Shown here: positions 1-64,000 of the stretch, in pieces
Layout of the letters: the number at the start of each line of letters is the position of its first letter
Position numbering within the stretch: the stretch's first letter is position 1
Assembly: GCA_950097015.1 (NCBI GenBank)
Contig: CATNEN010000001.1
Span: 11,408,001-11,472,000 of the forward strand
Length of the DNA stretch: 64,000 bases
Direction of reading: 5' to 3'
DNA from: Macrostomum hystrix
Lineage: Eukaryota; Animalia; Platyhelminthes
Translations under genes and position numbers: made by a program
Notes under the pieces: generated by a model
Databases searched by the model: none
What the model saw: the letters and a program-made list of their open reading frames with translations, nothing else
Told to the model about the DNA's origin: nothing

Positions 1-839
1 AATCATGGCGTAGGTATTGATTTTGGACTCGGTAGGAAGGATAGAACGAAGGAATCACTCGAGCAGAGAGGAAGAGCTTCCCAACCTGGAAAAAAGAGAC
101 AGGAACGAGAAAAAAGACAAGAAGCCGCAGAAACTAGAGACCAGAGGTCAGCGACTGGGTCGCAGAGCGCCCACCTGAAAAATTAGAAATAATTAAAAAA
201 TCATTACTGAATTCCTTTGTGCTGCATTCGCATAACGAATTGGGTCAAAAATGACAAGTTTGTTCGTGCAAGTTGTAAAACCTGCGAAATTAAATATTTG
301 TATGTTTTTGAGATGAATATTGGCTTGACTGCATATCTCGAAAGCTGCTTTTTACATTCTTCCGTCCGATTCTTGATGATCTTCTTTGCCCTGCTGTCAA
401 AGCACAGAGAACTGCATCTGCACTTTTATTCAACTGAGTGTCATTCACAAACTGGTTCACTGTGATCATCTGGCTCACCAAAGCCTCAGGTAAATCCTAC
501 CAATTGTAGTTAGCATTGTATCCCAGAAAAAGGACTCAGGACAAACAGAAAACATTCAACTGATGGATCACATTCAACTAATAGGCAATAGAGAAGCAGT
601 GGGGCCTAGTTTCCATGGTTACCCGACCGAAACAAAATCTAATAGGCTTTTGATAAAGTACTTTTTATTCGAATTTCAAGCCGCTAGGAAGTGGAGCTTC
701 CAGTTCGTCATTTTTATAGAAAAAAGACTCACTCAGTAGAGCTTTGAAGGTTGTGAGCACAGAAGCCAGAGCACATGAGACGATACGCAATTTTCTCGTG
801 ACCATAACTTTAACATTTACCAGTATATCTAAGCTTTGA
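1..839 (+). repeat. Segmental duplication copy A (direct repeat of 13074-13917; likely continues left of the window)
   Basis: Near-identical sequence at an offset of ~13073; ORFs 217..465 and 13290..13538 are nearly identical. Confidence 0.95.
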
Positions 840-1827
840 CGAGGGAAATGGGAGAGAGGACGAGGGAGATGGGAGAGAAGACGAGGGAGATGGGAGAGAG
901 GACGAGGGAGATGGGAGAGAAGACGAGGGAGATGGGAGAGAGGACGAGGGAGATGGGAGAGAGAACGAGGGAGATAGGAGAGAGGACGAGGGAGATGGGA
1001 GAGAGGACGAGGGAAATAGGAGAGAAAACGAGGGAGATGGGAGAGGACGAGGGAGATGGGAGAGTGGACGAGGGAGATGGGAGAGAGGACGAGGGAGATA
1101 GGAGAGAGGACGAGGGAGATGGGAGAGAGGACGAGGGAAATGGGAGAGAAGACGATGGAGATGGGAGAGAAGACGAGGGAGATGGGAGAGAGGACGAGGG
1201 AGATGGGAGAGAGGACGAGGGAGATGGGAGAGAGGACGAGCAAGATGGGAGAGAGGACGAGGGAGATGGGAGAGAGGACGAGCAAGATGGGAGAGAGGAC
1301 GAGCAAGATGGGAAAGAGGACGAGGGAGATGGGAGAGAAGACGAGGGAGATGGTAGAGAGGACGAGGGAGATGGGAGAGTGGACGAGGGAGAAGGGAGAG
1401 AGGACGAGGGAGACGGGAGAGAGGACGAGGGAGATGGTAGAGAGGACGAAGAAGATGGGAGAGAAGACGAGGGAAATGGGAGAGAAAACGAAGGAGATGG
1501 GAGAGGACGAGGGAGATGGGAGAGAGGACGAGGGAGATGGGAGAGAGGACGAGGGAGATGGGAGAGAGGACGAAGAAGATGGGAGAGAGGACGAGGGAGA
1601 TGGGAGAGAGGACGATGGAGATGGGAGAGAAGACGAGCAAGATGGGAGAGAGGACGAGGGAGATGGGAGAGAAGACGAGGGAAATGGGAGAGAAGACGAG
1701 GGAAATGGGAGAGAGGACGATGGAGATGGGAGAGAAGACGAGGGAGATGGGAGAGAAGACGAGGGAGATGGGAGAGAGGACGAGGGAGATGGGAGAGAGG
1801 ACGAGGGAAATGGGAGAGAAGACGAGA
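838..1827. repeat. 21-bp GA-rich minisatellite (gacgagggagatgggagagag)n
   Basis: Direct tandem periodicity; same family as 14229-14970. Confidence 0.95.
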
Positions 1828-1830
1828 ATA

Positions 1831-2132
1831 CCCACACTGCACTGACCCACACTGCACTGACTCACACTGCACTGACCCACACCGCACTGACTCACACTGC
1901 ACTGACTCACACTGCACTGACCCACACTGCACTGACCCACACTGCACTGACCCACACTGCACTGACCCACACTGCACTGACCCACACTGCACTGACCCAC
2001 ACTGCACTGACCCACACTGCACTGACCCACACTGCACTGACCTACACTGCACTGACCCACACTGCACTGACCCACACTGCACTGACCCACACTGCACTGA
2101 CCTACACTGCACTGACCCACACTGCACTGACC
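1831..2132. repeat. 15-bp minisatellite (cccacactgcactga)x20
   Basis: Direct tandem periodicity. Confidence 0.95.
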
Positions 2133-3280
2133 TTCGTATTTAATTGAAGTACAATGTGGACCATTGTTTATGGTAAGCGTATAATAATCATGATCAGTAA
2201 TGAAAGCAGCATTTTTCGCTCAAAAGACAACAAAAGTAGATAAAATATTGATCAAGATAATATATTTAATGGTTTATAAGTAACGAATTCGCAGCATCTG
2301 ACATCACTCATTTACAATGGTGCAGTCGTCAATGTCGGACACAAAATAGAATTCAGAGAGCAGAGCTGATTCAGAGCATTCGTCAAGCTCACAGGTTCGT
2401 TCAAGTTTAAAGCAACATATTTTGCAGGATATGTTTTATTATGCCCATGATATAAAATGAGACTAACGCTAAATTTGGCTTTCATAGCACAACACATTGC
2501 TCAGAGTAAGACTGCTACTCAGCCTCAGCCAACTCACTCTACTCTGATCGGACGTCAGTGCAGTATATTTGTTAATCATTTAAAATAGGCCGAAAAAGTT
2601 CAGAAAAGCAAGAAAAAAGCAGCAAAAGTGCAAGTAAAATATATTCATCGAGCACAAATAACATTCCTGTGCAAAGTGCATTTTACGATAGGTAAAAATT
2701 AATGAAGTAACGTGTTAAATATATAGCAGTTCTCTATTGAGTAGAACTGAACATGCTAAGAACATGAATCACATTCGGTAACTTTTGCTATTTTCCGTCA
2801 CTTTCGGAGTAGTTTGCTATTAGTTCACTTACGTTCTCTTCCAAGAAATTTCTGAAACCTCCCCTAGCTCAGACAGGTGAGACAAGCCTTGCTGCTGCTG
2901 TTGCTGCTAAGGGCTGTCATGCCTTAGCTGACCGGCTAATGTAGAAAAAGTTAAGGCACTGCGGATAAAATTACAGACTGTGAAAATGTTGAAGAGCAAC
3001 GAATAAACAGTGTTTCTGAGCCATTTCAATAAAAATAATTTTACTGGAGACTTCAGTTACCAATGTAAAGAAATGAGAAAGTTTTGCATGTGCTTTACGA
3101 GAATCAAAAGCGGCCAGATCAGCCTGGTCATCAGCAGCCGCTTCAGCGACGAGCTGAATTCAACACCCTGCGGTCTTCTGCATCACAAAATAGTTACATA
3201 ATAGTTTCAGATTCACGAGCACCAAAGACTGCCGCGGCTTCTCTGTCTCCATGGCAAGTGGCAACGCATCAATGTCTCTT

Positions 3281-5540
3281 TCACGGCTCCTCCCACGACT
3301 TCGCAAACCGCTGCAGCTTTGCGCGGACCCAGCCGTCTCTCTGTTGCTCCACCGTCTCCATGGCAACAAGCCGACCGAAGTCAGCTCTGACTGGATGCAG
3401 CCGCGATCTCACCCACAGCCTCCGCTCCTCATCCTCCAAACTCGAGTGACCGACGCTGCAGCTGCGAGTGGAAATTCGCCACCGCTTCTCCCTGACCCAG
3501 CGGATCTTCTCCTCGTCCTGCGTCTCCATGGCGACGCGTATCTCGTCACTGACGGTCTTCATCTGTCGCAGGCTGAACTCCACGTGCTCAACTTGGTCGC
3601 TGTAGTGAGCCAGAGTGAGCAGCTCCTCCAAGTCCGGGTCCTGTGCGAAGTCGATTGCTGTGCGATTGCGGAGCAGCTCAGCCTGGAGACTCCAGCTCAG
3701 GCAGCGGAAGTTCACGTACAGGTGCGAGGAGCGAGGCTGTGACAGTCTGGCTGTGAGCAGAGTCTGCGTGAACTCGGGAAGGAATGGGAATCGAGGCGGA
3801 GTGTCTGCTGGGAGGCAGAACCTCCACGCCCAGTCCGAGTCTGAAGGCAGCCGATAATCTCTGATATCGTCAGGCCTCATTCCACTCTGAACTCTGTGAC
3901 TCTGGAGCTCCATCGCGAGTCTCTCAGCCTCTTCGGAGTCTCCGAACTTCAAATGCGCCATGGCGGTCATGCACAGGGCGGCGCACTTGCACCACCGCAG
4001 CTGATGCAAGAGACTGAGCTGCCTCATCAGGGTGTCTCTGTCTGCAGACTCTGACTGCAGCTCAAGAACACAATGGTGCACCACACTGTACACGTCTGCT
4101 GGCATCTCAAAACTGCTATAATCAGATTCTTGCCTAATCTGAGTGACAGCAAGCGGCGCTGTCAGTGGCAGCAGGGTGAACGGGTGAAAGTAGAAGTTCT
4201 CTGACTGCAGAGGTCTCACGAGTCTCCTCATCTGCTCTACCACTCCGCCGATGTCGCTTCTCAGCTCTCTCAGTCGGTCTCGAACCATCGCCTTCGTGTT
4301 GTCGAAGTCGCCGCCGATTCCAGCGTTCTTGAAGTAGAGCGGAGCGCCGGGCATGAAGAAGTGCGGCATGCACTCATCGGGTGAGCTACTTGAGTCGATG
4401 AACCTCAGCATCATGTCGAGAGACTCCTTCAGCAGTGAGATCAGATTCTGAGACTGCCAAGCTTCAGCATGTGGGTCTGTGCCATGCTTCTCCAGCATGA
4501 AGAAGAGCAGAGTCTTCGCATGGTAGGTCTTGAGTCCAGGTGTGTCCAGAGTGAGTGGCAAATGTCTCTTGAAGATGAACTTGATGATTGAGAACAGCTG
4601 TCCATGGACTGTGCTCAGCTGTCTCATGGCCTGTTTCTCTTGGAAGCTGAAGCTCACTCTGAGCTCATTGGTCTCATTCGGTCTGGTCGCCCTCACCAGG
4701 TGAACAGAAGTGTTGCTGTGTCCAATCAGCTGTTTGACTCTGTCCTCACAGAAGACACTGCAGCACCGGATCGCATGGCACGTGTCCTGAGCAGGCCGCA
4801 CACCGCATGCCTTGGCTGAGACGGCAGGTTGGCTGCCTGCATTGAGTGGTGACCAGTGGAGCAGATTTATGCAAAAATTTATCGATAAGAAATAGGCAGT
4901 TATGTTTAATATCAAGAAATTATAATTATTTCGCTCATGATATATTATAGTTCAAAACTATTATTTAGTCCAAACCAGCTCAAAATAGCTCAAAACCATC
5001 GCTCAAACTGTACATCATAAGGTAGTGGAAAACAATTTGCACTGAAATGTGAACCAGCGGGAAATAATTATAAAAAGGATAAATTTAACAATGAAATACT
5101 AATACACGCTCGTAAAAAGATGAAAAAAATACTTAAAAAAAAAGAATAGCAGGTGTGACTCACCCGACCCCACTGCCACCTGAGCGTGACCCTCCATGAC
5201 CCGCAGCTTCGTGGCAGCTCTACAGTCTTTATAAGGATTCTTCGTTCCATCGCAACCGCCCTCCAGATGCAGCTCTTGCCCTTGAACCAGCACAGTCCAG
5301 TCAATGTCTGAGTCAGCCGCTGTCCTGCCGTTCACTTGCACCAGACTGTTGGCCCAGCCCTCTGCGTAGCTGCCTGTCATCTGCATCTGCGAGTTCTGAG
5401 TGAGGACTCGAGCGACTCCTTGCAGCCAGTCAGCCATTCTCTGCTGACACTTTGCTCTCTCCTGAGTGAATCCCGCCTCGCTGAGCAGTCGGTGCAGTTC
5501 CTCACTGAGCTGCCAGTCCGGCTGTGGGTAGTCTCTGAGC
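3281..5540 (-). other. Mab-21/cGAS-like NTase domain and C-terminal helical region (exons 3-4 of the ANK-cGLR gene)
   Basis: GS motif (TGSYAEG), DxD (DSDID) and a candidate third acidic residue (QDTCHAI), followed by the RxSFSxxE, YHxKT and PHFF motifs of Mab-21 family proteins. Confidence 0.88.
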
Positions 5541-8500
5541 CTGGAATGATGGGGAATTCAGTCACCTGATGGGTTGTACACCTGCACAGACTGGCATCTC
5601 AAGCTGATCAGCTGAGAGTCCAGCTGCTGCTGCATTCAGACTGGCATCTCAAGCTGATCAGCTGAGAGTCCAGCTGCTGCTGCATTCAGACTGGCATCTC
5701 AAGCTGATCAGCTGAGAGTCCAGCTGCTGCTGCATTCAGACTGGCATCTCAAGCTGATCAGCAGAGGGGAATTTCCAATCAGAATGAGAAACTCACTCAG
5801 CGAGACCCGAGTCGGTGCGGAGTCCAGCTGCCTTTTTCTTTTTTCTGCTGCTGGAAAAGGGCGCAGGTTTAGATTAGTTTTACCCCAAACGGTCTGCACG
5901 AGTACAGCAAGGGCAAAAAGCGGGTTAAAATATTTTAGAATATAAAAACGGACTTACTTCGAAGTTCTGTTCTCCAGCAGCCGCAGCACCTGCTGATGTC
6001 CCAGCTGCTCCGCCACCTGCGCGCACGTCTGGCCCCGACTGTCCCGATGACTCGCATCCGCTCCTCTGTCCATCAGAGTCTTGGCTGCTCGCGCGTGACC
6101 CGCCTCACAAGCTCGCGACAGAGCTGTCCGACCCTGACTGTCTTCAGCTCGCACTGACGCACCGAGATCCACCAGCCTCTCGATGAGCTCGTGATGACCT
6201 GCATCAGCTGCCAGCATGAGAGCAGTGGCTCCTGTGCTGTCGGGCACAGCGACATATTCTCTGCTGAAACGCTTGTCATGGAGGAGTGTGAGAGCCAGTG
6301 CGACATGGCCATGGGAGATGGAGACACAGAGCAGCTGTGTGATCTGAGCTGGCTGCATTCGAGACAGAGTCTGGCTGAGAACATCGTTCCTGCCCTCAAT
6401 GGCCATCGAGGCGGTAAAGCTGAGGACTTGGATGGACTGGAAGAGCCACTCGGGCTGAAGTACAAGTTCCTTGACGACATTTTCACGGAGTTGAGAGCAA
6501 GCCACGACTGCACAGACATAACGAAAATCTTGGTCAGCATCTGTCGCCAACAAAAATTTGACCACTTCCAACTGACCATATCTTGCAGCAGATTTCACAA
6601 CCTCCTTGCAGCACTTATCTCTCAGTGTTTGGTCAGTAATTGTCGGTAGCAACAATTCGACCACTCCCCACTGATGATTGATTGCAGCATATTCCGCAGC
6701 CTCCTTGCAGAACTGATCTCTCAGTGTTTGGTCAGCAATTGTCGGCACCAAAAATTTGACCACTTCCAACTGACCTCTGCTTAAAGCAGATTCCGCAGCC
6801 TTCTTGCAGCACTGATCTCTCAGTTTTTGGCCAGCAATTGTCGGCACCAAAAATTGGACCACTTCCAACTGACCATTTCTTGCAGCAGATTCCGCAGCCT
6901 CCTTGCAGCACTGATCTCTCAGTGGTTGTTCAGCAATTGTCGGCACCAAAAATTGGACCACTTCCAACTGACCATTTCTTGCAGCAGATTCCGCAGCCTC
7001 CTTGCAGCACTGATCTCTCAGTGGTTGGTCAGCAATTGTCGGCACCAAAAATTGGACCACTTCCAACTGACCATTTCTTGCAGCATATTCCGCAGCCTCC
7101 TTGCAGCACTGATCTCTCAGTGGTTGGTCAGCAACTATCTGCACCAGAAGCTTCACAATTTCCCAGTGATGGTGATTCGCAGCAAGACGCCAATTCAGTT
7201 CGCACAGTCCATCTCTTCTCCAGCTGTTTTTGATTGAATTTAAGTGATTTCGAACTTCGGTTTTCAGCCCCTGTGCTACAGCTCGCTCAAAGCTGATTTT
7301 CTGTCCCATCTGTCTATTCCTCCATCTGTCGATCCATCCATCTGTCAATGCATTTATCCAATCAAGGATTATCCGGAAATGGTATCTAGTAAGGATGCAG
7401 AACTGATCTCTCAGTTTTTGGCCAGCAATTGTCGGCACCAAAAATTGGACCACTTCCAACTGACCATTTCTTGCAGCAGATTCCGCAGCCTCCTTGCAGC
7501 ACTGATCTCTCAGTGTTTGGTCAGCAATTGTCGGCACCAAAAATTTGACCACTTCCCACTGATGATTGATAGCAGCAGATTCCGCAGCCTCCTTGCAGCA
7601 CTGATCTTTCAGTGTTTGGTCAGCAATTGTCGGCACCAAAAATTTGACCACTCCCCACTGATGATTGATTGCAGCAGATTCCGCAGCCTCCTTGCAGCAC
7701 TTATCTCTCAGTGTTTGGTCAGCAATTGTCGGCACCAAAAATTTGACCACTACCAACTGACCATTTCTTGCAGCAGATTCCGCAGCCTCCTTGCAGCACT
7801 GATATTTCAGTGTTTGGTCAGCAATTGTCGGCACCAAAAATTTGACCACTTCCCACTGATGATTGATAGCAGCAGATTCCGCAGCCTCCTTGCAGCACTG
7901 ATCTTTCAGTGTTTGGTCAGCAATTGTCGGCACCAAAAATTTGACCACTCCCCACTGATGATTGATTGCAGCAGATTCCGCAGCCTCCTTGCAGCACTGA
8001 TCTCTCAGTGTTTGGTCAGCAATTGTCGGCACCAAAAATTTGACCACTTCCCACTGGCCATTGATTGCAGCAGATTTCGCAACCTCCTTGCAGCACTGAT
8101 CTCTCAGTGTTTGGTCAGCAATTGTCGGCACCAAAAATTTGACCACTTCCCACTGGCCATTGATTGCAGCAGATTCCGCAGCCTCCTTGCAGCACTGATC
8201 TCTCAGTGTTTGGTCAGCAATTGTCGGCACCAAAAATTTGACCACTTCCGACTGGCCATTGATTGCAGCAGATTCCGCAACCTCCTTGCAGCACTGATCT
8301 CTCAGTGTTTGGTCAGTAATTGTCGGTAGCAACAATTCGACCACTCCCCACTGATGATTGATTGCAGCATATTCCGCAGCCTCCTTGCAGCACTGATCTC
8401 TCAGTGTTTGATCAGCAATTGTCGGCACCAAAAATTTGACCACTTCCAACTGACCATTTCTTGCAGCAGGTCTCGCAGCCTCCTTGCAGCACTGATCTTT

Positions 8501-10474
8501 CAGTGTTTGGTCAGCAATTGTCGGCACCAAAAATTTGACCACTTCCAACTGACCATTTCTTGCAGCAGATTCCGCAGCCTCCTTGCAGCACTGATCTTTC
8601 AGTGTTTGGTCAGCAATTGTCGGCACCAAAAATCTGACCACTTCCAACTGACCATTTCTTGCAGCAGGTCTCGCAGCCTCCTTGCAGCACTGATCTTTCA
8701 GTGTTTGGTCAGCAATTGTCGGCACCAAAAATTTGACCACTTCCAACTGACCATTTCTTGCAGCAGATTCCGCAGCCTCCTTGCAGCACTGATCTTTCAG
8801 TGTTTGGTCAGCAATTGTCGGCACTAAAAATTTCACCACTTCCCACTGACCATTTCTTGCAGCAGGTCTCGCAGCCTCCTTGCAGCACTGATCTCTCAGT
8901 GTTTGGTCAGCAATTGTCGGCACCAAAAATTTGACCACTTCCAACTGACCATTTCTTGCAGCAGATTCCGCAGCCTCCTTGCAGCACTGATCTTTCAGTG
9001 CTTGGTCAGCAATTGTCGGCACCAAAAATTCGACCACTCCCCACTGATGATTGATTGCAGCATATTCCGCAGCCTGCTTGCAGCACTGATCTTTCAGTGT
9101 TTGGTCAGCAATTGTCGGCACCAAAAATTTGACCACTTCCCACTGATGATTGATAGCAGCAGATTCCGCAGCCTCCTTGCAGCACTGATCTTTCAGTGTT
9201 TGGTCAGCAATTGTCGGCACCAAAAATTTGACCACTTCCCACTGGCCATTGATTGCAGCAGATTCCGCAGCCTCCTTGCAGCACTGATCTCTCAGTGTTT
9301 GGTCAGTAATTGTCGGTAGCAAAAATTCGACCACTCCCCACTGATGATTGATTGCAGCAGATTCCGCAGCCTCCTTGCAGCACTGATCTTTTAGTGTTTG
9401 GTCAGCAATTGTCGGCACCAAAAATTTCACCACTTCCCACTTGCCATTGATTGCAGCAGGTCTCGCAGCCTCCTTGCAGCACTGGTCTTTCAGTGTTTGG
9501 TCAGCAATTGTCGGCACCAAAAATTTGACCACTTCCCACTGACCATTTCTTGCAGCAGGTCTCGCAGCCTCCTTGCAGCACTGATCTTTCAGTGTTTGGT
9601 CAGCAATTGTCGGCACCAAAAATTTGACCACTTCCCACTGACCATTTCTTGCAGCAGGTCTCGCAGCCTCCTTGCAGCACTGATCTTTCAGTGTTTGGTC
9701 AGCAATTGTCGGCACCAAAAATTTGACCACTTCCAACTGACCATTTCTTGCAGCAGGTCTCGCAGCCTCCTTGCAGCACTGATCTTTCAGTGTTTGGTCA
9801 GCAATTGTCGGCACCAAAAATTTGACCACTTCCCACTGACCATTTCTTGCAGCAGGTCTCGCAGCCTCCTTGCAGCACTGATCTTTCAGTGTTTGGTCAG
9901 CAATTGTCGGCACCAAAAATTTGACCACTTCCAACTGACCATTTCTTGCAGCAGATTCCGCAGCCTCCTTGCAGCACTGATCTCTCAGTGTTTGGTCAGC
10001 AATTGTCGGCACCAAAAATTTGACCACTTCCCACTGACCATTTCTTGCAGCAGGTCTCGCAGCCTCCTTGCAGCACTGATCTTTCAGTGTTTGGTCAGCA
10101 ATTGTCGGCACCAAAAATTTGACCACTTCCAACTGACCATTTCTTGCAGCAGATTCCGCAGCCTCCTTGCAGCACTGATCTCTCAGTGGTTGGTCAGCAA
10201 TTGTCGGCACCAAAAATTGGACCAGTTCCAACTGACCATTTCTTGCAGCAGATTCCGCAGCCTCCTTGCAGCACTGATCTCTCAGTGGTTGGTCAGCAAC
10301 TGTCTGCACCAGAAGCTTCACAATTTCCCAGTGACGGTGATACGCAGCAAGAAGCCAATTCAGTTCGCACAGTCTATCTCTTCTCCAGCTGCTTTTGATT
10401 GAATTTAAGTGATTTCGAACTTCGGTTTTCAGCCCCTGTGCTACAGCTCGCTCAAAGCTGATTTTCTGTCCCAT
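3281..10474 (-). CDS. Ankyrin-repeat-array / Mab-21 (cGAS-like, cGLR) nucleotidyltransferase fusion protein, ~2167 aa; exons 10474-5958, 5850-5797, 5540-5164, 4836-3281 (upstream in-frame ATG at 10612 possible)
   Basis: ORF 5954..10612 ends at an AA|GTAAGT donor (phase 2). This joins a ccttttccAG acceptor (5850), a GA|GTGAGT donor (5797, phase 2), a cattccAG acceptor (5540), a G|GTGAGT donor (5164, phase 1) and an aatgcAG acceptor (4836), all without frameshift (6504 nt = 2168 codons). The product has ANK repeats, then LSEELHRLLSEAGFT, GSYAEGW...DSDID, QDTCHAIRC, VHLV...ELRVSFSFQEK, LKTYHAKTLLFFMLE and MPHFFMP, which are Mab-21/cGAS family motifs. Confidence 0.85.
5587..5762. repeat. 50-bp intronic tandem repeat, ~3.5 copies
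   Basis: cagactggcatctcaagctgatcagctgagagtccagctgctgctgcatt repeated at 5587, 5637 and 5687, partial at 5737. Confidence 0.95.
6530..10276 (-). repeat. Coding tandem array of 99-bp (33-aa) ankyrin-type repeats: 29 units, then a duplicated N-cap, then 6 units
   Basis: Consensus QCCKEAAESAARNGQLEVVKFLVPTIADQTLRD, read directly from ORF 5954..10612. The AAxxGxxEVVxFL core is ankyrin-like. Three canonical ANK repeats follow (GATALMLAADAGH, GRTALSRACEAGH, GQTCAQVAEQLGH). Confidence 0.95.
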
Positions 10475-10875
10475 CTGTCTATTCCTCCATCTGTCGATCC
10501 ATCCATCTGTCAATGCATTTATCCAATCAAGGATTATCCGGAAATGGTATCTAGTAAGGATGGATTCAAGGATAAATTTAAGCAACAAAACAAAAAATCC
10601 TGTCAGTTCCATTTGTATGATGCCTTTTAGGAAATTTAAGTGATTTAAGTGAAGTTCGGTTTCCTGCTGGTGCAGCCCCTGTGCTACAGCTCGCTGATTT
10701 TCTGTCCCTTTTGTATGCTGCTTGGAGTTTTTAGAAACCTTCTTGACTTTCTTGATCTCTGAAAGTTTGATAAAATACTAATTGAAAAGGTCATAAAAAT
10801 TATCATTCATTATTATTAGAGTTTGAAATTGTTGGGCTGGGAATTACATAACTAATATTTTTGATGGGATTTCTA

Positions 10876-11187
10876 GCTGTGGATGGGATCAGCTGTGAAT
10901 GGGATCAGCTGTGGATGGGATCAGCTGTGGATGGGATCAGCTGTGGATGGGATCAGCTGTGGATGGGATCAGCTGTGGATGGGATCATCTGTGGATGGGA
11001 TCAGCTGTGGATGGGATCAGCTGTGGATGGGATCAGCTGTGGATGGGATCAGCTGTGGATGGGATCAGCTGTGGATGGGATCAGCTGTGGATGGGATCAG
11101 CTGGGGATGGGATCAGCTGTGGATGGGATCAGCTGTGGATGGGATCGGCTGTGGATGGGATCAGCTGTGGATGGGATCAGCTGTGGA
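10876..11187. repeat. 16-bp minisatellite (gctgtggatgggatca)n upstream of the ANK-cGLR gene
   Basis: Direct tandem periodicity. Confidence 0.95.
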
Positions 11188-11799
11188 CCCCTGAGGGAGC
11201 TTGGCAACCAAATTAACACTTAGGCTGCATGCATGAGACCAGAGACGAAAACGGGCATGGAAATTTACTCAATTAGAAGGACATGCCGATCCACATAAAT
11301 TCCACCAATATGCGAGTATTAATTGACCCTCCCCCAGTTAGAGCTTGTCTTGCATGGCAACCAATTCAACTGACACTGATTCGTGTGCACCTAGCGGGGC
11401 TGCAATCCCTGAATTCCATTGTCAAAAACTATCAGAAATAGTTGAGTTACTGACAAACTCCCCTCCTGGAGAGGGTGAGAAGTCACCAATATTATCAGAG
11501 CTTGTGATTCGCAGTGACTCACGGCTCCCCAGCAGCTCACGGGCAGCGGCACGAAGCCCGCAGTCGCCTCACGGTTAATGGAAGAAGCAGGTGATGCGGT
11601 CGGCTGAAAATGATGTTGAAAACAGGGAATGGAATTTGAAGGGGATAAGTTGTGAAGTGGATCAAGTGGATATTGAATCAACACAACATGGATTTAATGG
11701 ATTATAAAATGACAATAAAGTACTTTTATTCATAATTGACTCAACTGATTGAAATTAAAATATCGAAGATTAGCTGGAGGTGGGATCAATACAGAGCTT

Positions 11800-12012
11800 T
11801 CAGAAGCTTTCAGAAGTGCTCAAGCTTTCAGAAGTGCTCAAGCTTTCAGAAGTGCTCAAGCTTTCAGAAGTGCTCAAGCTGTCAGAAGTGCTCAAGCTGT
11901 CAGGAGTGCTTAAGCTGTCAGAAGTGCTCAAGCTGTCAGAAGTGCTCAAGCTGTCAGGAGTGCTCAAGCTGTCAGGAGTGCTCAAGCTGTCAGGAGTGCT
12001 CAAGCTGTCAGT
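11800..12012. repeat. 18-bp minisatellite (tcagaagtgctcaagctt/g)n
   Basis: Direct tandem periodicity. Confidence 0.93.
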
Positions 12013-13073
12013 GCTTAAAGAAGTTACGTTTGGCTTTTCTAAGAATTTGCAGCTCAGCCATGAGTTTTTAGAGCCAGTTGTGGGTGGGGCATTTTGAAGC
12101 CTTGGTCCTGCTGAGTACAGTTGCCCGAAGCAACCAGACAACATTTCAAACTAAGATATGCACTCTCTAACAGAGTACTCGAGAAGAGCTCAGCAGAGAA
12201 GATGCATCTGTACTCAGAGATGAAGCACTCCCCCTTCCTCCGGTGGGGTGATCTGAGAATGAGCATAAGAATGAGCACACCGCCTCCCGTACTTCAACCT
12301 CAGGTGAAAATTTCTCCGGTGAAAATAAGCAGAATTGAAGAAGTTGGAAATGCGGACAGCATAGCAACTCATAGCTTGAGCTGATTGTGCCAGGGTGGGC
12401 AGAGGTTGAGCGCCTTTGTTTGCGTCTCCGTCTCCCTCTGTCTCTCAGCAGCAACAATGTACACTGTCAAGATGGAGCGATCACAATGCAAGGAATCCAC
12501 CGGCTGCACAGCATTGTCGATGGAAAGAATCAGGCCTGGCCCTGCCTCCTCATTTATTGTAGCAGTTAGCAGACCTTCTTACAGGTATTATCTAAGCAAG
12601 AACATGATCAGCCGTGTGGAACAAAGCAACAGCTTTATGGTCCTGTTAATCTTCTCATCAAACTGGATTCCAGGATGCTGAGGGACTCAACCACAAACTG
12701 TCTTTATGGCTTGCAGATTTTCCTAGTAAATAATAAGTAGAATTTCAAAGCCATTATCATGAGATATTGAGCAGGCGTCTATTTTGTTAATCCAGGTGCT
12801 TTGGAATCAACTGAATAAATCAGGGTGATGAGCTGCCAAACAACTAATATTAATCAAGCATATGTTACAGTTCTCCCAGATAGTCTGACACTTCGCAGGC
12901 AAAGCACCACTCGATTCGATTCGCTAAGAATAATATTTACCTCGGTCTTGTTGCTTACTGTTCAATATCGGAGTGAGTGGCTTGTGCTCCGATATAATTT
13001 GAAACCATGGCAACCCTTCCAGGAACAAGCGACACCTGTGTGTGGACCAGACAATCGCAAGCAACTCAGGCTC

Positions 13074-13917
13074 AATCATGGCGTAGGTATTGATTTTGGA
13101 CTCGGTAGGAAGGATAGAACGAAGGAATCACTCGAGCAGAGAGGAAGAGCTTCCCAACCTGGAAAAAAGAGACAGGAACGAGAAAAAAGACAATAAGCTG
13201 CAGAAACTAGAGACCAGAGGTCAGCGACTGGGTCGCAGAGCACCCACCTGAAAAATTAGAAATAATTAAAAAATCATTACTGAATTCCATTGTGCTGCAT
13301 TCGTATAACGAATTGGGTCAAAAATGACAAGTTTGTTCGTGCAAGTTGTAAAACCTGCGAAATTAAATATTTGTATGTTTTTGAGATGAATATTGGCTTG
13401 ACTGCATATCTCGAAAGCAGCCTTTTACATTCTTCCGTCCGATTCTTGATGATCTTCTTTGCCCTGCTGTCAAAGCACAGAGAACTGCATCTGCACTTTT
13501 ATTCAAGTGAGTGTCATTCACAAACTGGTTCACTGTGATCATCTGGCTCACCAAAGCCTCAGGTAACTCCTACAGTTATATACTTGTAGTTAGCATTGTA
13601 TCCCAGAAAAAGGACTCAGGACAAACAGAAAACATGAAACTGATGGATCACATTCAACTGATAGGCAATAGAGAAAGTGGGGCCTAGTTTCCATGGTTAC
13701 CCGACCAAAACAAAATCTAATAGGTTTTTGATAAAGTACTTTTTATTCGAATTTCAAACCGCTAGGAAGTGGAGCTTCCAGTTCGTCATTTTTATAGAAA
13801 AAAGACTCACTCAGTAGAGCTTGGAAGATTGTGAGCACAGAAGCCAGAGCACATGAGACGATACGCAATTTTATCGTGAGCACAACTTTAACATTTACCA
13901 GTATATCTAAGCTTTGA
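13074..13917 (+). repeat. Segmental duplication copy B
   Basis: Matches 1-839 with scattered SNPs and small indels. Confidence 0.95.
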
Positions 13918-14228
13918 TCTTCCATTTTGCATTCCAATATGTTAGGAAACATAAGCCATGCAAAACCAACTCACACTCACTCAATGAGTCTAAATTAGAA
14001 GACAGAAAATAGGTGGAACAAACCAGTATTAATATCTGAGACTGGGTGCCAAATAGCAGCTTATAGCACAGCGAAATACTTGTAGAATGAAGAAAGTTTT
14101 ATAACTTGCAATTTAACATCTATTTATATGCTGGACGCTTGCCTGGCCTGATAGTAATAATCAACTGATAAACTGCGGAACAATGACCAACAATCAACAG
14201 GATGGGTGACAGGTCGAGGGAGAATAAG

Positions 14229-14970
14229 ATGGGAGAGAAAACGAGGGAGATGGGAGAGAAGACGAGGGAGATGGGAGAGAAGACGAGGGAGATGGGAGAG
14301 AAGACGAGGGAGATGGGAGAGAGGACGATGGAGATGGGAGAGAGGACGAGGGAAATGGGAGAGAAGACGAGGGAAATGGGAGAGAAGACGAGGGAAATGG
14401 GAGAGAAGACGAGGGAAATGGGAGAGAGGACGATGGAAATGGGAGAGAAGACGAGGGAAATGGGAGACAGGACGAGGGAAATGGGAGAGAAGACGAGGGA
14501 GACGGGAGAGAGGACGAGGGAGATGGTAGAGAGGACGAGGGAGATGGGAGAGAGGACGATGGAGATGGGAGAGAGGACGAGGTAGATGGGAGAGAGGACG
14601 AGGGAGATGGGAGAGAGGACGAAGAAGATGGGAGAGAGGACGAAGAAGATGGGAGAGAAGACGAGGGAAATGGGAGACAGGACGAGGGAAATGGGAGAGA
14701 AGACGAGGGAGACGGGAGAGAGGACGAGGGAGATGGTAGAGAGGACGAGGGAGATGGGAGAGAGGACGATGGAGATGGGAGAGAGGACGAGGTAGATGGG
14801 AGAGAGGACGAGGGAGATGGGAGAGAGGACGAAGAAGATGGGAGAGAGGACGAAGGAGATGGGAGAGAAGACGAGGGAAATGGGAGAGAAAACGAAGGAG
14901 ATGGGAGAGGACGAGGGAGATGGGAGAGAGGACGAGGGAGATGGGAGAGAGGACGAGGGAGATGGGAGAG
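14229..14970. repeat. 21-bp GA-rich minisatellite, with a 210-bp higher-order duplication
   Basis: Same unit as 838-1827; the variant 'aggtagatg' recurs 210 bp apart. Confidence 0.95.
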
Positions 14971-15399
14971 GGGACGAGTGGAGAGAAGAGATTTAAGAAA
15001 TGCAGAGGTAAGAAAAGTAGGAGAGCTGCTAGAAAATCAATCAACAATTAAGCAGAGGTCATAAAATTCTATGCACAATGAGCCAAAACAAGGAATTACT
15101 TATATTATTACACAGCAATCACTGAACACAAACAGTTTCTTCATCAAAGTACAAGATAAAAAGCCACAAGGATAGTGAATTACATATTAAAAATGAGCAG
15201 TAATTAGAAATCTTATAGTTTGAAATATTGGAAAGACGAAATGATAAGCTGAACACAAGCACAACACGGCATGCACAGAGAGACGGCACAGTTTAGGTGA
15301 CAACAAAATTAATGAAATTGAAATAAGTTTAAGCATTAACAAAACAGATAAAAAGCAGACAGATGAATTCGTCAATCCTGACTGCTGTTTGACTTTAGA

Positions 15400-27390
<11,991 letters not shown>

Positions 27391-27669
27391 GACTGGCTGT
27401 TTTGTTTAACTGTTTCTAATAAATGAGCAGTCAGTCTAATGGAATCAGATTTGGCTGGCTTAGTGAGGCCGAGTGCTAATTATAAGCGACAGCTTCTGCG
27501 AACAATTCGATTTAGGCTGAAACAAATTATTATGAACAATAGTTAGAGCGCCTTCAATTTTTATAATAATACCTAATCAGGAGTGCTCTATCACCAGCCC
27601 GCTAACCAGATACGGCCATAGAGCTTTTGAATTCGGATTCCTTGCCACTCCTACTCACTCCTATATTAT

Positions 27670-28552
27670 TTCTCTTGTCTCTCTTGTCTCATCTCTCTTG
27701 TGTCTCATCTCTCCTGCGTCTTATCTTTCCAGTTTCTTATCTCTCCCGTGACCCATCTCTCCTGGGTCTCATCTCTCCCGTGACCCATCTCTCCCGTGAC
27801 CCATCTCTCCTGCGTCTCATCTCTCCCGTGACTCATCTCTCCCGTTTCTCATCTCTCCCGTTTCTCATCTCTCCCGTTTCTCATCTCTCCTGTGTCTCAT
27901 CTGTCCTGTGTCTCATCTCTCCCCGTGACTCATCTCTCCCCGTGACTCATCTCTCCCGTGTCTCATCTCTCCTGTGTCTCATCTCTCCTGTGTCTCATCT
28001 GTCCTGTGTCTTATCTCTCCTGTGTCTCATCTGTCCTGTGTCTTATCTCTCCTGTGTCTCATCTCTCCTGTGTCTCATCTCTCCTGTGTCTCATCTGTCC
28101 TGCGTCTTATCTCTCCTGTGTCTCATCTGTCCTGCGTCTTATCTCTCCTGTGTCTTATCTCCCCCCGTGACTCATCTCTCCCGTGTCTCATCTCTCCTGT
28201 GTCTCATCTCTCCTGTGTCTCATCTGTCCTGTGTCTCATCTCTCCTGTGTCTCATCTCTCCTGTGTCTCATCTCTCCTGTGTCTCATCTGTCCTGTGTCT
28301 TATATCTCCTGTGTCTCATCTCTCCATTGACTCATCTCTCCTGTGTCTCATCTCTCCTGTGCCTCATCTGTCCTGTGTCTTATATCTCCTGTGTCTCATC
28401 TCTCCATTGACTCATCTCTCCCGTGTCTCATCTCTCCTGTGTCTGTCCTGTGTCTTATATCCCCTGTGTCTCATCTCTCCATTGACTCATCTCTCCCGTT
28501 TCTCATCTCTCCTGCGTCTTATCTCTCCCGTGTCTTATCTCCCCCGTGTCTC
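27670..28552. repeat. 16-bp CT-rich minisatellite (cctgtgtctcatctct)n
   Basis: Direct tandem periodicity; reverse complement of the family at 32923-34387. Confidence 0.93.
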
Positions 28553-28821
28553 AACACAAACTTTGCCTTCCAAGACACGTCTTGCAATCGATGAAGACGC
28601 TAGTGATGTAGCACTATAAAATTGGATCATCTGAGTCTGAAGACACGGGGGATTTTATGAAAAGAGTCAACGCAAGAAATGATACTTCAGTATTTAATAC
28701 AATAAGGTAATTTATTTAAATATAATGCCTAATTAGAGGATTTACAAAGCACGAGATCAGTCAACAATGTAAAAATTACCTAACACAGTTAAAGTGGGTT
28801 AACAGGAGTTATCTCTTTGAA

Positions 28822-29034
28822 AATGGGTCATTGTGGGGAGGAATGGGTCATTGTGGGGAGGAATGGGTCATTGTGGGGAGGAATGGGTCATTGTGGGAGG
28901 AATGGGTCATTGTGGGAGGAATGGGTCATTGTGGGGAGTAATGGGTCGGTGTGGGGAGGAATGGGTCGTTGTGGGAAGGAATGGGTCATTGTGGGAAGGA
29001 ATGGGTCATTGTGGGAGGGTATGGGTCATTGTGG
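28822..29034. repeat. 19-20-bp minisatellite (aatgggtcattgtggggagg)n
   Basis: Direct tandem periodicity. Confidence 0.93.
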
Positions 29035-29170
29035 TCAATTTGGTGAAATTGGTTAACGGGAGAATGGGTGACAGGAGGTAATACAAGCCTAGAATTACAG
29101 ATTAATTAAAATGCAACGGTCATTCCGAATAGGTCATGGAGAAATGACAGCTAATCCAGCTGTACACCCA

Positions 29171-32100
29171 TCAGCCTTTAGTTGCAGCATCAGCATCAGC
29201 AGCATCAGCAGCAGCAACATAAGCAGCATCAGCAGCAGCATCAGCAGCAGCAGCATCAGCAGCAGCATCAGCATCAGCAGCATCAGCAGCAGCATCAGCA
29301 TCAGCAGCATCAGCAGCAGCATCAGCAGCAGCATCAGCAGCATCAGCAGCAGCAGCATCAGCAGCAGCATCAGCATCAGCAGCATCAGCAGCAGCATCAG
29401 CATCAGCAGCATCAGCAGCAGCATCAGCAGCATCAGCAGCATCAGCAGCAGCATCAGCATCAGCAGCATCAGCAGCAGCATCAGCATCAGCAGCATCAGC
29501 ATCAGCAGCAGCAGCATCAGCATCAGCAGCAGCATCAGCAGCATCAGCAGCAGCAGCATCAGCAGCAGCATCAGCATCAGCAGCAGCATCAGCATCAGCA
29601 GCATCAGCAGCAGCATCAGCAGCAGCAGCATCAGCAGCAGCATCAGCATCAGCAGCATCAGCAGCAGCATCAGCAGCAGCATCAGCATCAGCAGCATCAG
29701 CAGCAGTTACACCGGCCTCTCTAGCAGCCTTCCTGCGCAAGCCAGCCAATCTCTTGGAGTGCCTCCTACTAGCCATATGCAATCGATACTGTTCAGACAG
29801 ATTGAATATCAAATTGCAGGTTTCGCATCGCAGCGGTGTGCTATCATCAATCAGATTGTTAGATCTCGGATTATTAAGCAGCCGAGCCGGATGCTCATTC
29901 AAAAGCTGTCTCAACCTGTTAGCTTCTTCAACATCATCCAGCTGTTGCAGGTTCAACAGAGTCTGAACAATTTCAAAGGCCGGCTGACGAACTGCGGCAT
30001 TCCAGTCGGCATCTGCCAGACTGTTGGCACTCAACCGATACACCGGTGCATAGTTGCTGTCCGAGTGTCTCAGAAACCGATTGCGCAAACATTTGTTCTG
30101 CTGAATAGCGTACTTTTTAGTACGTCGCTTCATCAGATCAACGCCAGAGTTGAATGCGGCCTGACCAACCGGCTGACGGCGCTGCTCAGGCGACAATGTC
30201 AAGTAGGCATGAAATTCTTTGAAGCCGATACTCTGAAAGATGCCTCTAGTATAGTCTGGTCTATCCTGCTGGATTCTGGTAGCATTGTAGTCTGCGTGAA
30301 ACTGCTCCAGTTCTTGCAGTAAGCCCGCAGCTAGCATCTTGTCAACCCGATGGTCTAGGCGTTGATCAAGAAGCTCTCGACGACAGGACAGCCACAGGAT
30401 GGCTAGCCGGCTGGGTGGATAGCGCAGAGGACCGGAGAATTGATCGCCACGCTTTTGGAGATTGATAATGGGAACAATAGAGTTAATAGTGCCTTAACGG
30501 GAGCACGAGAATTTCCCGCGGGTATTTTTCCCGCAGGGAAAATCCCGCAGAAAATCTCGGCGGGAAAAATACCTGCGGGAAATTCTCATAGACCCGCCTT
30601 AACTAATACGCTCGTAATAACCTAATCTAAATTTCATCCGATCCTGATCAAATCTCACCCTATCAGTATCAAATAGCACTTTATAAGGATTAAATCTCAC
30701 CCTATCAGGATCAAATCTCACCCTCTAAGGATCAAATCTCACCCTATCAGGATCAAATCTCACCCTCTAAGGATCAAATCTCACCCTATCAGGATCAAAT
30801 CTCACCCTCTAAGGATCAAATCTCACCCTATCAGGATCAAATCTCACCCTATCAGGATCAAATCTCACCCTATCAGGATCAAATCTCACACTATAAGGAT
30901 CAAATCTCACACTATCAGAATCCAATCCCACCCTAATCCCTCAAACGCAACAAGCAATCCGCACCTGATGCTGACGTCGCAGCATTTCGGTGTAGGCCCC
31001 ACTGCCGTGGCGCAGATTAATCTGCAAAGCGCGACAAACTTTTCGCCAGTCGTTTGGATGCAGCCGATTGGCGGCGGCCGGATCCAGCGAGCGAAGCCGA
31101 CTGTGCAGCGCTGCAACTTCCTCGGCTGTTGGCTGGCTGAGCATCTGACTGTGGGAGATTGGTGCGGAATCGGTAGATTGATAGATCATGAGATTCAATT
31201 AGGATAATGTGAGATTCAATCAGGATGGGGTGAGATTCAGTCAGGATGGGGTGAGATTTAGTCAGGATGGGGTGAGATTCAGTCAGGATGTGGTTAGATT
31301 CACCCAGGATGGGGTGAGATTCAATCAGGATGGGGTGAGATTAAGTCAGGATGGGGTGAGATTCAATCAGGATGTGGTGAGATTCAGTCAGGATGGGGTG
31401 AGATTCAGTCAGGATGGGGTGAGATTCAATCAGGATGTGGTGAGATTCAGTCAGGATGGGGTGAGATTCAGTCAGGATGGGGTGAGATTCACCCAGGATG
31501 GGGTGAGATTCAATCAGGATGGGGTGAGATTCAATCAGGATGTGGTGAGATTCAGTCAGGATGTGGTGAGATGCAATCAGACACGCAGCTCACCCCACAT
31601 CAGCTTCACTATCCGAGAAAGCCAGCTCGTCATCGGCACTGTCATCCAGGTCATCCTCAGCCGCCTTGTCAGCCAGCAGGATGTCCCACAACAGGGACTC
31701 GATGTAATAGCAGGTGCCGCCGCAGACTATCGGCAGTCGGCCCTCGCTGATGAGTCGGTCAAGCAGCGGCTGGGCTAGCTGTCTGTAGGCTCCAATTGTG
31801 CTGTCTGTATTTAGCGGTGACAGGCAGCCAATGAGGTGATGCGGAGCTTGGGATAATTCTGCAGGAGTCACCTGTTTAAAACATGTTCTGGGGATTCTGT
31901 CAATTTTGTATGGAAAAATTTAAGGTGAAATAAAAAATTCATTAGGATATTTTTCAGGATTGGGATAACAATGGGAATCATGATTGGGATAACTATGGGA
32001 AACACGATTGGGATATCTATGGGAATCTTGATTGGGATAGCTATGGGAATCATGATTGGGATAGCTATGGGAATCATGATTGGGATAGCTATGGGAATCA

Positions 32101-32631
32101 TGATTGGGATAGCTATGGGAATCATGATTGGGATAACTATGGGAATCATGATTGGAATAACTATGGGAATCATGATTGGAATAACTATGGAAATCATGAT
32201 TGGGATAATTATGGGGAATCTTGATTAGGATAACTATATGAACCACGATTGGGATAGCAATGGGAATAACGAATGGGATAACTATGGGAATCATTTTTGG
32301 GATAAATATGGGAATGACGAATGGGATAAATATGGGAATGATGATTGGGATAACAATGGGAATGATGATTGGGATAAATATGGGAATGATGATTGGGATA
32401 ACTATGGGAATAATGAGTGGGATATATGGATATATCGCTCACCTTATTAGTGACAATGTCCAGTCCAGCATAGAGCTGCATGGAGTCGGCATTCAGCACT
32501 TCGCCATTGAATCTCGCGGCCAGCTCGATAGCCAGCTGAGATTTGCCAACTCCGGTAGGTCCAGCAACGACGATAATCGGAGGCCCCACAAGCTGCGGGA
32601 AACGACAATCATGTTTGACTCCAGCCGACAT
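29171..32631 (-). CDS. TRIT1: tRNA dimethylallyltransferase (isopentenyltransferase, TRIT1/Mod5/GRO-1); exons 32631-32443, 31871-31594, 31148-30965, 30451-29171
   Basis: P-loop [82 protein letters not shown], and a C-terminal matrin-type zinc finger CETC...H...RRH. Splice phases are consistent. The extreme C-terminus (Ala/Asp tail) is uncertain. Confidence 0.93.
29184..29706. repeat. Compound (CAG)/(CAGCAT) microsatellite at the 3' end of TRIT1
   Basis: Almost pure cag/cat triplets over ~520 bp. Confidence 0.95.
30498..30596. mobile_element. 99-bp MITE-like element with a 6-bp target-site duplication (CCTTAA) in TRIT1 intron 3
   Basis: ccttaa|cggg...cccg|ccttaa. Internal 28-bp inverted arms gagaatttcccgcgggtatttttcccgc / gcgggaaaaatacctgcgggaaattctc differ by 1 mismatch. 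Confidence 0.75.
30641..30920. repeat. 21-bp minisatellite (atcaggatcaaatctcaccct)n in TRIT1 intron 3
   Basis: Direct tandem periodicity. Confidence 0.93.
31188..31580. repeat. 21-bp minisatellite (ggggtgagattcaatcaggat)n in TRIT1 intron 2
   Basis: Direct tandem periodicity; inverted relative of the intron 3 array. Confidence 0.93.
31958..32425. repeat. 24-bp minisatellite (gattgggatagctatgggaatcat)n in TRIT1 intron 1
   Basis: Direct tandem periodicity. Confidence 0.92.
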
Positions 32632-32922
32632 AATCGATGCAGTTTTGTTAATTAGTTTTGGTGCACACGGATTCGAAAACCAAAATTGTCGCAGCGCATT
32701 GGCAAAGCGACGTAAAGTTGATTGGCTGCTGCCTGTTATCTTGAGGCTAGATAAACTCAGTTGATGCCTCGGCTCATAATAAACTGAAATTGTGATGCAT
32801 TTCACTCATAAATTACTATTCATTCATATGCACTACTTCACTACTTATAGTAGAGTGCAAAAATAACATAATTAGTACTTTTTACTACTTAATTATTAAG
32901 TAATAGGAACGTCATAGGAACG

Positions 32923-34387
32923 ATGAGACAGCGGAGAGATCAGACATGGAAGGGATGAGTCAGGGAAGAGATGAGACACGGGATAAATGAGACAGGGAAG
33001 AGATGACACACGGGATAAATGAGACAGGGAAGAGATGACACACGGGATAAATGAGACAGGGAAGAGATGAGAAACGGGATAAATGAGACAGGGAAGAGAT
33101 GAGACAGGGAAGAGATGAGACAGGGAAGGGATGAGACATGGAAGAGATGAGACATGGAAGGGATGAGACACGGGAGAGATGAGTCAGGGAAGAGAGGAGA
33201 CACGGGATAAATGAGACAGGGAAGAGATGAGACACGGGATAAATGAGACAGGGAAGAGATGAGACACGGGATAAATGAGGCAGGGAAGAGATGAGACACG
33301 GGAGAGATGAGTCAGGGAAGAGATGAGACACGGGATAAATGAGACAGGGAAGAGATGAGACACGGGATAAATGAGACAGGGAAGAGATGAGACACGGGAT
33401 AAATGAGACAGGGAAGAGATGAGACACGGGATAAATGAGACAGGGAAAAGATGAGACACGGGATAAATGAGACAGGGAAGAGATGACACACGGGATAAAT
33501 GAGACAGGGAAGAGATGAGACACGGGATAAATGAGACAGGGAAGAGATGAGACAGGGAAGAGATGAGACAGGGAAGGGATGAGACATGGAAGAGATGAGA
33601 CATGGAAGGGATGAGACACGGGAGAGATGAGTCAGGGAAGAGAGGAGACACGGGATAAATGAGACAGGGAAGAGATGAGACACGGGATAAATGAGACAGG
33701 GAAGAGATGAGACACGGGATAAATGAGGCAGGGAAGAGATGAGACACGGGAGAGATGAGTCAGGGAAGAGATGAGACACGGGATAAATGAGACAGGGAAG
33801 AGATGAGACACGGGATAAATGAGACAGGGAAGAGATGAGACACGGGATAAATGAGACAGGGAAGAGATGAGACACGGGATAAATGAGACAGGGAAAAGAT
33901 GAGACACGGGATAAATGAGACAGGGAAGAGATGAGACACGGGATAAATGAGACAGGGAAGAGATGACACACGGGATAAATGAGACAGGGAAGAGATGAGA
34001 CACGGGATAAATGAGACAGGGAAGAGATGAGACACGGGATAAATGAGACAGGGAAGAGATGAGACACGGGATAAAGGAGACAGGGAAGAGATGAGACACG
34101 GGATAAATGAGACAGGGAAGAGATGAGACACGGGATAAATGAGACAGGGAAGAGATGAGACACGGGATAAATGAGACAGGGAAGAGATGAGACACGGGAT
34201 AAATGAGACAGGGAAGAGATGAGACACGGGATAAATGAGACAGGGAAGAGATGAGACACGGGATAAATGAGACAGGGAAGAGATGAGACACGGGATAAAG
34301 GAGACAGGGAAGAGATGAGACACGCAGGAGGTGAGACACGCGAGAGATGAGACAGGAGAGATGAGACAGGAGAGGTGAGACGGGGGG
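32923..34387. repeat. 16/32-bp GA-rich minisatellite (gagacacgggataaat gagacagggaagagat)n with a 448-bp higher-order repeat
   Basis: Direct tandem periodicity; variant blocks recur at a 448-bp offset. Confidence 0.95.
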
Positions 34388-35138
34388 AATGTGCTATCTA
34401 ACCTAAGTGGCTTGACCTTAAGACAACGAACATAAAGCGAACAAATAAACAAGTCAACAACGAACACATAAGGACAGAATGCAAACAGGAACACAAACGC
34501 TCATATATTTAGACAGAAGAGCAGACAAAATTATATTCTAAAAGAACAAACCCTAGTCTCTGAGTCTATTCTCAAGCCCAAACAAATGACAGGTATTGTG
34601 GACTGCTCAATACAAGTTTTCTCAATGTTCCAAAGCAAACTGCTTTGATTTTTTAACAGAATGGAAAAATGTGACAATTACAGAGACACAGGAGCAGTAG
34701 TTGCAAATGTAAAAAAACACATTCCTTATTGTCATTATTGATATTGATAATATAGAAGTGCCGATAAGAAGCAAGCTGTACAGAAGTTTATAAATAAAAT
34801 CAGTGAGTAGAAAAGATGTTGTCAGTAAATGACATCGTAGTACCCATTTTTTGCTAGTGTAAGCTTTAGGTATTATTAACTGCAACTAGTTCCTGAAACA
34901 ATACAAGTCAAACACGCAAACAAATAAGTTTCATTCTCGTTCTATTTTATAAAAATTTTCCTCTGAAAAAGGCGCCGTTCATTATAAAAACAAAACAGAT
35001 CTTAAAGTGCATGTCTAGGTAAAACTCTAAAATAATAACAAATTGATGGTTGATACAACACTGAATAATTCAGTCCTAATAACATGGAAATAATTTGCGA
35101 ATCTATCTACTGTTAGTAACACAATTAGTTGGACATTC

Positions 35139-37142
35139 AATCGAGTCTCAAATCCAACCTAAATCGAGTCTCAAATCCAACCTAAATCGAGTCTATAATC
35201 CAACCTAAATCGAGTCTAAAATCCAACCTAAATCGAGTCTCAAATCCAACCTAAATCGAGTCTATAATCCAACCTAAATCGAGTCTAAAATCCAACCTAA
35301 ATCGAGTCTCAAATCCAACCTAAATCGAGTCTATAATCCAACCTAAATCCAGTCTAAAATCCAACCTAAATCGAGTCTAAAATCCAACCTAAATCGTTTC
35401 TCAAATCCAACCTAAATCGTGTCTATAATCCAACCTAAATCGAGTCTAAAATCCAACCTAAATCGAGTCTCAAATCCAACCTAAATCGAGTCTATAATCC
35501 AACCTAAATCGAGTCTATAATCCAACCTAAATCCAGTCTAAAATCCAACCTAAATCGAGTCTAAAATCCAATCTAAATCGTGTCTCAAATCCAACCTAAA
35601 TCCAGTCTAAAATCCAACCTAAATCCAGTCTAAAATCCAACCTAAATCCAGTCTAAAATCCAACCTAAATCCAGTCTAAAATCCAACCTAAATCTAGTCT
35701 AAAATCCAACCTAAATCGAGTCTAAAATCCAACCTAAATCGAGTCTAAAATCCAACCTAAATCCAGTCTAAAATCCAACCTAAATCGAGTCTAAAATCCA
35801 ACCTAAATCCAGTCTAAAATCCAACCTAAATCGAGTCTAAAATCCAACCTAAATCGAGTCTCAAATCCAACCTAAATCGAGTCTAAAATCTAACCTAAAT
35901 GGAGTCTCAAATCTAACCTAAATGGAGTCTCAAATCCAACCTAAATGGAGTCTCAAATCCAACCTAAATGGAGTCTCAAATCCAACCTAAATCGAGTCTC
36001 AAATCCAACCTAAATCGTGTCTCAAATCCAACCTAAATCCAGTCTAAAATCCAACCTAAATCCAGTCTAAAATCCAACCTAAATCGTGTCTCAAATCCAA
36101 CCTAAATCGAGTCTCAAATCCAACCTAAATCGTGTCTCAAATCCAACCTAAATCGTGTCTCAAATCCAACCTAAATCGAGTCTAAAATCCAACCTAAATC
36201 GTGTCTCAAATCCAACCGAAATCGTGTCTCAAATCCAACCTAAATCGTGTCTCAAATCCAACCTAAATCGTGTCTCAAATCCAACTTAAATCGAGTCTAA
36301 AATCCAACCTAAATCGAGTCTAAAATCCAACCTAAATCGTGTCTCAAATCCAACCTAAATCGTGTCTCAAATCCAACCTAAAACGAGTCTCAAATCCAAC
36401 CTAAATCGAGTCTAAAATCTAACCTAAATCGAGTCTCAAATCCAACCTAAATCGAGTCTCAAATCCAACCTAAATCGAGTCTTAAATCCAACCTAAATTG
36501 AGTCTCAAATCCAACCTAAATCGAGTCTAAAATCCAACCTAAATCCAGTCTAAAATCCAACCTAAATCCAGTCTAAAATCCAACCTAAATCGAGTCTAAA
36601 ATCTAACCCAAATCAATTTCAAAATCCAACCTAAATTGAGTCAAAAATCCAACCTAAATCGAGTCTAAAATCCAACCTAAATCGAGTCTAAAATCCAACC
36701 TAAATCAAGTCCAAAATCCAACCTAAATCGAGTCAAAAATCCAACCTAAATCGAGTCTAAAATCCAACCTAAATCGAGTCTAAAATCCAACCCAAATCAA
36801 GTCCAAAATCCAACCTAAATTGAGTCAAAAATCCAACCTAAATCAAGTCCAAAATCCAACCTAAATTGAGTCAAAAAATCCAACCTAAATCAAGTCCAAA
36901 ATCCAACCTAAATTGAGTCAAAAAATCCAACCTAAATCAAGTCCAAAATCCAACCTAAATTGCGTCTAAAATCCAACCTAAATTGAGTAAAAAATCCAAC
37001 CTAAATCAAGTCCAAAATCCAACCTAAATTGCGTCTAAAATCCAACCTAAATTGAGTAAAAAATCCAACCTTAATCAATTCCAAAATCCAACCTAAATTG
37101 CGTCTAAAATCCAACCAAAATTGCGTCTAAAATCCAAGCTAA
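35139..37142. repeat. 23-bp minisatellite (aatcgagtctaaaatccaaccta)n
   Basis: Direct tandem periodicity. Confidence 0.95.
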
Positions 37143-37981
37143 TATGAGTTCAAAATCAAACAAGCTATATTTTTGTTTTAAACCTTGAGTTAACTACATA
37201 ATTACAAAATAAAAAGCTGATCAGTAATAGCCCGATATGTGGCGAAAAGAAACAAATTATATTTTATCTAAGATTTAGTTAGTAAAATAATTAGATCAAT
37301 GATAATAATTAATTTTATTAACAAGATCTAAAGTCACTTTCTATATCTAAAAAAATTAGTTAGGGAATCGGAATAGAGCTCACAGTCCAAGTATAACATT
37401 TATTGTTTTTATAGAAAATAAAGAATGAATTCAAAAGAAAACCCTGCAGCTAATAACAGTAGTATATATAAATAACAAAAATAGCAAATATAATTTCGCA
37501 TGAACAAAGCATAGCTTTACAGAACACAAATATATATATATATATAGACAACAAGCAATAGTGCCTTCTGCTAACTAAAACAAATAACAGTGGATTTTAG
37601 TTTTTCATTGTTCAATTAATAGTGTGTCTCTGTAGTGTTTACTCTTAGTAGCTTATGCGAATATTAATAACAATTTTATTATTATTGATAACAATAACAG
37701 TAGTGGACGTTTTTGTGACTCTAAATTGGCAAGCGAAATGTTTTACACCAAAAACTATTGTTAACAAAATATTTTAATTTGTAATAAAAAATGTACAACA
37801 ATAGAATCTTAGTTTATGAATGCATAAAAACGCATTGGACAAAGATCAGTTTTGTGCCAGTAAAACTATTTCATAATTAATGACACACTGAAGAGGTCAG
37901 TTAAAACAGATTTTTAATATTGGCTTGAGAATGACTATTACCCACAAATTTTGTGCAGAAGAATTTACCTGATTTCTTGAA

Positions 37982-38543
37982 GGTGGGGTAATGACCGGTG
38001 CTCTGAAGTATCGGTGGGGTAATGACCGGTGCTCTGAAGTATCGGTGGGGTAATGACCGGTGCTCTGAAGTATCGGTGGGGTAATGACCGGTGCCCTGAA
38101 GTATCAGTTGGGTCATGACCGGTGCCCTGAAGTATCGGTGGGGTAATGACCGGTGCCCTGAAGTATCGGTGGGGTCATGACCGGTGCCGTGAAGTATTGG
38201 TGGGGTAATGAGCGGTGCCCTGAAGTATCAGTGGGGTAATGACAAGTGCACTAAGTATTGGTGGGGTAATGACCGGTGCCCTGAAGTATCAGTTGGGTAA
38301 TGACCGGTGCCCTGAAGTATCAGTTGGATAATGACCGGTGCCCTGAAGTATCGGTGGGGTCATGACCGGTGCCGTGAAGTATCGGTGGGGTAATGACAAG
38401 TGCACTAAGTATTGGTGGGGTAATGAGCGGTGCCCTGAAGTATCAGTGCGGTAATGACAAGTGCACTAAGTATTGGTGGGGTAATGAGCGGTGCCCTGAA
38501 GTATCAGTGCGGTAATGACAAGTGCACTAAGTATTGGTGGGGT
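37982..38543. repeat. 31-bp minisatellite (ggtggggtaatgaccggtgccctgaagtatc)n
   Basis: Direct tandem periodicity. Confidence 0.93.
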
Positions 38544-39044
38544 ACTTGTAATCTATTTGGAACAAAAAACTGTTCAGCAGTACTGTCTAGCTATATAATT
38601 ATTTGATTAAGAATCAAAATAAACTGCTGCTAGCCTGATAAAATGATTTCCCAACAAGTTGACAACGATAACAGTAAAAAATAGTTATTCACAATTTGGA
38701 TCCTCAAGTCTAAGTAGTTGAAGACAGACGCGATTTAAAAGTTCAAGAGAAAACATTAATAGACGCAGTATTGTACAGAACTCAGACATCGTGAATATTT
38801 CAAGTGCAGTTTAATGCATATAATAAAAACGCGGACAAGCAACACAGAGGAATGAGGATAGAGGTCGCTAACACATAAGGGCCCGTACGCAATTGTGTAA
38901 ATATTTAAGGAAACACAATATAATATAGTTATATATCATTATTAACAATACAAAACAGTAGTTATGGCACACAAGACAGTAGAATATTGATTCTTATCGA
39001 ATAAGAATACAAAACAGTTTTGCTAACTAGAAACAAACACGTGT

Positions 39045-40516
39045 TCAGGTGCTAAGCAGTCGTTCAAGAAGGCCACCTGCGTTTCCGCCGCTGCCACCGC
39101 CTGAAGACGATGATGATCGTCCAATTGAAGGCGGCTGTTGTTGCTGTTGCTGTTGCTGCTGCTGTTGCGGCAACTGCGGCGACTGCTGCTGCTGCTGCGG
39201 ATGCTGATGCTGGTGCTGGTGCTGGTGCTGCTGCGGATGAACATGATGCAGATGATGCTGATGATGATGCTGATGCATCAGTGGAGTTGCGGAGCCATTG
39301 CTGCCACTGCCGCTGCCATCGTCGGGAGTCCTAGCTGGAGTTGTTGAATCTGGCGCGCTCTGATGCCGACTGTGAAGCAACAGCTGCTGCTGCTGCTGAT
39401 GGTGGTGATGGTGCTGGTGCTGGTGCGGATGATGATGGTGATGAACATGATGGTGATGATGCTGATGCTGAGGAGTGGTCGGAGTGGCTGGGTTTCCAGC
39501 AGACAGGGCCGGGCTTGGCTGCTGATGCTGGTGCTGCCGCGAGCTCAGCAAGGCGTCCATTGGGGAGCCAACAGCAAAGGCAGCTGGCGACAGAAAAGGG
39601 GACTGCTGCTGCTGCTGCTGCTGCTGGTGATGATGATGCTGGAGCTGCTGAGAACTGTTGCTTCGACGAGCGGTAGCGCTGGAGGATCCTGGGGAATCGG
39701 CGATCACTGACAGAGGCGACGGTGGCTGAACCTGCTGGCGGCGAGAATTGGCTGCGGTGGAGAACGGCTGTTGCTGCGGCTGTTGCTGTTGCTGGAGGCG
39801 TTGAGACAACGGCGGCATTTGCGGCGGAGGTAGCTGGGGCGGCGGCGGCGGCGGAGGCTGAGGGCCGTGCTGGGCCTCCATGTCTAGGATGATGTCGAGC
39901 ACTTCCGGCGGCAGAACCTGGCTTGACGGTGACGGTGGGGCCACGACAGACAGCTGATTCGGTGGCGGCTGCTGCTGCTGCTGCAATTGCTGCTGATGCG
40001 GGTGCTGATGATGCAGCATCGACATGTGCTGCTGCTGCTGAGGTGACAGCATCTGTATTGACATTTGCTGCTGCTGCTGCTGCTGCTGCTGAATCTGATG
40101 CTGATTCATCTGAGACGGTTGATGATGTTGCGACGCCATCGAGTGTGGCGGAGGAGGCGGCGGCGGTGGCGGCGGTGGCGGCCGCAGGGAGTGCTGAGGC
40201 GACATCAAATGCAGCGGCAGTTGCAAGCCCACATTACCAGACGATGAAGTAGTCGCAGTGCTAGTTGATAGCATAGCGCTAGACATAGTGGATCGGGGTT
40301 GCTGCTGCTGCTGCTGCTGCATCTGCAGCTGCTGATGGTGGTGTTCACCAGGCGATCGGTTCACAATCTTCTGGCGCAGTTCACTCTTGATCATTTCTCT
40401 ATTGCTGGTTGGCATTGGGGCAGACGATGCGGCTGAGGAAGCTGGAGGGCCGCTAAATACAATGGCTGGAGGCGCGGCAGTGACCTGCTGATGCTGCTGC
40501 TGCTGTTGCTGCCACC

Positions 40517-40550
<34 letters not shown>

Positions 40551-40897
40551 TTGCTGCTGCAGCGGATAAGGCGGTGGAGGAGGTGCTGTCTGCTGTAGTT
40601 GCTGCAGTTGCTGTTGCTGCTGCTGTTGCTGAAGCTTGACGTTGGGTGGCACAGGGTACTCTCGCATCTGAGTAGAAAATGGAACATTGGATCGATAGAG
40701 CTGAGGCGAAGCGGGCGGTTGCTGCTGCTGTCGCGATGTCATTGGCGAGACGGGAGCAAACTGCCTTTGCTGCTGCTGCTGCTGCTGCTGCTGCATTTGC
40801 TGTTGGTGCGACAATTCCGTTTCTTTTTTTAACTGATCGGCAAAAATTTTAACAGCCTCTGGATTTGCAGCCCAATTGTTGTTAGTGACAACCGAAG

Positions 40898-40935
<38 letters not shown>

Positions 40936-41464
40936 GACAGAAGGTTCTGCCTTAGACTGGCAGGTTGATGACTGACGGCAGTTCTGCTATCAGGCATAAA
41001 TGTGCTATTTAACTGGGCCATGACGTACTCATCAGCGGCAATTAGATCGCGACTAGCGCCAGACACCGGAGCCGAGGTAGCTAAGGCGGAGCCTTGAACA
41101 CTGCTGTCGCGTCCGTTAATGCTGTCTAAAAACTGGCTGATAATTTCCAATTCGTTACTATCCGAGTTGCTGGACTGCGTAGTCAGGGAAGGCTTCACTG
41201 CCTGCTGCTGCGGCTGCTGCTGCTGCTGTTGCTGCTGCATAGGCGCAATCTCCGGAATGGTTGAAGTCAACGAACTCGGCTCATTGTTAAGCAGATCGGC
41301 CAGCATTTTATTGCGCATGAGTATATTCTGGCCGATGGTGGCGGCATCGCTGCCTCCGGTGGCGCTCGAGCCCGGCTCGTATTTTATAGACTTCCTGGGC
41401 GGCCTGCCGCCACCGTCGGTGCTGCTGTCCGGATTGCCGCGATCTGACGGCTGCCGCTTTCGCT

Positions 41465-41504
<40 letters not shown>

Positions 41505-44500
41505 ATTTATCAGAATCTGATTTGACGATGTTGAACTATTTGATGGTGGACCGCCGCAGCCGCCAACCGAAGTTGGCTCGCTAAAATATGAATTCAACGG
41601 ATCGTCATCTAGCAGTGAGGAGGCCTGCTGAGCGGAGCAGCTGTTGTTGCCTCCGCCGCCGCTGTCAACGGCGCTGATGAGGCCGAGAATACAGCTGCCA
41701 AGCTCAGCGTTAGCTGCCTGGCCGCCTGGAGTAGTTGACGTCACCTGTTCGGATTTGCTGCTCTGCTGAGACTCCTTATTGCGCAGCATCGCCTGCGGGA
41801 TTAAAGGTGTGAATTTTTGCTGTAGGTCGGGGGTTCGAATCTGTAGATAGGCAAGTCAGATGTGCAAAACCTGAAGGTGCGCGCGCTCAGGAACCAGCGC
41901 AATTATTTCTAAATAAAGCCTCAAAACCCTTTGCTTTCTAGCGATTTGTTATAATCTATTATAAAGCCGATATGTTTAGAAAAATCTATATTTGTTTTTT
42001 TTTCCGAAAAGATGATTACTTTGTGCCATTAGAACATGCTATTACACAGAATATACTGACGCAGCTAGATCCGATGAAGCGTATGGAAAAAGCCTGAAAA
42101 TGAATGACTAAAGCAACAGCGCCAAACCAATTCTCTGCTTCTTTTGCTGCTTTTGAGGAAGAGGGAAGTAAAAAATGAAGGATGGGAGCCACACCCACAC
42201 ACACAGTGCATAGCCTGTATATAGCAGTCAGGTCGATCTTATAATTAGGCTTCCTAGTCTGTTGAGTATCATGACGCACTTAAAATAATCGATGCTTATG
42301 ACTGCATGCTCCGTGTGACTCGAGGATTGAGACTATACGGATTTTTATAGAATATAAGATAATTTTATCAAGTGCAATCAGGTGATTAATCCTTGTTAGC
42401 TGTATAGCAACAGGTGCATAATTTGATACAGGTCTCCGATAGCTTCTTGCTGAATAGACAATTTAGTAAACAAATCCGTGCTTAGTAATTGATAGCTAGC
42501 TTAATAAGGAAATGCGTTAGGTAAATGAATCAAAGCTAATTAGGTAAATAGAGAGTTAGGACGCTAAATGAGGAGTTCAAAAATGGAATAATAAGATTGC
42601 GTAAGTAAATAGAAAGCTTGATAAATTACGATGTTTAGAGTCGAGTAAGTAGATTTAGAGTTGGGTAAGTAGATTTGAAGTTGGGTAAGTAGATTTGGAG
42701 TTGGGTAAGTAGATTTGAAGTTGGGTAAGTAGATTTGGAATTGGGTAAGTAGATTTGGAGTTGGGTAAGTAGATTTGGAATTGGGTAAGTAGATTTGGAG
42801 TTGGGTAAGTAGATTTGGAATTGGGTAAGTAGATTTGGAGTTGGGTAAGTAGATTTGGAGTTGGGTAAGTAGATTTGGAATTGGGTAAGTAGATTTGGAG
42901 TTGGGTAAGTAGATTTGGAATTGGGTAAGTAGATTTGGAGTTGGGTAAGTAGATTTGGAATTGGGTAAGTAGATTTGGAGTTGGGTAAGTAGATTTGGAA
43001 TTGGGTAAGTAGATTTGGAGTTGGGTAAGTAGATTTGGAATTGGGTAAGTAGATTAAGAGTTGGGAAAGTAGATTTCAAATTGGGTATTGAAATGGAAGA
43101 GCGGCCCTTGTAAGTTTCTATTTGAGATGCATCTCAAACGAATTCACATGAATTCATATATCAGCTGTGAATCAATGGTTTTAGTCTGCCGAGCAGTAGC
43201 TACATATAATTTTATAAATAATTTAATCAGGTAGACACGCAAGAAAAGAAATGATTATTTGTCTCCAAGCTATTTGATTCTGATTTTAGTTTGGGATTAT
43301 CCAGAAAGAAAATGATGCAAATTGAATAAAAAAACTGACGCAACTTTCACATTTTTGTGTCACGGAAAGATTAATAAAGAAAAAAACGCGGCAGAAAATT
43401 TCCCCAAAGATTTGGATTAATTATGGGGCATCAAAGAACAACGATCGCGTTCTCACCTGGAACGACTGACGATTTTTAGTAACCGTATTGGAATGAGCGC
43501 TCGGACCATTCAGCAGCTCCATCAGCAGAGAGCCTTGCTGCTGACGCCTTTGTTGTTGCTGCTGCTGCTGCTGTAGCGGCAGCTGCTGCTGGCTGTAGGA
43601 CTTCTGATCGTCTAACAATGGCAGGCCAGTGTCGCTGGTGGTGCTCTGCGGAATCTCTGGCGGACTCTTGCCGGGTCCGGGCTCGGGCGACCGCGCATTG
43701 GCGTTCGGACTGCGAGCCAAGCCTGCCGCGGCCGCGGCTGCGGTGGCAGACGATGTCGAGCCAACAGGCGACTGCTGCTGATACTGCGGCTGAGGATAAG
43801 GTCCAGAGCCGGTGGGAGTTGTAGACGGTGTAGTGGCAAGTATTCTACGCTCAACATTGGCTTCAGTCAGTTGGTTCATAAATTTATCGTGGCCACCGAA
43901 GTGCGGCTTCCAGATGTCCATCATTTTGCTGCGTATCTCGGTGGCCTTCTCCGGGTTTGGTTGGCGAGAGAAATTGCGATACATCACGCCCAGGTTGATC
44001 AGGGTCTGACGCTCGCGATCGTCAAGGTTGGCCAGCACCTGCGAGATGCACGTGTACAAAATGCTTTGTCACCTTCTGAGCTGAACTTCCTGCTATTCAG
44101 TCTAATCCCGTCTTCTCCTGCATCAGCATTTTCCATAATTTAAATCCCTAAATCTCCATAAATCTAATTTTGAAAATCTGTAGAAATGCTTTTTTACCTG
44201 TTGTTTAATATCGTTTCGCTGTTGTTGCTGCTGTTGCTGCTGCTGAGACTGGGGCTGTGAATTCAGGACATTGTGTAGGTAGCCCTGCTGCGGCTGCTGC
44301 TGCTGCGGCTGCTGCTGCTGTTGCTGTACAGACGATGATCTACTGTAGGGAGGCGCTGCTAAGCCGGGCAGTCTGTAACCAGTCTGCTGCTGCTGCTGCT
44401 GCTGACTGTGAGAATTAAACCGACCAGGTCCCGCGCCCGGACTAGGGCTGGCCAACGATGGCGACGGTAGATTGCTGCCGCCGGCGCCAGAGTAAACAGA

Positions 44501-47500
44501 AGCCGACTGCTGTCGAGACATCGGCGCCTGATAATGATTAGGAATCTGTTGAGCGGCTGCGGCAGCCAGCGGACTCTGCTGCACCGCCTGTGTCTGTTCG
44601 CTGAGACCCAGAAAGGCTTCCAAATCAGGCGGCAAAGTCGCCTGACAGTCTGGCACCGATGCTGAACTAGCGGATCCAACAGCCGGTGACATCAGTGCCA
44701 GCTGAGACTGGCTAGTGCTGCTCGAATTCATGGACGTCATCAGGCCGACGCCGGAGATGCTCGACGCTGAAGCTGCCGAAGAGGCGGCTGCCGCGGCTGC
44801 GCCTGAAGGTGTCGCAGCAGCGTGCATGCGTTTCACCAGGCTGCCGGATGCGTTGCCCTTCAGTTCGGCGTCTGATTCGCAGATTCTGCGAGGCAAAAAT
44901 AAATTTTAAGCGCATTTTATTGGGCGGGATTCATTTACCCCCCCCATAAAGCAGCCCTCTAATTTCATAATAAGCCAGCCTCCTACGATCCTATAATAAG
45001 CGAGCTTCTCTTACCGAGTTTTAGTCACTAATTTATAAACTAAAGGTGCTTGCTCACCTTGATTTCCACCCGACTCTTGCGCACAGCTACGCTATCCTTC
45101 TTGCGTCATTCCTTTGGAAACTATTTGTTTATGTCGGTTCATATCCGATATTTTTGTATGTAGCACCACTTTTTTATCCCCAATATATCCCACTTTTTAT
45201 CTCTTATTCATCACACCAATTATCCCACTTCCTGATCCCATTTCTGATCCCACCTTCTGATCTCCTATTTATCCCACTTTTTGATCTCCGATTTATCACA
45301 TTTTCTGATCTCCTACTTATCCCACTTTCTCATCCATAATTCATCCCACTTTTATATATGTTATCTTTCTCACTTTTTCATCCCAATTTATCCCACTTTC
45401 TTATCCCTAATTTATCCCACTTTCTCATCCCTATTTATCCCACTTTCTTATCCCTTATTTATCCCACTTTTTCATCCCTTATTTATCCCACATTCTCATC
45501 CCTTACTTATCCCACTTTCTCATCCCTTACTTATCCCACTTTATCATCCCTAATTTATCCCACTTTCTCATCTCTTATTTGTCCCACTTTCTCATCCCTT
45601 GTCTATCCCACTTTCTCATCCCTTATTTATCCAAATTTCTTATCACTTATTTATCCCACTTTCCCATCCCTAATTTATCCCACTTTCTCATCCATTATTT
45701 ATCGCACTTTCTCATCCCTAATTAATCCCACTTTCTCATCCCTTATCAACCCAAATTTCTCATCCCTTGTCTATCCCACTTTCTTATCCATTATTTATCC
45801 TACTTTCTTATCCATTATTTATCCCACTTTCTTATCCATTATTTATCCCACTTTCTTATCCATTATTTATCCTACTTTCTTATCCATTATTTATCCCACT
45901 TTCTTATCCATTATTTATCCCACTTTCTTATCCATTTTTTGCCCTACTTTCTCATCCCTTTTTATCCAAATTTCTCATCCCTTATTTATCCTACTTTCTC
46001 ATCCCTTATTTATCCCACTTTCTCATCCCTAATTTATCCCATCTTCTCATCCCTTATTTATCCTACTTTCTCATTCCTTATTTATCCCACTTTCTCATCC
46101 CTCATAAATTTCACTCTATTATCTGCATCTAATCAGAATGAGGCAAACAGTAGGCATGTTTAAATAAAAGCAAAGACGACTGTCACGCACCTGACGATGC
46201 AATGCGTGGAGGCGAACGTAGGCTTGCTACCGTCCGGTGTTAGCTTGCTGCGCGTCTTCAAGAAGGCGTATTTGCCTTCACTAACCTTGCAGCGATACAC
46301 CGCACTGGAGGGGTCACTGCGGTTGGACCCTTGACGAAGCGGAGAGATGAATTAGGATTAGCGGTAGAGTGAGGCCACTTGGGGCTATTTATTGCTTATG
46401 TTTCATTTCAGTCAAGAAGAACTACTTTTGAACTGGAAATTACGCCCCGCTGTTAGCTTGGAATCAATGGAAACTTTCAATTCCGGAAAGACGCAGATAT
46501 TTCTACTGCGAATAAAACTACAAGAGGAAAGCAATTTGTTCAATTTGAAATCGGTTTCCGTTCCTGGTCCGATAATACTTGCCATAATTCCTCATTTTAG
46601 CTACACATTTAACTACCCTGTTTTTACTAAACTTTAGACAGAATAACTTTGCTTTAATAACAACTGGCCCCCAATGTAACTCGGAAGAGTCAGAGAGTAG
46701 AAACCAACACCAAATGATGAGACGCATGACATCACGACCTATTTTTACCTTATGAATTAATCACCGACTCATGACTCAATAACGGACCCATGACCCAACC
46801 AATGACCAAATCTATAATCCGTGATCCATAATCTGACCAATAAACCAATCTCTGACCCGTGACCCAATCTCTCTCACCCATGATCAAATCTCTGACCCAT
46901 GAACCAATCTCTCTGACCCGTGACCCAATCTCTCTCACCCATGACCAAATCTCTGACCCATGAACCAATCTCTCTGACCCGTGACCCAATCTCTCTGACC
47001 CGTGACCCAATCTCTCTGACCCGTGACCCAATCTCTCTCACCCATGACCAAATCTCTGACCAATAAACCAATCTCTGACCCGTGACCCAATCTCTCTGAC
47101 CCGTGACCTAATCTCTCTGATCCGTGACCCAATCTCTTTGATCCGTGACCCAATCTCTTTGACCCGTGACCCAACTCTCTGACGCGTGACCGAATATCTC
47201 TGACCCATGGCTTCATATCTGACACATAGACCTGATTCCTGAAGCTGTCATACTCAGTTGAGCATAGTTACTAGTATATAAACTATGATTATGTTCTAAA
47301 TAACAATATTAAAATCATGTTAAATGACAATACTTACCAATATCGTCCACATGCTTCTGCCAGATTGGCTTATCAGAGGCAAGCACCAAATCCGACCAGT
47401 TTTTGTTAACAAAGAATTTCGAAGAGATAACGTCAGGCCTTCCTAGATTATTGCTGAAAGTGTTGTGTTTTGGTTGGTTGCTTGCTTCTTGTTGTTGCTG

Positions 47501-50500
47501 CTGCTGTTTTTTATTTCGATTGGTAATTCATTCTATATCTAAGTCTTTTAAAACTAGAACAAATATAAAAAAATATAGTAAGTTATTGCCGCAGGCTTAA
47601 GTGTGTCGTTTTTAAACAAATTGTTATTTAAATCGAGTCAGGGGGGTGGGGTTGGGCATTACTTTAAAAAACGCGTCCAATATTGTGCAGCCAAATTGTG
47701 CTAGGTTTAGAGAGGAGGGGGGCAATGAGAGAGCGAATAGGAGAGAAAAATGCAAAATAGCAAACGAGAGAGACAGACAGGGACGGAGAGCGGCACCCCT
47801 CCTCAGTATCTGTATGTATGCGTGCAGATAGACAGAAGGCATTAAGGCCTGGAACGCGTAGTTTGGCCTGGCGGCAGCAGCAGCAGCAGCAGCGTGCATT
47901 ATTATATATACATATACATATGTGTGTGTGTGTGTGTGTGTGTCAATGTGCGCAGACGCACACACATTATTCGCCCTAAAAATTCAGTTGTAGAAGTTGG
48001 AAGAGCAGATAGGGAGAGGGAGAGAGAGAGAGAAATGAGGGTAGGCGGGCATTGGACTAGGGTGAACAGCTATCTCGCTCTCGCCGTGTCCCGCTCACCT
48101 CCTCAGTAGGTCTATCTAAGGACACCATGGCGAGTAGAAGCCATAGGCAAGAGCTAGGGGTAAGAGAGACGGTCGAGAGGGGAGGGGGTGTTGCATGGGC
48201 GCTGGACTATAGGAACAGTGAAGAGTCGGCATACTATTTTCCTACTATTAAAGCAGAAAGTATAGACGGGAAGAGACGGGGGATTTAGCGGAGGGTGGGG
48301 GCGGTTGGTAAGCTGCGATGCACATGACCAGGAAATACCCTGGCTGCACTTACAACACTCCCACACACACTCACACTAAAACTGCCTATGCTTCTTCTAT
48401 TTCATTTTTCGTGCTAATTTTTTTGTTTCTTGTCCTCTTTTTTTCACTAAGAAATTGCACAATTTCGGGCCTCCATTCTAGGGTTGCGTTTAGGCCTAAC
48501 AAGACAAGTTAAAGACAATTTTCTCATAGGCACATAGACCGAGATAATAAAAAGCTAGCAATAGACAGAGAGGGGCACATTGAGATTCGCGCCGCATGGT
48601 TGAATTCAGACCAAAATTCTGAAAAAAAAGAAGAATAATGAAAGAAATATTCAGTGAAAGAAATGTTAGTAATAATGCATGCAAGCATTCGTGCACGCCT
48701 GGCCTGCCGGCATTTGGATAGGAAGCACAGGAGAGAATAGGAGGAGTTCAATGCCTACTAGGCCAGCCAGCAGAAATTGTATTTGAATTTCTGCTGCCGC
48801 CGCTGCCGCTGCTGCTGCTGCTGCTGCTTTTGCAGCGGCTACATTGCCAATAGTTTAGAGAAATACAAAGAGGAGAGAACTAGAGATAGATATATATATG
48901 TGTGCCTACCCCGTCTGTTCGTGCCAATATGCCAGTGTAGTGTTTGTGAAATGCTAGAATTAATGTAGCACAATTAATAATAGGTCTGCGATTGTCGCTC
49001 TACCCAACGCTTACAATACACAATGGTCAACTACTTTCTGTTCCAATTAAAACAGGACTTGCCCACTAGCTTCGCTGCTATTAACTGGGACAGGTCTAGG
49101 AACAGAACAGATGGTTACTATAAGGCTAACCCAGTTAAATACAAAGCCTTAAAGATCAAATTGCACATCGTTCACCATTGGTTGCCAGAAGCTTGGTGGA
49201 TTAACGCGCGTGTTTATTGCATCTCCTTTTTAGTGGCTTTAAATAATTATATTTTATTGCTATGATTTAAATCATTTTTTGGAGAAAAAAACTGATATTT
49301 TAAATATCCACTGCTTGCTCTTTTTAAGCAGATATTACTGATTAGCGTTTTTTTAAACCCAGACAAATGCGTTCTTATCTATTTTGTTTCAATTGATTTA
49401 ATGAAACCTTTTAATTAATTAAATCGTTTAACCAAATTCCTGCATATCCCAATCAGGGACTACTATAAATAATCAATTGCAAAAAGGAGCTAAATTTCAT
49501 TTTCAGCTGCGGTATATGTGGACAGACGATATAATCTGAATCACAACATTAATTCTGAATCATGACCTTAATCTGAATCATGACACTCAATCTGAATCAT
49601 GACACTCAATCTGAATCATGACACTCAATCTGAATCATGACACTGAATCTGAATCATGACACTGAATCTGAATCATGACCTTAATCTGAATCATGACACC
49701 CAATCTGAATCATGACACTCAATCTGAATCATGACCTGAATCCGAATCGTGACACTCAATCTGAATCATGACACTGAATCTGAATCATGACCTTAATCTG
49801 AATCATGACACCCAATCTGAATCATGACACTCAATCTGAATCATGACCTGAATCCGAATCGTGACACTCAATCTGAATCATGACACTCAATCTGAATCAT
49901 GACACTGAATCTGAATCATGACCTGAATCTGAATCATGACACTCAATCTGAATCATGACCTGAATCTGAATCATGACCTGAATCTGAATCATGACCTGAA
50001 TCTGAATCATGACCTGAATCTGAATCATGACCTGAATATGAATCATGACCTGAATATGAATCATGACCTTAATCTGAATCATGACCTTAATCTGAATCAT
50101 GACCTGAATATGAATCATGACACTCAATCTGAATCATGACCTGAATATGAATCATGACCTGAATATGAATCATGACCTGAATATGAATCATGACCTGAAT
50201 CTGAATCATGACACTCAATCTGAATCATGACACTCAATCTGAATCATGACACTCAATCTGAATCATGACACTCAATCTGAATCATGACACTCAATCTGAA
50301 TCATGACCTGAATCTGAATCATGACACTCAATCTGAATCATGACACTCAATCTGAATCATGACACTCAATCTGAATCATGACCTGAATCCGAATCGTGAC
50401 ACTGAATCTGAATTATGACACAGAAATTGAGGCAAATTTCTTGCTTAATTTTGAAATCGAGTCAGCTAGTCGTCAGGAGTCGCAGGTGTTTTTAGATGTC

Positions 50501-53500
50501 TATGAAAACGAAGCGACGGTAAAGAAAAAAGCAAAGTCACATTTTTTCGAGACACAACACGAGAACAGTTTTTTTTCAATTAAACAAATTGAGTCATTTT
50601 TTGTTAAATCCTAGTTACGGAGTTTTGTTTTTTTTCCTTGTTAATTATTGCCCTAGAGAAAACAGCAAGAGAAAGAAACCAGGAGATGAAAGCGAACAAA
50701 CAGATTAAATGAAAATTGAATGGAAATCGGCTCGGATCTTTCCGCAAAATTTTTAATGCAATTTTTATTTTCATTACAAAAATGAAACATACACACAGAC
50801 GCACACGGACCCACTGATGTCACAGAGGCAGCTTAATAAAGAGATAAATTTCACGGAGATTGAGAAAATAAGATAAGAGGACAGGTTTGCTTTCGCGGTT
50901 GAAAATAATTCTAAAGGATACAATAATCAAAGATAATACTTGCCTAGATGAAAGAAAATACGAGGGCAGCTCTTGGTGATCGAGTAGGGCAGGTGGGTAG
51001 AGCATTGTAAATGGAGCGACCGAGGTTAGGGAACAGAAGACACAAGGGGATAAGACAATCAAAAGAATGTCTTGTTCAAGCAGTAACAGTGACGAAAACT
51101 TTTTTTGACTTTTTTAAATATATATGAAAACCATTGACGGGGTAGGGTAAAAGAAGACTGGGCGAGTGAGGGGGGATTTTGTATAGGGGAGAAGATTGAG
51201 GGGAGATTGGGGGTATGGGAGAAGAGTGAGGAGAGATTTGGGATAGGGGAGAAGAGTGAGGGGAGATGGGGATAGGGGAGAAGAGTGAGGGGAGATGGAG
51301 ATAGGGGAGAAGAGTGAGGAGAGATTTGGGATAGGGGAGAAGAGTGAGGAGAGATTTGGGATAGGGGAGAAGAGTGAGGGGAGATGGAGATGGGGGAGAA
51401 GAGTGAGGAGAGATTTGGGATAGGGGAGAAGAGTGAGGGGAGATGGGGATAGGGGAGAAGAGTGAGGGGAGATGGAGATAGGGGAGAAGAGTGAGGAGAG
51501 ATTTGGGATAGGGGAGAAGAGTGAGGGGAGATGGGGATAGGGGAGAAGAGTGAGGGGAGATGGAGATAGGGGAGAAGAGTGAGGAGAGATTTGGGATAGG
51601 GGAGAAGAGTGAGGGGAGATGGAGATGGGGGAGAAGAGTGAGGAGAGATTTGGGATAGGGGAGAAGAGTGAGGGGAGATGGGGATAGGGGAGAAGAGTGA
51701 GGGGAGATGGAGATAGGGGAGAAGAGTGAGGAGAAATTTGGGATAGGGGAGAAGAGTGAGGGGAGATGGAGATAGGGGAGAAGAGTGAGGAGAGATTTGG
51801 GATAGGGGAGAAGAGTGAGGGGAGATGGAGATAGGGGAGAAGAGTGAGGAGAGATTTGGGATAGGGGAGAAGAGTGAGGGGAGATGGAGATAGGGGAGAA
51901 GAGTGAGGAGAGATTTGGGATAGGGGAGAAGAGTGAGGGGAGATGGAGATAGGGGAGAAGAGTGAGGAGAGATTTGGGATAGGGGAGAAGAGTGAGGGGA
52001 GATGGAGATAGGGGAGAAGAGTGAGGAGAGATTTGGGATAGGGGAGAAGAGTGAGGGGAGATTTGGGATAGGGGAGAAGAGTGAGGAGAGATTTGGGATA
52101 GGGGAGAAGAGTGAGGGGAGATGGGGATAGGGGAGAAGAGTGAGGGGAGATGGAGATAGGGGAGAAGAGTGAGGAGAGATTTGGGATAGGGGAGAAGAGT
52201 GAGGAGAGATTTGGGATAGGGGAGAAGAGTGAGGGGAGATGGAGATGGGGGAGAAGAGTGAGGAGAGATTTGGGATAGGGGAGAAGAGTGAGGGGAGATG
52301 GAGATAGGGGAGAAGAGTGAGGGAAGATTTTGTATAGGGGAGAAGAGTGAGGGAAGATTTTGTATAGGGGAGAAGTGTGAGGGAAGATTTTGTATAGGGA
52401 AGAAGAGTGGGGAGAGATTCGGAATAGGGGAGAAGAGTGAGGGAATATTTTGTATAGGGGAGAAGTGTGAGGGAAGATTTTGTATAGGGGAGAAGAGTGA
52501 GGGAAGATTTTGTATAGGGGAGAAGAGTGAGGGAAGATTTTGTATAGGGGAGAAGTGTGAGGGAAGATTTTGTATAGGGAAGAAGAGTGGGGAGAGATTC
52601 GGAATAGGGGAGAAGAGTGAGGGAATATTTTGTATAGGGGAGAAGAGTGAGGGAATATTTTGTATAGGGGAGAAGTGTGAGGGAAGATTTTGTATAGGGG
52701 AGAAGAGTGAGGGAAGATTTTGTATAGGGGAGAAGTGTGAGGGAAGATTTTGTATAGGGGAGAAGAGTGAGGGAAGATTTTGTATAGGGAAGAAGAGTGA
52801 GGAGAGATTTGGGATAGGGGAGAAGAGTGAGGGAAGATTTTGTATAGGGGAGAAGAGTGAGGGAAGATTTTGTATAGGGAAGAAGAGTGGGGAGAGATTC
52901 GGAATAGGGGAGAAGAGTGAGGGAAGATTTTGTATAGGGGAGAAGAGTGAGGGAAGATTTTGTATAGGGGAGAGATTCGGAATAGGGGAGAAGAGTGAGG
53001 GAAGATTTTGTATAGGGGAGAAGAGTGAGGGAAGATTTTGTATAGGGAAGAAGAGTGAGGAGAGATTTGGGATAGGGGAGAAGAGTGAGGGGAGATTTGG
53101 GATAGGGGAGAAGAGTGAGGGAAGATTTTGTATAGGGGAGAAGAGTGAGGGAAGATTTTGTATAGGGGAGAGATTCGGAATAGGGGAGAAGAGTGAGGGA
53201 AGATTTTGTATAGGGGAGAAGAGTGAGGGAAGATTTTGTATAGGGGAGAAGAGTGAGGGAAGATTTGGGATAGGGGAGAAGAGTGAGGAGAGATTTGGGA
53301 TAGGGGAGAAGAGTGAGGGGAGATGGGGATAGGGGAGAAGAGTGAGGGGAGATGGAGATAGGGGAGAAGAGTGAGGAGAGATTTGGGATAGGGGAGAAGA
53401 GTGAGGAGAGATTTGGGATAGGGGAGAAGAGTGAGGGGAGATGGAGATGGGGGAGAAGAGTGAGGAGAGATTTGGGATAGGGGAGAAGAGTGAGGGGAGA

Positions 53501-56500
53501 TGGAGATAGGGGAGAAGAGTGAGGAGAGATTTGGGATAGGGGAGAAGAGTGAGGGGAGATGGAGATAGGGGAGAAGAGTGAGGAGAGATTTGGGATAGGG
53601 GAGAAGAGTGAGGGGAGATGGAGATAGGGGAGAAGAGTGAGGAGAGATTTGGGATAGGGGAGAAGAGTGAGGGGAGATTTGGGATAGGGGAGAAGAGTGA
53701 GGAGAGATTTGGGATAGGGGAGAAGAGTGAGGGGAGATTTGGGATAGGGGAGAAGAGTGAGGGAAGATTTTGTATAGGGGAGAAGAGTGAGGGAAGATTT
53801 TGTATAGGGGAGAGATTCGGAATAGGGGAGAAGAGTGAGGGAAGATTTTGTATAGGGGAGAAGAGTGAGGGAAGATTTTGTATAGGGAAGAAGAGTGGGG
53901 AGAAATTCGGAATAGGGGAGAAGAGTGAGGGGAGATTTTGTATAGGGGAGAAGAGTGAGGGAAGATTTTGTATAGGGGAGAAGAGTGAGGGAAGATTTTG
54001 TATAGGGGAGAAGAGTGAGGGAAGATTTTGTATAGGGGAGAAGTGTGAGGGAAGATTTTGTATAGGGGAGAAGAGTGAGGGAAGATTTTGTATAGGGAAG
54101 AAGAGTGGGGAGAGATTCGGAATAGGGGAGAAGAGTGAGGGGAGATTGAGGGTAGAACACACAGGGTGAGCCGGACACTGTGGTGCTAATAAAAAATAAG
54201 TGATAAGAAAAATGACAATAAAAGATTTAGACAATAAAAAAGGAAGCGTGATCACGACACTGCGGTTGGAGATGAAAAGATGAAGACATAAGATGAAAAC
54301 TTTCTTAGTTTTTCCCCAGTTAAAATAATGAGGAGAAGAAACCTACCCGGCTTAAGAGCTTAGTTATAGGGGCTAGCATGTGTAGGCCATGACAAGTGAG
54401 ATAAGGGTTAAGGGACTTGAGCACGAAAAACAGGGTGTGGCTACAGGAAGGGAAGAGGTTTGTAGGAAAAGAAAGGGGATACGGACAGATCCCTGAGGCG
54501 GTGAATGTGACGATAGACAGAGACAAAAGCGACTGGATTCGATTGAAAAAATCTAGATTTAAGACAGGTAACACGCTATGGGAGGATGAATGAAGACAGT
54601 GGGATATGCTAGTGAGAGACGGTGGGCTTGAAGACACTGCGCTTCAGTTGTTTGGGTATTGGGAAACAAATGTAGACCTGTATAGAAAGAGCAGGCGTTA
54701 GGTAAGAATAGAGGTAGCTAGGGAAACATTTTCTGTGGGATAGCTTTGTAAAATAAAACGTGCTCAATGCATCCCGGCTTCAAAGTTAAAAAGCTAGACA
54801 GAAAGCAGAGAGAGACAGACAAGAGTGGGAGGGTTGAGAAAGCTAGCAACACAACACCCGCGTGCTTGCTGAACTGGCGCAGTTTTCTATATCACACACA
54901 AAGGTTTCCTCTCGTCAACTTCTCAGCTCGCTTCCCCCGCCCTTCTCTTCTCTCTCCGTCTATTTCTTTTTTTCCTGCTCTCATGAACCGAGTTGGGAAG
55001 AGAAACTTTACGAGTGAAACTGAGACGAGTATTTTCTCATCATCTTCGACTTCCTCGCCGCCAGAGTTTCTGGCAAGGCTTAATTGGATTGTTGCTAAGA
55101 ATTGAGGATCTTTATAAAAAGCTTGTCTAGATGTGCTTCGATTCGCAGCCTCCTCTTTTTCTTTCTTTTAGATGCTCTCAGGCTTCACTGTGAGGTTGGC
55201 TAATGCTTTAATGAGCTTGGCAACCAGGTGCGCGTGATTCTAGTGCAACGGGAGCTGCTGTGTAATGACTGGGAATAAATCCCAGAGAAATATATCTCGA
55301 ATGCAACTAATTCGACCATAGTTTTTATTAGGCTATTCTTCAAATTCGACGATTCTTCGAAACCCGTGATTCTTAGAAATAAATGATTCTTCGAAACCCG
55401 TGATTCTTAGAAATAAACGATTCTTCGAAACCCGTGATTCTTAGAAATAAACGATTCTTCGAAGCCTGTGATTCGGAGAAATCGACGATTATTAGAAATA
55501 GAATATTCTTAGAAATCGGCGATTCTTCCAAATGGACGATTCTTTGAAATCGAATAATCTTCTAAATCGACGATTCTTCGAAACCCGTGATTCTTAGAAA
55601 TAAACGATTCTTCGAAACCGTTGATTCGGAGAAATCGACGATTCTTAGAAATAGAATATTCTTAGAAATCTGCGATTCTTCCAAATGGACGATTCTTTGA
55701 AATCGAATAATCTTCTAAATCGACGATTCTTCGATATCGACGATTCTTCGAAACCCGTGTTTCTTAGAAATAAATGATTTTCCGAAACCGTTGATTCGGA
55801 AAAATCGACGATTCTTAGAAATAGAATATTCTTAGAAATCGGCGATTCTTCCAAATGGACGATTCTTTAAAAATCGAATAATCTTCTAAATCGACGATTC
55901 TTCGAAACCCGTGTTTCTTAGAAATAAACGATTCTTCGAAACCGGTGATTCGGATAAATCGACGATTCTTATAAATGGAATATTCTTAAAAATCGGCGAT
56001 TCTTCCAAATGGACGATTCTTTGAAACCAATTTATCTTCTAAATCGATGATTTTTAAAGCGGCGATTCTAAAAAAGCGGCGATTTTTCGAAGTCAGCGAT
56101 TCTTCGAAACCGATGATTCGTCGAAATCGACGATTCCTAGAAATAGACTATTCTTAGAAAGCGGCGATTCCTTTAAATAGACGATTCTACGAAAACATCT
56201 TATATATATTTAAAAAAATTGACAACATAACAATTACAAATAACTAGTATTGTACTATCACAATGATAAGGATAAAGACAAGAGATAACATAGCTAGCCT
56301 TTATATATAATTTTATAACTTTATATGAATACGTTATTGAAGTTTTATAATTTGAAAACAATACTGATTCAAAACGGTATATAGAAAATATACTTTATTA
56401 CTCGTAGAAGCCATACAAATTTCTGTTCAATTTTTCATCGACTAAAAATTGAAAACATCTGTTTTACACAAAATTGCTTCACTCACTAACTCACTTACTG

Positions 56501-59500
56501 ACTCACACACAAGAAAAAAGGCTGAGGTTGGCCTACGCAAAATTCAAAGAACCCTATACAAGCAGTATGATTGCTGCTTAAAATGTTCTAACCATATTAA
56601 TACTACCAGCTATAAAAATGCTACCAGCATGCATGCTTTGGCAATTAACTAACTCTGTGTCCTCTTCCCGGTTCCCCCCGGGGGCATAACAGGCAAACAC
56701 AATGCAAACTAACAATTAGTCTCTAACGTGGCTATTGTACTGTTTGACTTGCCTAATCAATGCGAACATTTTATTACAACATATAATCAAATACAGAAAT
56801 CAATCGATTGTTAAATGACATGTTACTAGAAATAATCTGAAGATCTAAAGTTTGAAGTTTAGCCCAATGGAAAATTCTGCCCAATTTTAACCGAAAGAAT
56901 AATAATATCCAACCAACTACTTAGTACTAATTACAGTAAAAGTAGTATATCATGAAGATTTTAACAAAATTAAAAATGACTAATAAGATAATGTAATATT
57001 TTAAGCCGGATTTGAGTTCAATGACTGATTTGAGGTTGATGACTGGTTTGAGTTCAATGACTGATTTGAGTTTAATGACTGATTTGAGTTCAATGACTGA
57101 TTTGAGGTTGATGACTGGTTAGAGTTTAATGACTGATTTGAGTTTAATGACTGATTTGAGTTTAATGACTGATTTGAGTTTAATGACTGATTTGAGTTTA
57201 ATGATTGATTTGAGTTTAATGACTGATTTGAGTTTAATGACTGATTTAAGTTTAATGACTGATTTGAGGTTAATGACTGATTTGAGTTTAATGACTGATT
57301 TGAGTTTAATGATTGATTTGAGTTTAATGACTGATTTGAGTTTAATGAATGATTTGAGCCTATGACTGATTTGAGGTTAATGAATGATTTGAGTTTAATG
57401 ATTGATTTGAGTTTAATGACTGATTTGAGTTTAATGACTGATTTGAGCCTATGACTGATTTGAGGTTAATGACTGATTTGAGTTTAATGACTGATTTGAG
57501 CCTATGACTGATTTGAGGTTAATGACTGATTTGAGTTTAATGACTGATTTAAGTTTAATGACTGATTTGAGGTTAATGACTGATTTGAGTTTAATGACTG
57601 ATTTGAGTTTAATGACTGATTTGAGTTTAATGACTGATTTGAGTTTAATGAATGATTTGAGGTTAATGAATGATTTGAGCCTATGACTGATTTGAGGTTA
57701 ATGATTGATTTGAGTTTAATGACTGATTTGAGTTTAATGACTGATTTAAGTTTAATGACTGATTTGAGGTTAATGACTGATTTGAGTTTAATGACTGATT
57801 TGAGTTTAATGATTGATTTGAGTTTAATGACTGATTTGAGCCTATGACTGATTTGAGGTTAATGACTGATTTGAGTTTAATGATTGATTTGAGTTTAATG
57901 ACTGATTTGAGTTTAATGACTGATTTAAGTTTAATGACTGATTTGAGGTTAATGACTGATTTGAGTTTAATGACTGATTTGAGTTTAATGATTGATTTGA
58001 GTTTAATGACTGATTTGAGTTTAATGACTGATTTAAGTTTAATGACTGATTTGAGGTTAATGACTGATTTGAGTTTAATGACTGATTTGAGTTTAATGAT
58101 TGATTTGAGTTTAATGACTGATTTGAGTTTAATGAATGATTTGAGCCTATGACTGATTTGAGGTTAATGAATGATTTGAGTTTAATGATTGATTTGAGTT
58201 TAATGACTGATTTGAGTTTAATGACTGATTTGAGCCTATGACTGATTTGAGGTTAATGACTGATTTGAGTTTAATGACTGATTTGAGCCTATGACTGATT
58301 TGAGGTTAATGACTGATTTGAGTTTAATGACTGATTTAAGTTTAATGACTGATTTGAGGTTAATGACTGATTTGAGTTTAATGACTGATTTGAGTTTAAT
58401 GACTGATTTGAGTTTAATGACTGATTTGAGTTTAATGAATGATTTGAGGTTAATGAATGATTTGAGCCTATGACTGATTTGAGGTTAATGATTGATTTGA
58501 GTTTAATGACTGATTTGAGTTTAATGACTGATTTAAGTTTAATGACTGATTTGAGGTTAATGACTGATTTGAGTTTAATGACTGATTTGAGTTTAATGAT
58601 TGATTTGAGTTTAATGACTGATTTGAGCCTATGACTGATTTGAGGTTAATGACTGATTTGAGTTTAATGATTGATTTGAGTTTAATGACTGATTTGAGTT
58701 TAATGACTGATTTAAGTTTAATGACTGATTTGAGGTTAATGACTGATTTGAGTTTAATGACTGATTTGAGTTTAATGATTGATTTGAGTTTAATGACTGA
58801 TTTGAGTTTAATGACTGATTTAAGTTTAATGACTGATTTGAGGTTAATGACTGATTTGAGTTTAATGACTGATTTGAGTTTAATGATTGATTTGAGTTTA
58901 ATGACTGATTTGAGTTTAATGACTGATTTGAGTTTAATGAATGATTTGAGCCTATGACTGATTTGAGGTTAATGACTGATTTGAGTTTAATGATTGATTT
59001 GAGTTTAATGACTGATTTGAGTTTAATGACTGATTTAAGTTTAATGACTGATTTGAGGTTAATGACTGATTTGAGTTTAATGACTGATTTGAGTTTAATG
59101 ATTGATTTGAGTTTAATGACTGATTTGAGTTTAATGACTGATTTAAGTTTAATGACTGATTTGAGGTTAATGACTGATTTGAGTTTAATGACTGATTTGA
59201 GTTTAATGATTGATTTGAGTTTAATGACTGATTTGAGTTTAATGACTGATTTGAGTTTAATGAATGATTTGAGCCTATGACTGATTTGAGGTTAATGACT
59301 GATTTGAGTTTAATGATTGATTTGAGTTTAATGACTGATTTGAGTTTAATGACTGATTTAAGTTTAATGACTGATTTGAGGTTAATGACTGATTTGAGTT
59401 TAATGACTGATTTGAGTTTAATGATTGATTTGAGTTTAATGACTGATTTGAGGTTAATGAATGATTTGAGCCTATGACTGATTTGAGGTTAACGAATGAT

Positions 59501-62500
59501 TTGAGTTTAATGACTGATTTGAGGTTAATGAATGATTTGAGCCTATGACTGATTTGAGGTTAATGACTGATTTGAGTTTAATGACTGATTTAAGTTTAAT
59601 GACTGATTTGAGGTTAATGACTGATTTGAGTTTAATGACTGATTTGAGTTTAATGACTGATTTGAGTTTAATGACTGATTTGAGCCTATGACTGATTTGA
59701 GGTTAATGACTGATTTGAGTTTAATGACTGATTTAAGTTTAATGACTGATTTGAGGTTAATGACTGATTTGAGTTTAATGACTGATTTGAGTTTAATGAC
59801 TGATTTGAGTTTAATGATTGATTTGAGTTTAATGACTGATTTGAGCCTATGACTGATTTGAGGTTAATGACTGATTTGAGTTTAATGACTGATTTAAGTT
59901 TAATGACTGATTTGAGGTTAATGACTGATTTGAGTTTAATGACTGATTTGAGTTTAATGAATGATTTGAGGTTAATGAATGATTTGAGCCTATGACTGAT
60001 TTGAGGTTAATGACTGATTTGAGTTTAATGACTGATTTAAGTTTAATGACTGATTTGAGGTTAATGACTGATTTGAGTTTAATGAATGATTTGAGGTTAA
60101 TGAATGATTTGAGCCTATGACTGATTTGAGGTTAATGACTGATTTGAGTTTAATGACTGATTTAAGTTTAATGACTGATTTGAGGTTAATGACTGATTTG
60201 AGTTTAATGACTGATTTGAGTTTAATGACTGATTTGAGTTTAATGATTGATTTGAGTTTAATGACTGATTTGAGCCTATGACTGATTTGAGGTTAATGAC
60301 TGATTTGAGTTTAATGACTGATTTAAGTTTAATGACTGATTTGAGGTTAATGACTGATTTGAGTTTAATGACTGATTTGAGTTTAATGACTGATTTGAGT
60401 TTAATGACTGATTTGAGGTTAATGACTGATTTGAGTTTAATGACTGATTTGAGTTTAATGATTGATTTGAGTTTAATGACTGATTTGAGTTTAATGACTG
60501 ATTTGAGTTTAATGACTGATTTGAGGTTAATGACTGATTTGAGTTTAATGACTGATTTGAGTTTAATGAATGATTTGAGCCTATGACTGATTTGAGTTTA
60601 ATGACTGATTTGAGCCTATGACTGATTTGAGGTTAATGACTGATTTGAGCCTATGACTGATTTGAGGTTAATGACTGATTTGAGTTCAATGACTGATTTG
60701 AGCCTATGACTGATTTGAGTTTAATGACTGATTTGAGCCTATGACTGATTTGAGGTTAATGACTGATTTGAGCCTATGACTGATTTGAGGTTAATGACTG
60801 ATTTGAGTTCAATGACTGATTTGAGCCTATGACTGATTTGAGTTTAATGACTGATTTGAGCCTATGACTAACTTAAGCTAATGATTTATGACTATGATCA
60901 AATTCGATCATAGTCAGTGATAAAGAAAGGAGAAAGAAGTAAACTCACCTGCACGAGGCGTAAATAACATGCTGTTCAGTTGCCGAATAGTAATGCCGGC
61001 AAAATATGAAATCCATAATTGAACCCACACTGTAATCATCCGGCGCATGTTCAACACTAGACGGCGAACCAGGCTGTGGCGCGGGAATGTTATAACTGCT
61101 TGCCGACTGTTTTCTATTGTCTTTGATGCCAGCAACTACATTTGCAGAGCAGTTGGCTGGATCAGATAGCTCAGATTTGATATGCACAGATTCGCTCAGG
61201 TTAGGTGAGACACTCGGAGCCTCTGTGTCAGAGGTAGCAGATGCTGGAACAGACAGTGGCGCCAGGGCAGAACCCGCCGCCGCCGCTGATGTTATCGTCG
61301 TAGAAGCTGCCGAAGTTAACGTAGCAACAGTTGATCTTGGCTTCAGAAGGCAAACTAGTGACGATGGAGAATTTGTGCCTGGCGTTCCTGCAGATAGGAA
61401 CAAAATGAATACCATTATTTAGTTATATACTTTACTAATTTTAGGGCGTTACAAAATTCTCACCTGAACTGTTTGATGCAGGCAGTGGTTGCACTTTAAT
61501 AGTGACATCGACTGTAACAGGATGATCGCCAGACTTAGCTGGCAATAGGCGCAGTGTCAGCTGATTTGGCAAAGAAGGCGACATGACTGGCGCTGAATGG
61601 CCTAGGTGAGTAGTTTTAAGGATTTATCGGGACTAATGGGCAATGAAGTTTAGGTTTCTAAATATTTTTGATGGGAGCTCTGAAGGACAAGCGATAAGAT
61701 TTATGAAGGATTAACGATGGGGTTTATGAAGGATTAACGATGGGATTTATGAAGGATTAACGATGGGGTTTATGAAAGATTAACGATGGGATTATGAAGG
61801 ATTAACGATAGGGTTTATGAAGGATTAACGATGGGGTTTATGAAGGATTAACGATGGGATTTATGAAGGATTAACGATGGGATTATGAAGGATTAACGAT
61901 AGGGTTTATGAAGGATTAGCGATGGGATTTATGAAGGATTAACGATAGGATTATGAAAGATTAACGATGGGGTTTATGAAGGATTAACGATGGGGTTTAT
62001 GAAGGATTAACGATGGGTTTTATGAAGGATTAACGAGGGTTTTATGAAGGATTAACGATGGGATTTATGAAGGATTAACGATAGGATTATGAAGGATTAA
62101 CGATGGGGTTTATGAAGGATCAACGATGGGGTATATGAAGGATTAACGATGGGATTTATGAAGGATTAACGATGGGGTTTATGAAGGATTAACGATGGGA
62201 TTTATGAAGGATTAACGATAGGATTATGAAAGATTAACGATGGGTTTTATGAAGGATTAACGATGGGGTTTATGGAGGATTAACGATGGGATTTATGAAG
62301 GATTAACGATGGGGTTTATGGAAGATTAATGGTGGGGTTTATAAAGGATTACCAATAAAATTTATGAAGATTAACGATAGGATTTATGAAGGATTAACAA
62401 TAGGATTTATGAAGGATTAACGATTGGATTTATGAAAGATTAACGATGAACTTTCTGATGGATTATTGATAGGGTCTCGGGATCAATAACAGGATTTGTG

Positions 62501-62848
62501 AGAGATTATCGATGAGATTTCTTTTGGATTATTGATGGAATCTCCGAACTCAAGCGGGTGATTAATAATTATATATTTTTGAGATTGGTAAACAATTTAT
62601 TGTCCGGTAATAAAATTTATAAAGAATTTTAGTTAAACAGAAGTTAAAAAAGAACTCTAAACAAAAAACAAACCTTTTAATGAGTCGATGTATGGCCTTA
62701 TCAGGTGTCTATCATCTTCATGCACAATAGTAAGGAATGAGGTCTGCATTAGATCGTCCACTGTATAATCGACGTAGTTACAAATGTTGGGAGACACGTA
62801 ATAGATGCGCGACGATTGGGTCACAACTATTAGGAAGCCCTCGATTAC
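39045..62848 (-). CDS. NCOA: Nuclear receptor coactivator (NCOA/SRC/taiman-like bHLH-PAS protein), 5'-incomplete; exons 62848-62674, 61601-61464, 61387-60949, 47453-47338, 46329-46191, 44885-44198, 44038-43457, 41840(or 41819/41792)-39045
   Basis: PAS-A: VIEGFLIVVTQSSRIYYVSPNICNYVDYTVDDLMQTSFLTIVHEDD. PAS-B: FIFCRHY...WSDLVLASDK...SAVYRCKVSEGKYAFLKTRSKL...STHCIVR. A long Q/P/S-rich region carries LxxLL boxes (LMELL, LADLL) and ends in GLLERLLST*, like the terminal LxxLL of SRC-1a/Taiman. All junctions are phase-compatible. Confidence 0.8.
42645..43087. repeat. 20-bp minisatellite (ttgggtaagtagatttggag/a)n in an NCOA intron
   Basis: Direct tandem periodicity. Confidence 0.95.
45165..46103. 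repeat. 24-bp CT-rich minisatellite (ttatttatcccactttctcatccc)n in an NCOA intron
   Basis: Direct tandem periodicity, degenerate at the left end. Confidence 0.9.
46785..47210. repeat. ~21-bp minisatellite (gacccgtgacccaatctctct)n
   Basis: Direct tandem periodicity. Confidence 0.9.
49533..50421. repeat. 18/19-bp minisatellite (aatctgaatcatgacctg / aatctgaatcatgacactc)n
   Basis: Direct tandem periodicity. Confidence 0.95.
51165..54150. repeat. 29/30-bp GA-rich satellite (ataggggagaagagtgagg...)n, ~3 kb
   Basis: Direct tandem periodicity, with two unit subtypes in alternating blocks. Confidence 0.95.
55335..56193. repeat. Degenerate ~17-bp (aaatcgacgattcttcg) repeat with higher-order structure
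   Basis: Recurring gattctt(c/a)gaaa units; longer blocks (aaatagaatattcttagaaatcggcgattcttccaaatggacgattc) repeated about 4 times. Confidence 0.85.
57009..60870. repeat. 17/18-bp satellite (atgactgatttgagttta)n, ~3.9 kb, with higher-order repeats
   Basis: Direct periodicity; variant patterns recur at 787-bp and 323-bp offsets. Confidence 0.97.
61698..62450. repeat. 22/23-bp minisatellite (ttatgaaggattaacgatgggg/at)n
   Basis: Direct tandem periodicity. Confidence 0.93.
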
Positions 62849-63081
62849 CTGTGCAAAGTTTACGGGAAAATATTATTTGCTGTTCATTCGAGCTTTTTTT
62901 TAATAACAATCGCTAATAGTGACAAAATTTAGTAATAGATTGACAAAATATTTAAAAGGCTATAAGACCGTTTCTTAAAAGTTAACATGTCGTGTCTATT
63001 TTTATCTTAACGGTAACAACACATATTTAATACAGGTAACAGGAGAACACTATAAAGACTTACATTTATAAGGAATAATCA

Positions 63082-63416
63082 ATATCTAACAGATAGCAAT
63101 CCATATCTAACAGATAGCAACCCATATCTAACAGATAGCAATCCATATCTAACAGATAGCAATCCATATCTAACAGATAGCAATCCATATCTAACAGATA
63201 GCAATCCATATCTAATAGATAGCAATCCATATCTAACAGATAGCAATCCATATCTAACAGATAGCAATCCATATCTAACAGATAGCAATCCATATCTAAC
63301 AGATAGCAATCCATATCTAACAGATAGGAATCCAAGTCTAACAGGTAACAACCCAAGTCTAACAGGTAACAACCCAAGTCGAACAGGTAACAACCCAAGT
63401 CTAACAGGTAACAACC
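63082..63416. repeat. 21-bp minisatellite (atatctaacagatagcaatcc)n
   Basis: Direct tandem periodicity. Confidence 0.93.
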
Positions 63417-63775
63417 ATTACATCTGACAGGTTGTATTTTTCGTGTTAAAATAGAATCGATCAAAAAATGTTAACGAAAAAAGTACTAAACATTAACGCA
63501 ACTTTTTAAGGCCCAAAAAATCCTGAACTTAAACTGTTCAATTCGTTTAACAAAAATAATACTTTTTAACTCAAATTAACTGATTAACTGAATTAAGCAC
63601 GAGTCAAGGTTCCTTTTAAACTGTACCATAATGTCAGTGCTAAAAATATGAAATATTGGCAAATAAACTGTAAATTAGCAGTTCAAAATTTTACGCTTCT
63701 TGTTTAACAGTTCCGTGCGTCTACTAGGTTAAGAATCGTGTCTAACAGCTTAAAATACATCTAAATAATAAAGCT

Positions 63776-64000
63776 TCGTGTCTAACATTGTTAGTTAAGC
63801 ATCGTGTCTAACATTGTCAGTTAAGCATCGTCTAACATTGTTAGTTAAGCATCGTGTCTAACATTGTCAGTTAAGCATCGTGTCTAACATTGTTAGTTAA
63901 GCATCGTGTCTAACATTGTCAGTTAAGCATCGTGTCTAACATTGTCAGTTAAGCATCGTGTCTAACATTGTTAGTTAAGCATCGTGTCTAACATTGTCAG
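63776..64000. repeat. 26-bp minisatellite (tcgtgtctaacattgtc/tagttaagca)n, runs off the window
   Basis: Direct tandem periodicity. Confidence 0.93.

Follow-up and report, generated by a model that had tools for sequence, protein, structure and literature searches.

The explanation that we favour, and to which as a whole we give moderate confidence, is that the minus strand at 3281-10612 of the window (the whole 64,000-nucleotide stretch of Macrostomum hystrix DNA analysed here) carries a single four-exon gene of this flatworm. Its most likely product is a predicted ligand-gated synthase of a nucleotide messenger, in which an ankyrin (ANK) solenoid, the putative sensor, precedes a nucleotidyltransferase (NTase) of the cGAS-like (cGLR) kind. 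The gene belongs to a radiation specific to Macrostomum, with at least about 150 loci whose arrays differ greatly in repeat number. Its features are listed in Table 1. Searches were done exon by exon or with natural homologs, and protein lengths were computed from coordinates.

Table 1. Features of the gene and its 5' flank, in the order of transcription (positions are those of the window).
Feature	Positions	Strand	Content and basis
Relic of an older start module	10640..10760	-	Matches the 5' flank and start of paralogs; by-eye comparison
In-frame leader	10475..10612	-	From the ATG at 10612 to the probable start, Met47
N-cap 1	10313..10474	-	aa 47-100; begins MGQKISFERAV
Array 1	7397..10312	-	29 full 33-aa (99-bp) ANK-type repeats and a 15-aa partial repeat
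Second copy of the 87-nt 5' leader	7310..7396	-	In-frame ILTRYHF...WRNRQ; 100% identical to 10475-10561
N-cap 2	7148..7309	-	Alternative internal start Met1102 at 7309; few substitutions relative to N-cap 1
Array 2	6554..7147	-	6 ANK-type 33-aa repeats
Degenerate repeat/cap, three canonical ANK repeats, end of exon 1	5958..6553	-	Pfam, repeat register, joint 5958/5850
Exon 2	5797..5850	-	Basic linker, 54 nt (..SRKKKKAAGLRTDSGLAE); splice sites, joint, loose end
Exon 3	5164..5540	-	NTase spine helix and N-lobe; GS 5369-5374, D-I-D 5300-5308
Exon 4, first part	4211..4836	-	Remaining NTase core; third catalytic Asp 4784-4786; Mab-21_C lobe
Exon 4, second part	3281..4210	-	Family-conserved helical tail, ~309 aa; stop codon 3281-3283

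Gene structure and the ankyrin array

The minus-strand open reading frames (ORFs) lie at 5954..10612, 5099..5437 and 3281..4915, exactly as the preliminary description gave them, and its proposal that they join into one frame through phase-matched GT-AG introns holds, as splice sites, phases and RNA-like joints all agree. Read from the sequence, exon 1 ends at 5958 and is followed by GTAAGT, the micro-exon 2 has TTTTCCAG before it and GTGAGT after it, exon 3 has CATTCCAG before it and GTGAGT after it, and exon 4 begins directly after AATGCAG. The intron phases are 2, 2 and 1, each in agreement with the frame of the downstream ORF, and the TAA at 5954-5956 sits within intron 1.

RNA-like contigs of the same species were compared with positions 3000-6529 of the window, and two of the three proposed junctions are seen in them. 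The joint 5958/5850 skips 107 nucleotides, with CT..AC on the plus strand, and gives intron 1 exactly; the joint 5164/4836 skips 327, with the cut at +1, and gives intron 3 exactly. The third junction, 5797/5540, appears as a loose end at 5796, where 29 letters match the beginning of exon 3 at ~83% identity. One contig is an exact match to the window over 3000-3401. The contig that bears the intron 3 joint differs from the window by 3-4% and so represents a closely related paralog or an allele, not provably the gene at 3281-10612. The gene structure, and its splicing in the family, are in this way observed, and annotated proteins of M. lignano fuse the same parts (e.g. ..VGAGSQPAV..). Separate ANK and NTase genes are rejected because of the spliced joints and these fused annotations; a bacterial or viral origin is rejected because the gene has introns, its relatives are flatworm-only and there are eukaryotic RNA contigs with an exact match.

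The repeats are indeed of the ANK type: tandem 33-residue units match ANK profiles (Pfam Ank_2, E 1.5e-135 in 25 stretches; Ank, E 1.9e-74), and TRF reports a period of 99 with 38.2 copies and 87% matches. For the canonical ANK repeats the best Pfam stretch is aa 1431-1524 (6041-6322). The architecture first proposed, with N-cap, ANK repeats, three canonical ANK repeats, NTase and tail, stands in its parts, but not as a continuous array of 35 repeats. After 29.5 repeats the 87-nucleotide leader and the N-cap occur again and interrupt the array (aa 1073-1155). An N-cap is thus followed by 29 repeats and a partial repeat that stops at the duplication breakpoint (..IAGQKLRDQFC), then by the leader and N-cap again, 6 repeats, a degenerate repeat and three canonical ANK repeats. 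The second leader and N-cap are a young internal duplication, and the product is therefore 2167 aa long if translation begins at the outer start, and 1112 aa long if it begins at the inner one.

The duplicated segment corresponds to the final 87 nucleotides of the leader (10475-10561). Paralogs other than this gene align only from ~12 nucleotides before the MGQKIS codon, and MGQKIS is the N-terminus in all sampled paralogs. Judged from the paralogs, translation more likely starts at this MGQKIS, at 10474, than at the ATG at 10612, and the beginning of N-cap 1 may represent an N-myristoylation-type MGxxxS pattern. When compared by eye with paralog N-termini, the relic further upstream has its ATG changed to AAG and a 7-nucleotide deletion; a TTTCAG directly upstream of it, at ~10760, looks like a possible acceptor.

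It is possible, though in our view rather unlikely, that the outer array is a by-product of this young duplication or reflects a mistake in the assembly. In that case only the inner unit would work as a gene (from Met at 7309, with 6 repeats and 1112 aa, the standard paralog geometry), and the outer N-cap with its 29.5 repeats would represent a gene copy truncated at the 3' end and read through in frame by chance. The leader and N-cap are present twice with 98-100% identity, and the repeat in which the breakpoint falls shares its type with the fourth repeat of the inner unit. From N-cap 2 to exon 4 there are 2316 nucleotides, against 2348 in short-array paralogs. Two N-caps within the first-exon open frame are unique to this gene among 12 sampled subfamily genes. 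We estimate a ~8% chance that the 29-codon leader stays open and in frame, so selection is not needed as an explanation. Yet the entire 1552-codon frame is open, and intact paralogs with a single N-cap carry arrays of 20 and ~47 repeats, hence long arrays are tolerated and probably used. The inner unit, moreover, retains just 87 nucleotides of upstream sequence, so that its own promoter may be missing, and several substitutions separate the two copies, which would not be so in an exact assembly duplicate. We continue to favour the single gene that includes the outer array.

Nine repeat positions are variable in our own register; the most variable pair is 9-10, and others are on helix 2. The variation amounts to about three linked cassette types and not to a free code, and the earlier label of a 'diversifying' receptor is only suggestive. 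Variation at the positions that are randomised in DARPins was considered and found to be partial only, with ANK positions 13 and 33 coinciding out of the nine.

The enzyme core and the tail

The GS motif, the DxD and the third Asp that had been picked out in the window are all present, lie in canonical secondary-structure positions and are conserved across the family. The cGAS/cGLR fold is supported too, on a model of a 72%-identical homolog, P0001, and not of the window's own joined protein (pLDDT 83.9, pTM 0.85). This model has the bilobal cGAS-type NTase fold. Its top Foldseek matches are all cGAS (E 3e-8), and in a structure comparison (VIA) Cv-cGLR1 is matched with a Z of 18.3 (rmsd 3.4, 261 aligned), followed by mouse cGAS (17.1), Sp-cGLR1 (16.4) and Tc-cGLR (16.2). 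The model places GS after strand 1, D87/D89 at the opening of strand 2 and D148 at the opening of a later strand, as is canonical for NTases; this agrees with the active-site pattern of cGAS-type enzymes, G[SG], then [DE]h[DE] on strand 2 and a third acid on a later strand. With hhalign, a mollusc Mab-21-like group is matched with a probability of 99.8 and E 1.9e-29, and the GS, DxD and third-Asp columns are aligned. The motif GS..SD[IV]D is found in 46 of the 50 sampled paralog loci, down to ~30-40% identity.

Plain sequence searches of exon 3 against PDB and Pfam returned nothing relevant. By plain sequence, the sole PDB match is MAB21L1 (E 0.0036). When PDB was searched with a profile of the full family alignment, ankyrin proteins dominated, and without the ANK-bearing rows the search reached the C-lobe only (Sp-cGLR1, E 2e-4; cGAS, E 0.02-0.1). 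The Pfam matches that had been anticipated were obtained in part. Ank is matched, as is Mab-21_C (PF20266) at 4337-4555 in the C-lobe (E 2.9e-7, 31.0 bits against a cut-off of 24.1), but PF03281 has no match to exon 3 or to five homologs; in the whole genome it is matched at a single locus, which is a separate gene on C24.

The tail was modelled with a pLDDT of 80.1 and has a TPR-like look. A fold comparison of the tail gave no specific match; the best, with a Z of 8.7, is TPR-like and not above the background of helical folds.

The family and its predicted function

The search for paralogs across the genome was productive, with at least 148 family loci found by exon-3 matches and at least 84 by exon-4 matches, nearly all of them stop-free. 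Paralog arrays range from 5 to about 47 repeats. The M. lignano annotations include ANK-Mab21 proteins of 1378-1575 aa, and one M. lignano gene model, P0030, has a caspase domain after the enzyme. The hyper-expanded architecture is therefore not confined to this gene. ANK-fused cGLRs are a named class with a listed domain architecture, as are TPR-fused ones (Li et al. 2023, PMC9980059). The class is thus already known, and this gene is a very long, well-preserved member in which, unusually, the start has been duplicated internally; its own added value is modest.

The sections of Li et al. (2023, PMC9980059) drawn on here describe cGLRs as missing from most flatworms. Macrostomum is the exception, with a very large family that has a structured repeat array before the enzyme. 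Five M. lignano members of the same family appear in Table S3 of that paper, treated as predicted cGLRs; they were cloned as the NTase part only and entered a screen that used dsDNA and poly I:C. In these sections 15 enzymes are named as active; their sources are insects, anemones, molluscs, hydras and corals, and no flatworm enzyme is among them. Most screened cGLRs were inactive in vitro and, according to the same source, probably need unknown ligands.

We propose that the enzyme would rest inactive until a ligand, bound by or relayed via the ankyrin solenoid, switched on the synthesis of a nucleotide second messenger, which a downstream receptor would then read. That the enzyme is catalytic, that the array acts as a sensor and that the gene serves immunity are predictions. 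The ligand would probably be a protein rather than a nucleic acid; the pI of the P0001 core, 8.35 against the >8.5 quoted for nucleic-acid sensors, gives no clear hint of ligand type. The search for a STING homolog yielded one STING-like domain, at G000:C2:9104529-9104996, but it is sub-threshold (STING_LBD, E 1.3e-5, 25.1 bits against a 27-bit cut-off) and other searches do not support it. All 11 of its weak PDB matches are STING, on the motif FAWNFAFTFLRLILP; a word-based search found no homolog of this locus, and an atlas search gave noise-level Ras/Roc matches.

Could the protein be a non-catalytic Mab-21-fold scaffold, comparable to MiD49/51 or MAB21L1, whose array and tail serve protein assemblies and which makes no messenger? 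Three relatives of the P0001 model that are not known as catalytic, MB21D2 (Z 15.7), MiD49 (14.6) and MAB21L1 (14.2), come within 2-4 units of the best cGLR. STING is not clear in the genome, and the published screen, in the sections cited, reports no activity for the five M. lignano relatives (PMC9980059). We nevertheless consider a scaffold distinctly improbable. GS, DxD and the third Asp are kept here and in 46 of the 50 sampled paralogs across deep divergence, which is not expected were catalysis dispensable, while Li et al. describe Mab21L1/2/3 as being without a predicted functional active site (PMC9980059).

The enzyme may instead be active with an output other than a cyclic dinucleotide read by STING, namely linear 2'-5' oligonucleotides (as made by OAS), another cyclic oligonucleotide or nucleotidylation of a target, with the tail or another partner as effector. 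Structural matches extend to CdnC (Z 13.9), other CD-NTases and OAS1 (Z 11.4), a ~300-aa tail is conserved after the enzyme, the STING candidate is weak, and P0030 carries a caspase domain behind its enzyme. Against this, the relatives that come nearest by structure and by profile are bona fide cGLRs and the sequence holds no pointer to any particular alternative product, and we regard such an output as quite unlikely.

A bolder extension of the messenger-synthase reading, which we offer tentatively and hold to be unlikely, is that the whole radiation forms a germline-encoded, fast-diversifying repertoire. The solenoids, each of them coupled to a messenger synthase, would bind varied ligands that are not nucleic acids but probably proteins. 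Unequal crossing-over would reshuffle the few cassettes and alter the repeat number between paralogs. Such a system would follow an NLR-like logic with a cGLR at its base, in a phylum that is said to be otherwise mostly without cGLRs. If the arrays do bind ligand, the family would offer a direct route to non-nucleic-acid activators of cGLRs and would allow one to study how changes in repeat number create new specificities.

Comparison with known systems

With animal cGLRs the family shares the cGAS-type NTase fold (Cv-cGLR1, Sp-cGLR1), the GS/DxD/D site, profile homology via the mollusc Mab-21-like group and the fusion to ankyrin repeats. It differs in that near-identical 99-bp units make up an array of much greater length (35 full repeats in this gene, up to ~47 in one paralog), that repeat number varies widely between Macrostomum paralogs, that a ~300-aa helical tail follows the enzyme and that PF03281 is unmatched.

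The bilobal NTase core, the spine helix and the catalytic triad are shared with vertebrate cGAS (Foldseek TM 0.52-0.57 on target), at only 14-18% identity. No DNA-binding surface is evident, in line with the pI of the P0001 core given above, and a structured ANK solenoid stands where cGAS has its N-terminal region. MAB21L1, MB21D2 and MiD49/51 have the same fold (Z 14.2-15.7), whereas the Macrostomum family keeps the full catalytic motif, is massively expanded and is fused to ANK repeats.

The resemblance to fungal and animal NLRs (ANK/TPR/WD40) and to lamprey VLRs is by analogy only. These too are large clustered families with a sensor-type solenoid of highly similar repeats, and their repeat number and cassette content vary as they do between Macrostomum paralogs. 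The predicted output here is a nucleotidyltransferase and not the NACHT/NB-ARC of the NLRs, and the likeness as seen here covers the repeats and the family, not somatic assembly.

Gene structure and transcripts

Our results confirm the observation of a single spliced gene on the minus strand of the window (3281-10612), in which an ankyrin-type (ANK) repeat array is followed by a cGAS-like (Mab-21/cGLR) NTase and a helical tail. Two corrections are needed: the array is interrupted, and the start codon is uncertain. Three minus-strand open reading frames, 5954..10612 (1552 aa), 5099..5437 and 3281..4915, contribute to its four exons (see the table). The intron phases are 2, 2 and 1, and the frame of the downstream ORF is continued at every junction. 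The splice model of the preliminary description is therefore right at the sequence level, with GT-AG junctions and matching phases read directly. Because exon 1 ends at 5958 before GTAAGT, the TAA at 5954-5956 sits within an intron. Linking the ANK and NTase parts, the micro-exon contributes a basic patch, SRKKKK. This patch is not kept in the Macrostomum lignano homologs; as a speculation, it might be a nuclear localisation signal. Within intron 2, at 5600-5790, a unit of ~50 nt (..GATCAGCTTGAGATGCCAGTCTGAATGCAGCAGCAGCTGGACTCTCAGCT..) is repeated in tandem ~3.5 times.

Features of the ANK-cGLR gene (window positions, or residues of the exon 1 protein) and of the STING-like candidate
Feature	Position	Strand	Remark
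Leader	aa 1-46	-	33-aa register
N-cap 1, MGQKISFERAV start	aa 47-100	-	33-aa register
29 full repeats and a 15-aa partial repeat	to aa 1072	-	33-aa register
Second copy of the leader's last 29 codons	aa 1073-1101	-	33-aa register
N-cap 2	Met at 7309	-	33-aa register
Six repeats, then a degenerate repeat, then three canonical ANK repeats	after N-cap 2	-	33-aa register
Exon 1, 3' end	5958	-	GTAAGT next; junctions read base by base
Exon 2, 54 nt	5850..5797	-	TTTTCCAG before, GTGAGT after
Exon 3	5540..5164	-	CATTCCAG before, GTGAGT after
Exon 4	4836 to stop 3281-3283	-	AATGCAG before start
Catalytic residues	GS 5369-5374; DxD 5300-5308; third Asp 4784-4786	-	
Tail, last ~309 aa	3284-4210	-	family-conserved
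STING-like ORF, 330 aa	G000:C2:9104529-9104996 (L013:1000-1989)	-	sub-threshold STING ligand-binding-domain match and motif FAWNFAFTFLRLILP

Contigs from four public sequencing runs were aligned to window positions 3000-6529. Two of the runs (X19 and X20) are RNA-like and come from one organism; their summed depth is 40-480 in exon bins and 0-4 in the intron bins 4888-5123 and 5596-5713. One contig matches 3000-3401 with zero differences, which indicates that these runs are from the same species or strain. Their joints at 5958/5850 (107 letters skipped, CT..AC on the plus strand, shorter side 55 letters) and 5164/4836 (327 skipped, cut +1, shorter side 67 letters) correspond precisely to introns 1 and 3. 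The listed RNA-like contig joints in this interval include none for intron 2. One contig breaks off at 5796, and the 29 unaligned letters that follow are ~83% identical to the start of exon 3; judging by this similarity, it is the exon 2/exon 3 join of a more distant paralog. The listed contig with the intron 3 joint is 3-4% divergent from the window, and the contig with the intron 1 joint is absent from the contig listing, so the splice pattern is shown for the family and not strictly for this gene. The same parts are fused in annotated M. lignano proteins, e.g. at ..VGAGSQPAV.., which spans the exon 3/4 junction.

The enzyme and its tail

The preliminary description proposed a check against the Mab-21 profile. 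The C-lobe is recognised by Pfam (Mab-21_C, E 2.9e-7), but the NTase model PF03281 gives no match. The evidence for the fold is drawn from the family alignment and from P0001, a natural homolog (72% identical, without the ANK part). The P0001 model (pLDDT 83.9, pTM 0.85) has only cGAS structures as its top Foldseek matches (E 3e-8, TM 0.52-0.57 on the target). A structure search over representatives places it closest to oyster Cv-cGLR1 (Z 18.3) and mouse cGAS (17.1), followed by coral Sp-cGLR1 (16.4), a beetle cGLR (16.2), MB21D2 (15.7), MiD49 (14.6), MAB21L1 (14.2) and bacterial CdnC (13.9).

A profile-profile comparison aligns the family with a mollusc Mab-21-like group over 293 columns (probability 99.8%, E 1.9e-29). 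The GS, SDxD and third-Asp columns coincide; all three catalytic elements claimed for the gene are present. In the P0001 model the first strand leads into GS, the second begins with D87/D89 and a later one with D148. Of 50 sampled loci, 46 retain the motif GS..SD[IV]D, including 20 that are only ~30-45% identical, which argues that the active site works throughout the family. The tail is modelled (pLDDT 80.1) as helices and a small sheet; its best structural matches are TPR-like proteins (Z 8.1-8.7), within the background for helical models.

An interrupted array in a large family

We set the exon 1 protein in a 33-aa register. Rather than the uninterrupted 35 repeats first described, a duplicated leader and N-cap split the array after 29.5 repeats. 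At the DNA level the two leader and N-cap copies are 98-100% identical, with similarity that sets in sharply at 10561 and 7396. At the breakpoint, the partial repeat (IAGQKLRDQFC) shares its type with repeat four of the inner unit. Further upstream, at ~10640-10760, lies a decayed third start module (ATG to AAG, with a 7-nt deletion) whose sequence matches the paralogs' true 5' flank. Together, the second copy and the decayed module indicate that the 5' end of the gene has been partly duplicated more than once, recently. A TTTCAG acceptor-like site sits directly upstream of the decayed module, and a 16-nt minisatellite (CCACAGCTGATCCCAT) of ~20 copies is found directly upstream of the gene at 10865-11200. 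The start codon is uncertain: the candidates are Met47, the ATG at 10612 and the inner Met at 7309, which from coordinates only give proteins of 2167, 2213 and 1112 aa, respectively. The outer 29.5-repeat unit may belong to the functional protein, or it may be a recent by-product or an error of assembly, a choice peculiar to this locus.

Among the 35 full units, nine codon positions (9, 11, 20, 21, 24, 26, 28, 29 and 32) have common variants. At all nine these are amino-acid changes, and synonymous variants are rare. The excess is suggestive of selection for diversity, without amounting to a test. Linkage among the variants defines about three cassette types (ES..RNGQLE, RP..RNGQWE and ES..INHQWG/E). 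From this pattern, the variation looks less like a code of freely combined positions than like a few unit types shuffled by unequal exchange.

The genome (220 Mb in 42 contigs, with the window at C1:11408001-11472000) contains at least 84 matches to exon 4 and at least 148 to exon 3. Almost all are stop-free, and many lie in tandem clusters on contig C1. Of 14 sampled subfamily loci, 12 yielded a first exon with an MGQKIS start, and of these only this gene has two N-caps; one locus is a short fragment. Complete exon 1 frames carry ~5, 7, 7, 7, 12, 14, 20, 35 plus one partial (this gene) and ~47 repeats, and two loci with an early frame break carry ~6 and 19-26. The longest of these arrays (~47 repeats), longer than the window's, belongs to the paralog at C1:13850001-13860000 (locus L016); its first exon forms an open frame of 1810 aa and has a single N-cap. 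The giant array is thus one end of a family-wide range, and the hyper-expanded architecture is not singular.

The close protein relatives are all M. lignano hypothetical proteins (72-84% identity), most of them ANK plus Mab-21_C. An exhaustive phmmer search with P0001 returned 180 representatives, several of them 1000-2100 aa with long ANK arrays. Every full-length relative whose name was checked is from M. lignano, and molluscs are reached by weak C-lobe matches only. In one relative, the gene model P0030 (M. lignano PAA93319.1, 2111 aa), the ANK-Mab21 part is followed by a caspase domain (Peptidase_C14, E 2.8e-27); this reflects either a genuine effector fusion or the merging of two gene models.

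Elsewhere in the window, 665-2147 has dense short tandem repeats in which several frames of either strand stay open over long stretches, and looks like low-complexity DNA, not a gene. An exon at 15403-16950 (minus strand) with a Pecanex C-terminal domain (PF05041, E 1.9e-81) belongs to an unrelated neighbour gene. Two minus-strand ORFs, 24088-27390 (1100 aa) and 39045-41789 (914 aa), have no Pfam matches; an atlas search with the former gave no match, and the latter is a low-complexity protein rich in glutamine, histidine and proline.

A STING-like candidate and known cGLRs

The genome has one sub-threshold match to the STING ligand-binding domain (25.1 bits, E 1.3e-5; cut-off 27 bits). The weak PDB matches of this ORF all fall on the motif FAWNFAFTFLRLILP and are to STING proteins; neither a word-based homolog search nor an atlas search gave support. 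Going by these matches, it may be a divergent flatworm STING, as a candidate only.

The preliminary reading is supported in part: the gene is a spliced ANK-cGLR whose active site is intact, but it belongs to a class already known and to a very large family. We infer that the array might act as a sensor, that the enzyme would make a nucleotide product and that the gene may have an immune function. Apart from Li et al. 2023 (preprint PMC9980059), our literature search found no paper tying Macrostomum to cGAS biology.

According to Li et al. 2023, some cGLRs have tetratricopeptide or ankyrin repeat modules, and nematodes and most platyhelminthes are said to have no cGLRs except Mab21-like proteins. 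Their 15 described active enzymes are from insects, anemones, molluscs, hydras and corals; a large number of cGLRs showed no activity, probably because the right ligand was missing. Five M. lignano proteins in their Table S3 belong to precisely this gene's family; the NTase parts of these were cloned to be screened with dsDNA and poly I:C. The ankyrin-fused class is therefore described, with this family counted in it, and two of the five M. lignano proteins closely resemble the enzyme domain of the gene studied here.
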